Shown: positions 1-64,000 of the stretch, piece by piece
Layout: the number at the start of each line of letters is the position of its first letter
Numbering within the stretch: the stretch's first letter is position 1
DNA from: an uncultured Lachnospiraceae bacterium
GTDB taxonomy: Bacteria > Bacillota > Clostridia > Christensenellales > UBA1242
Length of the DNA stretch: 64,000 nt
Reading direction: 5' to 3'
Assembly (NCBI GenBank): GCA_964383665.1
Contig: CAYLHO010000002.1
Span: 138,306 to 202,305 of the forward strand
Position numbers and translations under genes: made by a program
Notes under the pieces: model-generated
What the model was told of the DNA's origin: nothing
Database searches by the model: none
What the model saw: only the letters and a program-made list of their open reading frames with translations

Positions 1-57
1 GGAGATGATTATTCTTGTAAGAAAGTGGAAATGTACCTTCAAAAACATGGCAAATAA
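1..57 (+). CDS. 3' end of a CDS that begins upstream of the window (product unknown)
   Basis: Frame 1 is open from base 1 to TAA at 55-57 (...GDDYSCKKVEMYLQKHGK*). It is too short to assign a family. Confidence 0.3.
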   Translation, partial: GDDYSCKKVEMYLQKHGK

Positions 58-113
58 ATTTCTCCTTTAATTTTTGCCAAGGAAAGACAGTTTATATGGT
101 TTTAATATGAAAA

Positions 114-142
114 TTGACAAATTAAAGCAGTTTTGATATAAT
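114..142 (+). promoter_or_regulatory. sigma-A-type promoter for the methyltransferase gene
   Basis: TTGACA (114-119), 17-nt spacer, TGa-TATAAT (134-142). It lies about 27 nt upstream of the ATG at 169. Confidence 0.6.
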
Positions 143-168
143 ACAAAATATAGAAAAAGGGAGGAGTT

Positions 169-825
169 ATGATTGAATCAAAATCCTGGAACTGGGATAT
201 AGTTGACAAAAATGATTTCTACTGGAATTCGCCAGCGCCAGAAATTTATTATCTTGCGGAAAACTGGAAATCTAAAAAACTTAACAGAGTTTTAGATATT
301 GGTTGCGGATTTGGAAGAAATGCAATTTTTTTGGCAAAACATGGTTTCACGCTTGACGGGTTCGATTTGTCTAAAACCAGTGTTGAAACAACAATTGAAA
401 AAGCAAAAAATCAAGGAATCGACTTTTCAAACTTCTTTGTTTCGGATATGTTGCATTTGCCATATGAAGACAATACGTTTGATGTTGTTTTAGCTTTTAA
501 TGTTATTTCTCATACCGACAGAGAGGGATTTAAGCAAATTTTAAATGAAATAAAAAGAGTTTTAAAGCCAAACGGGGAAACATATTTTACTCTTGGCTCA
601 AAGGAATCCTTTTGGTTTAGTAATCCTGTTTGCACATATGTTGATGAGAACACAAGAATACGAGTTGAAGATGGTCCAGAGAATGGGATTCCTCATTTCT
701 ATATTGACGATGACGATTGTTTTGAACTTTTTAACGATTTTAAAATAGTAAAGATTAACGAACTTAGAGAACTTACTCAATATGGAAATTTCAGCCCGCA
801 CTATCATGTTTGGCTAAAGAAATAA
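169..825 (+). CDS. class I SAM-dependent methyltransferase (substrate unknown)
   Basis: Complete 218-aa ORF with a GGGAGGAG SD. It has SAM-binding motif I VLDIGCGFGRN followed by the acidic loop GFDLS, as in the Methyltransf_11/25-like Rossmann fold. Confidence 0.85.
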   Translation: MIESKSWNWDIVDKNDFYWNSPAPEIYYLAENWKSKKLNRVLDIGCGFGRNAIFLAKHGFTLDGFDLSKTSVETTIEKAKNQGIDFSNFFVSDMLHLPYEDNTFDVVLAFNVISHTDREGFKQILNEIKRVLKPNGETYFTLGSKESFWFSNPVCTYVDENTRIRVEDGPENGIPHFYIDDDDCFELFNDFKIVKINELRELTQYGNFSPHYHVWLKK

Positions 826-852
826 GTTAAATAAAATGAAAAAAATTAAAAA

Positions 853-877
853 AGCACTTAAAAAAGTGCTTTTTTTT
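853..877 (+). terminator. intrinsic terminator after the methyltransferase gene
   Basis: Stem AGCACTT / AAGTGCT (853-859 / 864-870), loop AAAA, then a T7 run (871-877). Confidence 0.7.
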
Positions 878-980
878 GATTTTAATGCCAAAATTTTTTC
901 ATTGCCTTATCTTTTTTTCTCTTTTGCCTGTCAATTTTTGATTCCCATTGTTTAATTATTTTTTAAGTTTTAGCGGGGAA

Positions 981-1009
981 TTTACATTCTGTTAAAGACA
1001 TGATATAAT
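981..1009 (+). promoter_or_regulatory. orphan consensus-like promoter with no annotated downstream gene
   Basis: TTTACA (981-986), 17-nt spacer, TGa-TATAAT (1001-1009). It points toward the 3' end of the convergent VWA gene. Only an 18-codon ORF (1029-1085) and an A/T-only hairpin follow. Confidence 0.4.
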
Positions 1010-1102
1010 CTTTTTAGAGAAATTGGAAATGACGAACTTGAACAGTGGGTTCACAACAAAACAATTTATTAACTTTTTTGTTTAAAATTTTTGTGGCATG
1101 GG

Positions 1103-2932
1103 TTATTTTTCGAAATCTTGGAAGTTTGTTTTTTGATCATTTTTATTTAAGATTTCGTCGATTGTTACGTTTATAACTTTTCCAACTGCAGGCTTAAATT
1201 CGGTGTTATGATAAACAATCCAAATTATATTTTTATATTGTTTATTGTTTAAATTCATTGTGTCGTAGCCATCGGTAAACACAATTTTGTTGATTTTTGG
1301 GTCTTTAGAAAATTGTTTGGCAGCAAGTTCAAAATCCGTTCCGCCTCTTCCAATAATTTTGAAGTTCTCGATGTCTTTTATGCTTTTAATGTCATTAAAT
1401 CCATAAAATTTTGTGTCGAAACAGCCAACTTTAAGTTTTGATTCTTTTAAAAGCGGTTTAAGTTGCCTTAGGAAACAGATAACAAGAGCATCGCTAACAG
1501 AACCGCTTGTGTCAATTAAAACCTCTGTTTCGGCACGTTCGCTTCTTTCAACATCTTCAATTCTCGATTGGAAGAAATTATCCTCATCGGCGCGTCGAAA
1601 ACTCCAGTTTTCCTCTTCGCTTTCAAGTTCTTTTTTAAGAATTCTGTCCCAGCTTACAACAGGTTTAACATATGTGAGGTCAAAAGTTTTAGTGGAGCTT
1701 GCTGAATCTATTTTAAGTTTTTCTCTAATTTTGTTGCCAAATTTTTCTTTTACTTCTTGATTTTTCTTGCTGAACTCTTCTTCCATCTTTGAGTAGTCAA
1801 CTTTCTCTTGGTTGTTTGAAGGTTTCATTTTTGCGTGGCTATTTTGTTCAATTTTTTCTGCTTTTTTAACAACTTCTTTCCAAATTTTGTGGTTTTGGGT
1901 TGCTTCGCTTTGTTGTTTGGCGCTTGTTGCGCTTCCGTTGTTTACTTCGTTCTGATTTGAGCTTTGATTGTTTTGTTCGTGTTGTTTTGTTTGCTCATTC
2001 TGTTTTTCATTTGAGCCCTGTGCTTTTTGTTGGGTTCCTTGGTTGTTTTGTTGCTTTTGGTTATTTTGACCGCTTTGACCATTTTGATTGTTTTGACTCT
2101 TTTGACCTTGGCCATTTTGTTCTTGCTTGTTTTGTTCTTGCTTGTTTTGTTCTTGCTTGTTTTGTTCTTGCTTGTTTTGTTCTTGAGAATTTTGTTTTTG
2201 ACTGCTTTGGCCTTGTTTATTTTGTCCTTCGGTTTTTTGTTCCCTTCTTTTCTTTAACCAATCCCTTAAGCTTCTTTTCTTTTTCCAGCGTTTCTTTTTC
2301 TTGTCTTTGCTGTTGTTGTTTTGATTTTCGCTTTGCTCTTTTTTGTTTTTGTCTTGATTGGTGTTTTGATTACCATTCTCTTTTTGTTGGTCGTTGCTGT
2401 TTTGACCTTGACTGTCTTTTTTGTTTTCGTCTTGCCCAGAAGAATTGCTGTTGTCTCCGCTTTGTTCTTTGTCTTTGTCTTTGTCTTTGTCTTTGTCTTT
2501 GTCTTTGTCTTTGTCTTTGTCTTGATTTTCTTTTTCTTCAATCAATTTTTTGTATATCGCATCGGCGGATCGTCCCTTTGCTTCTGGCATGTCAATCCAG
2601 TTTTTAATTGAAAGGTTTTGGCTTTTAAGCATTTGATTTATAACCGCGTCGGTTGCAACATTCCAAAGCCAACTGTCTTTGTCTTTGCTTCGGATAATGT
2701 GGTCGAAAGCAACGTGCATAATTTCGTGGGCAAAAACTGCAATTTGTTCGTCATATGTAAGCGAATTCATGAAATTCAGATTGTAATAAACAGCCTTGCC
2801 GTCGGTTTGCGCGGTTGGGGCAGTTGAATCTTCATAAAAATCTAGTTTCGACATTGTAACGCCCAAAAGCGGGAATTTTCTTAAAACCCCGCTTTTTATG
2901 TCTTCAATTAATTTGCTGCTTTCCATGCTCAT
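1103..2932 (-). CDS. putative zinc metallopeptidase (DUF2201_N-like, HExxH) fused to a VWA-like/MIDAS domain through a ~300-aa low-complexity linker
   Basis: 609-aa ORF with a GGAGAAA SD inside the end of the upstream gene (6-nt intergenic gap). N-terminus: FAHEIMHVAFDH...ATDAVINQ (zincin HExxH). C-terminus: LIDTSGSVS ... GRGGTDF ... VFTDGYD, a complete DxSxS..T..D MIDAS. The middle is K/Q/N/E/D/S-rich with (DK)x9 and (QEQNK)x5. Confidence 0.8.
   Translation of the reverse strand: MSMESSKLIEDIKSGVLRKFPLLGVTMSKLDFYEDSTAPTAQTDGKAVYYNLNFMNSLTYDEQIAVFAHEIMHVAFDHIIRSKDKDSWLWNVATDAVINQMLKSQNLSIKNWIDMPEAKGRSADAIYKKLIEEKENQDKDKDKDKDKDKDKDKDKEQSGDNSNSSGQDENKKDSQGQNSNDQQKENGNQNTNQDKNKKEQSENQNNNSKDKKKKRWKKKRSLRDWLKKRREQKTEGQNKQGQSSQKQNSQEQNKQEQNKQEQNKQEQNKQEQNGQGQKSQNNQNGQSGQNNQKQQNNQGTQQKAQGSNEKQNEQTKQHEQNNQSSNQNEVNNGSATSAKQQSEATQNHKIWKEVVKKAEKIEQNSHAKMKPSNNQEKVDYSKMEEEFSKKNQEVKEKFGNKIREKLKIDSASSTKTFDLTYVKPVVSWDRILKKELESEEENWSFRRADEDNFFQSRIEDVERSERAETEVLIDTSGSVSDALVICFLRQLKPLLKESKLKVGCFDTKFYGFNDIKSIKDIENFKIIGRGGTDFELAAKQFSKDPKINKIVFTDGYDTMNLNNKQYKNIIWIVYHNTEFKPAVGKVINVTIDEILNKNDQKTNFQDFEK
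2116..2185. repeat. perfect 15-bp tandem repeat (tttgttcttgcttgt, about 4.7 copies) inside the VWA-peptidase gene
   Basis: Units at 2116, 2131, 2146 and 2161, plus a partial unit at 2176. On the minus strand they encode QEQNK x5. The unit length is divisible by 3. Confidence 0.95.
2468..2521. repeat. perfect 6-bp tandem repeat (gtcttt, about 9 copies) inside the VWA-peptidase gene
   Basis: gtctttgtcttt... run. On the minus strand it encodes (Asp-Lys)x9. Confidence 0.95.
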
Positions 2933-2938
2933 TTTTTG

Positions 2939-3313
2939 CTATTTCTCCGCTTTATAAATTAAACAAAGTGATTGAATTCGCTTCGAAACTTTGTCGATAT
3001 TGCTTGCTGTTAAAATAAATTGCATGTTTTTTGGAAGATTAATTCCATTTATGCTTTTATATTTTAAAAGTCCATAAAATTTTTCTTGCTCTTCTTCGCT
3101 TATTGAATCGATTTTGTCGATAACAAGCATAAATTGCTTTAAACTTTTCGATTTTTCGCTGATTTCCTTAAGCCAAATTGCATTTTCACTTGCAAGATTT
3201 TCGGAAGGGCAAGATGAAGGAAGGACAACTGCAGTTGGAAAATTTTTTGCAGTTAATCCTGTTATAATCATTGGCCATGTTCGGTTGTTATTTAAAACTT
3301 CTAAAATGTCCAT
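2939..3313 (-). CDS. hypothetical 124-aa protein resembling a P-loop-less AAA+ (clamp-loader delta-prime-like) core fragment
   Basis: Its ATG at 3313 overlaps the stop (3301-3303) of the upstream ATPase gene by 13 nt. The stretch FMLVIDKIDSISEEEQEKFYGLLK...MQFILTASN...KRIQSLCLIY resembles Walker B / LLKxLEE / sensor-1 / SRC-like elements of clamp-loader-type AAA+ proteins. No GxxxxGK[ST] motif is present. Confidence 0.55.
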   Translation of the reverse strand: MDILEVLNNNRTWPMIITGLTAKNFPTAVVLPSSCPSENLASENAIWLKEISEKSKSLKQFMLVIDKIDSISEEEQEKFYGLLKYKSINGINLPKNMQFILTASNIDKVSKRIQSLCLIYKAEK

Positions 3314-5811
3314 GATGCACCATTTGCTTTTTTTTGAGTGTTAACATATTTACTGATGTCAATTTCATTAAATTGATAAACAATATCTGTCCAAGAAGCC
3401 TTTGCAATTCGTCCATCGTTTAAACAGCAATATCCGGTTGGGAATTGTGAGGAGTACATAACCTCTTTTGCAAGGCTTTTAAGAAGTAAGTCCTTGCATT
3501 GAGAGCTTGGATGCCCTGAATTGGTGAATGCATCGTTAAGTGCAGAAAGATCATTGCTGTTCTTAAATTCAATTCCAATAGTTTTGTCTTGCCCAAAAAG
3601 CCTTGAACTGTCGTTAATAAATTGATCAAAAGTTAGTTTATATCTAACTTGACGTTGAGGCTTTGCAGGTTCAGGTTGAGGATTTTGAGTTTTAGAATTA
3701 GCTTGCTTTTTTCTTTTAATGTCGTCAAGAGCAATTGCTTTTTCGTTGTCGTTTCCAACCCAAATGCTGTCGAAAGCGGAAAGAATTTCTTCGTCGAGTT
3801 TTTCCGCAATGAAATCTCTAACCTTTTCAATTTGTTGGAAGTTTGCGTGACGAAGCGAAAGAGCAAGTGTGTATTGAACATCAAAGAGAGGTGAAATTTC
3901 GGAATCATCATAGTTGTCGGCTAAAATGTCTTCCATTGTGAGTGGAGGATTTTGAGCGAAACCAACGAATGATTGAGCAATTTTCTCACCAACCTTATTT
4001 GTTATAAGTTCAGCTGCAATAACTCCGTTGTTGTCGTATATTATGTCGGAAATTTGCTCCCAACCGCGAGGGTCAATTGTATATTTTGGTGGCTCTTCTG
4101 GGTCGTAGTTGGAATAGAAAACATCTTTACCATATGTTGCAACAAATGCGGAAACAATTGGGTGGATAACATTTTTTGTTGGGTCGTTTGCTCTTTGTCT
4201 GCTTCCCCATTCAAGCCAGTCCTTGATGTTTAAAGGTAAGTAGATGTGTGCGTCAAATCTTCTGAAAAGTGGCTCTGGCATGTTGTAAGCCGCTTCGCTT
4301 TCGTCTTTGCTGTTTCCCGCTGAAACAACAACAACGTTGTCTGGAAGAACTCCAAGATTTGGACCAATTGATCTGTTTAAAATTAAATCGTAAACCAAAC
4401 TTTGGGTTGTTCCCTTAACATTTGTTATTTCATCAATGAAAAGAACATGATTCTTGTTTGGTTCTTTTTTGCATTTTTCGCATAAATTTGTGTACCAGTT
4501 TGGAGGAACCCAAGTTCCGCCTAATGTTGTTGCGGAGTTAGGGTAGATGTTTTTTCCAAGAACTTCCTCTGGGAGCATTCCATTTCTTAAAACAATTGAT
4601 GTGAAATCTGGGTCGATGTCTCTAATTCTTCTGCTTTTTCCAACACCGCTTGCACCGTGGAGCATGAAAGGCTTGCCTTGATTGATGTAGAATCTGATTT
4701 GATCATCAATTGAAAGCGGAGCTGATTGAACAGTTATTCCATACCCTCTCGATGGTGTCTTTCTTGAATTTTGAATTGTTTTTTTCTTTGTAATTTTTGA
4801 TTGATTTGTTTCTTTCATTTGACTTGCGTCCATAAATGCCTCTCTTATAAAACTTTTATTTGTAAAATCTCCGCCGCCGTCAGTACCATACATCGGATTT
4901 CCATTGCTTTTGATGTTATTAACATTAATTCCGTTGAGATATCCTCTGATTGAGCTGTTTTGCCAAAGGCTGTAATAATCTCCAGAACTAGTAAGATGGA
5001 ATGGAATTGATCCGTGGATAGCATGATCGCTTCGAGCATCAATAAAGTCGTCTTGATTCGTTCCTTTTGGGTTTAATTTTTTTGGCAACCTGTCCCAATT
5101 TAATATTCGCCAAACAATTGGTTCAACTTTAACCCATAAAAATTTTTGACGAGACGTAATCGTTATTCCGTTGCTTAAGTGCATCTCTGAAAAAGAATTG
5201 GTTCTGGTTTTAACCCTAACATATTTTTGACCCTTATAGCTGTATTCGTCGTGATAAATAATTTTTTTTGTGGAGTCAACTCGCCCAATATATTTTTTTC
5301 CTGTTGCAGCAAGCGAGCCGGAAGAGAATAAATTTTCAAGTTCGTTGTTCTTGTCTGCTCCAACAAATGATTGTGGATATTCCCCAAATTCAATTGTGTG
5401 GAGTGTCTGCTTTCTGTATGTAACTGTTGAAAGTTGAAACATTGAGGGGAAGTGCATTTTGTCCGATATAATTTTAGACGCATCAATGTGCATTCTTGGA
5501 ACAATTGAAATGTAATCGAGCAAGGTGTCGCCATAATCTAGTCCGCCGGTCCAGTATATTATGTCAACGCGGTTTGGATCTTGTTCTGCAATTGAACGGA
5601 GCCAATAAGAAGGTCCATTGTCGAATAAATGGTTTAATATTCCATAGTCGGTTGGGTGTGCCTTTTTTATATATTTGTATTTAGACATTTTTTCGATGTC
5701 GTCAAGTGAATCGATAAAAACCAAATCTTCAGTTGTAAAATTTGCGCTTTTATCACCTTGAAGACTTGAGTTTTGAAGTTTAACAGGCTTAAGATATTTA
5801 ACTAGGTCCAT
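3301..5811 (-). CDS. MoxR/AAA_5-like AAA+ ATPase with a ~340-aa N-terminal DUF6273-like domain and a ~130-aa C-terminal extension
   Basis: 836-aa ORF. Walker A LHGASGVGKS, Walker B HVLFIDEITN, sensor-1 VVVVSAGN, and PEPLFRRFD typical of MoxR/AAA_5. The N-terminus carries YWLRS...IVPRMHID and SLWQNSSIRGYLNG...FIREAF motifs. Confidence 0.85.
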   Translation of the reverse strand: MDLVKYLKPVKLQNSSLQGDKSANFTTEDLVFIDSLDDIEKMSKYKYIKKAHPTDYGILNHLFDNGPSYWLRSIAEQDPNRVDIIYWTGGLDYGDTLLDYISIVPRMHIDASKIISDKMHFPSMFQLSTVTYRKQTLHTIEFGEYPQSFVGADKNNELENLFSSGSLAATGKKYIGRVDSTKKIIYHDEYSYKGQKYVRVKTRTNSFSEMHLSNGITITSRQKFLWVKVEPIVWRILNWDRLPKKLNPKGTNQDDFIDARSDHAIHGSIPFHLTSSGDYYSLWQNSSIRGYLNGINVNNIKSNGNPMYGTDGGGDFTNKSFIREAFMDASQMKETNQSKITKKKTIQNSRKTPSRGYGITVQSAPLSIDDQIRFYINQGKPFMLHGASGVGKSRRIRDIDPDFTSIVLRNGMLPEEVLGKNIYPNSATTLGGTWVPPNWYTNLCEKCKKEPNKNHVLFIDEITNVKGTTQSLVYDLILNRSIGPNLGVLPDNVVVVSAGNSKDESEAAYNMPEPLFRRFDAHIYLPLNIKDWLEWGSRQRANDPTKNVIHPIVSAFVATYGKDVFYSNYDPEEPPKYTIDPRGWEQISDIIYDNNGVIAAELITNKVGEKIAQSFVGFAQNPPLTMEDILADNYDDSEISPLFDVQYTLALSLRHANFQQIEKVRDFIAEKLDEEILSAFDSIWVGNDNEKAIALDDIKRKKQANSKTQNPQPEPAKPQRQVRYKLTFDQFINDSSRLFGQDKTIGIEFKNSNDLSALNDAFTNSGHPSSQCKDLLLKSLAKEVMYSSQFPTGYCCLNDGRIAKASWTDIVYQFNEIDISKYVNTQKKANGASWTF

Positions 5812-5831
5812 TTACTATTTTCCTTAATAGA

Positions 5832-5860
5832 CTTATATCACAGAGCAGGGTCAAAGTCAA
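5832..5860 (-). promoter_or_regulatory. promoter of the AAA+/VWA three-gene operon
   Basis: On the minus strand: TTGACT (5860-5855), 17-nt spacer, TGa-TATAAG (5840-5832). It lies about 20 nt upstream of the ATG at 5811 and immediately downstream of the terminator hairpin at 5885-5903. Confidence 0.5.
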
Positions 5861-5879
5861 TAGTCATTTTAAGGGTAAT

Positions 5880-5909
5880 AAAAAACTATCCAAAACGGAT
5901 AGTTTTTTT
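5880..5909. terminator. bidirectional intrinsic terminator hairpin (ends the MacB-like operon on the minus strand)
   Basis: Stem ACTATCC / GGATAGT (5885-5891 / 5897-5903), loop AAAAC, flanked by an A6 run (5880-5885) and a T run (5904-5909). Confidence 0.65.
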
Positions 5910-6077
5910 GCTAGTCCAATCAAATTTTTTGTTTGCACCAAATTCGAAGTTGCACTTCGCAATTCCAAGGTCAATTTTTGTGTAGAGCCCAACTTCTGCT
6001 TTTGCAACAATTTTTTCGCAGTTGCAGATAAACTTAAGTTTTTGCTGATTCAATGCTGTTGGGGCAAGAAGCGCCGC

Positions 6078-8717
6078 TTATTCTGATCTTAATGCTTCAA
6101 CTGGATCTTTTTTCGCAGCTAAACTTGCTGGGATTAAACCCGAGATCAGCGTTAAACCAATGCTAATTAAAATCATAATTAGCGCGGTTGTTATTGGCAA
6201 AGATGCAAGCGTGTAAATTCCGAACATTTTTCCAACAATAAGATTTATGATTCCCGAAATTCCATAGGTCACGGCAATTCCAAAAAGCCCGGACACGCTT
6301 CCAATAATGAATGTTTCCGCAATAAACAAACTTGAAACATCTCGTTTTCTTCCGCCAAGCGAACGAATCACACCAATTTCCTTAACTCTTTCCATAACAG
6401 AAACGTAGGTTATGATTGCAACCATAACAGTTGAAACAACAAGCGAAAGGGCAGTGAAGGCAACAAGCGCGGTTGTTACGATGTTAACCAAATTGTTAAC
6501 AAGCCCAATAACAATTGAAAGGTTGTCGGTGTATTCAATGTCGTCTCGGCTGTCGGCGTTAAGAGTTGTGTTGTTAATTGCAATTGGTTCATCGCTGTTC
6601 CATTTGTCAAGATAATTTGTTACTTCATCTTTAAAATCGAAATCTTTTGGATAGATTTTGATTGTGTTTGGAATTGTCTTTCCGCCAATTTCACGAAGCG
6701 AAAGGCTGTATGTTTTTGTTGAAGCAGAGCCTCCTGTAAGGAAATTCATCGACGACGTGTTTCCAATAAACCCAACGCAATTTTCATATTTTGTTCCGTT
6801 AAGTTCGAAAGAATAGGTGTAAGTTATTCCGCCATATGCCGTTTCGTTGATATAATAACTGTTATATGATGTTATTTCATTATCATTAAAGTATTTAACA
6901 ATTTTCGAATTTAAACTGTTTTCAATAATTGTTTTTGCAAGGGCTTCGGTGTAGTAGAATCCGCTTTCCAAACAGCCATAAGAAATGTTTTCTTTTGGTG
7001 TTAAAATTGCTGTTATTTTAAGTTCAATTCCGTTTTCCCAATCGTCGCTTGAGGTTGGGTTATATGTGAAAGGTTTGGTTGGATTCAAACTTTCGGTGAA
7101 AACATTGTCGTTTGGATACCAAACAAAGGTTTTTCCAAGAATCTCGTCATAACTAAATTTGTCTTTCCATAAACTTTCGGTGTAGTTTGGGTCGTCGGCT
7201 GCTTTATATACAAGGTTCAAAAATTCATCTTGAGAATAGAATCCAAATTGGGCAAGAAGAAGGTCGGAAATTGCATTATTGCTGTTTAAAACAATCATAA
7301 TTTCGTTTTCTTCGGTTGCGAACTTACTTCCGGCAAGCATGTCGTATTGCGAAGAAATGAATTCTTCGTTGTTAATAACTTGCATAAAATCTCCGGCAAA
7401 GAGAGGGATATACTGGGAAAAACTATCATAGCCTTCGGTTTTGTTTAACATTGCCGTGTAGATTTCAAGAGCAGCGGCAAGGGAAATTTTGTTGTGTTCT
7501 TGACCGTTAAATTTGTAAGTTGTGTAAATGTTGTTGGAAAGATTTAAACCATAATCCATTAAAATTGCTGAATAATATTCTTCCGGAAGGGTTTTAACAA
7601 AATTAACATAGTCTTCGGAAATGTCATTTGTTATTCTGAACGAACTTAAATCGCTGCTTCTTTCAACAAGATATTCAATCATTCGTTCAACATTAACATA
7701 TCCGTCAACAGTTGCTTCTTTCAAGGCTTCTTTTGTTGCTGCTTCGCCTTGTGCGACAATAAGTGCATTTAAATTTATTGCCTCCTCGCTTATTGTTATT
7801 GGGTTTCCGGAAAGCATGTCGTTTTGCATGTCGTTTATGTATCCGCGAATTCCTGTTGAAACAGCCAAAACGGTTGCAACGCCAATAATTCCAATTGAGC
7901 CCGCAAGGCAAACCATTAAAGTTCGTTTAAATTTGGATATCAAATTTTTTGAAGAAAGCTTGAAAGCTGACCAAAAAGATAGTTTTGCTTTTTTACTTGG
8001 TTTTTCCTTTTTAACTTTTTCCTCTTTTTCTTCAACTTGGGAATACGGATTTGAATCGGAAACAACATTTCCATCGAGAAGTTTAATTATTCTTGTTGAA
8101 TATTTATCCGCTAAATCTGGGTTGTGGGTTACCATAACAACCAAACATTCTTTTGCAATTTCTTGAATTAAATCCATAATTTGAACGCTTGTTTCACTGT
8201 CCAAAGCGCCGGTTGGCTCATCTGCAAGCAAAATTTCGGGGTCGTTAACAAGCGCGCGGGCAATTGCAACTCTTTGGCATTGTCCGCCCGAAAGCTGATT
8301 TGGCTTCTTGTTATATTGGTCTTTCAGCCCAACCTTGTCGAGCGCTTGCTTTGCGCGTTCTTTTCTTTCCTTCTTTTCAATTCCCGAAATGTTAAGAGCA
8401 AGTTCAACATTTTCCAAAATTGTTTGATGAGGAATTAAATTGTAACTTTGAAAAATGAACCCAACACGATGATTTCGATAGGTGTCCCAATCTCTGTCGG
8501 AATAGCTTTTTGTGCTAACTTTGTCGATAAGAAGGTCGCCGCTGGTGTAGTGGTCAAGTCCGCCAATAATGTTAAGCAGGGTTGTTTTTCCGCAGCCCGA
8601 CGGACCAAGAATTGAAACAAATTCGCTTTCGCGGAAAGTTAAACTAACGCCTTTAAGTGCGTGAACTTTTGAATCGCCAACAACATAATCTTTTTTAATG
8701 TCTTTTAACTCTAACAT
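6078..8717 (-). CDS. fused ABC transporter ATP-binding protein + FtsX/MacB-type permease
   Basis: 879 aa. N-terminal NBD with Walker A GPSGCGKTT, signature LSGGQCQR and Walker B LLADEPT. This is followed by TM1, a ~470-aa extracytoplasmic domain, three C-terminal TMs and the FtsX-family end ...KKDPVEALRSE. GAGG SD. Confidence 0.9.
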   Translation of the reverse strand: MLELKDIKKDYVVGDSKVHALKGVSLTFRESEFVSILGPSGCGKTTLLNIIGGLDHYTSGDLLIDKVSTKSYSDRDWDTYRNHRVGFIFQSYNLIPHQTILENVELALNISGIEKKERKERAKQALDKVGLKDQYNKKPNQLSGGQCQRVAIARALVNDPEILLADEPTGALDSETSVQIMDLIQEIAKECLVVMVTHNPDLADKYSTRIIKLLDGNVVSDSNPYSQVEEKEEKVKKEKPSKKAKLSFWSAFKLSSKNLISKFKRTLMVCLAGSIGIIGVATVLAVSTGIRGYINDMQNDMLSGNPITISEEAINLNALIVAQGEAATKEALKEATVDGYVNVERMIEYLVERSSDLSSFRITNDISEDYVNFVKTLPEEYYSAILMDYGLNLSNNIYTTYKFNGQEHNKISLAAALEIYTAMLNKTEGYDSFSQYIPLFAGDFMQVINNEEFISSQYDMLAGSKFATEENEIMIVLNSNNAISDLLLAQFGFYSQDEFLNLVYKAADDPNYTESLWKDKFSYDEILGKTFVWYPNDNVFTESLNPTKPFTYNPTSSDDWENGIELKITAILTPKENISYGCLESGFYYTEALAKTIIENSLNSKIVKYFNDNEITSYNSYYINETAYGGITYTYSFELNGTKYENCVGFIGNTSSMNFLTGGSASTKTYSLSLREIGGKTIPNTIKIYPKDFDFKDEVTNYLDKWNSDEPIAINNTTLNADSRDDIEYTDNLSIVIGLVNNLVNIVTTALVAFTALSLVVSTVMVAIITYVSVMERVKEIGVIRSLGGRKRDVSSLFIAETFIIGSVSGLFGIAVTYGISGIINLIVGKMFGIYTLASLPITTALIMILISIGLTLISGLIPASLAAKKDPVEALRSE

Positions 8718-8782
8718 CTTAACCTCACATAAAATTTTATAATTTTTAGTGTTTTTTTAATTAAAAACGCAATTTTAAGCAA

Positions 8783-9184
8783 TTATTTTAATAATTTTTG
8801 CAAAATATCATATAAATTTTCCTTTTCGGAAGAATCAAGTTTTACTAGAAAACCATCAATTGAATTGAAAATTTTTGCCTTTCTTTTGCTTAATGTTTCT
8901 GTTCCTTTTTCTGTTATCTTAACAATTGTTTTTCTTGCATCTAACGAGCATTTTGTTTTTGCAATGAATCCCTTCTTTTTAAGGGTTGCCAAAATAACTG
9001 CTGTTCGAGCGGTTGTAACATGAAACATCTTTGAAATTTCACCAGCCGAAAGCCCGTTTGGGGCATCGCTTAAAAGCCTTAAAACAAAATACATTCCCGA
9101 AAAGCCGTCTTGAATTGTTTCTGTAACTTTTTTAAACTTATGATTGCAGAACAGCAAGTAGAAGTCTTTTGCAGCAAAATCCAT
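8783..9184 (-). CDS. MarR-family transcriptional regulator
   Basis: Winged-HTH core SAGEISKMFHVTTARTAVILATLKKKGFIAKTKCSLDARKTIVKITEKG. I place the start at ATG 9184 (MDFAAK...) because GGAGGG (9194-9189) precedes it. The longer TTG start at 9196 would contain its own SD. A 65-nt gap with no terminator leads to the MacB-like gene, so they are probably co-transcribed. Confidence 0.85.
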   Translation of the reverse strand: MDFAAKDFYLLFCNHKFKKVTETIQDGFSGMYFVLRLLSDAPNGLSAGEISKMFHVTTARTAVILATLKKKGFIAKTKCSLDARKTIVKITEKGTETLSKRKAKIFNSIDGFLVKLDSSEKENLYDILQKLLK

Positions 9185-9196
9185 ATTTCCCTCCAA

Positions 9197-9217
9197 ATAT
9201 CTAACACTGTTAGGTAT
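9197..9217. promoter_or_regulatory. 21-bp near-perfect palindrome, putative MarR operator
   Basis: ATAtCTAACA-c-TGTTAGgTAT. The CTAACA/TGTTAG arms are perfect and there is one mismatched outer pair. It overlaps the -10/+1 region of the marR promoter. Confidence 0.55.
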
Positions 9218-9244
9218 TTTACACCTTTGCCTTGATTATGTCAA
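9216..9244 (-). promoter_or_regulatory. promoter of the marR-ABC operon
   Basis: On the minus strand: TTGACA (9244-9239), 17-nt spacer, TAAAAT (9221-9216). Confidence 0.6.
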
Positions 9245-9609
9245 TTGTTTAAATAAAAAATTTTTATTTTTGACTTATAATTTTATGACGCAGATTAAAA
9301 ATTTGGTGTTAATTAAAAATCATTTTAAAAATTAATTTTTAAAAAATTATTAAAAAATTTAAAAATTTTATTAAAAATTCATATTTTTTTGGCCTTTTTA
9401 TTAAAAAAATAATAAATTTTTGCTTTTTTAAAAGTTAAAATATTTTAAATAAACTTTAATTTTTCTTCCTAAAAAAATTAGTGGCTCAAAATCAGAATAT
9501 ATATGGTATAATATAAGAGATTTATAAAAAATAAGGATAATAAAAAGATAAAATAATATAATAAACAACGAAACACTTTGTTGAAAAAAATAATCGATGG
9601 AGAAAGAAA

Positions 9610-10335
9610 ATGATTGAGGTAATCAATTTTTCAAAAAAATATAAAGGCGCAAGCAAATATTCTGCAAAGGATATAAGCTTTTGTGTTGACGATGGGAAGG
9701 TTCTTGGGCTTGTTGGGCTTAACGGAGCGGGAAAGTCAACAACAATTAAGAGCATTGTTGGAATTTTGCCTTTCAGCGAGGGGCAAATTCTTGTTAACGG
9801 AATTGACATCTCAAAAGAGCCATCGAAAGCAAAGCAAACGGTTGGCTATGTCCCGGACGATCATTCTGTTTATGAGAAACTTACCGGAAGGGAATATGTT
9901 AACTATATGGGAAGTCTTTTCGGGGTTTCAAAAGAACTTAAGAAGGAAAGGCTTGAAAAATATTCAAAGCAATTTGGGCTTCGAAACGAACTTGATAATC
10001 AAATTTCAAGTTATTCCCACGGAATGAAACAAAAGATTTGTTTAATTGGGTCTTTAATCCACAATCCAAAACTTTGGGTTTTGGACGAGCCAATGATGGG
10101 GCTTGACCCAACAACGATGAATGAGGTTAAAAGTTGCATTCGAAATTATGTTAAAGAGGGAAACACAGTTTTGTTTTCTTCTCATAATCTTGAAACTGTT
10201 GAAAAAGTTTGCGATCTTGTTGGAATAATTAACAAGGGTAAACTTGTTAAGCTTATAAATCTTGAGGAGGCAAAGAAAGATCCAAACTTTAACTTGGAAC
10301 AACTTTTTGCGGAGGTTACAAAAGAGGAGCAATGA
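9610..10335 (+). CDS. ABC-2-type transporter ATP-binding protein
   Basis: 241 aa, GGAG SD. Walker A GLNGAGKST, degenerate signature YSHGMKQK, Walker B LWVLDEP. Confidence 0.9.
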   Translation: MIEVINFSKKYKGASKYSAKDISFCVDDGKVLGLVGLNGAGKSTTIKSIVGILPFSEGQILVNGIDISKEPSKAKQTVGYVPDDHSVYEKLTGREYVNYMGSLFGVSKELKKERLEKYSKQFGLRNELDNQISSYSHGMKQKICLIGSLIHNPKLWVLDEPMMGLDPTTMNEVKSCIRNYVKEGNTVLFSSHNLETVEKVCDLVGIINKGKLVKLINLEEAKKDPNFNLEQLFAEVTKEEQ

Positions 10336-11933
10336 GAAAAGTTCTGACATACATTGGCTTGCACTTTCGTCTTCAATTTCGAAGCGAGCAAAAATCGGAC
10401 GTAAAGAGCAAAATTGCAACAATTTTTATGACTGTTGCAACTTGCGCTGTTGTTTTGCTGCTTTCGAAATATCTTTTCGACATCATAAGCCGACAAATCC
10501 TCACGGAGGTTTCGCCAGAGCAATTTTCGGTTTTGATTTTTTTAATTGCCGAAATTGCGCTTGTTATTGTTGGCGTTGTTCTTGAAATTAAGTTTTTCTT
10601 AAAGCCGCAGGACATTCAAATTTCTGCAAGATTCCCAATGAGCTCTTTCTCGCTTTTTGTTTCTCAACTTATAATTGTTTACATCTATCTTCTTGGATTT
10701 GCTTTTTTGGGGCTTATGCCTATAATGTCTATTTATGCTTGGTCGGCGGGGATTCTTTCGGGAGCATTTTTCGGGCAGCTTTTGCTTGCAGTTCTTTTCG
10801 CACCATTAATTCCTTTTGCTTTTGCAACAATTCTTGTTGTTCCAACAATGTTTATTATGGTTGCGCTTAAAAACCAAAACACTGTTAAACTTATAATTTT
10901 TTTGCTTTTCCTTATTGGAGCATTTGTTCTTTATAACTATGTTTTAAATTTTCTTGCGGAATATTATGTTCATCAAAAGGTTAATTCGGCAACGCGCAAT
11001 TCGGTTGTTTCTTTTGTTGCCATGTTAAACAACGGTTGGAATTTCTTTTCCTATGTTAACAATCTTGCCTTTGGAACGGAAATTTTGAAAAGCATTGGAA
11101 TCATTCTTTCAATTTCTGTTGTTGTTTTGGGGATTGGAATTGGAATTTCAATTCCGGTTTATGCAAAAGTTAGAGAGAGCGTTCTTGAGGGTAAGAAAGG
11201 AATTTTTAAGAAGAGAACAAAAATAAATTCCGATAATGCTTTTGTTGCAATTTTCAAAAAGGAATTTAAAGAGATTCTTCGAACCCACACCTATGCATAT
11301 TTCTATCTTGGCGTTGCCTTAACAACCCCTGTTATGGTTCTTTTAACAAACAGACTTATTCAAAAAGTTGGCGAGGCGCAAATTGGCGGAAACATTGCTT
11401 TCGGAATTTCAATTCTTGTTGTTTTGGCGTTTATGTGTATGATAAACTCCTTTTCGGCAACTGCAATAAGTCGAGAGGGAAAACATTTTTACATAACAAA
11501 AATTGTTCCCGTTGACTATCGAACCCAACTTCTTTCAAAGGCGCTTTTAAACGCTCTTATTTCGGTTGGGGCGCTTCTTGTTAGTGTTATAATTCTTTGC
11601 AGCATGAACTTCATTTCTGTTTTGCAAGCATTTGTTGTTTTTGTTGTTGCTCTTTTGGTTGCTCTTGGCGTTATTTTCAACGGGTTCAACCTTAATCTTC
11701 GTTTCCCAGCGCTTAAAAGCGGAGGAGAGGGAAATCAAACAAACATAACCATAACAATGTTTATTGGATTTGTTATAAGTGCGCTTGAAGGAGTTGTTGC
11801 AATTGTTTTAAGCTTTATTGTTGAACTTCAATTTATTTACTTAATTCTTGTTGCTGTTGCAATGATTTATGCGCTTGTTAATGCTTTAGTTTTCGCTTTC
11901 ACGGCGAACAAAAAATATGCAGGAATTGAATAG
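10332..11933 (+). CDS. polytopic membrane protein, putative ABC-2 exporter permease
   Basis: 533 aa. ATGA start/stop overlap with the upstream ATPase gene. About 10-12 hydrophobic helices in two blocks separated by a basic cytoplasmic loop (KKGIFKKRTKINSD...). No catalytic motifs. Confidence 0.7.
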   Translation: MRKVLTYIGLHFRLQFRSEQKSDVKSKIATIFMTVATCAVVLLLSKYLFDIISRQILTEVSPEQFSVLIFLIAEIALVIVGVVLEIKFFLKPQDIQISARFPMSSFSLFVSQLIIVYIYLLGFAFLGLMPIMSIYAWSAGILSGAFFGQLLLAVLFAPLIPFAFATILVVPTMFIMVALKNQNTVKLIIFLLFLIGAFVLYNYVLNFLAEYYVHQKVNSATRNSVVSFVAMLNNGWNFFSYVNNLAFGTEILKSIGIILSISVVVLGIGIGISIPVYAKVRESVLEGKKGIFKKRTKINSDNAFVAIFKKEFKEILRTHTYAYFYLGVALTTPVMVLLTNRLIQKVGEAQIGGNIAFGISILVVLAFMCMINSFSATAISREGKHFYITKIVPVDYRTQLLSKALLNALISVGALLVSVIILCSMNFISVLQAFVVFVVALLVALGVIFNGFNLNLRFPALKSGGEGNQTNITITMFIGFVISALEGVVAIVLSFIVELQFIYLILVAVAMIYALVNALVFAFTANKKYAGIE

Positions 11934-11947
11934 GGAGGAAAGAAACA

Positions 11948-14900
11948 ATGAAGAAAATTATGATTTTTTCAATAATCCTAATGCCACTTATTGTTTTAGG
12001 AATTATGTTTCTTAGCGGGTCGATTGTTAAGATGTCAACATATCTTTATGTTGAATATATCGAATTTGTTGATGACGAAATTGTCCTTAACAAAACTTCA
12101 GGCGAAAATGTTTCCCATGCTCTTAAAGTTAACGTTTTCCCAGTTCTTGCAAACAACAAAGAAGTTGAATTTTGGAGTGCAAATGAGAATATAGTTTCGG
12201 TTGATGAAAACGGGAATTTAACAAGCAGAGATTTTGGCTCGACATATGTTTATGCAAAAAGCAAAGAAAACGGAGCGAAACAAGCAACTTGTAAGGTTGT
12301 TGTTACAAGCGAAAAAGTTCACAAAATTTGGGCGGAAAATTCAGTTTCAACAATGTATGTTGGCTCAACCCATCGTTTTAACGTTAAATATGCTCCTTTG
12401 GAAGCAAAGGAAGTTTCTTTTAACATAACTTCATCAAATCCAAGCGCGCTTTATGTTTCCCAGGACGGAGAACTTGTTGCAAGGGCAAAGGGAGCTTCAA
12501 CAATAACAATTTCTCTTAAAAGTGATCCAAACATAACCTGTTCGTTTGATGTTGATGTTAAAGTTAAGGCAGAGGGAATTTGGATTGAAGATTCGTCGTC
12601 GGTTACTTCGGCAAAAACAAGTTTCAGTTTCCCAGAAATTAAGTTTTCGCCTTCAACGGCGGAAGAAAAAATTTCCTATTTTTCAAGCGACTCCTCAATT
12701 GCAACTGTTAACAGCGAAGGGCAAATTCAATTTTTGAAAAGGGGAACTGTTGTTATAACTGCGAAAGCGGAAAACGTTAACGATGAGGTTATAAAATCAT
12801 ACACTTCAACTTTTGGATATTTCAAAAATGTTTCGTTCTCAACTCTTAACGAAAGGGAACTAAATTTTGAGGATTGGCAGAATTCAGATTTAAACTTGAT
12901 TTGGACGGGTTTCCCAGAAGACGGAAATTTGGAAAACATTTCGTTAGTAAGTTCGAACGAAAGCGTTGTTAAAGTTGAAAACGGAAAACTTAAAGTTGTT
13001 GGCGGCGGGGAGGCAACAATAACAATTGTTGCAAAAACCTCGGAAACGGAAACAACAACCGCTTCAATAACTCTTAATGTTAACAGAAAAATTGATTCAA
13101 TTTCTTTTGACCGTCCAAATTTCAGTTTTGTTTCGTCAAGGGCAATTGACCTTGCAACTGCGTTCCCAGCCGACGCAACAGAAAGAATTGAATATGAAAT
13201 TTCTAACACCGAAATTGCAACAGTTGAGAACGGGAAATTGGTTTTTTCGTCGGCTGTTTTAAACAATAAATGCGGAAAAGTTAGCATAACAGCAAAAACA
13301 AAAAGTGGACTTGCAAAAACAATAACTGTTGTCTATTTGGATTCCTCGGTTCAAAGAATTGACTTGGGAAATCAAGACCAATTAAATTTAACGCTTCCAA
13401 AAACCGGTGAACCTTCTCTTTCTTTTGCTGTTGTTTCAACTCGAGATGATTTGAACGATTTAAGCTTAAAAATTGAAAGTGGAAGCGATGTTTTAACTCA
13501 AAATGGTTATATTTTCACACTTAAAAACAACGGTAGCGCTGAAATTGGTGTCTATTTTAACGGCGAAACAAACCCAAGCAAAAGAATTGGTGTAAGCGTT
13601 AAGAAAGATGTTGAGGAAATTCAAAATATAAAAGTTTTTGCAACATGGGAAGGGCTCGATTCCAAACAATATTCTTCAAGCGAAAGAATTTATTCATCAA
13701 GCAAGGTTTTTGAAATTTCATATAATCTTTTCCCTTCCGGAACAACAAAAACAGAGGCGGATTTAGAAATTGTTAGCGGCGATGCTGCTCAAATTGTTGA
13801 CGGAAAAATTTGCTTTGTTAAAGCAGGAAAGGTTAGGGTTAGAATTTTTGCCGACCAAGCAAGCGAGGAGTTTGAAATTGAAAGCACGTTCATGCTTCCA
13901 AATGAAAATACGGTTGTAACAAAAAATGTTGAAATTTTTAAAGGTTCAAGCATTTCAATTTGGAGTTTGATTGAGGTTTTGCCAGAAAATGCCGACAGAA
14001 ATAACATAACATTCCAAACATCTTCAACGTCAATTTCAATTGATGAAAACGGGAACATTTTTGGCGTTTGTGGCGGGGAAGCAAAAATTGAAGTTTCAAT
14101 TCCAACTCCAAATCAAACAATTTCAAAGGAAATTAATGTTTTTGTTAAGGAAAATGCAGAAAAAGTTGTGGTTTTGGGCAATGAAATTGAATTTATAACC
14201 AATCAAACTTATAATTTTAAAAACAAATTTAAGGTTTATCCAGAAACTGCAAACCTTAAAACCCAAATAACATTTGGGGTTGAAAATGAAAATGTTGCCT
14301 ACATAAACTCCGAAGGAAACCTTGTTTTTAAAGAAGCGGGACGCTGCGTTGTTTATGCAAAACTTGAAAATGATTTCGTTGCTCGAATTTCTGTTGCATA
14401 TGTTGGAAACTCTCTTGTTTTAAGAGAAACAACAGCGAATGTTCTTGAGGGAACGAAATTTGTTGTTATTCCTTCAAGTGAGGTTCTTTCAAACGCGAAA
14501 TATAGCGATGATTTTATTTCGTCCTCGGAAAATATTTCTGTTTCAAACGGTCTTTTCATAACTGTTTTGGGAAGCGGAGAAGTTACTTTTGCCGGAGAAA
14601 CTTATTCGCTTAATTGCGTTAAAAAGATTACAAATGTTTCAATTTCGGCTGAAAATGCGTTGGACATCGACTTGCGAGGCGGGAAAAACATAACGGGTCT
14701 TTCAAGTTTGAAACTTGTTGGAAATGTTTTTGGCGCGCAAAGCGAATTTATTGAAACAACTTTTGCTTCCAGCAATTTGACCGTTGCAACGATAAGCCAA
14801 ACAGGTGTTTTAAGTTTCAACTCTGCCGGCGAGGTTGAGATAACTTTCGAGGCAAAATTTGTTGATTCTGTTTTGGGAGCAAACAAAATTTTGCATTCAA

Positions 14901-17900
14901 CAAAAATTAAAATTCAATCAACTTTTGGGGAGATTAATGAAATTGTTCCTTCTCAAACGGGGAAATTTGAATTCACAATTGACGACGAAAACCCGATAAA
15001 CAACATTATAAACATTTGCTCATATGTTAATTCCTTCCCAACGCAAGTTTCAATGACAAGCGAAAATGTTAAACTTGTTCTTTCAAACAACTTGCTTGCA
15101 AACGTTAATGGTCTTGAAATTCAATTTGTTAAAGGGGGAACTCTTGGCGTTGAAATTCAAATTAAACAAGGAGATAAATTCGTTCTTGCTTCAAAAATTG
15201 AATTTGAAATTAAGAAAAATGCCGAAGCAATTTATGTTAACGAAAAAGAAATTGTTAACATGAAAACATATTCATGGAACAAGTCAACTTTGTTCCTTAA
15301 TCCTGTTGCATTCCCAGAGGATTCAAACATCAACAACAAAATAACATGGGAAGTTGTTGAAAACAATGGGGTTGCGGAAGTTGATGCTTCAAAAAACAAA
15401 ATTGTTTTCAAAAAGACAAATGAAACAATTTCAATCAAGTTTACCCTTGGGGAAAACGAAAATATAAAAGAATTTGTTGTTTATCTTAAAGCAACAACAA
15501 TAACGTTTGAGGTTGATGTTGAAAGCGAAACATTTGTTGTCCCTTCAAAAGAACCTTTCACTTTTGTTTCCTCCGAAGGCGAAATTTTAAATTTAATTGT
15601 TAATTTTGGAAGCGAGTTCGCAAGTTTAAGAGAACTTTCGGAAGGTGTTTATGTTATTGATGAATCCTGCGTTGGAAACGTTTTAATAAGTGTTGATGGC
15701 AACGAGAGAACAGTTAAACTTGTTTCAACTTCCAACATAAACAAAATTGAAAACGTTGGAATTTCCGATGTTAAAATGAACGGCGAAACCGAAGTTGTTT
15801 CGGCAATTGAAAATGGTTTAAGCCTTGTAACTGCGTCGAAAGAGGTTGGAATTGAATATATCGTTCCAGTTGGCTATAACAAACTTGGGAACTTAATCAG
15901 TTGTCAAATTGCAACCTCAAATTCCGAAATCGCAACAATTGATGGAACAAAAGTTGTTTTCAAAAAAGCTGGAATTGCTAAAATAACATTAACAATTGCT
16001 TTCGACGATGCCTATGGCGAAAAGAGCATAGCTTTCAGTTTTGAAATTAGATCGACGTTTGGGAACATTGAGGAATTTAACGTTCCGCAAGATTCCTATT
16101 CGTTCCTCTATGACGAACTTGAGCAAAGCGAATTGACTTTCGACATTCTTTCATCGCTCACTCGCGTTTCGCCAAGTTATGGCGAAGTTTCGTTGCCAGA
16201 GGTTTCAATAAATAATAACTCTGTTATTAAATTCATAAACAATAAATTTGAAATTGTTGGGTCGGGAACGGCAAAAATTGAAATTAAATGGGGTAATGCA
16301 ACAAAAATAATCAATGTTGGAATCAGCAAGCAAATTGATGGACTTAAATTTGTTGATAACGGGCAGCCATTAACTCAAATTGTTATTAAAACAAAAACTT
16401 ATAACCTTAACTATGAAATTCTTGCAACAAACAGCGCGTTTGCTCCAACTTTGCGCGATGTTGAAATAACGGTTGTTGGCAATGCAACAATAAACGGAAA
16501 GGTTTTAACATTTAATGAGGTAAACGAAAAATGCGTTGTAACCGTTAAGGCAAAGGACGGAAATGCAACCGCGAACCTTGTTGTTGTTTGCGTAAGCGAA
16601 GATGTTAATGTTATTTCTGCAACAAGTTCTCTTAACAGAACTGTTGTTAAAGCGGGCGAAACAAACATTTTCAATTTCGATTTTGGTGAAACGTTTGTTG
16701 AGCTTTTAAATCCATCAAACGATTCAATCGTTTTCAATTCAACCCTTGGAACTTTTAAGGTAACAAAGGGGCTTGAAGGACAACTTCAATTAAGCAATGG
16801 ACAAATTATAACAATTATTGCAACTCAAGAAGTTGGGGGAATTAATTTCAAAACAGGAGCATGGGAAAGCGGAAAAATAACAGCTCTTGGAAGTTCTTCC
16901 GACGGAAAGGGGATTGACCTTAACGAAATTTATGGAGCAAGCATAAGCCCTGTTTCGGCAAGGACCGAAGCTGGAGCATATGTTGTTGAAATTCTTGTTG
17001 ACGATCCGTCGATTGCGTATGTTGAAAATGGTTTCTTATATTTCATTAAGCAAGGAGAAGTTACTTTAACATTTAAAGCGGGCAACGTTGAAGAAAAACG
17101 AAAGATTGAAAGCACACTGGGGTTCGCAAAGAGCGTTGAATTTGAAAATGCTGACGGACTGCAATTTGAATTTACAACAAGGGAATATGTTTTGCCTGAA
17201 AATATGTTCAGTGTTTTTCCTTCCGATGCATATATTATTGGCGCAACGTTCAAGTCGCTTGACGAATCTGTTTTCAAGGTTGAAAATGGAAAACTCATTT
17301 TTGTTGACGGCGGGACTGCAAACCTTGAACTTTCTGTTGAGATTTCGCGAACTGAAACAATAAGCATCACTAAAGAAGTTTATGTTGTTAATCGTGCAAC
17401 AGGAATTGACTTTTTCGATGGGGAAATTAAAGTTGGAAGAATTGTTAAAAATGCAAAACCAAATTCAACAATGGTTTTAAGTTATGTTATTAATTCGGTT
17501 GGCGTGCTTTCGCCATATAACGTTGTTTTCGAGTCGTCGAATGAAAGCGTTGCAACAATTGCAAATGGAATTGTAACCTTTGTTGGAAACGGAACAACAA
17601 CCATAACCGTTAAAGTTCAAAGCAAATTAAACGACGAAACCCAGTTTGATGCAGTTGCAAGCTTGAAAATTGTTAACAACGAAAATTATGAGATAAAAAG
17701 CATAACCCAAGCTGACAACGAAATCTATTTGGAAAGCGAAAGCGCGAACTTGGGAGTTATCTATCCAAAATTTAATATGTCAGATTTAGATTTTGAGTTT
17801 GTTCAACAAAGCGGATTGGACGTTGTTTCAATTGGCGAAAACGGGGAAATAAACAAAATTTCAGGCGGCGAGGCAACTGTTTTAATAAGAGCCGAAGGGT

Positions 17901-20326
17901 TCGAAAAACTTGTAACAATTTATGTTCATAAGAGAACTGGAATTATTCTTGAAAAAGAAAACGTTGTAACCTCAAAAACGAATTGGAAAATTGGCGTTGA
18001 ATTCAGCCCTTCCGATTCTCTTTCAAGAAAAACAATCAACTATGTTTCAAGCGATGAAAACGTTGCAACAGTTGAAAACGGAAACATTGTTTTCCTTAAA
18101 GAGGGAAGTGTTGTTATAACAATTAATGTTGTTTATAATGGCGAAATTGAAACTTCAAAACAATTCAAAATTCGAAGCACTTTTGGCAAGGTTGAAAGTT
18201 TCAACATTGACGTTTCAAGTTGGACGCTGAAAAACGGCGAGAGCAAGGTTATTTCAATAAGCAACGTATATCCAAGCGATTTCTCGGGCGAACTTTCGAT
18301 TTCTTCGAACAACGAAACGGCATTTAAACTTGAGAAATTAAGCGAGATAAGCTTTAAAGTTGAAGGCTTGAAGCGCGGAACTGGAACAATTGTTGTTAAG
18401 TTCAGTGGAAGCGATTCCTTTGCTCAAAATGTTTCAATTGAGGTTAAACAAATTTCAACATCTGTTGAGTTTCAACAAAACGGGAAAACCGTTTCAAGCA
18501 TTAAATCTTTTGCCAATGTTGTTGATTTAACAGCAATTGTTAAACCTTTCGATTCTAATGAAACCGCGGTTGAATGGGAAGTTGAAAGCGGGAATGCAAC
18601 CGTCAGCGAAAACGGGCAAGTTACATTTGTTGTTGGGGCATATGGCGAGGCAGTTATCGTTGCAAAAGCAAAGGACGGCGGAAGCCAAGGGAAGATAACA
18701 ATAACCTATGTTCAAGAAATTGATGGGTTCAACATTTCACATTCAGGAAAAACAGTTGCTTCGGGCGGAACAGTTTTCTTGGGGTGGAACGTTAACGACC
18801 TCATTTTGGGAATTGAAATTTTGCCAGCAACGCTTAAAGATTTTAACATGTTCGAATATTTCACAATAACTTCTTCAAACGGAAGCACTGCTCAAATTGA
18901 CGAGAATGGAAAAATTCAAATTGCAACTTTAAGCCACGAAACAAATCCATCATTTACTGATGTTATAACAATTAAATATAAGGATTTATATACTAAAACA
19001 ATTAATATTATAAGAGATGGAATTCAAAGAGTTGATTTTGGGAATCACGATAACGAACTCGATTCAACATATGGCTTGCAACAAATGAGATTGTTTGGGA
19101 ACAGGTCGTATTACGATGGAATCCAAAATTACTACCGAATGACTGTTAATGTTTATCCAAACAACAACCTTTCGTCAAACATCATTTGGGAAACTTCCAA
19201 CTCAAACGTTTCTGTTGTTAATGCGAACGGTTATGCTGATATCTATTTCAACAGCATTTCGGGAAGCACTGTTCAAGAAATTTATGATGATGATTTCAGC
19301 AAGGGCGAAATAACAGTTTATGCAAAAAATCAAGCCGGGGAACTCCTTTATTCCTACACTTTCCATATTGTTAATGCAGTTAACGTTTTCGATCAAGCAG
19401 GTTATGTTAACGGCGGAAGTGAAATTGTTTTGCAAAAGAGTTTGGGACATGACGACCAAGCGGCGCTCATTGAAAAAGGAAGTTATGCACGTCTTGACGC
19501 ATATGCTGCAAAAACAACCATTTTTGGAAATGGATTCTTAATTAACTTTGCCCACAGAAACAAAGACACAAGCGAAGCTTCCTATACAAACTATGAAAAC
19601 ATTCAAGTTAACATTAAAAATGCAATAAATTTAACAATCCAAGGCTCAAACTACGACAGCACGCGTGAGTCGTATAACATTGAACTTACGGGAACAGAAA
19701 AACTTTCCTATTGCGAAATTTACTATATGTATCGTTCGGTTGAAAAAACTTCGGGGAACATTTATGTTAAACGCTGTTTATTCAGAACGTTCAAGTCATC
19801 TGGAATAATTGGGTCGGCAAACGACACGAAAAACTTATATCTTGAGGACATAATCATGTTCGACGTTGGAACTCGTGCAATTGAACTCCAAAAAAATGGA
19901 ACAGCATATCTTAAAGGCTTCATCGATGTTTATAACTTCCAAAACAAAGATGCAATTAAAGAATACACATCAATTGGAGCAAGCACCATTATAAACAGGT
20001 TTAACGCAGGCAACATGGTTGTTGAAGTTAACGGCGAAAAATGGGTTAACATGGTTGGAATCTCTTCCAAAGGAACAGATTTAAAAATTTACTATTATAA
20101 TTACGATACGGGAGAATATGAATATAAAGAAAACGGGGACCACACTTCCGCATATGGCCTTACAAGAATAACTTATGGACTTGGAAGTTTGGGAATAACC
20201 GCTTGGTCCTATACGAATGGATCGCAACCGCATTTAACCTATGCCAACGAATTTAAAGATGACGGCTCACTTAATGTTGAATATATGATTTCAACAGTTC
20301 CAAAAATCAAACGTCTTACAACTTAA
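11948..20326 (+). CDS. giant (2792 aa) membrane-anchored surface protein with about 20-25 Big_2-type Ig-like repeats and a non-Ig C-terminal domain (possible beta-helix)
   Basis: GGGAGGAAAG SD 14 nt after the permease stop. N-terminal hydrophobic anchor MKKIMIFSIILMPLIVLGIMFLSG. The signature S[SN]xxxVATVxxxGxVxxxxxGxxxIT recurs throughout, for example SSDSSIATVNSEGQIQFLKRGTVVITAKA and SSDENVATVENGNIVFLKEGSVVITINV. The last ~440 aa lack this pattern. No LPXTG or choline/SLH motif was seen. Confidence 0.85.
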   Translation: MKKIMIFSIILMPLIVLGIMFLSGSIVKMSTYLYVEYIEFVDDEIVLNKTSGENVSHALKVNVFPVLANNKEVEFWSANENIVSVDENGNLTSRDFGSTYVYAKSKENGAKQATCKVVVTSEKVHKIWAENSVSTMYVGSTHRFNVKYAPLEAKEVSFNITSSNPSALYVSQDGELVARAKGASTITISLKSDPNITCSFDVDVKVKAEGIWIEDSSSVTSAKTSFSFPEIKFSPSTAEEKISYFSSDSSIATVNSEGQIQFLKRGTVVITAKAENVNDEVIKSYTSTFGYFKNVSFSTLNERELNFEDWQNSDLNLIWTGFPEDGNLENISLVSSNESVVKVENGKLKVVGGGEATITIVAKTSETETTTASITLNVNRKIDSISFDRPNFSFVSSRAIDLATAFPADATERIEYEISNTEIATVENGKLVFSSAVLNNKCGKVSITAKTKSGLAKTITVVYLDSSVQRIDLGNQDQLNLTLPKTGEPSLSFAVVSTRDDLNDLSLKIESGSDVLTQNGYIFTLKNNGSAEIGVYFNGETNPSKRIGVSVKKDVEEIQNIKVFATWEGLDSKQYSSSERIYSSSKVFEISYNLFPSGTTKTEADLEIVSGDAAQIVDGKICFVKAGKVRVRIFADQASEEFEIESTFMLPNENTVVTKNVEIFKGSSISIWSLIEVLPENADRNNITFQTSSTSISIDENGNIFGVCGGEAKIEVSIPTPNQTISKEINVFVKENAEKVVVLGNEIEFITNQTYNFKNKFKVYPETANLKTQITFGVENENVAYINSEGNLVFKEAGRCVVYAKLENDFVARISVAYVGNSLVLRETTANVLEGTKFVVIPSSEVLSNAKYSDDFISSSENISVSNGLFITVLGSGEVTFAGETYSLNCVKKITNVSISAENALDIDLRGGKNITGLSSLKLVGNVFGAQSEFIETTFASSNLTVATISQTGVLSFNSAGEVEITFEAKFVDSVLGANKILHSTKIKIQSTFGEINEIVPSQTGKFEFTIDDENPINNIINICSYVNSFPTQVSMTSENVKLVLSNNLLANVNGLEIQFVKGGTLGVEIQIKQGDKFVLASKIEFEIKKNAEAIYVNEKEIVNMKTYSWNKSTLFLNPVAFPEDSNINNKITWEVVENNGVAEVDASKNKIVFKKTNETISIKFTLGENENIKEFVVYLKATTITFEVDVESETFVVPSKEPFTFVSSEGEILNLIVNFGSEFASLRELSEGVYVIDESCVGNVLISVDGNERTVKLVSTSNINKIENVGISDVKMNGETEVVSAIENGLSLVTASKEVGIEYIVPVGYNKLGNLISCQIATSNSEIATIDGTKVVFKKAGIAKITLTIAFDDAYGEKSIAFSFEIRSTFGNIEEFNVPQDSYSFLYDELEQSELTFDILSSLTRVSPSYGEVSLPEVSINNNSVIKFINNKFEIVGSGTAKIEIKWGNATKIINVGISKQIDGLKFVDNGQPLTQIVIKTKTYNLNYEILATNSAFAPTLRDVEITVVGNATINGKVLTFNEVNEKCVVTVKAKDGNATANLVVVCVSEDVNVISATSSLNRTVVKAGETNIFNFDFGETFVELLNPSNDSIVFNSTLGTFKVTKGLEGQLQLSNGQIITIIATQEVGGINFKTGAWESGKITALGSSSDGKGIDLNEIYGASISPVSARTEAGAYVVEILVDDPSIAYVENGFLYFIKQGEVTLTFKAGNVEEKRKIESTLGFAKSVEFENADGLQFEFTTREYVLPENMFSVFPSDAYIIGATFKSLDESVFKVENGKLIFVDGGTANLELSVEISRTETISITKEVYVVNRATGIDFFDGEIKVGRIVKNAKPNSTMVLSYVINSVGVLSPYNVVFESSNESVATIANGIVTFVGNGTTTITVKVQSKLNDETQFDAVASLKIVNNENYEIKSITQADNEIYLESESANLGVIYPKFNMSDLDFEFVQQSGLDVVSIGENGEINKISGGEATVLIRAEGFEKLVTIYVHKRTGIILEKENVVTSKTNWKIGVEFSPSDSLSRKTINYVSSDENVATVENGNIVFLKEGSVVITINVVYNGEIETSKQFKIRSTFGKVESFNIDVSSWTLKNGESKVISISNVYPSDFSGELSISSNNETAFKLEKLSEISFKVEGLKRGTGTIVVKFSGSDSFAQNVSIEVKQISTSVEFQQNGKTVSSIKSFANVVDLTAIVKPFDSNETAVEWEVESGNATVSENGQVTFVVGAYGEAVIVAKAKDGGSQGKITITYVQEIDGFNISHSGKTVASGGTVFLGWNVNDLILGIEILPATLKDFNMFEYFTITSSNGSTAQIDENGKIQIATLSHETNPSFTDVITIKYKDLYTKTINIIRDGIQRVDFGNHDNELDSTYGLQQMRLFGNRSYYDGIQNYYRMTVNVYPNNNLSSNIIWETSNSNVSVVNANGYADIYFNSISGSTVQEIYDDDFSKGEITVYAKNQAGELLYSYTFHIVNAVNVFDQAGYVNGGSEIVLQKSLGHDDQAALIEKGSYARLDAYAAKTTIFGNGFLINFAHRNKDTSEASYTNYENIQVNIKNAINLTIQGSNYDSTRESYNIELTGTEKLSYCEIYYMYRSVEKTSGNIYVKRCLFRTFKSSGIIGSANDTKNLYLEDIIMFDVGTRAIELQKNGTAYLKGFIDVYNFQNKDAIKEYTSIGASTIINRFNAGNMVVEVNGEKWVNMVGISSKGTDLKIYYYNYDTGEYEYKENGDHTSAYGLTRITYGLGSLGITAWSYTNGSQPHLTYANEFKDDGSLNVEYMISTVPKIKRLTT

Positions 20327-20356
20327 AAAAACACGCTTTCAAAGCGTGTTTTTTTA
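20323..20356. terminator. bidirectional intrinsic terminator between convergent genes
   Basis: A-run, stem ACACGCTTT / AAAGCGTGT (20331-20349), T7 run. Confidence 0.8.
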
Positions 20357-20689
20357 CATTGATTGTTCTGGGGGAACTTTTTCAAGGCTTGAAACGTTAA
20401 GTGTTGTAATTTGTGTTAAGGAATTGAAAGTTTGGTCGATTGAAATGTTTCTTGCTTTTTCAATTTTGCTGTAGTTAGGAGTTATTTTGTTAAAAATTTG
20501 GATTGCAAAATCAAGGATCTCGGCAACTGAAAGGAACTTTTGTTTGTCATAAACAATAACCTTGTGTTTGTTAAATATTGCAACACCGTGTGAATAATCC
20601 AAATCGGCAATGAAAGAGTCCAAAATTTCAACTTCTTTCTTAAATTCTAATTCTCTTTTTTTTATGAACTTTCTTTGCCTTATTGTCAT
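20354..20689 (-). CDS. hypothetical protein (111 aa)
   Basis: Complete ORF with a GGGAGA SD. No recognisable motif. Confidence 0.55.
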   Translation of the reverse strand: MTIRQRKFIKKRELEFKKEVEILDSFIADLDYSHGVAIFNKHKVIVYDKQKFLSVAEILDFAIQIFNKITPNYSKIEKARNISIDQTFNSLTQITTLNVSSLEKVPPEQSM

Positions 20690-20790
20690 ATTTATCTCCC
20701 TACATATATTTATTATATATCACGCGTTTTTGTTAATGTCAATATCAAAAATAAAAAAATTTTTATTTTTTTGACTAAAAAAAATTTAAT

Positions 20791-20820
20791 TTGACACATC
20801 GCAAAAATTTAAGGTATACT
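20791..20820 (+). promoter_or_regulatory. promoter of the HAD hydrolase gene
   Basis: TTGACA (20791-20796), 18-nt spacer, TATACT (20815-20820). Confidence 0.5.
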
Positions 20821-20845
20821 TGTGGTAAATTAAGGAGAGAAGGAC

Positions 20846-21607
20846 ATGGAAAAATGTGTTATTCTTGTTGACCTCGACGGAACAATTGTTGAAATTGCTG
20901 GGAAAGAAATTAAAGAAAACGTTATTGGCGAAATTAAAAGACTTAAAGAAAATGGGCACATTCTTGTTGTTGCAACCGGAAGGGCAGTTTCAAGCGTTAA
21001 AAACATTTTGGGAGTTGAAAATTTTAACTTTGTTGCATCGATGTTTGGGAACATAATTTTCGATTCAAACGGGAACGTGGAAATTGTTGGGAACTTTTTC
21101 GACGGTGAAGAAGCAAGAAAACTTGTTAATGCGTTTAATGCAAGCGGAAACTACTGGCTTTATAAAACGGCTTTTGAGAATAAGACCATTTTTTTGAACG
21201 AAGAACTTAATCGATTGCATAATGTTAGGGTTGTTTCTAAAAGCGAATTTGAAAGCGATTTGAACAACAACCAAATTTTTCAAATGCTTGCATATGGCGA
21301 GGAAATTGAAAAAGTAAAGGACTATGAAAAATCACAGTTTTTCAGAATGCCTGGTGGCTATTTCGACATAACCCCAAAGGGGAACACAAAGAAAAATGCA
21401 GTTGACTTTTTCAAGAAAAAATTTCCGGGATATAAAACAATTGCAATTGGCGATTCCGAAAACGACGTTGCTGCATTCGAAAATTGTGATGTTTCAATTG
21501 CAATGGGAAATTCTAGCGATGAAATTAAGGCGCACGCAACATATGTTACGAAATCAATTTCGGAAGACGGATTTGTTTATGCCTTTAGAGATATGTTAAA
21601 ACTTTAA
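20846..21607 (+). CDS. Cof-type HAD-IIB family phosphatase
   Basis: 253 aa, AAGGAGAG SD. HAD motif I LVDLDGTIV, motif II VVATGR, motif IV GDSENDVAAFENCDVSIAMGNS. Confidence 0.85.
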   Translation: MEKCVILVDLDGTIVEIAGKEIKENVIGEIKRLKENGHILVVATGRAVSSVKNILGVENFNFVASMFGNIIFDSNGNVEIVGNFFDGEEARKLVNAFNASGNYWLYKTAFENKTIFLNEELNRLHNVRVVSKSEFESDLNNNQIFQMLAYGEEIEKVKDYEKSQFFRMPGGYFDITPKGNTKKNAVDFFKKKFPGYKTIAIGDSENDVAAFENCDVSIAMGNSSDEIKAHATYVTKSISEDGFVYAFRDMLKL

Positions 21608-21678
21608 TATGTCTTCTTTATTTTATTTGAGTTCGATTTTTAACTTTGATATAATAATTTTATTAAAAGGGAAGGGTT

Positions 21679-23397
21679 TTGAAAAAATTATTTCGGTTTT
21701 TTAAGGGGTATAAAAAGCAAATGGTTGGAGCACCGTTGCTTAAGTTTTTTGAAACCATAACCGACATCGTTATTCCGCTTCTTGTTGCAAACATGATTGA
21801 CATAGGCGTTAAGAATCACGATGTTAAATATATTGCAGTTTGGGGCTCGGTTGTTGTTGCGCTTAACATTGTTGGAATTGTTAGCGCAATTCTTTGTGCG
21901 CGCCTTTCGGCAAAAGCATGCTCCGGGGTTAGTTATCAAATGCGCAAGGGCTTATATGAGCACATTAACACTCTTTCCCATGCTGAACTCGACAAGTTTG
22001 GAACGGCATCGCTTAACAACAGAATGACCCATGACGTTTCAAGAATCGACACGGCGCTTGGAATGTTTTTAAGAACAGTTATGCGAACCCCGTTTTTAAT
22101 TATTGGCTCAACTGTTATGGCAATGATAATCGACCTTAAACTTTCGCTTCTTTTCCTTGCTGTTGCGCCGCTTATTTTGCTTGTTGTTTTCTTAATTTTG
22201 AAAAAAACCGAGCCTCTTTATGACAAAACCCAAAAAGATTTGGACAAAGTTTCGGAAATAACCCGCGAAAATTTGGAGGGAGCAAGGGTTATTCGTGCAT
22301 TCAACAAACAAGAGTTTGAGGAAAAAAGATTTTCTTTGGCGGCAAAAAAGCTTAGGAAATCCGCAACAAAAGTTGTTTCAATTTCCTCGCTCATGACGCC
22401 AATAACCGGAACGATAATCAACTTTGCTGTTATTGCGGTTATGTGGTTTGGCGGACTTCAAGTTAACGTTGGAGGTTTAACCCAAGGGCAAATTATTGCG
22501 TTTGTTAACTACCTTCTTCAAATTGCTGCTGCGCTTGTTTCGCTTGCGAACTTGATTATTGCTTTCATTAAAGCATTCAATTGCGCAAACAGAATTAACG
22601 AGGTTTTTGAAACGAAACCTTCGGTTGTTGAAACGAACAAGGAAGAAATTGTTGTTGAAACAACAAATGAAATTCCAAAAATTGAATTTAAAAATGTCAG
22701 CTTTAAATATTCCAATTCCTCAAAAACTGCCGTTAAGAACTTGAGTTTCAAGGCATATCGCGGGCAAACAATTGGAATTATTGGCGGAACAGGAAGCGGG
22801 AAAAGCAGCGTTATTAACCTCATTCCAAGATTCTACGACGCAACAAGCGGAAAGGTTTTGATTGACGGGGTTGACGTTAAAGAATATTCCTTTGGTCAAC
22901 TTCGCGGGAAAATTGGAATTGTTCCTCAAAAAGCAGTTTTGTTTAAGGGCTCGCTTAAGGAAAATCTTCGATGGCGAAAACAAGACGCAACAATTGATGA
23001 AATTCAAAAAGCAATAAGAATTTCGCAAAGCGAGGAGTTTGTTAAGGAACTTCCTGAAAGGTTGAATTTTAAGGTTCAAGCCGGAGGGAAAAACTTTTCG
23101 GGCGGTCAGCGCCAACGCCTAACAATTGCGCGTGCGCTTGTTGGCGACCCCGAAATTCTTATTCTTGACGACAGCGCCTCTGCGTTGGACTTTGCAACCG
23201 ATGCTGCGCTTCGAAAGGCAATTAAAGACGAAGTTGACGCAACGGTTATTTTGGTTTCCCAACGCGCAAATACCGTTCGAAACGCGAACCTCATAATTGT
23301 TATGGAGGGCGGCGATGTTGTTGGAATGGGAACTCATAAGGAACTTATGGAATCTTGCACTGTCTATCAAGAAATCTATTCATCTCAAACAAAATAA
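21679..23397 (+). CDS. ABC transporter permease/ATP-binding protein (type IV exporter half-transporter, subunit 1)
   Basis: 572 aa, TTG start after GGGAAGGG. Six-TM domain plus NBD: Walker A GGTGSGKSS, signature FSGGQRQR, Walker B ILILDDS. Confidence 0.9.
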   Translation: MKKLFRFFKGYKKQMVGAPLLKFFETITDIVIPLLVANMIDIGVKNHDVKYIAVWGSVVVALNIVGIVSAILCARLSAKACSGVSYQMRKGLYEHINTLSHAELDKFGTASLNNRMTHDVSRIDTALGMFLRTVMRTPFLIIGSTVMAMIIDLKLSLLFLAVAPLILLVVFLILKKTEPLYDKTQKDLDKVSEITRENLEGARVIRAFNKQEFEEKRFSLAAKKLRKSATKVVSISSLMTPITGTIINFAVIAVMWFGGLQVNVGGLTQGQIIAFVNYLLQIAAALVSLANLIIAFIKAFNCANRINEVFETKPSVVETNKEEIVVETTNEIPKIEFKNVSFKYSNSSKTAVKNLSFKAYRGQTIGIIGGTGSGKSSVINLIPRFYDATSGKVLIDGVDVKEYSFGQLRGKIGIVPQKAVLFKGSLKENLRWRKQDATIDEIQKAIRISQSEEFVKELPERLNFKVQAGGKNFSGGQRQRLTIARALVGDPEILILDDSASALDFATDAALRKAIKDEVDATVILVSQRANTVRNANLIIVMEGGDVVGMGTHKELMESCTVYQEIYSSQTK

Positions 23398-23424
23398 AAG
23401 TCGAAAATAAATTAGGAGATTAAA

Positions 23425-25437
23425 TTGGCAAAAAAGGAAATTGAACAACAAAGAACAAAAGCGCAGGAACGCGAGTTCAGGAAATTGCAAAAAGCAATTG
23501 CCTCTTTGCCCAAGCCTTCTTTTAATAACCCCGAAAGAGTTCAACCCGCAAAAGAAGTTAACGTTCCAAGCGTCATTCCGGCGGCAATTAATAATCCCGT
23601 TGTTGCTTCAAACGAGGAGAAGGTTCAAAAAATTATTGATGCACCATTAATTTTGGACACCAACTCCAAACGAATTGAAAGCGTTGCAAAAATTAAAAAA
23701 CCAAAAGCTCGCTCAACAATTTTCCGAACCCTTGCCTATCTCAAAAAAGATTGGTGGCTTGTTGTTCTTGCAATTTTGTTTGCAGCAATAAACTCTGTTT
23801 GTGAAATTTTTATCCCAGTTCTAATTGGCGACGGAATTGACTATATCGTTGGGCCAAACGAAGTTCAGTTCGACATGATTTTGAAATATATTGGCTATCT
23901 TTCAATTTGCATTGTTGGATTTGCTCTTTTCAAATGGCTTCTTTCAAGGGTTGCAAATGGGCTTGCCTATCGCGTTGAGCAAAAACTCCATAATGACATT
24001 TTCCAAAAATTCAATAAAGTTCCGCTTAAATATATCGACAATTCAAGCCATGGCGACTTGCAAAGCAGAATGGTTAACGACGTTGACCTTATAACCGATG
24101 GCTTTGTTCTTGGGTTAACAACATTTTTCGATGCGCTTGCAACTGCAGTTTTAACAATTGTTTTTATGCTTCGAATTAACGTCACAATTTCAATTGTTGT
24201 TATTTGCGTAACCCCAATTTCAATTGTTGTTGCTGTTGTTATTGCGAAACTTTGCCACAAACTTTTCAAAAAACAAGCGAAAGCTGTTGGCGACCTTTCT
24301 GGGGTTCTTGTTGAAATGGTTGGGAATCAAAAAATTGTTAAAGGCTTTTCATATGAGGATCGTTCAATTGAAAAGTTTGACGAAATCAATTTGAAACTTA
24401 AAAATGCAAATGAAAAAGCAATGTATTATTCTTCGCTTTCTGCGCCAATTGCGCGTTTTGTTAATGGCTTGCTTTATGCAACCGTTGCAATTATGGGGTG
24501 CTTGTTTGCGCTTAAGGGAACGATGACCGTTGGGAACATTTCGGTTTTGCTTTCGTTTGCGAACAAATATACAAGACCATATAACGACATTGCTGATGTT
24601 TTTGCCGACCTTCAAGCAGCCTATGCCTCGGCGGTTCGTGTTTTCAATGTTTTGGACATGAAAAACGAAATAAGCGATTTTGGTCTTCCAGAAATTAAAA
24701 AATGCACGGGCGAAGTTGTTTTTGAGGACGTAAGTTTTTCCTACACTCAAGAAAAGAAACTTATTCAAACCCTCAACCTTAATGTTAAAAAAGGGCAAAA
24801 GGTTGCAATTGTTGGACCAACAGGCTGCGGCAAGAGCACACTTATAAACTTGCTTATGCGGTTCTATGACGTTGACAAGGGCGAAATTTTTGTAAGCGGC
24901 TATCCAATTGAATCGGTAACCCGAAAAAGCCTTAGACAGCAATATGGAATGGTCCTTCAAGAAACATGGCTGTTTTCCGCGTCAATTCGCGATAACATTG
25001 CCTATGGAAAGGAAAATGCAACCGATGCCGAAATTCGAAAAGCGGCGCGCCTTGCCGGGGCAGACTTCTTCATTCAAACAATGCCAAACGGCTATAACAC
25101 AATCATCAACGAAAATGGCGACAACCTTTCCCAAGGACAAAAGCAACTTATTTGCATTGCGCGCCTTATGCTTGCAAAACCCCCAATGTTAATTTTGGAC
25201 GAGGCAACAAGCAACATTGACACGCGAACCGAGCTTGCAATTCAAAGCGCGTTCGACAAAATGATGGAAGGGAAAACAAGTTTCATCGTTGCCCACAGGC
25301 TTTCAACAATTGTTTCGGCGGACTTAATTCTTGTTATGAACAAAGGAAACATAATTGAGCAGGGAACTCATAAACAGCTTCTTGCCCAAAAGGGTTTCTA
25401 CTACAATTTATATAACAGTCAGTTCAGCAGATATTAA
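23425..25437 (+). CDS. ABC transporter permease/ATP-binding protein (half-transporter, subunit 2) with a ~100-aa N-terminal extension
   Basis: 670 aa, TTG start 7 nt after AGGAG. Walker A GPTGCGKST, signature LSQGQKQL, Walker B MLILDEAT. The N-terminal ~100 residues are hydrophilic and precede TM1. Confidence 0.9.
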   Translation: MAKKEIEQQRTKAQEREFRKLQKAIASLPKPSFNNPERVQPAKEVNVPSVIPAAINNPVVASNEEKVQKIIDAPLILDTNSKRIESVAKIKKPKARSTIFRTLAYLKKDWWLVVLAILFAAINSVCEIFIPVLIGDGIDYIVGPNEVQFDMILKYIGYLSICIVGFALFKWLLSRVANGLAYRVEQKLHNDIFQKFNKVPLKYIDNSSHGDLQSRMVNDVDLITDGFVLGLTTFFDALATAVLTIVFMLRINVTISIVVICVTPISIVVAVVIAKLCHKLFKKQAKAVGDLSGVLVEMVGNQKIVKGFSYEDRSIEKFDEINLKLKNANEKAMYYSSLSAPIARFVNGLLYATVAIMGCLFALKGTMTVGNISVLLSFANKYTRPYNDIADVFADLQAAYASAVRVFNVLDMKNEISDFGLPEIKKCTGEVVFEDVSFSYTQEKKLIQTLNLNVKKGQKVAIVGPTGCGKSTLINLLMRFYDVDKGEIFVSGYPIESVTRKSLRQQYGMVLQETWLFSASIRDNIAYGKENATDAEIRKAARLAGADFFIQTMPNGYNTIINENGDNLSQGQKQLICIARLMLAKPPMLILDEATSNIDTRTELAIQSAFDKMMEGKTSFIVAHRLSTIVSADLILVMNKGNIIEQGTHKQLLAQKGFYYNLYNSQFSRY

Positions 25438-25439
25438 AA

Positions 25440-25460
25440 ACGGCATAAGCCGTTTTTTTT
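25440..25460 (+). terminator. intrinsic terminator after the ABC exporter pair
   Basis: Stem ACGGC / GCCGT, loop ATAA, T8 run. Confidence 0.7.
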
Positions 25461-25698
25461 CTTTCAAATTGAAAAATTTAATTGAAAAATATTGTAAGAG
25501 TTTTAACAAAATTTTTCGAAAAATTTACACTTTTTGTTATAAAATAAACTTTTTTTCTTTAAAAAAGCCCGAAAATACGGCGGTTTGTCGAATTTTTAAG
25601 AAAAATAAAAAAATTTTTAAAAAAAGCGTGAAAATGTTTTGCGTTTTTGGGAATGCTATGTATAATAATAAGGAAATCTAAAAAAGGAGGGGGATGAT

Positions 25699-26223
25699 AT
25701 GAAGTTAAAAGCTAAGTTGATCTCAACAATCGCTGCGTTTGCTATGGTTCTTTGCTTAACAATCGTTGGTGTTTGGGCAGCTGCTTCAGTTAAGGTAAAC
25801 GTAACTGGAACTGTTACATACTCAACTCAAGACGTTAACGTTAAAGTTGAAGGCTCAATCGCTGGTATTGTAGGCGCTAGCGAAAAAACTTTCACTCAAG
25901 AATGGGACGCTGATGACACAACCGGCGAAGCAACATGGGCTCTTGGAGACATCGCATTCGAAAAGAACGCACAAGTTGTTATCACATTGAAAGTTACAAA
26001 CCTCAGCACAGAAGATAACATCACAGCTACATTGTCAAACCAAGGCGCTGCTTCTGGAACAAACACAACAGCAGCTCTCGGAGCAACAACAACAGCAACA
26101 ATCAACGCTTCTGCTTCTGAAACAAAGAATTCACAAGAATTCACTTTCACAATCACTGTTGGTGACTGGAACAAAGCAGCAAGCTACACAATTGATCTTG
26201 ACTTAGATATCGTTAAGGCTTAA
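25699..26223 (+). CDS. small secreted T/A/N/G-rich protein with a SipW/TasA-type signal peptide (putative matrix or fibre subunit)
   Basis: 174 aa with a very strong SD (AAGGAGGGGG). Signal peptide MKLKAKLISTIAAFAMVLCLTIVGVWAAAS resembles the ...GGTWAAF... end of TasA-family signal peptides. The only cysteine lies in the signal peptide, so the mature part has none. Codon usage is atypical for the window (ATC 10 : ATT 2, AAC 9 : AAT 1, TTC 4 : TTT 1). Confidence 0.6.
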   Translation: MKLKAKLISTIAAFAMVLCLTIVGVWAAASVKVNVTGTVTYSTQDVNVKVEGSIAGIVGASEKTFTQEWDADDTTGEATWALGDIAFEKNAQVVITLKVTNLSTEDNITATLSNQGAASGTNTTAALGATTTATINASASETKNSQEFTFTITVGDWNKAASYTIDLDLDIVKA

Positions 26224-26253
26224 TTGTTTAGTTGAAAGAAAAGGGTTATTTCA

Positions 26254-26299
26254 TCATAAATAAGAAATTATTTATGAAAGAGATAACTCTTTTTTTTTA
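26254..26299 (+). terminator. tandem hairpins / terminator after the secreted-protein gene
   Basis: A 10-bp AT-rich stem TCATAAATAA / TTATTTATGA (26254-26277), then AAAGAG / CTCTTT with a T9 run (26277-26299). Confidence 0.5.
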
Positions 26300-26430
26300 G
26301 TTTTATATTGCTTTTTTGTTTAAAAGAAAAAATTAATTTGAAAATTACCCATAAAACTTTTTGAGTTTTGAATTAAATAATATATAATGTAAAGGTAAAT
26401 ACTAATATAAAAGGAAATTAGAGGGGGAAA

Positions 26431-27168
26431 ATGAAAAGACTTTCGAAAGCATTTAATGTTATAACCGATGTCATTTTCTTTTTGGTAATGGGGTTGCTTA
26501 TTGTTTACCTTGTTATTTCATTCTCTGCTAAATTTTCTCATGGTGTTCCTTCCTATTTTGGCTATTCCTATGTTCGCGTTATGTCGCGCTCGATGGAGGC
26601 AAGCGGAATTTACAAGGGAGACATTGTTGTTCTTAAAAGAGTTAACGTTTCCGAAATTAAAGTTGGAGATGTTATTGCATACTATCTTTATGACGGCTCG
26701 CCGGTCCAATTCCCTGCAGATGGGGACGAACCTGAAGAAGTTTTGGACTATCCAACAAACCAAGAGTCTCATAAAACAACAATAATTTTCCACCAAGTTG
26801 TTTCCATTCGCGTTGATAAATACGGTCATCGCTGGTTTAGGACGTATGGAACAAGCAACATAAACACCGAAACAGGTAAACCAATTCTTGACCCATGGGT
26901 TCGCGGGGATTATGTTATTGGAATTTATAATCAAACATGGGTTGCAAGTGTTATTAAGTTCATAACCTCAACAGCCGGAATCATAACAATTGTTGTTGTT
27001 CCGTCGGCGCTTGTTGCGCTAATGCTTCTTTTCAGCATGATCGACACGGTTGACAAAATGATGAAAATGAAAAAACTTGCAGCAGCGCTTCCAACAACCT
27101 CGGGGCTTATTGAGGGTGAGGACAATCCGGACGCAGAAAAGCCGCCGGAAGAGCAAAAAGACGAATAG
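26431..27168 (+). CDS. sipW: signal peptidase I, SipW/archaeal-ER type (S26B), with a C-terminal TM segment and acidic tail
   Basis: 245 aa, GAGGGGG SD. N-terminal TM, catalytic-Ser box VMSRSMEAS (compare SGSMEP), GDIVVLKR, His box IIFHQVVSI. It also has an extra C-terminal TM (IITIVVVPSALVALMLLF) and an E/D/P-rich end. Confidence 0.75.
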   Translation: MKRLSKAFNVITDVIFFLVMGLLIVYLVISFSAKFSHGVPSYFGYSYVRVMSRSMEASGIYKGDIVVLKRVNVSEIKVGDVIAYYLYDGSPVQFPADGDEPEEVLDYPTNQESHKTTIIFHQVVSIRVDKYGHRWFRTYGTSNINTETGKPILDPWVRGDYVIGIYNQTWVASVIKFITSTAGIITIVVVPSALVALMLLFSMIDTVDKMMKMKKLAAALPTTSGLIEGEDNPDAEKPPEEQKDE

Positions 27169-27197
27169 AAAAAACGCTTTGATAAAAGCGTTTTTTT
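27169..27197. terminator. bidirectional intrinsic terminator between convergent genes
   Basis: A-run, stem CGCTTT / AAAGCG (27175-27190), loop GATA, T7 run. Confidence 0.75.
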
Positions 27198-28239
27198 AAA
27201 TCACATTGTTTTGAACCCTTTTAATCATTTGATTAATTTCCCTGTTTGCATTCATAACAATGATTTCTGTGTTTGGATTATCGGATTTCCAAACCCTAAA
27301 AATCTCATCGGCAAAGGCTTGACCAATTTTTGGAACCAAACGGAAATCAAGGCAAATTTCTTTAAACTTATTCATTCCTGTCATTAGGCGTCTTGCTTGC
27401 GAACGAGAAATGTAGATTGATTCACTTTCATTATATTCAAGGCGTTTAACTGAAATAATGGTTTTGCAAAAACCTTCATCTGGATCTGCAAATTGATTGA
27501 AAACTTCGCTTAAAGAAATTTTATTTGCAATGCTAATTTTGAATGCAACAGCTGTCCCTTTAAATTGCTTATTTTTTTGAACAATTGCTTTATCGTCGTC
27601 GGGTTTGGAAAGATTTGCGGTTGAGAATGTTAAGTCGTTTGCAAGAATTAAGAAATAGTCGGCGCATTTTGACGAAAAGAAAATTCCTTCTCCCGTGTGT
27701 GATTTTGGGTTCGTTGTAACTTTCCCTTTCATAAGTTCGAAAACCGAATGTTCAATATTTTCAAGATTAAATTTTCTTTTAATTTTCTCGAAAATTCCAA
27801 CCCCATTATCAATTACATAGGTTGTAACATCAACCGACGTTATGCTCATAATAACTTTAATTTCATTTCCTTCGGAATGTTCAATTGCGTTGTTAAAAAT
27901 TTCTGAATAGATATAATCAAAAATTTCTCGTGCATTTTGGGGGAGGAATGAAACTAAAGGTCGAACCTCGCTTAACGATTCAAATTCACTTATTTTTCCA
28001 ATTGAATATTTAAATTCCTTATCAACAGGAACAAGCGTAAGTTTTTGGGTTCTTCCAACTCGTTTTTTTCGAATAACATTATCATTTGAGAGCTTATTAA
28101 TAAGCTTATAAATTGCTTGAACTGAAACTCCAAATTCATTTGAAAGGTTATGGATTAATTCCGCATCTAAAAGATGTTGGGAAATATTAACTAAAATTTT
28201 TTCAATTAATGTGTTTTTATTTTCTTTACTTATCGACAT
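27196..28239 (-). CDS. wHTH + GHKL (HATPase_c, SpoIIAB-like) + STAS-like (DUF4325) fusion protein
   Basis: 347 aa, GGAG SD. N-terminal HTH LSNEFGVSVQAIYKLINKL. Bergerat-fold boxes: N box EIFNNAIEHS, G1 VIDNGVGI, G2 HTGEGIFF. The C-terminal SRSQARRL...DFRLVPKIGQAFADEIFRVW matches the DUF4325 STAS-like signature. Confidence 0.75.
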   Translation of the reverse strand: MSISKENKNTLIEKILVNISQHLLDAELIHNLSNEFGVSVQAIYKLINKLSNDNVIRKKRVGRTQKLTLVPVDKEFKYSIGKISEFESLSEVRPLVSFLPQNAREIFDYIYSEIFNNAIEHSEGNEIKVIMSITSVDVTTYVIDNGVGIFEKIKRKFNLENIEHSVFELMKGKVTTNPKSHTGEGIFFSSKCADYFLILANDLTFSTANLSKPDDDKAIVQKNKQFKGTAVAFKISIANKISLSEVFNQFADPDEGFCKTIISVKRLEYNESESIYISRSQARRLMTGMNKFKEICLDFRLVPKIGQAFADEIFRVWKSDNPNTEIIVMNANREINQMIKRVQNNVI

Positions 28240-28288
28240 GTTTTTTCTCCATTGTAATTATATCCCTTGTGTCAAGATATATAACTAA

Positions 28289-28408
28289 ATTGTAAACTTA
28301 AATTTAACAATTGTCAACTTAAATTTAACAATTGTAAACTTAACAAAGGTTAATTGTAAACTTAATGATGATTGATTGTAAACTTAAGGTCTTTAATTGT
28401 AAACTTAA
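28289..28408. repeat. six direct copies of the 13-bp motif ATTGTAAACTTAA, phased every 21-22 bp (putative operator or iteron array)
   Basis: Copies start at 28289, 28310 (variant ATTGTcAACTTAA), 28331, 28353, 28375 and 28396. The spacings are 21, 21, 22, 22 and 21 bp. Copies 1-3 belong to a longer 21-bp unit (…ATTTAACA spacer). The array lies between divergent genes. Confidence 0.9.
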
Positions 28409-28440
28409 TTTTGCACTTTTGCAATTTTAAACGATTTGTT

Positions 28441-28469
28441 TTGAAAAAAGGTTGTATATATTATATAAT
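28441..28469 (+). promoter_or_regulatory. promoter of the HD hydrolase gene
   Basis: TTGAAA (28441-28446), 17-nt spacer, TATAAT (28464-28469). It starts 33 bp after the last repeat copy. Confidence 0.55.
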
Positions 28470-28488
28470 ATATTTGTAGGAAGGAAAA

Positions 28489-29070
28489 ATGGACTATCAA
28501 GAAGAGTTTAAGAAAATTTTTAAGGAAAACATAAAGCGCGAAGGCTCTGACAAACTTTTGGAGTGGCTTGAAAAAAGTGATTTTTTCTCTGCGCCTGCGT
28601 CAACAAAATTCCACAGCGCCCATGAAGGCGGTCTTTGCGAGCACAGCGTTAAGGTTTACGAAAGATTTTTGAAACTTGTTAGAAACGAGTTTGGCGAAAA
28701 TTTTGAGGAAAAAATTTCAAAAGAAAGCATCGCATTAATTGCGCTTTGTCATGACGTTTGCAAAGTTAACACCTATAAAACAGACTTTCGAAATGTTAAG
28801 GAAAACGGGGCATGGGTTCAAAAGCCATATTATGCCGTTGACGACAAGTTGCCATATGGTCATGGCGAAAAATCGGTTTACATAATCAACGGATTCACTC
28901 GCCTTTCTCGCGAGGAAGCGCTTGCAATAAATTGGCACATGGGCGCGTTTGACCTTCGAGTTCAAGGCGGAAGTTATGCGCTTAAAGATGCATATTTGGC
29001 ATATCCAACCGCGCTTCTTCTCCACATTGCCGATGTTATGGCAACATATTTAGACGAGGAACAGGGTTAA
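28489..29070 (+). CDS. HD-domain phosphohydrolase (YhaM-like HD domain without the OB fold)
   Basis: 193 aa, AGGAAGGA SD. Motifs APASTKFHSAHEGGLCEHS ... ALCHDVCK ... YGHGEKS ... LLLHIADVMAT, consistent with an H..HD..D metal-binding set. Confidence 0.75.
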   Translation: MDYQEEFKKIFKENIKREGSDKLLEWLEKSDFFSAPASTKFHSAHEGGLCEHSVKVYERFLKLVRNEFGENFEEKISKESIALIALCHDVCKVNTYKTDFRNVKENGAWVQKPYYAVDDKLPYGHGEKSVYIINGFTRLSREEALAINWHMGAFDLRVQGGSYALKDAYLAYPTALLLHIADVMATYLDEEQG

Positions 29071-29076
29071 GAAAAA

Positions 29077-29101
29077 ACTTGGGTTATCCCAGGTTTTTTT
29101 C
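29077..29101 (+). terminator. intrinsic terminator after the HD gene
   Basis: Stem ACTTGGG / CCCAGGT (one G-U pair), loop TTAT, T8 run. Confidence 0.7.
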
Positions 29102-29130
29102 TTTTCAAATGGGAATTTATGTGATACAAT
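29102..29130 (+). promoter_or_regulatory. promoter directly abutting the divIB/ftsQ-like ATG (possible leaderless transcript)
   Basis: TTTTCA (29102-29107), 17-nt spacer, TGa-TACAAT (29122-29130). The ATG at 29137 is exactly 6 nt after the -10 box and no SD is present. Confidence 0.5.
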
Positions 29131-29136
29131 TTACAT

Positions 29137-30042
29137 ATGAAATTTTTAAAGAAGCATAAAAAAGCAACAATAATTTGTTCCTGTGTTTTGGTTTTGCTTA
29201 TTGTTCTTGTTATTTTAATGTTCACTCTTTTTTCGCTTAAAGAGGTTAAAGTTGAATATAAAACAGGAAGGATTAATTTAACCGATGAAATAACAACCGA
29301 AATTGAAAACGAAGCGCTTAAAACGGGCGGCTCGGTTTTGTTTTTGGGAAAGGAAAAGCTTATTTCGCGCCTTGAAAAGCAATTCCCATATTTAAAAATT
29401 GTTAACATTGAAACTCAAATTCCAAACAAACTTGTTATCCATGCTGTTGAGCGCGAGGAATTTTTTGCAATCAATTCCGGCGAAAAATCGTATTTTCTTG
29501 ATGAGGAATTCAAAATTCTTAAAGTTGAAAATTCAACGTACGTAAAGCAAGAAAATGGGCCTGTTTTGCTTTCATTTGGAAGCGTTTTTCTTGATGAAAG
29601 TTCAAAAGCATACGCCGCACCAATCGATCTTAACCTTTCGGGCGCAGAAGCAGGGCAGGTTTTAAGCATTGCAAGTTCAAGCGATGAAAACTCATATTTT
29701 TCAAAGAAACTTGAAACAATTTCGCGTTCAATTTTAACTGCTTTTGAAGAAAACAAATTTCAAATTTCTGATGTTCGAAGCAAATATTTAAGTTTCGATG
29801 TTTTCTTTAAACCAATTGAGGTTTCAACAGTTGTTTCATGGCAACCTTGCTTAAAAATTGTTGACACAGCAAATTTTGAAACGCAAATTATTCTTGCCGA
29901 TTCGGATTTGACCGAAAAAATTTCGGTTATGAACGAGGCATTTTCTGCTGCTTCAAAAAATCCAGCGCTTTTAACAAACAAAGTTCTCTATGTTTTCGAA
30001 AACAACAACAAGGAAATTGCTTATTCGTTTTTAGACAAATGA
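29137..30042 (+). CDS. FtsQ/DivIB-like cell-division protein
   Basis: 301 aa. Short basic N-terminus, a single TM (IICSCVLVLLIVLVILMFTLF), then a POTRA-like start LKEVKVEYKTGRINLTDE. Its position is immediately upstream of ftsA-ftsZ. Confidence 0.6.
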   Translation: MKFLKKHKKATIICSCVLVLLIVLVILMFTLFSLKEVKVEYKTGRINLTDEITTEIENEALKTGGSVLFLGKEKLISRLEKQFPYLKIVNIETQIPNKLVIHAVEREEFFAINSGEKSYFLDEEFKILKVENSTYVKQENGPVLLSFGSVFLDESSKAYAAPIDLNLSGAEAGQVLSIASSSDENSYFSKKLETISRSILTAFEENKFQISDVRSKYLSFDVFFKPIEVSTVVSWQPCLKIVDTANFETQIILADSDLTEKISVMNEAFSAASKNPALLTNKVLYVFENNNKEIAYSFLDK

Positions 30043-30071
30043 TTGACATTCAATTTTTGGCGTTATATAAT
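30043..30071 (+). promoter_or_regulatory. consensus promoter for the membrane-protein gene inserted in the division cluster
   Basis: TTGACA (30043-30048), 17-nt spacer, TATAAT (30066-30071). Confidence 0.65.
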
Positions 30072-30088
30072 CACAATAGGAGATACAT

Positions 30089-30790
30089 ATGAAAAAGTTT
30101 TTATTATCATTTGTTTCATTAATTTTCTCGTCAGTTATGCTTGTTGCGCTAATTTGCCCGCTTTCAAGTTTCCAAAACAAGTTGAAGGATTCCGGCGAGG
30201 ATAAAAAATCTTTTGCCCAACAGGTTACAATGCTCGATTTCGTTGAAAGTTTGTTCGCAAACGAAGAAAAAGCAGATGAAGCCGAGAAAGACTACTTGGC
30301 AAAGAATGTTGAAATAACAAATGAAGTTTCAAATGATGATTCAATTTCAAACGAGAACAAACTTACTGAAATTAATGTCAGGAAATTGAACTCAAGAGAG
30401 ATTGCGAAACGTGACGTTTTCAATTTTGCAACAATAGAAAATCTTGCAATTGAATATGAAATTGCCGGTGGGAATCTAATAACCCAAACAAAAGCTGTTG
30501 GCGGGCTTTCAATTGCATTCTTGATTTGTGTTGGGCTTGTTATTGTTGTTAACGTTTTGGCTTTGCTTATAAGCAGCCCAAAACTTAGAGGTGTTGCCTC
30601 GTTCTTAACCTTCCTTGCGTGTCTTTTAAGCATTGCAATTGTTATCGTTTTGGAAGTTGCATTCAGTGTTACAGGAATTCTTTACACATTATATGCAAAA
30701 GCTCTTTGGGCAGGATATGTTGTTATTGCCTACACAGCAGTTTATTTCTTATTCCGACTTTTCATTAATTCAAAGTTAAAGAAAATGTAA
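30089..30790 (+). CDS. hypothetical membrane protein (233 aa)
   Basis: AGGAGA SD. N-terminal signal/TM, an acidic coiled region, then about 4 C-terminal TM helices. No family recognised. Confidence 0.6.
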   Translation: MKKFLLSFVSLIFSSVMLVALICPLSSFQNKLKDSGEDKKSFAQQVTMLDFVESLFANEEKADEAEKDYLAKNVEITNEVSNDDSISNENKLTEINVRKLNSREIAKRDVFNFATIENLAIEYEIAGGNLITQTKAVGGLSIAFLICVGLVIVVNVLALLISSPKLRGVASFLTFLACLLSIAIVIVLEVAFSVTGILYTLYAKALWAGYVVIAYTAVYFLFRLFINSKLKKM

Positions 30791-30817
30791 ATTTTAATTT
30801 TTAAATTTTAAGAAAAA

Positions 30818-30844
30818 CAGTTGACTTTCTCAACTGTTTTTTTT
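30818..30844 (+). terminator. intrinsic terminator
   Basis: Stem CAGTTGA / TCAACTG, loop CTTTC, T8 run. Confidence 0.75.
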
Positions 30845-30916
30845 ATAATTATAAAAAAATTGATTAAATATACATAATCAGTTTGCGCAAAAGAAAAACC
30901 AAGGAGAAACGCGAAG

Positions 30917-32071
30917 ATGCAAAAGAAATATGCTGCAATTATGGACATCGGCTCATCGAAAATAACCGTTCTAATTGGCCAACAAGGGGTTAACAATTCC
31001 TTTGTTATCAAGGGGAAGGGTGAAGCGGACTACGCTGGTTTTTCCGATGGGGAATTCCTTGAAATTGACGAGCTTAAATATGCTTGCGGGTTTGCCCTTT
31101 CAAAGGCTCAAGAACAAGCAAGAATGAAAGTTGAAGCGCTTTATGTTGGCGTTCCTGCGGAGTTTTCTTTTTGCGATTGCACAGAAGTTGAAACCTGCTT
31201 TAAAAGAAAGGTTAAAATCACGAATGAAGATGTTTCCTATCTATATTCTAAAGCGCTTAATAAAGAAATTATGAAGTCGAAAACTCTTGTTTCTTGTTCG
31301 CCGCTTTGGTTTAAACTTGACGACGGGCGAAGAACTTTTGATTTTGGTCAACAAAAGACAACATTGCTTCGCGCCAAGGTTAGTTTGATTTATGTTGAGA
31401 ATTCGTTTATTTCGCTTTTCAATGAAACTTTGGGGCAACTTGGAATTGAATCGGTTGAATATATTTCTTCCTCTCTTGCCCAAGCAAACTACCTTTTAAC
31501 GCCGTTTGAACAACAACGTGGAGCAATTATTGTTGACATTGGCTACATAACAACAAGTGTTTGTGGAGTTCTTGGAAGTGGGCTTGCCGGATTAAGTGCA
31601 TTTTCGCTTGGGGGAGCGCACATAAGCGGAGATTTCTGCGAGGGATTTGAAATTTCCTTTGCAGAAGCCGAACAACTTAAAAAAGAAATTGTGTTAAGTG
31701 TAAATTCAAAAAAGGCAGGGAATTATGAGATTAATGTTGAAAATCAAGTTTTGTTTGTGCCAATTGCTTCTGCAAATGAAATAGTTCGCGAAAGGATTGA
31801 AATGATTGCTTCTTTCATCATGCGAAGTTTCCAAAAGTTTTCAGAGCAAAATTTGGAAAATGCCCAAGTTTACTTGACAGGCGGGGGGCTTTCGTATATA
31901 ACTGGAGGTAGAGAATACCTTGAAAAATGCCTTGGAAGAGATATAAAACTTCTTGCTCCAGACGTCCCGGCATTTTCAAAGCCAAATTTTTCAAGTTCGC
32001 TTTCAGTTTTGAGCGAAGCGCTTAAAAAACAAGTTAAAACCACAAATTGGTTCACAAAATTATTTAATTAA
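30917..32071 (+). CDS. ftsA: cell division protein FtsA
   Basis: 384 aa, AAGGAGAA SD. Actin-fold phosphate-1 motif [15 protein letters not shown], later [10 protein letters not shown] and [11 protein letters not shown]. Adjacent to ftsZ. Confidence 0.9.
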
Positions 32072-32081
32072 GGAGAAATTT

Positions 32082-33287
32082 ATGTATTCAGAAAACAGCA
32101 TTGGCCCAGTTGCCAACATTAAAGTTGTTGGAATTGGTGGAGGCGGAAACAACGCCGTTAACCGCATGATTAATGCGAACATAACAAGCGCACAATTTGT
32201 TGCAATTAACACAGATAAACAAGCGCTTTTAATGAGCAAGGCAGATTTACGCCTTCAAATTGGTGAAAAATTAACAAGAGGACTTGGCGCAGGCGCCGAT
32301 CCTGAAGTTGGTCAAAAAGCTGCCGAGGAAAGCAAAGCAAGCATAACAGAAATGCTTAAGGATTCCGACCTTGTTTTCATAACCGCAGGAATGGGCGGAG
32401 GAACAGGAACGGGAGCTGCTCCTGTTGTTGCTCAAATCGCAAAAGACATGGGAATTTTAACAATTGCTGTTGTAACAAAACCTTTTAATTTTGAAGGCAG
32501 AAAGAGAATGGAAAATGCTGAAAGAGGATTGGAAGGGCTTAGAAAATATGTTGACACATTGGTTGTTATTCCAAACGACAAGTTGTTGAAACTTGTTCCA
32601 AAAGGAACGCCAATTGTTGAGGCATTCCGCTATGCAGACGATGTTTTACGTCAAGGAATTCAAGGAATTTCCGACTTAATTGTAACTCCAAGCTTAATCA
32701 ACCTCGACTTTGCCGATGTACGTTCAATCATGAAAAACAAAGGCCTTGCCCACATGGGAATTGGTCGCGGAAAAGGCGAAAACAAAACAATTGAGGCTGT
32801 TCGTCAAGCTGTTTCAAGTCCACTTCTTGAAACAACAATTGAAGGCGCAACGGGTGTTTTGATTAACGTTAAGGGCGGAAACGACTTGCCTCTTGATGAA
32901 GTTTATGAGGCTGTTGACCTTGTTAAGGAAGTTGTTGACGAAACTGGAAACATCATTTTCGGTGCTGCAATTGACGAGGCAATGAATGATGAAGTTGAAA
33001 TAACAATCATTGCAACAGGCTTTAAAGGAACACCAGACGAAGAACCTGAAGTTGAAAAAGCACGTGAAGACGTTCAAGCATATGGAAGTTTCGACAAGGA
33101 AAAATATGACCAATATGTTCAAAAGAACGAAACAAACGCTCTTGGACTTGGCGTTAGAAGAGTTGTTGAGGAAAGACGTCCAGAACCTGAACTAGAAATT
33201 GTTGAAGAACCAATTCAAACTTCAAGAATTTCAATTCGCGAAGCCGACATTCCTCCATTCCTTAGAAAAATTAAAAAAGACAGATAG
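32082..33287 (+). CDS. ftsZ: cell division GTPase FtsZ
   Basis: 401 aa. [15 protein letters not shown], tubulin signature [18 protein letters not shown], and the C-terminal peptide DIPPFLRK. Confidence 0.98.
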
Positions 33288-33291
33288 AAAG

Positions 33292-33315
33292 CAGGGCAGA
33301 TGCCCTGTTTTTTTG
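33292..33315 (+). terminator. intrinsic terminator after ftsZ
   Basis: Stem CAGGGC / GCCCTG followed by a T7 run. Confidence 0.75.
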
Positions 33316-33342
33316 TTGCAAAAACAAATAAAAATTATTGTT

Positions 33343-33370
33343 TTGTTTGAAATAAAAATTGTGGTAAAAT
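33343..33370 (+). promoter_or_regulatory. promoter abutting the gpmI ATG (possible leaderless transcript)
   Basis: TTGTTT (33343-33348), 16-nt spacer, TGg-TAAAAT (33362-33370). The ATG at 33377 is 6 nt after the -10 box and there is no SD. Confidence 0.5.
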
Positions 33371-33376
33371 TCTTGT

Positions 33377-34900
33377 ATGATAACAATGACAATTTTAGAT
33401 GGTTATGGCGAAAGAAACGAAAAAGAAGGGAATGCAATTTTCGGAAATTCACCTAACATAAACAAACTCAAAAAATCTTTCCCAAATTGTTTGCTTGAGG
33501 CAAGCGGAAAGGCTGTTGGGCTTTCGGAAGGGCAAATGGGAAACAGCGAAACTGGGCATTTAAACCTTGGAAGTGGGCGTGTTGTTTTTCAAGACCTTGA
33601 AAGGATTAATCAGGCAATTGAGAACTGCTCGTTTCAAAAGAATGAGGTTATAAAAGAAGCTGCGGCTTATGCTAAAAAGAACAAAAGCAATGTCCATGTT
33701 ATGGGGCTTTGTTCAAACGGCGGAATTCACAGCAAAATTGAGCATGCAAAACAACTTATTCTTTCACTAAAAAAGTTGGGAGTTAAGAAAGTATATTTCC
33801 ATGCGTTCCTTGATGGACGCGACACTCCAATTGACAGCGGAATTGGTTATTTTGGCGAAGTTTCTCGTTTTCTTAAAGAAGAGGAAATTGGCGAAGTTAT
33901 AACTGTTTCAGGGCGTGTTTACGCAATGGACAGAGAGCAGCGCTTCGAGCGAGTTCAACGTGTTTATAACATGCTAACAGGAACAGGGGCGGAAGGATAT
34001 AACGAGGTTTCAAATCTTCGAAAAGCAATTGAAAACAACTATAACAAAGGTGTTTACGATGAATTTATGCCCCCAATAAAACTTGTTGGAAGCCCGGATA
34101 TTGAAAGCGGAGATGTTATTATTTCCTATAACTTTCGAACCGACAGAATGCGCGAATTGATTTCTGCACTTTCTCAAAAAAATTTTAAGGCATTTGAACG
34201 CAAAAAACTTGAAAATCTTTATGTTGCAACCATGACGGAATATGACAAAACATTCAAAAACATAAATGTTATTTTTAAACCAGAAAAAATTAAAAACTGT
34301 CTTTCTGAGGTTCTTGCGAAAAACAATTTAAAACAACTTCGAATTGCTGAAACAACGAAATATGCGCATGTGACCTTCTTTTTCAACGGAGGAATTGAAA
34401 AACCTTTTCAAGGAGAGGAAAGAAGTCTTGTTGAAAGCATTAATGTTCAAAATTTTTCCTCTGTTCCAAAAATGAGAGCAAAGGAAATTACGCAAAGGGC
34501 AATTTCGGCAATTAAGAGCAAAAAATATGACTTTATATTAATCAATCTTTCAAATCCCGACATGATTGGACACACTGGCGATTTCAACGCGGCAAAAAAA
34601 GCGATTAAATTTGTTGATAAATGCGCCAATCAAATTGTTAAGGCAACCCTTAAATTTGGAGGCGATGCAATTGTTACGGCGGACCATGGGAACGCGGAAC
34701 TCATGTTTGAGAACGGAAAAGTTGTTACCTCCCACACAACCAATCCTGTTCCATTCATTCTTGCAAGCAAACGTTTAAAAAATTGCGAGTTAAAAGAGCA
34801 TGGGAAACTTGGAAACGTTGCTCCAACAATTTTGGAGTTGTTTGGGATTAAAAAACCAAAAGAAATGACGGAAAATTCGCTTTTAATTAATAAAAATTGA
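33377..34900 (+). CDS. gpmI: 2,3-bisphosphoglycerate-independent phosphoglycerate mutase
   Basis: 507 aa. ILDGYG...NAI, catalytic-Ser region GQMGNSETGHLNLGSGR, C-terminal ADHGNAE. Confidence 0.92.
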   Translation: MITMTILDGYGERNEKEGNAIFGNSPNINKLKKSFPNCLLEASGKAVGLSEGQMGNSETGHLNLGSGRVVFQDLERINQAIENCSFQKNEVIKEAAAYAKKNKSNVHVMGLCSNGGIHSKIEHAKQLILSLKKLGVKKVYFHAFLDGRDTPIDSGIGYFGEVSRFLKEEEIGEVITVSGRVYAMDREQRFERVQRVYNMLTGTGAEGYNEVSNLRKAIENNYNKGVYDEFMPPIKLVGSPDIESGDVIISYNFRTDRMRELISALSQKNFKAFERKKLENLYVATMTEYDKTFKNINVIFKPEKIKNCLSEVLAKNNLKQLRIAETTKYAHVTFFFNGGIEKPFQGEERSLVESINVQNFSSVPKMRAKEITQRAISAIKSKKYDFILINLSNPDMIGHTGDFNAAKKAIKFVDKCANQIVKATLKFGGDAIVTADHGNAELMFENGKVVTSHTTNPVPFILASKRLKNCELKEHGKLGNVAPTILELFGIKKPKEMTENSLLINKN

Positions 34901-34979
34901 ATTTTATTTTGTTATTAATTTATAATTGTATATAATAATATTTAGTTAAAGTTACTAAAAATTGGCAATTGGAGGCTCT

Positions 34980-37661
34980 ATGAGAATTATTCCAAGAAAA
35001 ATTAAGGTTAAAACAGAGTTTATTAAAGGTGTTACGTTAACCGACATCATCTTTGCATTTATTGGTGTTGGTGTTGCGGTTGCGCTTTTCACTGCTAACT
35101 TTCCATATCACGTTTGGGTTGGGGTTGGCTGGCTTATTGTTGCCTTCAGCCTTTTCCTTCCGGTTGCCGATGGAATTAGATTTTATTACACGTTAGGATA
35201 TTTGTTTAGGTTTTTTGCGCAAAAGAAAAAATATTCGAAAGACGCAAAAAAAGAAAGCTCAAACATCTCAACAATAATTCCTTTTGTTGGGTTCGAGCAA
35301 GACAGATTTATTAACTATAAAGATTACTATGCGCAAGTTATTGAAATCACACCTGTTGAGTTCGGACTTTTGAATGAGTTTAAGCAAAACATGCTTATTG
35401 AAACATTTGCAAATGCGCTTCGTCGTTTAACCGAAACGCAAACCGCAAACATAATTAAACTTAGCAAAGCAATGATTCTCGACAACTATGTTTATGTTGA
35501 GGACAGAAAGTATGATTCCCTTCTCGACCTTCAAATTGAAGGGGAAATGACTGCAAAAGAAGTTGAAGCGAGAGCAGGAATTTTTGAGGACAGGGTTTCA
35601 CGTGTTGAATCCATGAACCGCCAAGAAAAAGTTTATAAAGATTACTATTATTTCGTTGTTTATGGAAAAGATAAAGAAATTTTGGAAACAACAATCAACG
35701 GAATTATGACAACGCTTTCAAATTCCGTAACTCCAATGACAACGAAGAAGTTGGCAGGACGCGAACTTGTTGTTTTTGTTAAAGCAACCTTTGGAAAAGA
35801 ATTTGATGAAAGAGAACTTGATTCAATTGCAATGGATAAGTATTACGATTGGGCAGTTCCAAAAGAACTTAAATTTAAAGCCGCTGGTTACACTGTTGAT
35901 GGAAGAGGCTATCGACAATTTGTTGTTAACGACTATCCTCTTAACGTTCCAAATGCTTGGGGATTTAATTTCTTTTCGCAGGACAGAACAAAAGTTATTG
36001 TTAAAATTAAGCCTGTTCAAAAGTTGAAAGCTGAACGAAACATCGATAAGGCAATTATGGAAATGGAAAGTAAGGCAGCTTATTCAGCAAAGAGCAGTAG
36101 GGTTATTGAAAACGAAACCCACAGAGAAACGCTGAAACAACTTCTTGTTAGCCTTAAAAACAACAATGAACAACTTTTTGATGTTAACACCTACGTAATT
36201 TGTGAGGAGGCGGCAAGAAAAGAAGTTAAAGCAATCTTGAAACAAGAAGGCTTTAAAATTTCTGAATTGTTTGGTCGACAAGTTGATGGGTTCATAAGCT
36301 CAAACATTTCAATGAGAGATAACATCAAAGATACAATGCGTGGAATGCCAACAACAACTCTTGCAGCAATTTTCCCATTCATTTCGGGGGCGCTTCAAGA
36401 TAAAGATGGGTTCTATATTGGATATAATGAATACCCAATTTTCGTTGACTTCTTTGTTAGAAACAGAGACAGAGTTAACAGCAACATGATGATTGTTGGT
36501 AAATCTGGTTCGGGAAAATCTTTCGCAACAAAAACTTTGCTTTCAAACTTTGCTGCGGATAACACAAAAATATTTATTCTTGACCCAGAAGATGAATATA
36601 CAGTTCTTGCAGGGAATTTGCATGGAAAAGTTATTGATGTTGGGTCTTCATCGATGGGAATTATTAATCCTTTTCACATAATGACAACTCTTAAAGACGA
36701 CATTAAAGATGTTTCGGAAGTTTACGACGAAGAAGATGAAAAGGAAGAAGATAACGGAAAGCTCAAACTTAAAGAATCAACCGACACATTTTCAACCCAC
36801 CTTCAATTCGTTGAGCAGTTCTTTAAGGTTATTCTTAATGGAATGGACAGCGATTCGTTTGAGGCTCTTAACTCGCTTGTTGTTGAAATGTATAACGAAA
36901 AGGGAATCGATTCAAACACCGATCTTGAAAAACTCAAGCCAGAGGATTATCCAATCTTTGATGACCTTTACAGAATTATTCTTGATCGCGTTGAAAAAGA
37001 AACCGACGAATATCACAAACGCAATTTGTTAACAATTCAAACATACATCAAGAAATTTGCAACTGGGGGAAGAAACAGTAATCTTTGGAATGGTCCAACC
37101 TCAATAAGCACAAAAGAAAATTTCGTTTCCTTTAACTTCCGTTCTCTTCTTGCAAACAGAAACGAGGTTATTGCGAACGCACAAATGCTTTTGATATTTA
37201 AATATTTGGATAATGAAATTATTAAAAATCGTGACTTCAACATTCGTTTTAAAACCAACAGAAAAATTATTGTTGCCGTTGACGAAGCCCACATTTTCAT
37301 TAATCCAGAATATCCAATTGCTTTGGATTTCATGGCGCAAATGGCAAAACGTATTCGTAAGTATTCAGGAATGCAAATTGTTATTACGCAAAACATTAAG
37401 GACTTCGTTGGAACTCCGGAAATTCAACGTCAATCAACGGCTGTTATTAACGCCAGCCAATACTCAATGATTTTCTCACTTTCGCCAAACGACTTGAACG
37501 ACCTTGTTGAGTTGTATCGAAAATCGGGGGAAATCAACAACGAGGAACAAAACAGCATCGTTACGGCTGGGGTTGGTCAGTGTTTCTTCATAACTGGGGC
37601 AATGAACCGAACCATGATGCAAATTGAAGCACCAGATTCAATAAGAAAGATATTTGAATAA
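34980..37661 (+). CDS. VirB4-family (AAA_10/TraE-like) ATPase with an N-terminal PrgI/VirB3-like membrane segment
   Basis: I use ATG 34980 (MRIIPRK...), 5 nt after GGAGG, rather than TTG 34962. The N-terminus IPRKIKVKTEFIKGVTLTDIIF plus 2 TMs resembles PrgI/VirB3. Walker A IVGKSGSGKSFATK, FILDPEDEY, Walker B IIVAVDEAHIF, ITQNIKDF. Confidence 0.75.
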   Translation: MRIIPRKIKVKTEFIKGVTLTDIIFAFIGVGVAVALFTANFPYHVWVGVGWLIVAFSLFLPVADGIRFYYTLGYLFRFFAQKKKYSKDAKKESSNISTIIPFVGFEQDRFINYKDYYAQVIEITPVEFGLLNEFKQNMLIETFANALRRLTETQTANIIKLSKAMILDNYVYVEDRKYDSLLDLQIEGEMTAKEVEARAGIFEDRVSRVESMNRQEKVYKDYYYFVVYGKDKEILETTINGIMTTLSNSVTPMTTKKLAGRELVVFVKATFGKEFDERELDSIAMDKYYDWAVPKELKFKAAGYTVDGRGYRQFVVNDYPLNVPNAWGFNFFSQDRTKVIVKIKPVQKLKAERNIDKAIMEMESKAAYSAKSSRVIENETHRETLKQLLVSLKNNNEQLFDVNTYVICEEAARKEVKAILKQEGFKISELFGRQVDGFISSNISMRDNIKDTMRGMPTTTLAAIFPFISGALQDKDGFYIGYNEYPIFVDFFVRNRDRVNSNMMIVGKSGSGKSFATKTLLSNFAADNTKIFILDPEDEYTVLAGNLHGKVIDVGSSSMGIINPFHIMTTLKDDIKDVSEVYDEEDEKEEDNGKLKLKESTDTFSTHLQFVEQFFKVILNGMDSDSFEALNSLVVEMYNEKGIDSNTDLEKLKPEDYPIFDDLYRIILDRVEKETDEYHKRNLLTIQTYIKKFATGGRNSNLWNGPTSISTKENFVSFNFRSLLANRNEVIANAQMLLIFKYLDNEIIKNRDFNIRFKTNRKIIVAVDEAHIFINPEYPIALDFMAQMAKRIRKYSGMQIVITQNIKDFVGTPEIQRQSTAVINASQYSMIFSLSPNDLNDLVELYRKSGEINNEEQNSIVTAGVGQCFFITGAMNRTMMQIEAPDSIRKIFE

Positions 37662-37662
37662 T

Positions 37663-37693
37663 AAAAAAAACTCGCATTGTTGCGAGTTTTTTT
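37663..37693. terminator. bidirectional intrinsic terminator (VirB4-like gene / greA)
   Basis: A8 run, stem CTCGCA / TGCGAG, loop TTGT, T7 run. Confidence 0.85.
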
Positions 37694-37704
37694 ATGAAAT
37701 CTAA

Positions 37705-38175
37705 TTAGGCTTTGATTGAAAGAATTTTATATTCAATTTCTCCGCCTGGGGTTGTAACTGTAACGGTTTCACCTTTTTTCTTTCCAAGAAGAGCTCTTCC
37801 AACAGGACTTTCGTTTGAAATCAATCCTTTAAGAGGGTCGCTTTCGGTTGAACCAATAATTTGATATTCAACTTCTTCTTCGAAAGTTTCGTCGTAGAGT
37901 TTAACAGTGCAACCAACGGAAACACTGCTTGTTGAAAGATCTTTTTTGTTAATTATTTCGCAGTTACGAAGTTTAACTTCAATTTCAGCAATTTCTGCTT
38001 CAATTTGACCTTGTTCTTCTTTTGCTGCGTCATATTCTGCGTTTTCTGAAAGATCACCAAATTCTCTTGCAATTCCAATTTTCTTTGTTACTTCTGGTCT
38101 TCTAACAGTTTTTAATTCAACGAGTCTTTCCTCGAGTTGTTTTTTGCCTTCTGGTGTTAAAAATGTTTTTTCCAT
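37705..38175 (-). CDS. greA: transcription elongation factor GreA
   Basis: 156 aa, AGGAGGA SD. LTPEGKKQLEERL...GDLSENAEYDAAKEEQ, the coiled-coil finger with acidic tip, plus the C-terminal FKBP-like domain. Confidence 0.95.
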   Translation of the reverse strand: MEKTFLTPEGKKQLEERLVELKTVRRPEVTKKIGIAREFGDLSENAEYDAAKEEQGQIEAEIAEIEVKLRNCEIINKKDLSTSSVSVGCTVKLYDETFEEEVEYQIIGSTESDPLKGLISNESPVGRALLGKKKGETVTVTTPGGEIEYKILSIKA

Positions 38176-38190
38176 TCTGTCCTCCTGTTA

Positions 38191-38226
38191 ATAAAAAGAA
38201 GAGCCATTGATAAATCAATGTTCTTC
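38191..38226 (-). terminator. terminator-like hairpin + U-tract inside the greA leader (possible attenuator)
   Basis: Minus-strand RNA: GAAGAACAUUGA-UUUA-UCAAUGgCUCUUC (12 bp with 1 bulge) followed by UUUUUAUU. It ends 15 nt before the greA ATG and lies downstream of the putative promoter at 38239-38267. Confidence 0.55.
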
Positions 38227-38238
38227 AAAAGCAGATAG

Positions 38239-38267
38239 ATAATACACCAATCGAATTAACATGTCAA
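38239..38267 (-). promoter_or_regulatory. putative greA promoter
   Basis: On the minus strand: TTGACA (38267-38262), 17-nt spacer, TATTAT (38244-38239). Confidence 0.5.
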
Positions 38268-38325
38268 CTAATTTTTTTGAGATTATCCACTTATTTTTTA
38301 TTTATATTCAACTTAAGCAAAATTA

Positions 38326-38541
38326 TTAAAGATCTTGCGAAAAATCGCTGCCGGAATTATCCTTGTGAATTGATTTTTCATAGGTTGAAAGTATGTTTAA
38401 AAGCTGACGTTTTGTTTTTCCCGCAAAAATTGCTTTAATTTCTGGAGAATCAGGATTGTTTCCTCCAATTTCGCAAATTTTGTTAACAAGATCTTGTTTT
38501 GTTTCTTTCTTTCCAAGATTTTTTGAGTTAAAACCGTTCAT
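38326..38541 (-). CDS. hypothetical small protein (71 aa)
   Basis: ATG at 38541 lies 7 nt after AAGGAAGG. The TTG at 38547 in the ORF track sits too close to the SD. No motif recognised. Confidence 0.5.
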   Translation of the reverse strand: MNGFNSKNLGKKETKQDLVNKICEIGGNNPDSPEIKAIFAGKTKRQLLNILSTYEKSIHKDNSGSDFSQDL

Positions 38542-38603
38542 TATCAAACCTTCCTTATATTTTTATTTTAGTATCTATTTAAACAAAAAGCAAGAAAAAT
38601 TTT

Positions 38604-39020
38604 TTACTTTTCAAAAATCAACGCGTCTTCGCCGTTTGAGTAGTATTTTTTACGTTCATATTTTTGAGCGTATCCACAGGACATGTAAAAATTTTGCGCG
38701 GCAGAATTGCTTTCTCTAACTTCAAACCAAATTTTCTTGCCAAGTTTTTCAAGAGATGAAAGAAGAGATTTGCCAATTCCGTTTCGTTTATAACTTTCTT
38801 TTGTTGCAATCAAAAGGAGATTGATATCGTCGAAATTGTCTTGAGCAATTAAAAAGCCAACGACCTCTTCTTTTTCCTTTGCAATAAAAAACAGAGAGGA
38901 AGGGGAGGAAAGTGAACTTTCAAACTGGTTTAAATTCCAACTTTCGTTTCCAAATTGTTCATTTGAAATTTCCAAAACTTGTTTAAGGTCTTCCTTTGAA
39001 ACGCTATTTTGAATTTGCAT
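38604..39020 (-). CDS. rimI: ribosomal-protein-alanine N-acetyltransferase (GNAT)
   Basis: 138 aa. GNAT motif A KRNGIGKSLL. Overlaps the tsaB stop and follows the tsaE-tsaB-rimI order. Confidence 0.8.
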   Translation of the reverse strand: MQIQNSVSKEDLKQVLEISNEQFGNESWNLNQFESSLSSPSSLFFIAKEKEEVVGFLIAQDNFDDINLLLIATKESYKRNGIGKSLLSSLEKLGKKIWFEVRESNSAAQNFYMSCGYAQKYERKKYYSNGEDALIFEK

Positions 39021-39636
39021 TTAAATTTGCCTCCGCTTGACTTGGGCGAATGTAGAGAGGAACAAGTTCGGTTTCAGATATAAATTCGTTGTTTTCTGCC
39101 TTGTTTTCGGCAAGGGCAAGAAGTGATTTTGCCGAAAGCGAAACAATTTCAGTTTCAAAAGGTAATTTTTCAATTGAAACAAGGTTTTTAAGCCCATAAA
39201 CTTCGTTTTTGGTAATCATTTTTGGCTTTTCAATTTCTTTATCCATGTTGAAACTGGAAACGAAATAAAGCCCGCTTAACGCATCCAAAATTGCTGTTTT
39301 GTTTTCTTTTGTGCTTCTGCTTGCAATAAGTTCCAATGAATTGATTGAAATTGCTTTCATGTTTGGTTTTGTTGAAAGAATTGCTTTGGCGGTTGCAATT
39401 GAAATTCGAAGCCCTGTGAAAGACCCTGGGCCAACAACAACAGCAAGGGCGTCAATTTCGTTTAGGAAATCGCTTGTGTTTTTCGCTCCTGCTTCTGCAA
39501 AAAGTTTTTCAACTTCAACAAGCAAATTTTCGGAGTGCTTTGAATTGGAGTCAATTGCTTTAAAATATGTTTTTCCGTTGTGGGAAAGGGCAATGTGTGC
39601 TTCAGCAAATGCCGTGTTTAAACATAGAATATTCAT
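39004..39636 (-). CDS. tsaB: tRNA t6A37 biosynthesis protein TsaB
   Basis: 210 aa. ...LAVVVGPGSFTGLRISIATAKA..., the YeaZ/TsaB signature. 4-nt overlap with tsaE. Confidence 0.88.
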   Translation of the reverse strand: MNILCLNTAFAEAHIALSHNGKTYFKAIDSNSKHSENLLVEVEKLFAEAGAKNTSDFLNEIDALAVVVGPGSFTGLRISIATAKAILSTKPNMKAISINSLELIASRSTKENKTAILDALSGLYFVSSFNMDKEIEKPKMITKNEVYGLKNLVSIEKLPFETEIVSLSAKSLLALAENKAENNEFISETELVPLYIRPSQAEANLNANSK

Positions 39637-40046
39637 TTTATTTCCTCGATTTTAATTTCTCTTTCGTTATCTGAAATTTTGTTTATTGTTATTTTTTTGT
39701 ATGGCGGAGAGAAAAGCCCTTCAACGTTCTCCGCCCATTCAACTAAAACAATTCCGTCATTTTTTTTGAAATAGTCCTCAAATCCAAGTTCATAGGCTTC
39801 TTCTTTCGACGAAAGGCGATACATGTCGAAATGATACATTTTCTCTTTTCCAACAAATTCATTAAGCAAAGTAAATGTTGGGCTTGTTACTATTTCAGAA
39901 ATTCCAAGTCCTTTTGCAAAACCTTTTGTGAAAGTTGTTTTTCCCGCGCCAAGATCCCCAGAAAGAACAATTACGCATGGGGATTTAATTGATTTCGCAA
40001 ATTCGGTTGCAAAATTCATTGTTTCATCAGCACTTTTTGTTATCAA
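39633..40046 (-). CDS. tsaE: tRNA t6A37 biosynthesis ATPase TsaE
   Basis: P-loop LSGDLGAGKTTFTKG, SPTFTL, HFDMYRL. I place the start at TTG 40046, 8 nt after AAGGAGA. The 170-aa ORF-track version would overlap the PAP2 gene by 119 nt. Confidence 0.85.
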   Translation of the reverse strand: MITKSADETMNFATEFAKSIKSPCVIVLSGDLGAGKTTFTKGFAKGLGISEIVTSPTFTLLNEFVGKEKMYHFDMYRLSSKEEAYELGFEDYFKKNDGIVLVEWAENVEGLFSPPYKKITINKISDNEREIKIEEIK

Positions 40047-40578
40047 TTTTTTTGTCTCCTTTTTTGTAAAGTGAAATTCCAATTGTTGAGAACACAATTC
40101 CTTCGGCAAGAGCAACAAGTGTGTCGGAAAGGTAGTGTTGCCCAAGATACATTCGTGAAACTATAACAAATCCAACAAAAATTGTAAAGAGAACGCTTGA
40201 AAGAACTTTAATCCAAGGTCTTTTTGAGGATTTAAAAATTATGTAGACACAAAAACAAGCGATGATCGTTGCGCTTAAAGTATGCCCGCTTGGCATCGAT
40301 GCGCCGCTTCCCGGAAAAATGTTTTTAATTTCTCCGCTTGCAACATATGGTCGTGGGCGGGAAATTAATGCTTTCATAATCCAGTTCGCAAGTAAACTTA
40401 AAAGATAGGTTAAACTGAAATAGAGTGCATATTTTTTGTTAACTAAAATATAGATTGTTAAAACGGCAATTGCAAAGCCAATATAGTTTCCAAGTTGGGA
40501 AATTAACTTAAAAAAATTATCCCAAAACGGGGAGGATATTGTTTGAAGAGTTTTTATTATTTCAATTTCAAATTTCAT
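40027..40578 (-). CDS. PAP2-family lipid phosphatase (undecaprenyl-diphosphatase / PgpB-like)
   Basis: 183 aa with about 5 TMs. Motifs KALISRPRP, PSGH, SRMYLGQHYLSD. Confidence 0.85.
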   Translation of the reverse strand: MKFEIEIIKTLQTISSPFWDNFFKLISQLGNYIGFAIAVLTIYILVNKKYALYFSLTYLLSLLANWIMKALISRPRPYVASGEIKNIFPGSGASMPSGHTLSATIIACFCVYIIFKSSKRPWIKVLSSVLFTIFVGFVIVSRMYLGQHYLSDTLVALAEGIVFSTIGISLYKKGDKKIDNKKC

Positions 40579-40613
40579 CTTTCTAGTATTTCAAAATAAA
40601 GCCAAAAATATTT

Positions 40614-41864
40614 TTAGCTTTTTTTCTTTCCCCCTTTTTTCTTTTTGTTTAGATTTTGCAAATATGGGGAGTAGATTATTATTGCTGAAATCCCAGTTCC
40701 GATTAAGATAATTTGCCAAAGTTCAAATTTGAAAGTTATATATTGAACATGATTTGCAACAAGCGCAAGTCCGCCGGTTGTTGATATTCCAACAAGAATG
40801 TTTCCGTTGTTATCGGTTCGATAGATGCATTTTTCGTTAACTCCGCAGTTTTCAAGCCGTTCAAGCGTTTCATCGGAAGGGTGTCCATAGCTGTTTTTCC
40901 CAACAGAAATAACTGCGTATTCTGGTTTAACGATGTCAAGAAATTCCTCTGTTGAGGAATATTTGCTCCCATGATGGGCAATTTGTAAAATGTCAATATC
41001 AAAATACATTTCAGAGAATCCTGCGTATTGGTTGGATTCAACTTTACTTACAAATTCCGATTCGATTCTTGAACTTCCATCGCCGGTTAGCATAATTTTT
41101 CTTCCCATATATTCAACAATAATAATTGGGGAGTAGTCGTTTGTAACCGCTTCGCCTTTGGATAAATATACTTTTCCGGTTATTGGCGCAAAAAAGTTAA
41201 CAGCCCACATCGAACTTGATGTTGCTGCTTCTTCCTCCGAATAAGATGAAGAGTGAATTCGGAGATATTCATTTGTGTAAATCTTTTTGCAGCCAGATTC
41301 TTCAATCTCTTTGTCTAATTTTGATATAACGTTGCGATATGTTTCGTCGCTTGAGGTTGGTGCGCCAGCCGGAATTTCCCATGGAATATCGTCGGAAGTT
41401 TTTTCGTTATAGTAATAAATTTGTGGAAGATAACAATTTTTAACAAGATAGTTGTCAAAAACATATGATGCGCCTCCAATGTGGTCGGCATCGGGGTGGG
41501 TTAAAATTAAATAATCGATAACTTCTTGCTCATCTTCTTCTCGAAAGGCAAAATTGTTTAAATAATTTTTAAATTTGTTATGACTTGTGGATTTTTTATC
41601 GCCGCAGTCGATAAGCATAGTTTCGCCCGTTGGAAATTGTATTAAAGCCGCCGAGCCTTGTTCAACGTCGATGAAATGCGCTTTTAAGCCGTTTTCGTAA
41701 ACTTCGCTTGAAAGAGCATCTTTGTTATAATAAAAATTAACAAAATTTTCAACTTTCTCTTTGAAGAAAAAAGTTGAACAAAGAGCAAGAACAATTAAGC
41801 CAAAAATTATTGTTCTAACCAAAAGCTTTTTCTTTTCAACTGTTTTCTTGTCTTTTTTATCCAA
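40614..41864 (-). CDS. membrane-anchored MBL-fold hydrolase (ComEC C-terminal-domain-like, no channel domain)
   Basis: 416 aa, TTG start after AAGGAAAC. N-terminal TM, HxHxDH variant LILTHPDADHIGG, later AHHGSKYSS, a C-terminal TM and a Lys-rich tail. Confidence 0.75.
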   Translation of the reverse strand: MDKKDKKTVEKKKLLVRTIIFGLIVLALCSTFFFKEKVENFVNFYYNKDALSSEVYENGLKAHFIDVEQGSAALIQFPTGETMLIDCGDKKSTSHNKFKNYLNNFAFREEDEQEVIDYLILTHPDADHIGGASYVFDNYLVKNCYLPQIYYYNEKTSDDIPWEIPAGAPTSSDETYRNVISKLDKEIEESGCKKIYTNEYLRIHSSSYSEEEAATSSSMWAVNFFAPITGKVYLSKGEAVTNDYSPIIIVEYMGRKIMLTGDGSSRIESEFVSKVESNQYAGFSEMYFDIDILQIAHHGSKYSSTEEFLDIVKPEYAVISVGKNSYGHPSDETLERLENCGVNEKCIYRTDNNGNILVGISTTGGLALVANHVQYITFKFELWQIILIGTGISAIIIYSPYLQNLNKKKKGGKKKS

Positions 41865-41889
41865 AAGTTAATCGTTTCCTTATTTTTTC

Positions 41890-43257
41890 TTAAATTTTGT
41901 TAAGTTCAAATCCGTCCTTCGTGTCTTTAATTAAAAAACCTTTGCTTTTAATTAAATCGCGAAGTTCGTCAGATTTTGCCCAGTTCTTTTCAATTCGGGC
42001 TTGAACGCGTTCATTTGCCAATTTTTTAATTTCGTCTGGAATTTCAATCTCTTCTTCTTTTCCAAGATTTAAACTTAAAACTTGGTCGAATTTCATGAGA
42101 AGATTGAAAACTTCCTTGCTTTTTGGCTCGTTTTTAAGCATTTTCCAAACGATTCCAACAGCAAGAGGAAGATTTAAATCGTCGGAAATTGCGTTTCTGA
42201 AATCTTTTTCATATTGCGCAAGATTATCCTCGTTTGCTTTTTCTGTTCCATTTTTGTTTTCCAAAGCCAGTTGCTTAAGAGATTTAAGAGCTTGTTTTGC
42301 GGAGGACAATCCGTCGAAAGTGAAATTAAGGCTTTTTCGATAGTGAGTTAAAAGATTAAGATATCTGAAATCGAGAGGGGAGAATCCTTTTTCAATAAGT
42401 TCGTCAAGGGTGTATAAATTCCCAAGGCTTTTTCCCATTTTTCCACCGTCAACTTGTAGGAATTCAACGTGCATCCAATTTTTAACAACTTGTTTTCCCT
42501 CTTTTGCGTCGTTTTGTGCAATTTCATTTTCGTGGTGGATTGGTTTGTGGTCGATTCCGCCGGTGTGGATATCGATTGAGTTTCCAAGATATTTTTCGCC
42601 CATTGCCGAGCATTCAATATGCCAACCTGGGCAACCAATTCCCCATGGGCTTTCCCATTTCATAATGTGTTGTTCAGGAACGAATTTCCAAAGTGCGAAA
42701 TCGAAAGGGTGGTGTTTTTGTTGATTCTCGTCAATTCTGTTAACGCCGGTTGTTGAAAGGTCTTTCCCTGAAAGCGCGCCATATGCTTTGAATTTTTGCA
42801 CATCGAAATACACACCGTCGTCAATTATATATGTGTAACCCTTTGCTTCAAGCTTTTTAATGAACGAAATCATTTCGTTAATATGCTCGGTTGCCTTTGC
42901 AACGTGTTCTGGGAACTCAATGTTAAGGCGGGAAGCGTCACGATAGAAACAATTTGTGTAGAACTTTGCAATTTCATATGGATCTTTGTTTTCGCGTTTA
43001 GCGGCAAGTTCCATTTTGTCGTCGCCGTCGTCGGAATCGGAAACAAGGTGTCCAACATCGGTTAAGTTCATAACCCCGTTAATTTTGAATCCGCAATATT
43101 TCAAACTTTTGCGCAAAAAATCCATAAAAAGATATGCGCGCATGTTTCCAATGTGTGGGAAATAATATACGGTTGGCCCGCAGGTGTACATTTTAACAGT
43201 GTTGTTTTCAACAATAAGATCTTCTTTTTTTCTTGTTAAAGAATTAAATATTTTCAT
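41890..43257 (-). CDS. cysS: cysteine--tRNA ligase
   Basis: 455 aa, AGGAG SD. HIGN (HIGH variant), CPGWHIEC zinc site, KMGKS. Confidence 0.95.
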   Translation of the reverse strand: MKIFNSLTRKKEDLIVENNTVKMYTCGPTVYYFPHIGNMRAYLFMDFLRKSLKYCGFKINGVMNLTDVGHLVSDSDDGDDKMELAAKRENKDPYEIAKFYTNCFYRDASRLNIEFPEHVAKATEHINEMISFIKKLEAKGYTYIIDDGVYFDVQKFKAYGALSGKDLSTTGVNRIDENQQKHHPFDFALWKFVPEQHIMKWESPWGIGCPGWHIECSAMGEKYLGNSIDIHTGGIDHKPIHHENEIAQNDAKEGKQVVKNWMHVEFLQVDGGKMGKSLGNLYTLDELIEKGFSPLDFRYLNLLTHYRKSLNFTFDGLSSAKQALKSLKQLALENKNGTEKANEDNLAQYEKDFRNAISDDLNLPLAVGIVWKMLKNEPKSKEVFNLLMKFDQVLSLNLGKEEEIEIPDEIKKLANERVQARIEKNWAKSDELRDLIKSKGFLIKDTKDGFELNKI

Positions 43258-43308
43258 TTTTATACTCCTAGGTTTATATATTCGATTATGTTTTTTCTGG
43301 TGCGATTG

Positions 43309-45489
43309 CTATTGCAAAGAACTAACAACCGCGGTCATACATAAATCAAAATATCTTGGAGGAAGCGACATAACCGAAAGGGCATTGTTCTTGGAATAGA
43401 TAAATTTTTCGCCGTCTTTCAAAAGATCGGTTGTTTTGAAGAAATATATGCTTCCAAGATTGCAATAGACGCTGCTTAAGTTGATTGGCTTGTTAAATTC
43501 AACAACGCAAGCAAGCTTAAGCCCTTGATTTATGTTAAGAAGCGAACTGAAAGTTATTTCGCCCTCATTACGGTTAATTTTGAAGTCGTAGGTTTGAATT
43601 TTCTCAACAAATTTCCCCGCGTCAACAAACATTCCGTTAAAGTTACTTATTTCCGTTGTTTGTGCTTTATAGTCTTTAACATCAAATTTAATTTTCTTAA
43701 ATTGAGGGAAAAGAGGGTTTTCAATTGCGTTGATAATCTTTTCAAAGCGATCGTCGATGTCGAGAGTGTGAAGAATTTGAATAACAAAATTTTCTTGTGC
43801 TTCATCAAGAAGTTTCAGGAGATATTTTCGCTCAATTTGTCCGTCATTTGTTTCTTCCAAAACAAAAGCATTATAAAGTTTTCCAATTTTATATTCGCCC
43901 CAAATCAACTTTTTGAAAAGCGATTTGAAAGGTTCGAAGTTGGAAATTTTTTCAAAATTTTTGTTTGAATATTCTCTTCCGTTAAGGAACGCTGTTTTAA
44001 GGCGGTCAACTTGTTTTTCAATTTCACTTGGCAAAACCTTTCCAATTGCAAGTTGGTCCTCAATGTCCAAAATGTTGATGTCTGCTTTTTTAGCAAGGGT
44101 TTGGAGCATTTGGTTTTTCCAATTTTCATCTTCAAACTTTTTAATTGCGTTTGAACTAAAAATTTTTGCGGCTTCGTCTTTTCCGCAGTTAACAAGGCAT
44201 TCTGTTAAATATTTTGCTTCTTTGAATCGACCAAGTCCAAAAAGTTGGCAGGCAAATTCAACCATTTGGGCGGTTAAGTTTTCGCTTCCGAAAAGCGCGC
44301 AAAAACGAATTGCCCATTTTGCTTCTTTAATGTCGTCTTTTCTTGAAACAACGTCATAAAGTTTTTCTGCAAAGTTTTCAAGTCCTTCTTTTTCAAAAAC
44401 GTTGAAAAGATAGGTTAAGTTTATGAGCTTTGAAAGAATGTTCTCTTCTTTAACAACGTTAATTAAATATGTTTTTAAAACGTTGTTAGCCGGAAATCCG
44501 CTTGCAAGATTAAGATCAATTTTGTCGAAAGGAATTCCAAGAGTTCTTTCTTGAGGCTCTTTAATTTTGCGCCTTGCAGCGTAAACAAATTGTTTTTCTG
44601 TTTTAACCTCTGGACTTTTAATTATTTCAAGTTTTTCCGCAATTGCTTCTTTAAAAGCAGGGGAGGTTGCCTTTTCATAGAGGTCGTTAAGACGGGTTAG
44701 GGCTTCGTTGTCGCTTCCAAATGCAACAAAGACACCTGCAAGTTTTCCCTTTTCTTCTTCAGGAATGTTGTCGTAAAGGCGCTTGTCTAACTCAAGAAAA
44801 GTTTCGCGTTTGAACTTTTTTAAAATGTGGGAATTTTGATCTTCATTTGCCTCGTCGGAAATAAAATCGTCGATAAGCATTCTGATTCCGCGAGCAGTGT
44901 TGAAATCGGTTATGATTTCAAGAAGTTTATATTTGTTTTCTTTGTTCGAGTTAAGATATGAAATTGTCCATTCTTCGTTTTCGTTGAAAAAATTTTGCAT
45001 GAATTCAACTGCAGGACGCTTCCAATTGAAAAGCGTTTCGGTTTTGTCGCTTTCAAAAGCTTTAATTATAAGCGGCAAGTATAAATTCTTGTCGACATCA
45101 CAATTTTTAACAATTTCAACAAAACGATCGAAATATCTTTCAAGGAAAGAATAACTTTCTTTAACAGAGCTGTATTTGATTTGACCAATTTGCCCAACAA
45201 AAATTTTGCGAACAAAATGGAAAACGCTTTCATATTTTTTTGCTGTTAAAAGAAGTGCAACGAAATTTGAAAGGGCAAACATATAGTTTTTAAGTTGAAA
45301 AATTAAGTCGGAAAAAGAATTGATGCTTTCTTCGCTCAAGTTTTCGTTTGTTATGTTGTCTGCCAAAAATTTAATTTCCTCTTCGGAAAGAGAACGGCTT
45401 ATAAATGCTTCAGCGTCAACCTCAATTTCAAAGCCAAAAAATTGTTTAAGTTTTGATTCAATTTGATTAATATCTTTTAAAATTTCCAT
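43309..45489 (-). CDS. large helical-repeat protein with a probable C-terminal DUF4132-like domain
   Basis: 726 aa. The alpha-helical N-terminal two thirds and the C-terminal block LIWGEYKIGKLYNAFVLEE...VIQILHTLDIDD...PLFPQFKKIKFDV resemble DUF4132. Function unknown. Confidence 0.45.
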   Translation of the reverse strand: MEILKDINQIESKLKQFFGFEIEVDAEAFISRSLSEEEIKFLADNITNENLSEESINSFSDLIFQLKNYMFALSNFVALLLTAKKYESVFHFVRKIFVGQIGQIKYSSVKESYSFLERYFDRFVEIVKNCDVDKNLYLPLIIKAFESDKTETLFNWKRPAVEFMQNFFNENEEWTISYLNSNKENKYKLLEIITDFNTARGIRMLIDDFISDEANEDQNSHILKKFKRETFLELDKRLYDNIPEEEKGKLAGVFVAFGSDNEALTRLNDLYEKATSPAFKEAIAEKLEIIKSPEVKTEKQFVYAARRKIKEPQERTLGIPFDKIDLNLASGFPANNVLKTYLINVVKEENILSKLINLTYLFNVFEKEGLENFAEKLYDVVSRKDDIKEAKWAIRFCALFGSENLTAQMVEFACQLFGLGRFKEAKYLTECLVNCGKDEAAKIFSSNAIKKFEDENWKNQMLQTLAKKADINILDIEDQLAIGKVLPSEIEKQVDRLKTAFLNGREYSNKNFEKISNFEPFKSLFKKLIWGEYKIGKLYNAFVLEETNDGQIERKYLLKLLDEAQENFVIQILHTLDIDDRFEKIINAIENPLFPQFKKIKFDVKDYKAQTTEISNFNGMFVDAGKFVEKIQTYDFKINRNEGEITFSSLLNINQGLKLACVVEFNKPINLSSVYCNLGSIYFFKTTDLLKDGEKFIYSKNNALSVMSLPPRYFDLCMTAVVSSLQ

Positions 45490-45495
45490 GGTAAG

Positions 45496-45524
45496 ATTAT
45501 ATCAAATAAATAATAATAAAACAA
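45496..45524 (-). promoter_or_regulatory. promoter abutting the ATG of the 726-aa gene (possible leaderless transcript)
   Basis: On the minus strand: TTGTTT (45524-45519), 17-nt spacer, TGa-TATAAT (45504-45496). The ATG at 45489 is exactly 6 nt after the -10 box and there is no SD. Confidence 0.55.
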
Positions 45525-45525
45525 C

Positions 45526-46371
45526 TTAATCATTAAGTTTTTTATTAAAAATTTCCTCAATTGTTGTGTTTAAATCGTTGTTTTGAAGTAATGTTGAAAG
45601 TTGGTCCTCGTTTAGCATTTTAATTTTTCCGTTTGAGAATTTAACAAAGAAAAATGTATATTTCTCTTTGCTTGTTTCCTTGAGAAGTTTGAAAAGAGGG
45701 ACGGAAGAATTAAGGTAGATGTTTTTTATTGGTAAGATGTCTTTTTTCTTTTTTTCAATTTGACTTATAAGCGGGGCATATGTTCCGTTAAATTTCCCTT
45801 CAAAAATTCCGCAAAAAAGAAAAATTGAAATAAGCCCAAAAGAAAAATTAATTTGAAAAAATGCGGAAATTATGAAAAAAATTAAAAAAATTAATGAAAA
45901 AATTAAATTTATTGCACAAGAAATTTTATAAACGGTTTTTTCTTTAAATTTTAATTTTAAAATTGAGGTTAAAATTCGACCTCCGTCAAGAGGAAATGCA
46001 GGCAACAAATTAAAAACCATAAGCGAAAAATTCGACAAGGCAAAAGTGTATGTCACGATATATGTTTGAGGGAAAATCCACCAAAGCATAATTGTTATTG
46101 CAAGCAAAAGCGCGTTAACAATTGGCCCGGCAAGAGCAATTTTAATTTCGTCGCGAGGGCTGAAACAGTAGTTTTTAAATGAAACGCAAGCCCCATAAGG
46201 CAAAATCCAAACTTTGTTAAGTCCATAGCCAAGTTTTTTTGCAGCATTTGCATGGGCAAGTTCGTGAAGTGAAATTGCAATTATGTATGGAATTAGAACC
46301 GAGCCAAATCCAGTTAAAATTAATATTAACAAAAAAACATATGTTAAAGGGTGAACTCGAAGTGCTTTCAT
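45526..46371 (-). CDS. M50-family site-2 metalloprotease (SpoIVFB-like)
   Basis: 281 aa, polytopic. HELAHA zinc motif within a TM, second motif FNLLPAFPLDGGRIL, and a soluble C-terminal ~80 aa. Confidence 0.85.
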   Translation of the reverse strand: MKALRVHPLTYVFLLILILTGFGSVLIPYIIAISLHELAHANAAKKLGYGLNKVWILPYGACVSFKNYCFSPRDEIKIALAGPIVNALLLAITIMLWWIFPQTYIVTYTFALSNFSLMVFNLLPAFPLDGGRILTSILKLKFKEKTVYKISCAINLIFSLIFLIFFIISAFFQINFSFGLISIFLFCGIFEGKFNGTYAPLISQIEKKKKDILPIKNIYLNSSVPLFKLLKETSKEKYTFFFVKFSNGKIKMLNEDQLSTLLQNNDLNTTIEEIFNKKLND

Positions 46372-46470
46372 TTAGATATAACTTATGATTGGAATTTGAA
46401 ATATATAATTTTTTTGACAATTTCCAAGACAAAAACATATTATGCTTTTAGTAAATTTTAAGGAGGTAAA

Positions 46471-47472
46471 ATGAAAAAATTTGCAATTTTTCTTGCGCTG
46501 ATTATTGGAAGTTTTTCAATTGTTTTTGCAGGTTGCGGAAGCAGCAATGTAATTCGCGTTAACGAAGTTACGCACAGCATTTTCTATGCGCCTTTCTATG
46601 CTGCAATCAATCTTGGATTCATGGAAGAAGAGAACATTGAAATTGATCTTACAAACGGCGGAGGATCAGATCAATCAATGACAGCGCTTTTAAGCGGAAG
46701 CGCCGACATGGCTCTTCTTGGCCCTGAAACAGCGGTTTATGTTGTTGGCGAGGGAGCAAAAAATTCGCCAGTTATCGTTGGACAATTAACAAAACGCGAT
46801 GGCTCGCTTCTTGTTGGAAGAACAAACGAAACAAACTTTGATTGGAGCAATTTGGCGGGCAAAGAAATTATTGGAGGGCGAAGAGGCGGGTCTCCGGCAA
46901 TGTCTCTTCAATATGCAGTTCAATTGGCTGGTAACACAATTGGAACAGCGCCAGAGCAATGTAACATAAATCTTGATGTTGCGTTCAATCTTGTTGTTGG
47001 GGCTTTCGAGGCAGGGCAAGGCGACTACTGCACAATGTTTGAACCAACCGCAAGCGAATATGTTGCCGCTGGGAAAGGTTATATTGTTGCTGCTGTTGGG
47101 CAAGCAAGCGGGGAAGTTCCGTTCACATGCTTTATGGCAATGCAAAATTATATTAGCAAGAATGAATCAAAAGTTGAGGGATTCTTGCGCGCAGTAACCC
47201 GAGCTTATAACTATCTCATTTCGGCAACAGATGAACAAATTGTTGACGCGCTTAAACCTTCATTCTCAACAACAACCGATGAAATTATTGTTTCATCTGT
47301 TCGAAACTACATTTCATACGACATGTGGAAAAGCACACCTGTTATGAATGAAGAGGATTTTAACAGATTGCAAGATGTTATGGAAAATGCGGGCGAACTT
47401 GACAAGAGAATAAGTTTTGGAAACGTTGTTAACAACACCTATGCACAACGAGTTGTTGATTCCCTTAAGTAA
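46471..47472 (+). CDS. ABC-transporter substrate-binding lipoprotein, NMT1/THI5-SsuA-like
   Basis: 333 aa, AAGGAGG SD. Lipobox VFAGC. HSIFYAPFYAA...LLSGSADMALLGPE is typical of the nitrate/sulfonate/bicarbonate-type SBP fold. No adjacent permease or ATPase. Confidence 0.7.
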   Translation: MKKFAIFLALIIGSFSIVFAGCGSSNVIRVNEVTHSIFYAPFYAAINLGFMEEENIEIDLTNGGGSDQSMTALLSGSADMALLGPETAVYVVGEGAKNSPVIVGQLTKRDGSLLVGRTNETNFDWSNLAGKEIIGGRRGGSPAMSLQYAVQLAGNTIGTAPEQCNINLDVAFNLVVGAFEAGQGDYCTMFEPTASEYVAAGKGYIVAAVGQASGEVPFTCFMAMQNYISKNESKVEGFLRAVTRAYNYLISATDEQIVDALKPSFSTTTDEIIVSSVRNYISYDMWKSTPVMNEEDFNRLQDVMENAGELDKRISFGNVVNNTYAQRVVDSLK

Positions 47473-47494
47473 TTAAGAATTATTAAAAATAATT

Positions 47495-47525
47495 AGAGAA
47501 GAAATTTTCTTCTCTTTTATTTTTT
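47495..47525 (+). terminator. intrinsic terminator after the SBP gene
   Basis: Stem AGAGAAGA / TCTTCTCT, loop AATT, T-rich tail. Confidence 0.65.
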
Positions 47526-47641
47526 CTTAAACATGTAAAATATGCAAAAAAATCATAAAAAATTAATATTTTTTTAAAAATATTTAATTAAATTTGATTT
47601 TTTTAATGAATTAATAAAAATTTAAAATCATATTTTAAATT

Positions 47642-48988
47642 ATGAAAGTTTCCAAATTGGAAAAGTTTTATTACGGAATTGGAGAGTTGGGGTATTCAAC
47701 AATAACTTCAACACTTTCAAATTTTATTATGTTTTTTGGGACGAGTGTTCTTGGAATTTCTGGGTCACTTATGGGGCTTGCTGTTTCGCTTGGAGTTTTT
47801 TGGGATGCAATTTCCGACCCCATTGTTGGCCATTATTCCGACAATTTAAATTCACCGCTAGGGCGTCGCCACCCGTTCATGCTTGTTGGAATTTTTGGGC
47901 TTTGCGCTGTTAATTTAACAATTTGGCTTGTTCCACAATCTGCGCCAATGGCCGTTAAGTTTGTTTGGATTTTAATTTCGCTTTTGGCAATTCAAACATT
48001 TTCAACATTCTTTGGAACGCCGCACATGGCACTTGGGCTTGAAATGACAACGAACTCAAATGAACAAACTTCAATTCAATGTTATCGAACGGTTTTCTCG
48101 CTTATTGGAATGATGCTGCCAACAATTTTTATGTTTATTTTCATGCCTTCAACTTCGTCGAATCAAGGGCAACTTCAAACTCAAGGTTATGTTAACACGG
48201 CATATGCTTCATCAATTTTATGTTTAATTTTTGGGCTTATAACAATTTTTGGAACGCTTAAACGGCAAGTTTGCTGCCCTAAACCAAGAGAAAAAAAACG
48301 AAAAGGTTTGCTGAAATCACTTTTTTTCGATGTTTTTGGAATTTTAAGAAAAAAACAATATCGAATTTTAATTTTGGGTTATTCAATAAGTCTTTTGGCA
48401 TCGTCAATTCTAACCGCCGCCGGCATGCATATGTTCACATATTGTTTTCATTTTAGTTCGCAGCAAATTTCAATTGTTCTTGCTTCGTTCATACTTTCTG
48501 CTGTTGTTTCTCAATTTGTTTGGAGCAAGATTTCTGGGAAAATTGGAAAAAAGAAAACTTTAATTCGTGGAATTTCTTTTGGAATTATTGCAATTTTTGT
48601 TGTTTGGGTGTTCTTCCTTTTAAGAGATTTATTTTCAACAAGTGTTCTTTTTTGGATCATTCTTCCATTAATTTTTCTTGTGGGATTTGGAACAGGAGTT
48701 TTATTTTCGTTTCCAATTTCACTTTTTGGCGATGTTATGTTGAAAGATGTTGAAATTTGCGGAACAAACAAAGTTGGGGTCTATTCTGGGATTATGACGC
48801 TTGCTTCAAAAGTTAGCAATGCGTTTGCTCTTGCAATTATTGGAGTTGTTCTCGATCTTATCCATTTTTCCTCATCTTCTCCTGTTCAGCCTCTTTCTGT
48901 TCAAAATGGGCTTGGGCTTTTGGTTTTGCTTGGAACGGTTTTGTCGCTTGGAATTTCGGTTGCCATATTTGGAAAATTTGAGGAATAA
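47642..48988 (+). CDS. MFS transporter, glycoside-pentoside-hexuronide (GPH) cation symporter family
   Basis: 448 aa, 12 TMs. N-terminal YGIGELGYS...FWDAISDPIVGHYSDN...GRRHPF is the GPH signature. No SD upstream. Confidence 0.8.
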   Translation: MKVSKLEKFYYGIGELGYSTITSTLSNFIMFFGTSVLGISGSLMGLAVSLGVFWDAISDPIVGHYSDNLNSPLGRRHPFMLVGIFGLCAVNLTIWLVPQSAPMAVKFVWILISLLAIQTFSTFFGTPHMALGLEMTTNSNEQTSIQCYRTVFSLIGMMLPTIFMFIFMPSTSSNQGQLQTQGYVNTAYASSILCLIFGLITIFGTLKRQVCCPKPREKKRKGLLKSLFFDVFGILRKKQYRILILGYSISLLASSILTAAGMHMFTYCFHFSSQQISIVLASFILSAVVSQFVWSKISGKIGKKKTLIRGISFGIIAIFVVWVFFLLRDLFSTSVLFWIILPLIFLVGFGTGVLFSFPISLFGDVMLKDVEICGTNKVGVYSGIMTLASKVSNAFALAIIGVVLDLIHFSSSSPVQPLSVQNGLGLLVLLGTVLSLGISVAIFGKFEE

Positions 48989-49041
48989 GTTTGACAGTTT
49001 CAAATTAAAAGTGTAATCTTTTTTGAAAAAGGGGAGGTTGC

Positions 49042-50223
49042 ATGGGAAAATTTGGAACAATTTCATATGGAGTTAGAACTCCAATCATAAAACGAGGGGA
49101 CGATCTTGTTGAAATTGTTACAACAAGTGTTTTAAACGCTCTTAAAGAGAATAATTTGGAACTTCAAGACAGAGATGTTGTTGGCGTTACGGAAGCAGTT
49201 GTTGGAATTGCGCAAGGAAATTTTGCAACGGTTGATCAAATTGCAAAAGATGTTGAAAAACATTTTAAAGACAAAACAGTTGGGCTTATTTTTCCAATTA
49301 TGAGCAGAAACAGATTTTCACTTTTGCTTAAAGGAATTTCCATGGGCTGCAAAAAACTTATAATAATGCTTTCCTATCCTTCTGACGAAGTTGGAAACCC
49401 ATTAATTTCACAACAAAAACATTACGAAAGCGGAATAAACCTATATGGCAAGGCTCTTTCCGAGGAAGAGTTCAGAAATGCATTTGGCGAAACAAAACAT
49501 CTTTTTACAGGTGTTGACTACATTGAATTTTATAAACAAATTGCAGGGCAAAACTGCGAAATTATTTTTGGAAACAAAGCTGAAAACATTTTGGACTACA
49601 CAAAATTTGTTATAAACGCGGACATTCACACTCGGAAGCAAACAAAACAACATTTAATTGATTGCGGCGCAGAAAAGGTTGTTTCCCTTGATGAACTTCT
49701 AACAGAAAGTGTTGACGGAAGCGGTTATAATGAGGAATATGGTCTTCTTGGAAGCAACATTAACACCGACGACACTGTTAAGCTTTTCCCTCGAGGAACA
49801 CGAAAGTTTGCCTATGACCTTCAAAAGAGATTTAAGGAACTTACTGGCAAAACAGTTGAATGTTTGGTTTATGGCGATGGCGCATTTAAAGACCCTGTTG
49901 GGAAAATTTGGGAACTTGCCGACCCTGTTGTCAGCCCCGGGTTCACCGATGGACTTTTGGGAACGCCAAATGAGATTAAACTTAAGTATATTTCTGAAAC
50001 GCGTCTTGCAAACCTTTCGGGCGAAGAGGCAAGCGAGGAATTTAAGAAAATTGTTAGAGAGAAAAAGGGCGACTCAAAGCAAAACAATCGCGCGGCTCTT
50101 GGAACAACCCCGCGCCAACTTACAGATTTAATTGGTTCGCTTTGCGATTTAACAAGCGGAAGCGGCGACAAGGGAACTCCAGTTGTTTTAATTCAAAACT
50201 ATTTCAAGAACTATGCTGATTAA
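49042..50223 (+). CDS. F420-0:gamma-glutamyl ligase (CofE)-family protein, long form
   Basis: 393 aa, GGGGAGG SD. N-terminal GVRTPIIKRGDDLVEIV...DRDVVGVTEAVVGIAQGN resembles the CofE/PF01996 fold start. Function in this organism is unknown. Confidence 0.5.
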   Translation: MGKFGTISYGVRTPIIKRGDDLVEIVTTSVLNALKENNLELQDRDVVGVTEAVVGIAQGNFATVDQIAKDVEKHFKDKTVGLIFPIMSRNRFSLLLKGISMGCKKLIIMLSYPSDEVGNPLISQQKHYESGINLYGKALSEEEFRNAFGETKHLFTGVDYIEFYKQIAGQNCEIIFGNKAENILDYTKFVINADIHTRKQTKQHLIDCGAEKVVSLDELLTESVDGSGYNEEYGLLGSNINTDDTVKLFPRGTRKFAYDLQKRFKELTGKTVECLVYGDGAFKDPVGKIWELADPVVSPGFTDGLLGTPNEIKLKYISETRLANLSGEEASEEFKKIVREKKGDSKQNNRAALGTTPRQLTDLIGSLCDLTSGSGDKGTPVVLIQNYFKNYAD

Positions 50224-50234
50224 AATAAACAAAA

Positions 50235-50261
50235 ACAGCCAAAAAATTATGGCTGTTTTTT
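50235..50261 (+). terminator. intrinsic terminator
   Basis: Stem ACAGCCA / TGGCTGT, 8-nt loop, T run. Confidence 0.7.
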
Positions 50262-50350
50262 CTTTTTCATGGCAAAAATTTATTAATAATTTTTGTTGTT
50301 TTTTAAAAAACGGTGTATAATTAAAACAAGTTAGAAAGGAGGCGGTTTTA

Positions 50351-52810
50351 ATGTTCTTGGAAACAAGTGAAAGTTTGGAAAAAACCCTTATGGAAGCAAG
50401 CGCGGTTGCGCTCCGATTTGGCGGCGAAATGGTTGAAACCGAGCATATTCTTTATGGGCTTACAAAAGTTAACTGCACTGCAAAGAAAATTTTAAAGGAG
50501 TTTGGAGTTACCGATTCAAAACTTCTTAACATATTCAGAGAGAACAACGAGGAGGAAGCTTTTTTCGACAGCGTTGTTTTAACCCCTGCTGTTAAGGAAA
50601 TTTTCAAAATTGCTCAAACAATTGCTCTTCAACTTAATCATAATTTTCTTGGAACGGAGCATTTGCTTCTTGCTCTTGTTTCGTCGCAAGATTGTTTTGC
50701 AACAAGGCTTTTAACAAGCTATTTCAAAGTTAATGTTCAAGAGCTTAAAAACAAGGTTGTTTCTTTCCTTCAAGGAAAAGGGTATGGCGAAGGCGAGGAA
50801 ACAGAAATTCAAAAACAAGACAACCAAAAACAATCCAATTTGCCAGAAAAACTTTTGGAAATTGGAAGTGATTTCACTCTTAAAGCCCGTCAGGGGAAAA
50901 TTGACCCAATCATTGGAAGGGAAAAGGAAATTGAAAGAGTTATTGAAATTCTTTGCCGAAAAACAAAAAACAACCCTGTTCTAATTGGAGAGGCAGGTGT
51001 TGGAAAAACTGCTGTTGTTGAGGGGCTTGCCCTTGCAATTGTTCGAGGCGAAGTTCCCGACCTTCTTAAGAACAAGGAAATTTTCTCGCTTGAAATTGGA
51101 AGTCTTATGGCTGGAACGAAATATCGCGGGGCAATGGAGGAAAAACTTAAGGACGCAATTGAAACTATAATTGCAAACAAGAACATTATTGTTTTCATTG
51201 ATGAAATCCACACTCTTGCTCAAGCTGGGGCAGAAAAGGGCGAAACAAGCCCTTCTGATATGCTTAAACCATATCTTTCTCGTGGGGAACTTCAAACAAT
51301 TGGTGCAACAACAACCGATGAATATCGAAAATTTATTGAGAAGGATAAAGCGCTTGAAAGAAGATTCCAACCAATTGTTGTTGAACCTCCAACGGTTGAG
51401 CAAACAATTGAAATTTTAAAAGGTCTTCGCGACAGCTATGAAGCCTTCCACAAAGTTAAAATAACCGATGAGGCAATTGAGGCGGCGGCAACTCTTTCCG
51501 ACAGATATATCATGGACAGAAGTTTGCCAGACAAGGCAATTGATTTAATTGACGAAGCAGCGTCGAAAGCAAAAGTTAATTTCAGTTTGAAGCCAACCGA
51601 GGTCAGGGAAAAAGAGGACAAACTTAAACAACTTCAAGCATCGCGCGATGAAGCAAGTTTGGAACGCAATTATGAAAAGGCTGCAAAAATTCAATCCGAA
51701 ATTGTTAAACTTGAAGATGCTTTAGAAAAACTTAACAAGTCGCTTAACAGAACGGATAAGAAAGTTAATGCAATTGGGGCAAGCGAAGTTGCCGATGTTG
51801 TTGCTCGCTGGACGGGGATTCCAGTTAATAAAATAACCGAAACGGAAAAAGAAAAACTTATCAATCTTGAAAACATTTTGCATAAGCGCGTTATTGGGCA
51901 AGACGAAGCGGTTGAAGCTGTTGCAAAAGCAATTCGCCGAAGCCGTGTTGGGCTTCAAGATGCTAAACGGCCAATTGGCTCATTCTTATTCATGGGGCCA
52001 ACTGGCGTTGGGAAAACCGAACTTTCAAAAGCAATTGCCGAAGCCATGTTCGACAACGAGAACAACATTGTTCGTCTTGACATGAGCGAATATATGGAAC
52101 CACATTCTGTTGCAAAGCTTATTGGAGCGCCTCCTGGATATGTTGGGTTTGATGAAGGTGGGCAACTTACCGAGGCTGTTCGTCGAAAACCATATTGCGT
52201 TGTTCTTTTTGATGAAATTGAAAAAGCACACCCCGACATTTTCAACGCACTCTTGCAAATTTTGGACGACGGGCGCCTAACTGATTCGCAAGGAAGAACA
52301 GTTAACTTCCGAAACACGATCATAATTTTAACAAGCAACATTGGGGCTCAAGAGGTTCAACGTCAAAGCCGTCTTGGATTTGAAACAGGCGAAAATGAAG
52401 AAGAATCTTTTGATGAAATTAAACATATTTATATTGATGCGCTCCGAAAGAAATTTAAGCCAGAGTTCTTAAACAGAATTGACGTGACTTGTGTTTTCCA
52501 TTCTCTTTCGCTTGACGATTTCACAAAAATTGCAAAGATTCTTATGAAAAACATCAACAAGCGCCTTCAAAAACAGGGAATCGAACTTAAGTTAACAGAA
52601 CGTGCTCTTTCCTATATTGTTTCGCAAGGAGCAGATGCGGAATATGGGGCAAGACCGCTTCGAAGGTTTATTCAGCAACATGTTGAAGATGCAATTGCAG
52701 AAAAGATTTTGCTTGGAGATCTTGAAAAACAAGGAACGATAATCATCGATTTTGAAAACGTCAGATTAACGTTTAAAAACGATTTAAGTTCTTATGAACA
52801 AAATCAATAA
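50351..52810 (+). CDS. clpC: ATP-dependent Clp protease ATP-binding subunit ClpC
   Basis: 819 aa, AAGGAGG SD. Two Clp_N repeats, AAA-1 GEAGVGKTA / IVFIDEIH, a UVR-like linker, AAA-2 GPTGVGKTE / VVLFDEIEKAH. Confidence 0.93.
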   Translation: MFLETSESLEKTLMEASAVALRFGGEMVETEHILYGLTKVNCTAKKILKEFGVTDSKLLNIFRENNEEEAFFDSVVLTPAVKEIFKIAQTIALQLNHNFLGTEHLLLALVSSQDCFATRLLTSYFKVNVQELKNKVVSFLQGKGYGEGEETEIQKQDNQKQSNLPEKLLEIGSDFTLKARQGKIDPIIGREKEIERVIEILCRKTKNNPVLIGEAGVGKTAVVEGLALAIVRGEVPDLLKNKEIFSLEIGSLMAGTKYRGAMEEKLKDAIETIIANKNIIVFIDEIHTLAQAGAEKGETSPSDMLKPYLSRGELQTIGATTTDEYRKFIEKDKALERRFQPIVVEPPTVEQTIEILKGLRDSYEAFHKVKITDEAIEAAATLSDRYIMDRSLPDKAIDLIDEAASKAKVNFSLKPTEVREKEDKLKQLQASRDEASLERNYEKAAKIQSEIVKLEDALEKLNKSLNRTDKKVNAIGASEVADVVARWTGIPVNKITETEKEKLINLENILHKRVIGQDEAVEAVAKAIRRSRVGLQDAKRPIGSFLFMGPTGVGKTELSKAIAEAMFDNENNIVRLDMSEYMEPHSVAKLIGAPPGYVGFDEGGQLTEAVRRKPYCVVLFDEIEKAHPDIFNALLQILDDGRLTDSQGRTVNFRNTIIILTSNIGAQEVQRQSRLGFETGENEEESFDEIKHIYIDALRKKFKPEFLNRIDVTCVFHSLSLDDFTKIAKILMKNINKRLQKQGIELKLTERALSYIVSQGADAEYGARPLRRFIQQHVEDAIAEKILLGDLEKQGTIIIDFENVRLTFKNDLSSYEQNQ

Positions 52811-52823
52811 TTTAAGAAAAAAA

Positions 52824-52855
52824 TAAAAAAATCACGAAATTTCCGTGATTTTTTA
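52824..52855. terminator. bidirectional intrinsic terminator (clpC / ytxH-like)
   Basis: A-run, stem ATCACG / CGTGAT, 7-nt loop, T5 run. Confidence 0.75.
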
Positions 52856-52861
52856 TTGTTT

Positions 52862-53059
52862 TTATGCGTTTTGAGCATTATTTTTTGATTTTTTAAGATT
52901 CTTTTTAACTTTGTTTGCTTCCTGCTTTATCATTTTAATTTCGTCCTTAACCATTGTTTCTCCTTCATCGGCAAGGTCTTGAACTTGCTTGCAATATTTA
53001 TGAAGAACAATTCCAAAAAGTCCGCCAACCATAAGCCCAACAATAAATCCTTCTTTCAT
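52862..53059 (-). CDS. YtxH-like small membrane-anchored protein
   Basis: 65 aa. N-terminal Gly-zipper TM FIVGLMVGGLFGIVL followed by a charged amphipathic helix. GGAGAA SD. Confidence 0.55.
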   Translation of the reverse strand: MKEGFIVGLMVGGLFGIVLHKYCKQVQDLADEGETMVKDEIKMIKQEANKVKKNLKKSKNNAQNA

Positions 53060-53156
53060 ACAGTTTTCTCCTTTTAAGCTTTTTGCTTAACTTTAGTGTT
53101 TGCAAAAACGTCTATTTTATTCTTTGCTGGCATAGGTTAAAAGGAAAGGGAAAATT

Positions 53157-53414
53157 ATGTTTAATTTTTTTTCAGAGATTAAAAAGGAACTTAAAATTCC
53201 AAACTCCGATGGGGATTATAATCTTGTTTTAACAAGCGGAAAAGCGCTTTATGCCGAAGGGGCAAAAGGGCTTATTCTTCTTTCAACCGAGCAAGTTATG
53301 TTTCGAGTTAAGGGGAAGATTATTAGCGTTTTTGGCAAAAATTTGAAGCTTAAAGAAATGGGAAACCAAACAATTTGCATTGTTGGAGAAATTGAAAAAA
53401 TTGAGGAATCATAA
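53157..53414 (+). CDS. yqfC: YabP/YqfC-family sporulation protein
   Basis: 85 aa. The pattern ...LVLTSGKALYAEGAKGLILLSTEQVMFRVKGKIISVFGKNLKLKEM...ICIVGEIEKIE matches YqfC. It lies directly upstream of yqfD and in the yqfC-yqfD-...-ybeY-era order known from Bacillus. Confidence 0.65.
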   Translation: MFNFFSEIKKELKIPNSDGDYNLVLTSGKALYAEGAKGLILLSTEQVMFRVKGKIISVFGKNLKLKEMGNQTICIVGEIEKIEES

Positions 53415-53415
53415 C

Positions 53416-54582
53416 TTGAAAATAAAAATTTTTAAACGAGCAAAGAAAGAAAAAAGAAGCAAAAAAACAAGCGTAACTTTTTCTCTTTCGGGCTATAACT
53501 TTGAGCGCTGGCTTAACGTCCTTTCGAACAAGGGAGTTGAGATTTTATCTGCGGAAAAAATTGATGTTAAAAATTCGAAACTTGAAGTTGAAATTGAAAG
53601 AGAAAAACAAGTTGAAACCTTTTTAAAATCAAAAAATTTTCAAGTTGTTGGAAAGCAATATAACGGGCTTGCACGCCCTCTTAAATTTTTTGGAACTCAT
53701 TTTGGAATTATAATTGGAATTTTTCTCTGTTTTTGTTTTTATGTTGTTGCTTCTGGCTATGTTTGGCGAATTGAAATTATGGGTAACGAAAATGTTAACT
53801 CAAATGAAATTATTGAAGTTCTTGATGAGAATGGGGTTTCAATTTTTTCTCCGTTAAACCGAAATTCAAATGAAGAAATTGAAAAAATTGTTTTAAATAA
53901 TTTTAAGAACGTTAGCATGGTTAGCGTTGTTAAAAAAGGAACTTCAATTATAGTTAACATTAAAGAAAAACTTATAACAAACGAAAATCAGGGGTTTGGG
54001 GCTCTTTTGGCAAGCGAAGACGGAACAATTAAAAACATAAAATTAATTCAAGGAACGCCGGTTGTTAAGGTTGGAGATGTTGTTCGCGCAGGCGACGAAC
54101 TTGTTGCTCCATATGTTGTTGACAGCAGTGGGAATTGCATTCCAATCGAACCAAAAGCGGAAATCACTTTTGAATTTTTGCTTTCTGGGCAAAGCGTTCA
54201 TAACAACACGGTTCAAGTTCAAAAAAGAACAGGACGAAATGTTTGCGAAAGAAAAATGAGTTTTTTGGACAGGGAAATTGTAACAACAAAGGTTGAAGTT
54301 CCGTTCGAAATTTATGAGCTTGAAAGAAGTGAAACATATCTTTCAACATCAACCTTGCCGCTTAAGTATGTAACTTTAACATATCATGAAATTGAAAACG
54401 TTACAATTGAAAAAAGTTTTTCAGAGGTTAAAGACGAGAAAATTCAGGAAGCAAAGTCGCTTGCGTTTGCGCGAAAGGCGGAGCAGGACAGCGTTGTTTA
54501 CGAGAATTATGTTATAACGGAAAAAGGCGATCAAACAATTGTTGACTATGTTGTTTGCGTTGAAAGAACGGTTACCAGTTAA
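53416..54582 (+). CDS. yqfD: stage IV sporulation protein YqfD-like
   Basis: I use TTG 53416, 7 nt after GAGGAA and just past the yqfC stop. The ORF-track start at 53380 overlaps yqfC. VTFSLSGYNFERWLN..., a central TM, then VWRIEIMGNENV... is typical of YqfD. Confidence 0.75.
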   Translation: MKIKIFKRAKKEKRSKKTSVTFSLSGYNFERWLNVLSNKGVEILSAEKIDVKNSKLEVEIEREKQVETFLKSKNFQVVGKQYNGLARPLKFFGTHFGIIIGIFLCFCFYVVASGYVWRIEIMGNENVNSNEIIEVLDENGVSIFSPLNRNSNEEIEKIVLNNFKNVSMVSVVKKGTSIIVNIKEKLITNENQGFGALLASEDGTIKNIKLIQGTPVVKVGDVVRAGDELVAPYVVDSSGNCIPIEPKAEITFEFLLSGQSVHNNTVQVQKRTGRNVCERKMSFLDREIVTTKVEVPFEIYELERSETYLSTSTLPLKYVTLTYHEIENVTIEKSFSEVKDEKIQEAKSLAFARKAEQDSVVYENYVITEKGDQTIVDYVVCVERTVTS

Positions 54583-54601
54583 AAACATTTTAATCAAAAA
54601 A

Positions 54602-54621
54602 ACGCCAAATGGTGTTTTTTT
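54602..54621 (+). terminator. intrinsic terminator after yqfD
   Basis: Stem ACGCC / GGTGT (one G-U pair) followed by a T7 run. Confidence 0.6.
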
Positions 54622-54658
54622 CTATGCAAAGGACCAAAAAAGTGTTATAATATAAAAT

Positions 54659-55111
54659 ATGAATAAAGTATGTTTTAAAAACGTTTTTTCGCCATGTTTT
54701 AAGAAAATGGCAACAAAACTTTTCAGTGATGCCGTTGAAAAAAATTATGGAACGGATAAGAATTTTTTTGCAAACATTAAATTTGTTTCGGAAAGCGAGA
54801 TTCAAAAATTAAACAGAGAGTTTAGGCAAATTGACAGGGTTACAGATGTCCTTTCATTCCCAAATTACGATGATCCTCAAAATGCAAGTTTTGAAGAAGA
54901 CGATGTTTTCTTGGGAGATATTGCAATTTGCAAATCTGTTGCAAAAAAACAAGCAAAAGAATTTGGACACAGCCTTAAACGTGAACTTTGTTTTCTTGCT
55001 CTCCATGGTTTTTTGCACATAATGGGATACGACCATGTTGAAAAAGAGGACGAGGAAAAAATGATGGGGCTTGCAAACGAAATTTTAAGAGAAAATGGAG
55101 TTGAAAGATGA
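54659..55111 (+). CDS. ybeY: rRNA maturation endoribonuclease YbeY
   Basis: 150 aa. Zinc motif HGFLHIMGYDH. 4-nt overlap with era. TGt-TATAAT (54643-54651) lies 7 nt before the ATG and there is no SD. Confidence 0.9.
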   Translation: MNKVCFKNVFSPCFKKMATKLFSDAVEKNYGTDKNFFANIKFVSESEIQKLNREFRQIDRVTDVLSFPNYDDPQNASFEEDDVFLGDIAICKSVAKKQAKEFGHSLKRELCFLALHGFLHIMGYDHVEKEDEEKMMGLANEILRENGVER

Positions 55112-55974
55112 AAGCGGGATATGTTGCAGTTATTGGAAAAACAAACGCAGGGAAAAGCACTTTAATTAATGAACTTTTGGGCGTTAAACTTAATATTGTT
55201 TCTCATAAAAAACAAACAACAAGAAACAACATTCTTGGAGTTTTAACGGAAAAGAACTCTCAATTTGTTTTCATCGACACTCCGGGAATTCACCGAAGTC
55301 AAAACCAGCTTGACAAGGCTATGAACAAAAGCGTTCGAAATGCGAAGGAAGGGGCAGATGTTGTTGTTTATTTGATCGACGGTTCAAAAGCTTTTTCAAG
55401 CGAAGAAATTGCGTCGATGGCTTCACTTTCCGAAATGGATAACTTGATTGTTGCTGTTAGCAAAATTGATTTAACAACCCCAGAAAAACTTGCCGAGAAT
55501 TTGGTTAAATTGAATGAAATTTCGGCAAAGGCAATTGTTCCGTTTTCCTCGAAGAAACGAAAAAATTTGGGGCTTCTGAAAGAGGAAATTTTGAAACTTC
55601 TTCCAACGCAGGAAATGATTTTCCCGGAAGACGAAATAACGGATAGGTCAACAAAATTTTTCTGCAGCGAGATTGTTCGTGAAAAAATTTTAAACTTCAC
55701 GAATGAGGAAATTCCGCATGGTGTTTTTTGTGGTGTTGTTTCTTTCGAGGAAGATGAAAGGAAAATTGAAATTTTGATTGATGTTGTTTGCGAAAAAGAA
55801 TCCCACAAGGCAATTATAATTGGCAAGGGCGGGGGAACCCTTAAGCGAATTGGAACAAGCGCAAGAATCGACATGGAAAAATTCCTTGGGAAAAAAGTTA
55901 TGTTAAAACTCTTTGTTAAAGTTGAAAAGGATTGGCGAAACAAACAGTCGTTCATTTCGTCGAATGGCTTTTAG
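55108..55974 (+). CDS. era: GTPase Era
   Basis: 288 aa. G1 GKTNAGKST, G3 DTPG, G4 SKID, and a C-terminal KH domain (IIGKGGGTLKRIG). Confidence 0.95.
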   Translation: MKAGYVAVIGKTNAGKSTLINELLGVKLNIVSHKKQTTRNNILGVLTEKNSQFVFIDTPGIHRSQNQLDKAMNKSVRNAKEGADVVVYLIDGSKAFSSEEIASMASLSEMDNLIVAVSKIDLTTPEKLAENLVKLNEISAKAIVPFSSKKRKNLGLLKEEILKLLPTQEMIFPEDEITDRSTKFFCSEIVREKILNFTNEEIPHGVFCGVVSFEEDERKIEILIDVVCEKESHKAIIIGKGGGTLKRIGTSARIDMEKFLGKKVMLKLFVKVEKDWRNKQSFISSNGF

Positions 55975-55984
55975 AATTGGGATA

Positions 55985-56012
55985 TTGACAACTTTTGTGA
56001 ATATGATAGAAT
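55985..56012 (+). promoter_or_regulatory. promoter of the 160-aa hypothetical gene
   Basis: TTGACA (55985-55990), 16-nt spacer, TGa-TAGAAT (56004-56012). Confidence 0.6.
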
Positions 56013-56034
56013 ATATCCACATGGAGGTTTATTT

Positions 56035-56517
56035 ATGTCAGAATTAAGATACACCGAAAAAGAAATTTACGATTTTGAAGACAGAAGACTTTTGAACTTT
56101 TTTGAAGATTCAATTTTGTTAAATGGTTCGTTTCAAACAACGCTTAACAACTTAACCGCAGCAACTGCACTTGTTGACAGGGGGTTGATTTCAGTTTACA
56201 ACCCAAAAATTGACGTTGTTTTCAGCCAATGCAAAAAGAATTTCATCTCTCTTGGACGTTGCTCAAAAGAAAAATTTGATGAAGATAAATTTATGGATTT
56301 CAACTTGAGATTTCGCAGGTTTGGGGAAAGCTTGGAAAATTGCTTTGACGACCTCAAATCCAATTGCGATTTAAATGAAAGAACGCGACTTGTTGATCGT
56401 GAGGAAATTGTTCAAGGGCTTTATGACAAATGTTACGTTGCCTATAAATCATGCAGAGCAGAACGCAACATGAAGGAAAATTCAATTAAGGCAATAAAAA
56501 ATCAGTTTGAATTATAG
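56035..56517 (+). CDS. hypothetical protein (160 aa, Cys-containing, acidic)
   Basis: GGAGG SD. No recognisable motif. Confidence 0.55.
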   Translation: MSELRYTEKEIYDFEDRRLLNFFEDSILLNGSFQTTLNNLTAATALVDRGLISVYNPKIDVVFSQCKKNFISLGRCSKEKFDEDKFMDFNLRFRRFGESLENCFDDLKSNCDLNERTRLVDREEIVQGLYDKCYVAYKSCRAERNMKENSIKAIKNQFEL

Positions 56518-56535
56518 AAAAATTTTTTAAGAGAG

Positions 56536-56566
56536 GGAACTTTTTAAGTTCCTTTTCTTTTTTTTG
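56536..56566 (+). terminator. intrinsic terminator
   Basis: Stem GGAACTT / AAGTTCC, loop TTT, long T-rich tail. Confidence 0.8.
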
Positions 56567-56627
56567 TCTTTCAGAAATTACTTTATATTTAGTTATATAT
56601 AATCTAAGAGAAAAACCCGCATTTTAA

Positions 56628-56656
56628 TTGCAATAAAAGGGGTTATGTGGTAGAAT
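56628..56656 (+). promoter_or_regulatory. ileS promoter
   Basis: TTGCAA (56628-56633), 17-nt spacer, TGg-TAGAAT (56648-56656). This leaves a leader of only about 40 nt. Confidence 0.6.
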
Positions 56657-56701
56657 GTGAAATGTAAATTTTACGTTCAAACTTTTAACTAGGAGAGAAA
56701 A

Positions 56702-59700
56702 ATGAAAAAAGAAACTGCAATGCCATCGCTTGTGAAAAACGAAGAAGAAATTTTAAAATTTTGGAACGACAACAAAATTTTTGAAAAATTAAAAAAACAA
56801 AATGAAAAAACTGGGAAATACTATGCTTTTCTTGATGGTCCAATAACTGCAAACTACATTATGGGGCTTCATCACGCATGGAACCGTTCTCTTAAAGATG
56901 TTATGCTTAGATTCGCAGGTATGAATGGGTGTGCTGCGCACTATCAAAACGGGTTCGATGCCCACGGGCTTCCGGTTGAACTTCGTGTTGAAAAAGAATT
57001 AAATCTTAACAGCAAGAAAGAAATTGAAAAATATGGCGTTGAAAACTTTATTGAAAAATGTTTGGGAGTTGTTGACAAATATTCCTCAAAGATAACTGAA
57101 CAATCGAAACGTCTTGGGCAATGGATGGACTGGGACGATTCCTATTTCACAAATTCCGATCAAAACATAACTGCAATTTGGCATTTCCTTAAAGTGTGTC
57201 ATGAAAAAGGTTGGATAAGCGAAAAATATCGCCCAACGCCTTGGTGTATTCGTTGCGGAACTGCACTTTCCGAACATGAAATGGGGGACGCAGATGCATA
57301 TAAGGAAGTTGAACACACAGCTGTTTTCTTCAAACTTCCTGTTCTTGGAACGAACAACTCGGTTATTGTTTGGACAACAACACCTTGGACTCTTTCATCA
57401 AACGTGGCTGTTGCCGTTAACCCAGAGTTTAAATATTCAATTTGTAAAGTTAAAAGCGACACGCGCAACTTGATTGTTTGTTCAAGCATGCTTAAAGTTC
57501 TTAAAGGCGACCTTGTTGAGGTTGTTGAGGAAATTTCAGGGAAAGACCTTGTTGGACTTTCATATGAAACATGTTTCCCAGAATTTGACGAACAAAACTT
57601 TGAACATAAAATTGTTGCTTGGGATCAAGTTGATTCTGTTGAGGGCTCGGGCATGGTTCATATTGCCCCAGGCTGCGGAGCGGAGGACTTCGATTTAGGG
57701 CAAAGCATTGGACTTAAAAATATCATGCCAATCGACGAGGCGGGGAATTTCTATAACGGATTTGGTTTCCTTTCCGGGAAAAACGCCAACGAGGTTGCCG
57801 ACCTTGTTTTTGAAGAACTTAAGGCAAGGGGAAAACTTTACTACACCCACAAATATAAACACCGCTATCCACATTGCTGGCGTTGCAAAAATCCGGTTCT
57901 CTATCGTCTTGTTAAAAACTGGGTTATTAAAATGGACGAAATTCGTCCAGCGCTTATTAAAGCAATTTACGATGTTGAATTCCAACCTGAATTTATGAAA
58001 AAACGTATGCTCGATTGGCTTAACAACATGGGGGATTGGTCGATTTCAAGAAAACGTTATTATGGTGTTCCTCTTCCAATCTATAAATGCCCACATTGCG
58101 GAAAGTTAACGGTTGTTGGAAGCCTTGAGGAACTTGCGAGACTTTCAAGCCAAGAAGAAGTTGACTCCCTCCCACATATCCATAAACCATACATCGACAA
58201 AATTAAAATAACTTGCCCAAATTGCGGCGAAAAAGTTGAGAGAATTCCAGAAGTTGGCGATTGCTGGCTTGATGCGGGAATAACACCTTTCTCAACGAAA
58301 AAATATTTTTCTGACAAGGAATTTTTCGAAAAGAATTTTCCAATTGAGGTTGTTCTTGAAGGAAAAGAACAAATTAGACTTTGGTTCTATTCTTTGCTTG
58401 TTATGAGCGTTGCGTTAACAGGGCGCGCGCCATACAAAAAGATTGTTTGCACTGCGATGCTTCTTGATCGCGATGGGAACAAACTTTCGAAATCCAGCCC
58501 AAACAATATTCCAATTGACGAGGCATTTGAGAAAATTGGAGCGGACATTGTTCGCTATATGTTCTCCTCAAACAACATGACAAGCGACGTTAGATTCTCG
58601 TTTGAGGCAACAGATGAAATCAGACGCAAGATTTTGGGCTTCTGGAATAATTATGTTTTCTTTAACACATATGCATCAATCGACAATCCTCGTCTTGATG
58701 GCTTTAAGCCAAACTTGGAATCGCTTGATTTAACCGATCGTTGGTTGCTTGCAAAATTAAACAAGTTTGTTCGCGATTCATTTGAAAATTATAAAAATCA
58801 AAAGTTCTTTGCAGTAACAAACGATTTTGAAGAACTTTCCGACGAACTTTCGAATTGGTATATTCGTGTTAACAGACGCAGATTCTGGAAATCGGAAGAT
58901 GAGGAAGACAAACTTTGCGCTTATTTCACTCTTTTCACGGCAATTAAAACAATTTGTCAGGTTATGAGCCCAATAATTCCGTTTATAACAGAATATATTT
59001 GGCAAAACATGGTGCGCGAACTTGAAGGTGATGCAAAAGAAAGCATTTTCCTTGAAAATTTCCCATCTGCACTTGAGGAATTTGACGATCAAAAACTTAT
59101 TGACGACACAAACGTAATTCGAAATGTAATCGCAATTGCGCTTCGCCTTCGAAATGAAAATCAAATCAAAATTAAACAACCTCTTAAACATCTTTATGTT
59201 TTGATGTCAAATGCAAATGTTGACGCGATTAAGGAATATGAGGAACTTATTAAAGAAGAACTCAACATTAAGGAAATAACTTTTGAGGAGGACAATACAA
59301 AGTTTAACGACGAGTTCTTAACAGTTAACTTTAAGGCGGCAGGGGCAAGGCTTAAAGGCGCTGTTCAACAACTTAAAAACACCCTTGCTTTGCTTTCGGA
59401 CGAAGAGCAAAAGAAACTTGTTGAACAATTTAAAAATGGAAATGTTGAGGTTGAGGGCTTCGAACCTTTGCCAGCCGAAGTTTTCATTCTTTCAAGCAAA
59501 CCAAAGAAAGATTTTGTTATTGCAAGCGAAAACGGACTTACATGCGTTCTTGACATAACAATTGACGAAAATCTTATGCTTGAAGGGCTTTCAAGAGAAC
59601 TTATAAGAACAATTCAAGTTTTAAGAAAAGAAGCTAACTTCAAGGTTGAGGAAAGAATTGAAGTTGCTCTTAAAACAGAAAGCGAAACGCTTTCCAAGGT

Positions 59701-59845
59701 GATTTCAAAATATAGCGAAAGAATTAAAGCAGAAGTTTTGGGTAAAAACTTTGTTGAAGGAATTGAAAATCCAACAATTGAACGTGAAGTTGAAATTCAA
59801 GAGGAAAAAGTTTTAATTCAACTTAAGGGGCAAAATGCAAACTAA
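56702..59845 (+). CDS. ileS: isoleucine--tRNA ligase (long, type-2-like form)
   Basis: 1047 aa, AGGAGAG SD. PITANYIMGLHHAWN (HIGH region), CP1 editing domain, two CxxC pairs (CPHCG...CPNCG) before KLSKS. Confidence 0.95.
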   Translation: MKKETAMPSLVKNEEEILKFWNDNKIFEKLKKQNEKTGKYYAFLDGPITANYIMGLHHAWNRSLKDVMLRFAGMNGCAAHYQNGFDAHGLPVELRVEKELNLNSKKEIEKYGVENFIEKCLGVVDKYSSKITEQSKRLGQWMDWDDSYFTNSDQNITAIWHFLKVCHEKGWISEKYRPTPWCIRCGTALSEHEMGDADAYKEVEHTAVFFKLPVLGTNNSVIVWTTTPWTLSSNVAVAVNPEFKYSICKVKSDTRNLIVCSSMLKVLKGDLVEVVEEISGKDLVGLSYETCFPEFDEQNFEHKIVAWDQVDSVEGSGMVHIAPGCGAEDFDLGQSIGLKNIMPIDEAGNFYNGFGFLSGKNANEVADLVFEELKARGKLYYTHKYKHRYPHCWRCKNPVLYRLVKNWVIKMDEIRPALIKAIYDVEFQPEFMKKRMLDWLNNMGDWSISRKRYYGVPLPIYKCPHCGKLTVVGSLEELARLSSQEEVDSLPHIHKPYIDKIKITCPNCGEKVERIPEVGDCWLDAGITPFSTKKYFSDKEFFEKNFPIEVVLEGKEQIRLWFYSLLVMSVALTGRAPYKKIVCTAMLLDRDGNKLSKSSPNNIPIDEAFEKIGADIVRYMFSSNNMTSDVRFSFEATDEIRRKILGFWNNYVFFNTYASIDNPRLDGFKPNLESLDLTDRWLLAKLNKFVRDSFENYKNQKFFAVTNDFEELSDELSNWYIRVNRRRFWKSEDEEDKLCAYFTLFTAIKTICQVMSPIIPFITEYIWQNMVRELEGDAKESIFLENFPSALEEFDDQKLIDDTNVIRNVIAIALRLRNENQIKIKQPLKHLYVLMSNANVDAIKEYEELIKEELNIKEITFEEDNTKFNDEFLTVNFKAAGARLKGAVQQLKNTLALLSDEEQKKLVEQFKNGNVEVEGFEPLPAEVFILSSKPKKDFVIASENGLTCVLDITIDENLMLEGLSRELIRTIQVLRKEANFKVEERIEVALKTESETLSKVISKYSERIKAEVLGKNFVEGIENPTIEREVEIQEEKVLIQLKGQNAN

Positions 59846-60692
59846 CAACGAATGGAAAGATTATGAAATAATTGCGACCGGAAACGGCGAAAAACTTGAG
59901 AGATGGGGGAATGTTAAACTTCTTCGCCCCGACCCTCAAGTTATTTGGCCTGCACAAAAAGATCTTTCAAAAGAAAAAGGGCTTAATGCAAGATATGTTC
60001 GAATGTCAACCGGCGGCGGATATTGGGAAAACATTTTGCCAATGCCGGAGGAATGGAAAGTTTCGTGGAGGAATCTTAAATTTCTTGTTAAACCAATGGG
60101 GTTTAAACATACTGGGCTTTTCCCAGAGCAGGCGGTTAACTGGGCGAAAATGATTGACCTAATTAAAAACGCAAATCGCCAGATCAAGGTTTTAAACCTT
60201 TTTGCCTACACAGGCGGGGCTTCGGTTGCCTGTGCAAGTGCGGGGGCAAGCGTTGTCCACATCGATTCAAGCAAAGGCATGGTTGAAAGGGCAAAGGAAA
60301 ACTTGGCGCTTTCGGGATTGAAGGACAGGCCTGTTCGATTTATAATTGAGGATTGCAAAAAGTTTGTTGAGCGCGAAATTCGACGAGGGAACAGATATGA
60401 CGCAATAATCATGGACCCGCCTTCATATGGTCGCGGACCAAGCGGGGAAATTTGGAAAATTGAGGATAATCTTTTCGAATTTGTTAATCTTTGTTTCAAA
60501 GTTTTAAGCGATAATCCACTTTTTGTTTTAATAAATTCCTACACAACCGGGCTTCAACCTCAAGTTATTAAAAACATTTTGCTTCTTAACGCAAAAAATC
60601 CAAATGCTAAATGTGAAGCATATGAAGTTGGGCTCCCAACCGACGAAGGAATTATTTTGCCTTGTGGGGCGAGCGGACTTTTAACATTTTAA
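59835..60692 (+). CDS. class I SAM-dependent (rRNA-type, RlmI/RlmK-like) methyltransferase
   Basis: 285 aa, overlapping the ileS stop by 11 nt. VLNLFAYTGGASVA (motif I) and IIMDPPSYGRGP (motif IV DPP). Confidence 0.8.
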   Translation: MQTNNEWKDYEIIATGNGEKLERWGNVKLLRPDPQVIWPAQKDLSKEKGLNARYVRMSTGGGYWENILPMPEEWKVSWRNLKFLVKPMGFKHTGLFPEQAVNWAKMIDLIKNANRQIKVLNLFAYTGGASVACASAGASVVHIDSSKGMVERAKENLALSGLKDRPVRFIIEDCKKFVEREIRRGNRYDAIIMDPPSYGRGPSGEIWKIEDNLFEFVNLCFKVLSDNPLFVLINSYTTGLQPQVIKNILLLNAKNPNAKCEAYEVGLPTDEGIILPCGASGLLTF

Positions 60693-60701
60693 GGAGAAAA
60701 T

Positions 60702-61484
60702 ATGAAAGAAAATTTGGACATAATTTATGAAGACAATCATGTTATTGTTGTTATAAAACCTCAAAACATTCCAACGCAAGAAGATGAAAGCGGCGATTTG
60801 GACTTGCTTTCCATGGTCAAGCAATATATTAAAGAAAAATATAATAAACCGGGGAATGTTTATGTTGGCTTAGTCCACAGGCTCGATCGCCCAACAGGCG
60901 GGGTTATGGTTTTTGCCAAAACTTCAAAAGCCGCTTCAAGGCTTTGCAAAGAAATTCAAGATGGAACGCTGAAAAAGGAATATTTAACAGTTTTGGAAGG
61001 GCAACTTCCCCTCAAAACAAAACATCTTGTTAACTATCTTAAAAAGGACGAAGAACGCAACGTTGTTAAAGTTGCTCCAATGGGCGAACAAGGAGCTAAA
61101 AGGGCGGAACTTGTTTACGATATTGTTGAGGTTGAAAAAGAATTTAAAGACGTTAATTTAGCGCCAAGTCAAAAAATTAATGAAAACTCTCTTGAAGAAA
61201 AAGCACCAAAGCACGCGCGCGAACTTTCAAAAATTTTGACGCTTGCAAAAGTTCAACTTATAACCGGAAGAGGACATCAAATTCGTGTTCAATTTTCAAA
61301 TTTAAAAGCACCAGTTTTTGGCGATGTTAAATATGGAAATGGAAACGGAAAAACAAATGAACTTGCGCTTTGGGCATACAAACTTGAGTTTGTCCACCCA
61401 ACAACAAAAGAAAAAATGAGTTTCACGGTTCTTCCTCCTTCCGAAAAAGAACCTTGGAACAAATTTAATTTGAATCGCATTTAA
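60702..61484 (+). CDS. RluA-family pseudouridine synthase
   Basis: 260 aa, AAGGAGAA SD. Catalytic motif GLVHRLDRPTGGVMVFAKT and GRGHQIRVQ. No N-terminal S4 domain. Confidence 0.88.
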   Translation: MKENLDIIYEDNHVIVVIKPQNIPTQEDESGDLDLLSMVKQYIKEKYNKPGNVYVGLVHRLDRPTGGVMVFAKTSKAASRLCKEIQDGTLKKEYLTVLEGQLPLKTKHLVNYLKKDEERNVVKVAPMGEQGAKRAELVYDIVEVEKEFKDVNLAPSQKINENSLEEKAPKHARELSKILTLAKVQLITGRGHQIRVQFSNLKAPVFGDVKYGNGNGKTNELALWAYKLEFVHPTTKEKMSFTVLPPSEKEPWNKFNLNRI

Positions 61485-61504
61485 GAATTTAGGAGATGTT
61501 AAGC

Positions 61505-63265
61505 ATGAAAAAAAGAAGCGAAATTGAGGAAAAATTCAAGTGGGATTTAAGCGGTTATTTTAAAAATGACGACGAGTTTTTAAAAGAATTTGAATTTTTG
61601 AAATCACAAATCAATTTTCTCGATTCCTACAAGGGAAAACTAAACAACGAAAAAATAATTTTGCAGTGCTTAAGGAAAAGCGACGAATTCGACCGACGCT
61701 TGGAGGTTCTTTATGTTTATGCAACGCTTAAAACAAGAGAAGATGCAGCAAACTCATTCTATCAGGAGCGAGCAAATCAGGTTGGTTGGCTGGTAAGTCA
61801 AATTTCAACTCAAACTTCTTTTGTTGGCGTTGAGATTAAGAAAAATCCAAATTCGCTTTTAGAAAAACTTCAAAAAGAAAGCGAATTTAAAAACTATTTT
61901 AAGTCAATTTTAAGAAATAAAAAGCACATTCTTTCCGAAAAAGAGGAAAAAATCCTTTCAATGAGTGGGGATATGGCTGGCGGTTTTTCCGATAACTTCG
62001 ATTTATTCGACGATGCCGATTTAAAGTTTCCTTCGGTTAAAGATTCCCAAGGTAAATTGCATAAGTTGAACCATTCAACATATATGGAATTTATGCAAAG
62101 CGAGGACAGAACTCTCCGAAAAAACACTCTTAAAAAATTTAATGGGCAATATGGAAAGTTTAACAACTTTCTCTCATCAAATTATATTTCAAACGTTAAG
62201 GCCGATGTTTTTTATGCAAAAGCATCAAAATATAAAAATTGCCTCGACAAATCAATTTATCTCGAGGAGGCAAGCCGAAAGGTTTACGACACTTTAATTT
62301 CGTCAATCAATTGCAATTTGCCAGTTTTTTATGAATATTTCGATGTTAAAAGAAGAAGTCAAGAACTTAGTGAATTTGCTTTGTTTGATCAATATGTTAA
62401 GGAAAAAAGCATAAAGAAAAAATATACTTTCAACGAAGCAATTGAAATAATTAAAAAAGCAACAGCACCCCTTGGAAGTTTCTACACTTCACTTATCGAC
62501 AAGGCGGTTTCGGAAAGATGGATTGATATCTATCCAAACGAAAATAAAGACAGCGGAGCATTTTCGTGGGGTGCGTATGGGAAAAATCCAGTTCTCCTAA
62601 CGAATTTTATTGGCGATTCAAACAGCGTTTTCACTCTTGCCCATGAACTTGGTCACAGCATGCACACATATTTTTCAAATTCAAATTTGAATCCCGATCA
62701 AGCCCCATACACAATTTTTGTTGCAGAAGTTGCAAGCACGGTTAATGAAATGTTGCTTTTAAAATATTTCCTTGAAAATTCAAAAAATAATGATGAAAAA
62801 ATATATTATTATGATTATTTTTTAAGTGAATTTAAATCAACCGTTTTCCGTCAAACAATGTTTAGCGAGTTTGAACAATTTGCTCATGAAAAAGTTGAAA
62901 ATGGCGAGCCAATTTCAGCTGAAATTTTAAATAAATATTATTATGAATTAAATCAAAAATATTTTGGAAAAAATGTTAAATTAATTCCAGAAATTAAATT
63001 TGAATGGTCAAGAATTCCGCATTTTTATAACTCTTTTTATGTTTATAAATATGCAATTGGAATGATTAGTGCTGTTTATCTTGTTGAAAAAATAATTCCG
63101 GAAAAGCCAGAAATGTATATCAACTTTTTGAAAAGCGGAAGCACAAAATCGCCAATCGAATTGCTTTTCGATGCGGGGGTTGATCTTAACAAACAAGAAA
63201 CATTTAACTTTGCATTTTCTTGCGTTGAAAAAATGCTTGAAAATTGGAAAAAACTTTTAAAATAA
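61505..63265 (+). CDS. pepF: oligoendopeptidase F (M3B)
   Basis: HELGHSMH zinc motif and a typical PepF N-terminus (KKRSEIEEKFKWDL). I prefer ATG 61505, 10 nt after AGGAG, to ATG 61496, which is only 1 nt after it. Confidence 0.88.
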   Translation: MKKRSEIEEKFKWDLSGYFKNDDEFLKEFEFLKSQINFLDSYKGKLNNEKIILQCLRKSDEFDRRLEVLYVYATLKTREDAANSFYQERANQVGWLVSQISTQTSFVGVEIKKNPNSLLEKLQKESEFKNYFKSILRNKKHILSEKEEKILSMSGDMAGGFSDNFDLFDDADLKFPSVKDSQGKLHKLNHSTYMEFMQSEDRTLRKNTLKKFNGQYGKFNNFLSSNYISNVKADVFYAKASKYKNCLDKSIYLEEASRKVYDTLISSINCNLPVFYEYFDVKRRSQELSEFALFDQYVKEKSIKKKYTFNEAIEIIKKATAPLGSFYTSLIDKAVSERWIDIYPNENKDSGAFSWGAYGKNPVLLTNFIGDSNSVFTLAHELGHSMHTYFSNSNLNPDQAPYTIFVAEVASTVNEMLLLKYFLENSKNNDEKIYYYDYFLSEFKSTVFRQTMFSEFEQFAHEKVENGEPISAEILNKYYYELNQKYFGKNVKLIPEIKFEWSRIPHFYNSFYVYKYAIGMISAVYLVEKIIPEKPEMYINFLKSGSTKSPIELLFDAGVDLNKQETFNFAFSCVEKMLENWKKLLK

Positions 63266-63278
63266 CAGGAGATAAAAA

Positions 63279-64000
63279 TGGAAATCCTTTCACCTGCCGG
63301 AAACATGGAAAAATTGAAAACTGCAATATATTTTGGTGCAGACGCCGTTTATGTTGCAGGAAAAAAGTTTGGGCTTCGTGCTTTTGCTGGGAACTTTGAT
63401 GAAAATGAACTTAAGGAAGCAGTTAATTTTGTCCATTCAAACGGCAAGAAAATTTATGTTACGGTTAACATTGTCGCTCATAACAGCGATTTTGATGGGC
63501 TTGATGAATATCTTAAATTTTTGGAAAAAATTGGCGTTGACGCAATAATTGTTTCGGACATCGGAATAATTTGCCTTGCGAAACAAGTTGCGCCAAAGCT
63601 TGAAATTCATGTCAGCACTCAAGCAAATGTAACAAATAAATATGTTGCAAAATTCTATGCCGATCTTGGTGCAAAAAGAATTGTTATTGCTCGCGAACTT
63701 TCAATTAATGAAATTAAGGAAATTCGGGATTTTCTTCCAAACGAAATTGAACTTGAAGCTTTTGTTCATGGAGCAATGTGCATAAGTTATTCAGGAAGAT
63801 GTTTGCTTTCAAACTATCTAACCGGGCGCGACGGAAACAGGGGAGCATGTGTTCAAGCATGCCGCTGGGAATATACAATCTGCGAAAAAAGCCGTTGCGG
63901 CAATGGATATGAAATTCAGGAAGATAACCGCGGAACATATATTTTAAATTCCAAGGATTTGAACATGATTTCGCACCTTAAAGAACTTGAAGAAGCGGGA
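63279..64000 (+). CDS. peptidase U32 family protein (5' part; continues past the window end)
   Basis: AGGAGA SD. The frame is open from ATG 63279 to the window end. MEILSPAGN...GADAVYVAG...EAFVHGAMCISYSGRCLLSNYLTGRDGNRGACVQACRW is the U32 signature. Confidence 0.85.

Follow-up and report, generated by a model that had tools for sequence, protein, structure and literature searches.

The array of short direct repeats between the two divergent genes is probably the promoter-operator of the minus-strand gene, which encodes a wHTH-GHKL-DUF4325 protein of 347 amino acids. We read it as an enlarged form of a three-repeat element that precedes genes of this large family in many phyla, and we give this reading a probability of roughly two in three. 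Protein binding, repression, stoichiometry and the transcription start are predictions, made from sequence comparison.

Repeat array and predicted promoter of the 347-aa gene

The window is the stretch of 64 kb that was analysed. Its wider content is housekeeping (ABC exporters, GreA, CysS, TsaB, FtsQ/A/Z and GpmI; about 35% G+C), and no tRNA genes were found in it. The array lies between the minus-strand 347-aa gene and the plus-strand HD gene (Table 1). The original prediction described a 13-mer, ATTGTAAACTTAA, occurring six times at 28289-28408. Exact and near-exact searches confirmed it. Five copies are perfect and one, ATTGTCAACTTAA, differs by a single A to C change. The start-to-start spacing of 21/21/22/22/21 bp was reproduced. 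No further site with one mismatch or fewer is present in the window, in line with the earlier remark that the motif had not been noticed elsewhere. Seven matches with two mismatches lie outside the array, which is within the chance range (13 matches in total; shuffled sequences had a mean of 7.0). Tandem Repeats Finder placed the array at 28288-28408, with a period of 21 and 5.7 copies. It also recovered the longer 21-bp unit that had been described for the three copies nearest the 347-aa gene (AATTGTAAACTTAAATTTAAC, 28288-28343, 2.7 copies, 94% matches). The exclusion of CRISPR holds as well. The core has 13 bp and the spacers 8-9 bp, compared with repeats of 23-50 bp and unique spacers of similar length in CRISPR. 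At a permissive threshold, Rfam gave no match on the array when positions 27000-29500 were searched. A reading as an RNA element was set aside, with no support from Rfam at the array.

The array had also been said to fill the whole intergenic space. This is not the case. The ATG (28239) is separated from the first full copy by 49 nt, and the last copy from the -35 box of the HD promoter (28441) by 32 nt. The 49-nt gap contains the ribosome-binding site and a seventh copy, which is partial and in phase. Read on the gene strand, the array consists of six full copies and one partial copy, spaced 21/22/22/21/21/21 bp, and ends 30 nt before the ATG. Quasi-palindromy is confined to the 7-bp core TTGwCAA, and the site owes its direction to the flanks and the central base.

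Table 1. Features of the divergent region. Copies are numbered in the direction of transcription of the 347-aa gene; sequences are given on the strand indicated.
Feature	Position	Strand	Sequence	Remarks
347-aa gene	27196..28239	-		Winged HTH at the N-terminus, GHKL ATP-binding domain like that of SpoIIAB/RsbW, DUF4325 (STAS-like) at the C-terminus; presumed to read the repeats
Shine-Dalgarno sequence of the 347-aa gene	28247..28250	-	GGAG	7 nt before the ATG; same in L004 and L294; GGGGG there in L008
Copy 7 (partial)	28275..28270	-	cTTGACAc	21 bp in phase past the last full copy; predicted about +8 to +13
Copy 6 (first copy of the original prediction)	28289..28301	-	TTAAGTTTACAAT	Exact match to ATTGTAAACTTAA; TACAAT, 28294..28289, is the predicted -10
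Copy 5 ("variant")	28310..28322	-	TTAAGTTGACAAT	One mismatch; TTGACA, 28317..28312, is the predicted -35, 17 nt from the -10
Copy 4	28331..28343	-	TTAAGTTTACAAT	Exact match; extra upstream copy of the lineage-specific expansion
Copy 3	28353..28365	-	TTAAGTTTACAAT	Exact match; extra upstream copy; TTTACA-18-TACAAT pairs, 10/12
Copy 2	28375..28387	-	TTAAGTTTACAAT	Exact match; extra upstream copy; from repeat search and promoter scan
Copy 1	28396..28408	-	TTAAGTTTACAAT	Exact match; most upstream; 32 nt from the HD -35 box
HD promoter	28441..28469	+	TTGAAA-17-TATAAT	No overlap with any copy; conserved in L004 and L299
HD-domain hydrolase gene (193 aa)	28489..29070	+		Heads the conserved HD-FtsQ-x-FtsA-FtsZ block; neighbour only, no family partner

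Each copy reads TTAAGTT(G/T)ACAAT on the gene strand, the perfect ones being TTAAGTTTACAAT. Within each copy, a -35-like hexamer (TTGACA or TTTACA) overlaps a -10-like hexamer (GACAAT or TACAAT). The 21/22-bp period puts the -35 of one copy 17/18 nt from the -10 of the next. Because of this spacing, successive promoter matches run across the array on the minus strand. A promoter scan gave five to six consecutive sigma-70-type matches on this strand, with scores of 9-11 of 12 for adjacent pairs. The best match (11/12) joins the TTGACA of copy 5 to the TACAAT of copy 6. The copy previously called imperfect is not defective. On the gene strand, its change converts TTTACA to the consensus -35, TTGACA, and the same copy has TTGACA in all relatives. 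Transcription of the 347-aa gene is predicted to start near 28282 (-). By sequence, the sites overlap the predicted promoter elements of the regulator gene itself: the hexamers of copies 5 and 6, and the partial copy at about +8.

The overlap of the repeats with minus-strand -35 and -10 hexamers at promoter spacing had been missed in the original prediction.

A comparison of the intergenic region in related strains had been proposed. The array is kept in orthologues of 71%, 70% and 56% identity, which have a common synteny (ABC, a 170-aa gene, a 245-aa gene, the family gene, and divergent HD-FtsQ-x-FtsA). Their arrays lie on the same strand with the same core, and contain 4, 5 and 5 full copies, each with a partial copy. 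The site consensus of the clade is TTAAG-TT(G/T)ACAAT. In the relatives, TTGACAAT accounts for most copies and invariably for the one before the last full copy, which in turn is invariably TTTACAAT. The counterpart of copy 5 has TTGACA in L004, L008, L294 and L292. The counterpart of copy 6 is TTTACAAT in all relatives, including an outgroup of 45% identity. Finally, the partial copy has the counterpart cTTGACAA(A/T) in L004, L008 and L294.

The genomic surroundings of the outgroup gene differ and do not include HD. Exactly three copies precede it, with TTGACA-17-TACAAT. Their order is TTAAGTTGACAAA, then TACAAT after the 17-nt spacer, then TTAAGTTTACAAGGAG, followed by the ATG. From the relatives and this three-copy outgroup, copies 5, 6 and 7 of the window are therefore taken as the ancestral triplet. 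The partial seventh copy corresponds to copy 3 of the canonical family triplet. Judged by this comparison, copies 1-4 are a lineage-specific tandem amplification whose number is still variable. Copies 4, 5 and 6 have a common 21-bp unit, which points to a recent duplication.

Upstream triplets and recognition helices in the protein family

The gene adjoining the array encodes the complete wHTH, GHKL and DUF4325 architecture. In the 347-aa protein, Pfam detected DUF4325 (E=4.7e-11) and, weakly, HATPase_c. The AlphaFold2 model has a pLDDT of 83 and a pTM of 0.77. Using this model in Foldseek, the central domain matched SpoIIAB (1l0o, 1tid, 1th8 and 1til; TMt 0.71-0.76), and RsbW as well. The C-terminal domain superposes on RsbV (6m36_G and 6m37_A) with an rmsd of about 1.8-1.9 Å over 75-79 columns. 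The N-terminus matched ArsR/MarR proteins, which are of the wHTH type. By these three fold matches, the protein thus has a DNA-binding domain followed, in one chain, by a partner-switch-like pair.

The family alignment shows that the N-box and G-boxes of the GHKL domain are invariant (E113, N116/N117, D144-G146-G148 and G183-E184; G185 nearly so). The DUF4325 part presents two invariant motifs, SRSQA and IGQAFADE. In SpoIIAA-type STAS domains, a phosphorylatable serine stands where helix 2 begins. An hhalign comparison of the STAS-like domain with a SpoIIAA sequence gave no usable alignment for placing this serine; IGQAFADE, which may or may not be the equivalent stretch, has no serine. In a sequence search of the PDB, the nearest entries were generic histidine-kinase ATP-binding domains and ArsR/MarR proteins. 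We also discarded a reading as a defence system. PADLOC gave only a weak wHTH match to the 347-aa protein and weak Cas3-HD matches to the HD protein, all far below the family cut-offs.

The family is large. Clustered at 90% identity, the scored candidates include over 6,400 clusters of the family; at 50% identity, about 1,240 clusters have E<=1e-30. Desulfomonile tiedjei and Stenomitos frigidus ULC18 (L050) are candidate cultured carriers. We fetched 80 distant loci, with 33-41% identity to the 347-aa protein, and examined the DNA upstream of each gene. These loci span Acidobacteria, Chloroflexi, several proteobacterial classes, Patescibacteria, Planctomycetes, Nitrospirae, Spirochaetes and others. 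Sites were chained at 20-23 bp, and other stretches of the same loci served as controls. At least three phased sites like (A)AGGTTGACAAT or TTGACAAT, in gene orientation, were found upstream of 54 of the 82 family loci, against 1 of 1352 control stretches. A search for any phased 9-mer, free of the motif, gave 44 of 79 loci and none of 646 controls. The usual spacing in the family is 22/22 or 21/22 bp. In the distant loci, the last copy mostly ends 0-25 nt before the first in-frame ATG, with start codons assigned mechanically. The family logo, built from 172 sites, is wAAGG-TTGACAAT, so that the AAGG flank carries information beyond the promoter hexamers. The remaining 28 of the 82 loci have fewer than three TTGACAAT-like copies; some of them show variant motifs or inverted repeats, and some have mechanically assigned start codons. 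The triplet signature, like the family, was defined in this analysis and is unpublished. It consists of at least three sites in the same direction, 21-22 bp apart, near a start codon, and the window presents it in full.

The copies of the triplet differ by position. T at core position 3 occurs in 18 of 51 cases in copy 2 and in 10 of 51 in copy 1, a modest bias of the kind expected if copy 2 is the -10. At core position 8, T is found in 44/51, 39/51 and 28/51 cases for copies 2, 1 and 3. Outside the clade of the window, the position-specific support for copy 1 as the putative -35 and copy 2 as the putative -10 is modest.

The reverse test started from the pattern TTGACAAT-N13/14-TTKACAAT-N13/14-TTKACAA in metagenome contigs. 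Matches within coding sequence and genuine tandem duplications were removed, and at least 600 nt of downstream DNA was required. Many viral matches and some from metagenomes went back to a single redundant match in coding sequence or to coding tandem repeats of 21 nt; these were dropped by spacer identity and ORF context. A family gene follows 28 of the 31 intergenic arrays with non-identical spacers. The arrays of the reverse test had three copies in 22 cases, four in 6, five in 6 and six in 2. By this distribution, the array of the window is therefore at the top of a recurrent range.

Apart from the array, nothing accompanies the family gene consistently. All-against-all BLAST of three genes on each side at the 80 loci found no conserved neighbour, and Pfam and PADLOC found no recurrent family among 146 flanking proteins. 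The neighbours of 73 distant family genes include sporadic defence or mobile genes (Wadjet, SoFic, mads and integrases), with no defensible enrichment. The absence of a conserved neighbour leaves the family gene itself as the one constant partner of the array.

Across the family, the site variants co-vary with variants of the predicted wHTH recognition helix. Helices of the form (S/T)RQAVNKH or (S/T)RQAVHKH, for example SRQAVNKH, go with the site TTGACAAT. Proteins with ISKQAASRH have TGTTGTCGAT, and those of the candidate phyla radiation with FSRQRAHxY have GGGGTTTACAAA. The betaproteobacterial helix SRQT(I/V)...RL is paired with CTTTAC(A/C/G)TT, and ITPQAVxLH with CTTTAAAATA. Genes with the helix ITKPTVxKY have no direct array; TTTACAttTTGTAAA occurs in at least one member (L033). 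Such covariation would be expected if the winged helix reads the repeat, although it is confounded by phylogeny and common ancestry contributes to it. Subgroups with TTGTCGAT or CTTTAAAATA sites keep the triplet, but these sites make poor promoters. Hence site and promoter cannot be equated throughout the family.

The original prediction suggested that the adjacent wHTH protein may bind the repeats and control both divergent genes. The first part is borne out to the extent that the repeats look like its cognate cis-element: arrays travel with the family, as the reverse test and the helix covariation indicate. The control of both genes is not supported and is discussed below.

Proposed mechanism and competing readings

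In the mechanism that we propose, the core promoter would be formed by the TTGACA of copy 5 and the TACAAT of copy 6, with the partial seventh copy just past the start at about 28282. The winged helix of the protein would bind each site, one winged helix per site. Since the sites are two helical turns apart, the protomers would line up on one face of the DNA. Occupancy of the -35, the -10 and the region of about +8 would lead the protein to repress its own transcription. Autorepression by promoter occlusion is the most likely mode of action on these sequence grounds. The SpoIIAB-like ATP-binding domain and the STAS-like domain may set binding strength or oligomerisation. The extra copies may add cooperativity or buffering and, when unoccupied, could act as further weak tandem promoters.

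A wider role would be that of a bidirectional operator, through which the wHTH protein, by means of the extended array, would control the divergent HD gene together with its own. We consider this rather unlikely. In this clade the array is extended toward the HD promoter, with a fixed distance of 32 nt to the HD -35 box in the window and in L004, and three copies persist upstream of HD in L299, where the family gene is gone. The copy nearest to HD lies about 70-80 nt upstream of the predicted HD start, and a lineage-specific effect on HD is therefore possible. However, none of the copies overlaps the HD promoter, and HD is not beside the family gene in the 80 distant loci or in the 45% outgroup. 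HD is a conserved core gene of uncultured Clostridia (70-98% identity, thousands of matches). It always heads the HD-FtsQ-x-FtsA-FtsZ block; in the window it is followed by FtsQ, a small membrane protein, FtsA, FtsZ and GpmI. In relatives the upstream neighbour varies (a glycosyltransferase, a zeta toxin and others), and HD is expressed from these other contexts without the family gene and without the motif. As a core gene with its own promoter and varied contexts free of the motif, HD therefore gives joint control no support in the comparative data.

It is less probable still that the array is only a stack of tandem sigma-70 promoters, whose amplification raises expression of the 347-aa gene and which no dedicated protein reads. 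The 17-18 nt spacing and the scores of every adjacent pair agree with this, and so do arrays that lack an adjacent family gene. The locus L299 has the synteny of L008 and about 82% flank identity to it, with the family gene absent. An orphan array of three phased copies (TTAAGTTGACAAT, TTAAATTGACAAT and TTAAGTTGACAAT) persists there, flanked by the upstream gene's terminator on one side and the HD promoter on the other; it may be either a deletion relic or a site used in trans. On the viral contig L154, an identical triplet (TTGACAAT, TTTACAAT and TTGACAAA, all flanked by AAGG) ends 8 nt ahead of ten clustered tRNA genes that share its strand. A triplet also lies upstream of tRNA genes on the viral contig L138. 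No family gene is present anywhere in the 81 viral loci examined, and no common gene lies beside the viral arrays. The layout thus does not need a family gene beside it to exist, and perhaps not to function either. Its position directly before phage tRNA genes independently supports the view that it can be a working promoter. Nevertheless, promoters alone do not account for the conservation of bases beyond the hexamers (TTAAG here, AAGG family-wide), or for a conserved third copy past the predicted start, which a promoter does not need. Moreover, subgroups with cores unlike promoters keep three sites at 22 bp, and these track the changes of the recognition helix. Conservation across phyla alongside one gene family is also not a property of ordinary promoters.

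The original prediction also left room for iterons or a partition site, derived from a plasmid or phage and serving replication or segregation now or in the past. The iterons of Rep proteins are direct repeats of about 17-22 bp with a spacing of about 22 bp, read by winged-helix domains. The spacing of the array is similar to theirs, and similar triplets occur on viral contigs. Several observations speak against this origin, and we rejected it as very improbable. The context is chromosomal housekeeping (ABC transporters, FtsQ/A/Z, GpmI, GreA and CysS). The cumulative GC skew of the window is monotonic, with no switch, and there is no DnaA box within 7 kb. Pfam, NCBIfam and PADLOC detected no Rep or Par domain in either flanking protein, and no Rep or Par gene lies nearby. 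With tblastn, the 347-aa protein had no match in 72,556 plasmids or 50,697 phages. In addition, the array accompanies the family gene in dozens of chromosomal settings that are unrelated to one another.

The promoter-operator reading can be carried further, at the price of becoming tentative. The family gene and its array may form a single-gene, horizontally mobile cassette. Its regulator would recognise the near-universal -35/-10 consensus (TTGACAAT at a 21-22-bp period), and the cassette would bring both a promoter for almost any phylum and its repressor. The phage and L299 triplets would then be trans targets or decoys, and the proteins might act as ATP-gated silencers or sensors of foreign promoters rather than as housekeeping regulators of the ordinary kind. 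We regard this extension as possible rather than probable.

Likeness to known regulatory systems

The element has the logic of an autoregulated winged-helix repressor with the geometry of iterons, and it is a member of neither class as usually defined. Like the autoregulatory operators of the ArsR/MarR type, it involves an N-terminal wHTH and sites over the gene's own promoter hexamers and early transcribed region. The expected logic, which would also apply here, is negative feedback by occlusion. In contrast, the ArsR/MarR operators usually consist of one or two inverted repeats bound by a symmetric dimer, whereas here there are three to seven direct sites. The window sites are direct repeats and form no dyad operator. 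Furthermore, the site itself is the -35/-10 consensus and its sequence is kept across phyla. The protein also differs, with GHKL and STAS-like domains in place of a small ligand-binding or dimerisation module.

Plasmid iterons, whose readers (RepA, RepE and TrfA) auto-repress their rep genes, have the same head-to-tail order, spacing of about 22 bp, winged-helix reader (predicted here) and varying copy number. However, Rep protein, origin features and replicon context are all missing here, and the repeats coincide with promoter hexamers. Tandem or stacked promoters, such as those of phage early genes and stable RNAs, resemble the array in their consecutive consensus-like -35/-10 pairs, and an identical triplet precedes the phage tRNA cluster. 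They differ in that the conserved flanks, the copy after the start and the helix covariation point to an element read by a protein.

The protein can be compared with the pairs of anti-sigma kinase and STAS antagonist, SpoIIAB-SpoIIAA and RsbW-RsbV. The central and C-terminal domains resemble them in fold, and the GHKL domain has an invariant N-box and invariant G-boxes. In contrast to these pairs, both modules are fused here in one chain behind the DNA-binding domain. Neither a sigma-factor partner nor a PP2C phosphatase was found near the family gene (neighbours at the 80 loci; Pfam on the 146 flanking proteins).

We sought a description of the element, its operator or the function of the family in the literature and found none; searchable papers mention DUF4325 only in passing. 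The array gives a first concrete handle on this large family, with a defined site, a fixed three-site geometry, a predicted promoter and helix-site pairings. An operator built from promoter hexamers, nearly unchanged across phyla, bears on the expression and control of transferred genes in new hosts. The close relatives, with 3, 4, 5 and 6 copies and one orphan array, form a ready series for relating the number of sites to the tuning of feedback.

Triplets without a family gene

L299, a relative of the window's organism with the same synteny, carries an orphan array. Its copies read TTAAGTTGACAAT, TTAAATTGACAAT and TTAAGTTGACAAT in order, with a spacing of 21 bp. The interval between the 237-aa gene and the HD-domain hydrolase gene (HD) of this relative contains no wHTH-GHKL-DUF4325 gene. 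Around the array, the intergenic DNA can no longer be aligned to L008, a close relative that shares the window's array. The orphan array is either a deletion relic or a site acting in trans.

Intergenic triplets with the core and spacing of the family are also present on approximately 12 distinct IMG/VR viral contigs, most of them with AAGG-type flanks. No gene of the wHTH-GHKL-DUF4325 family was found anywhere in the examined DNA of these contigs. On L154, a cluster of ten tRNA genes begins 8 nt past the end of the triplet, on the same strand. On L138, tRNA-Ile and tRNA-Val lie about 300 nt downstream of it. One possibility is that these viral triplets act as strong promoters; another is that they serve family proteins as targets or decoys.

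Coordinates of arrays, repeats and genes
Feature	Location	Strand	Remarks
Orphan array, three phased copies	L299:3284-3338	same strand	relative of the window's organism
Viral triplet	L154:1042-1091	minus	IMG/VR contig
Viral triplet	L138:11285-11335	minus	IMG/VR contig
Further viral triplets	L095, L097, L102, L116, L129, L132, L140, L150, L155, L161		viral contigs
Family member, 38% identity	L295:1641-5248		variant site
8-bp repeat AATTTTGC, 2.8 copies	window:28409-28430		between last full copy and HD -35 box
TraG/VirB4/HerA-type P-loop ATPase, 899 aa	window:34962-37661	+	TraG P-loop domain, DUF87, AAA_10
Single 2,792-aa ORF	window:11948-20326	+	
Dense short tandem repeats	window:2055-2242 and 2460-2523		within minus-strand ORF 1103-2932

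Divergent family members and symmetry of the core

The family loci L012, L014, L033, L057 and L082 form a subfamily whose recognition helix is altered to (I/T)(S/T)KPT(V/A)xKY, and the phased direct triplet is absent upstream of these five genes. In its place, L033 presents the inverted repeat TTTACAttTTGTAAA. The TTTACATT half alone can be clearly made out in L057 and L082.

The variant site of the L295 member consists of two or three copies of TAAGTTTAATATT. On one side of this gene is a phage-type integrase, and on the other an Abi_2 gene together with an S24-peptidase/HTH repressor. Therefore, at least some family members are carried on mobile or defence-type islands.

We built a family-wide logo from 172 sites in 51 arrays. 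The core of this logo is the 7-bp TTGwCAA, which reads identically on both strands except at the central base, and so TTGTCAAT variants are found within arrays that are otherwise direct. A palindromic core could in principle let a symmetric dimer read neighbouring 'direct' sites.

Other features of the window

The 8-bp repeat is partially conserved in L004, a close relative sharing the array. Elsewhere, the gene for the 899-aa ATPase lies between a phosphoglycerate mutase gene and greA; no further conjugation gene was recognised nearby, and the neighbourhood is otherwise housekeeping. The 2,792-aa ORF contains numerous internal repeats of ~80-90 residues each, with a signal or anchor-like segment at its N-terminus. 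The product is probably a giant surface protein. The tandem repeats consist of a 15-nt unit, TTTTGTTCTTGCTTG (4.7 copies, 100% identity), and the 6-nt unit CTTTGT (10.5 copies), and probably represent a low-complexity coding region.
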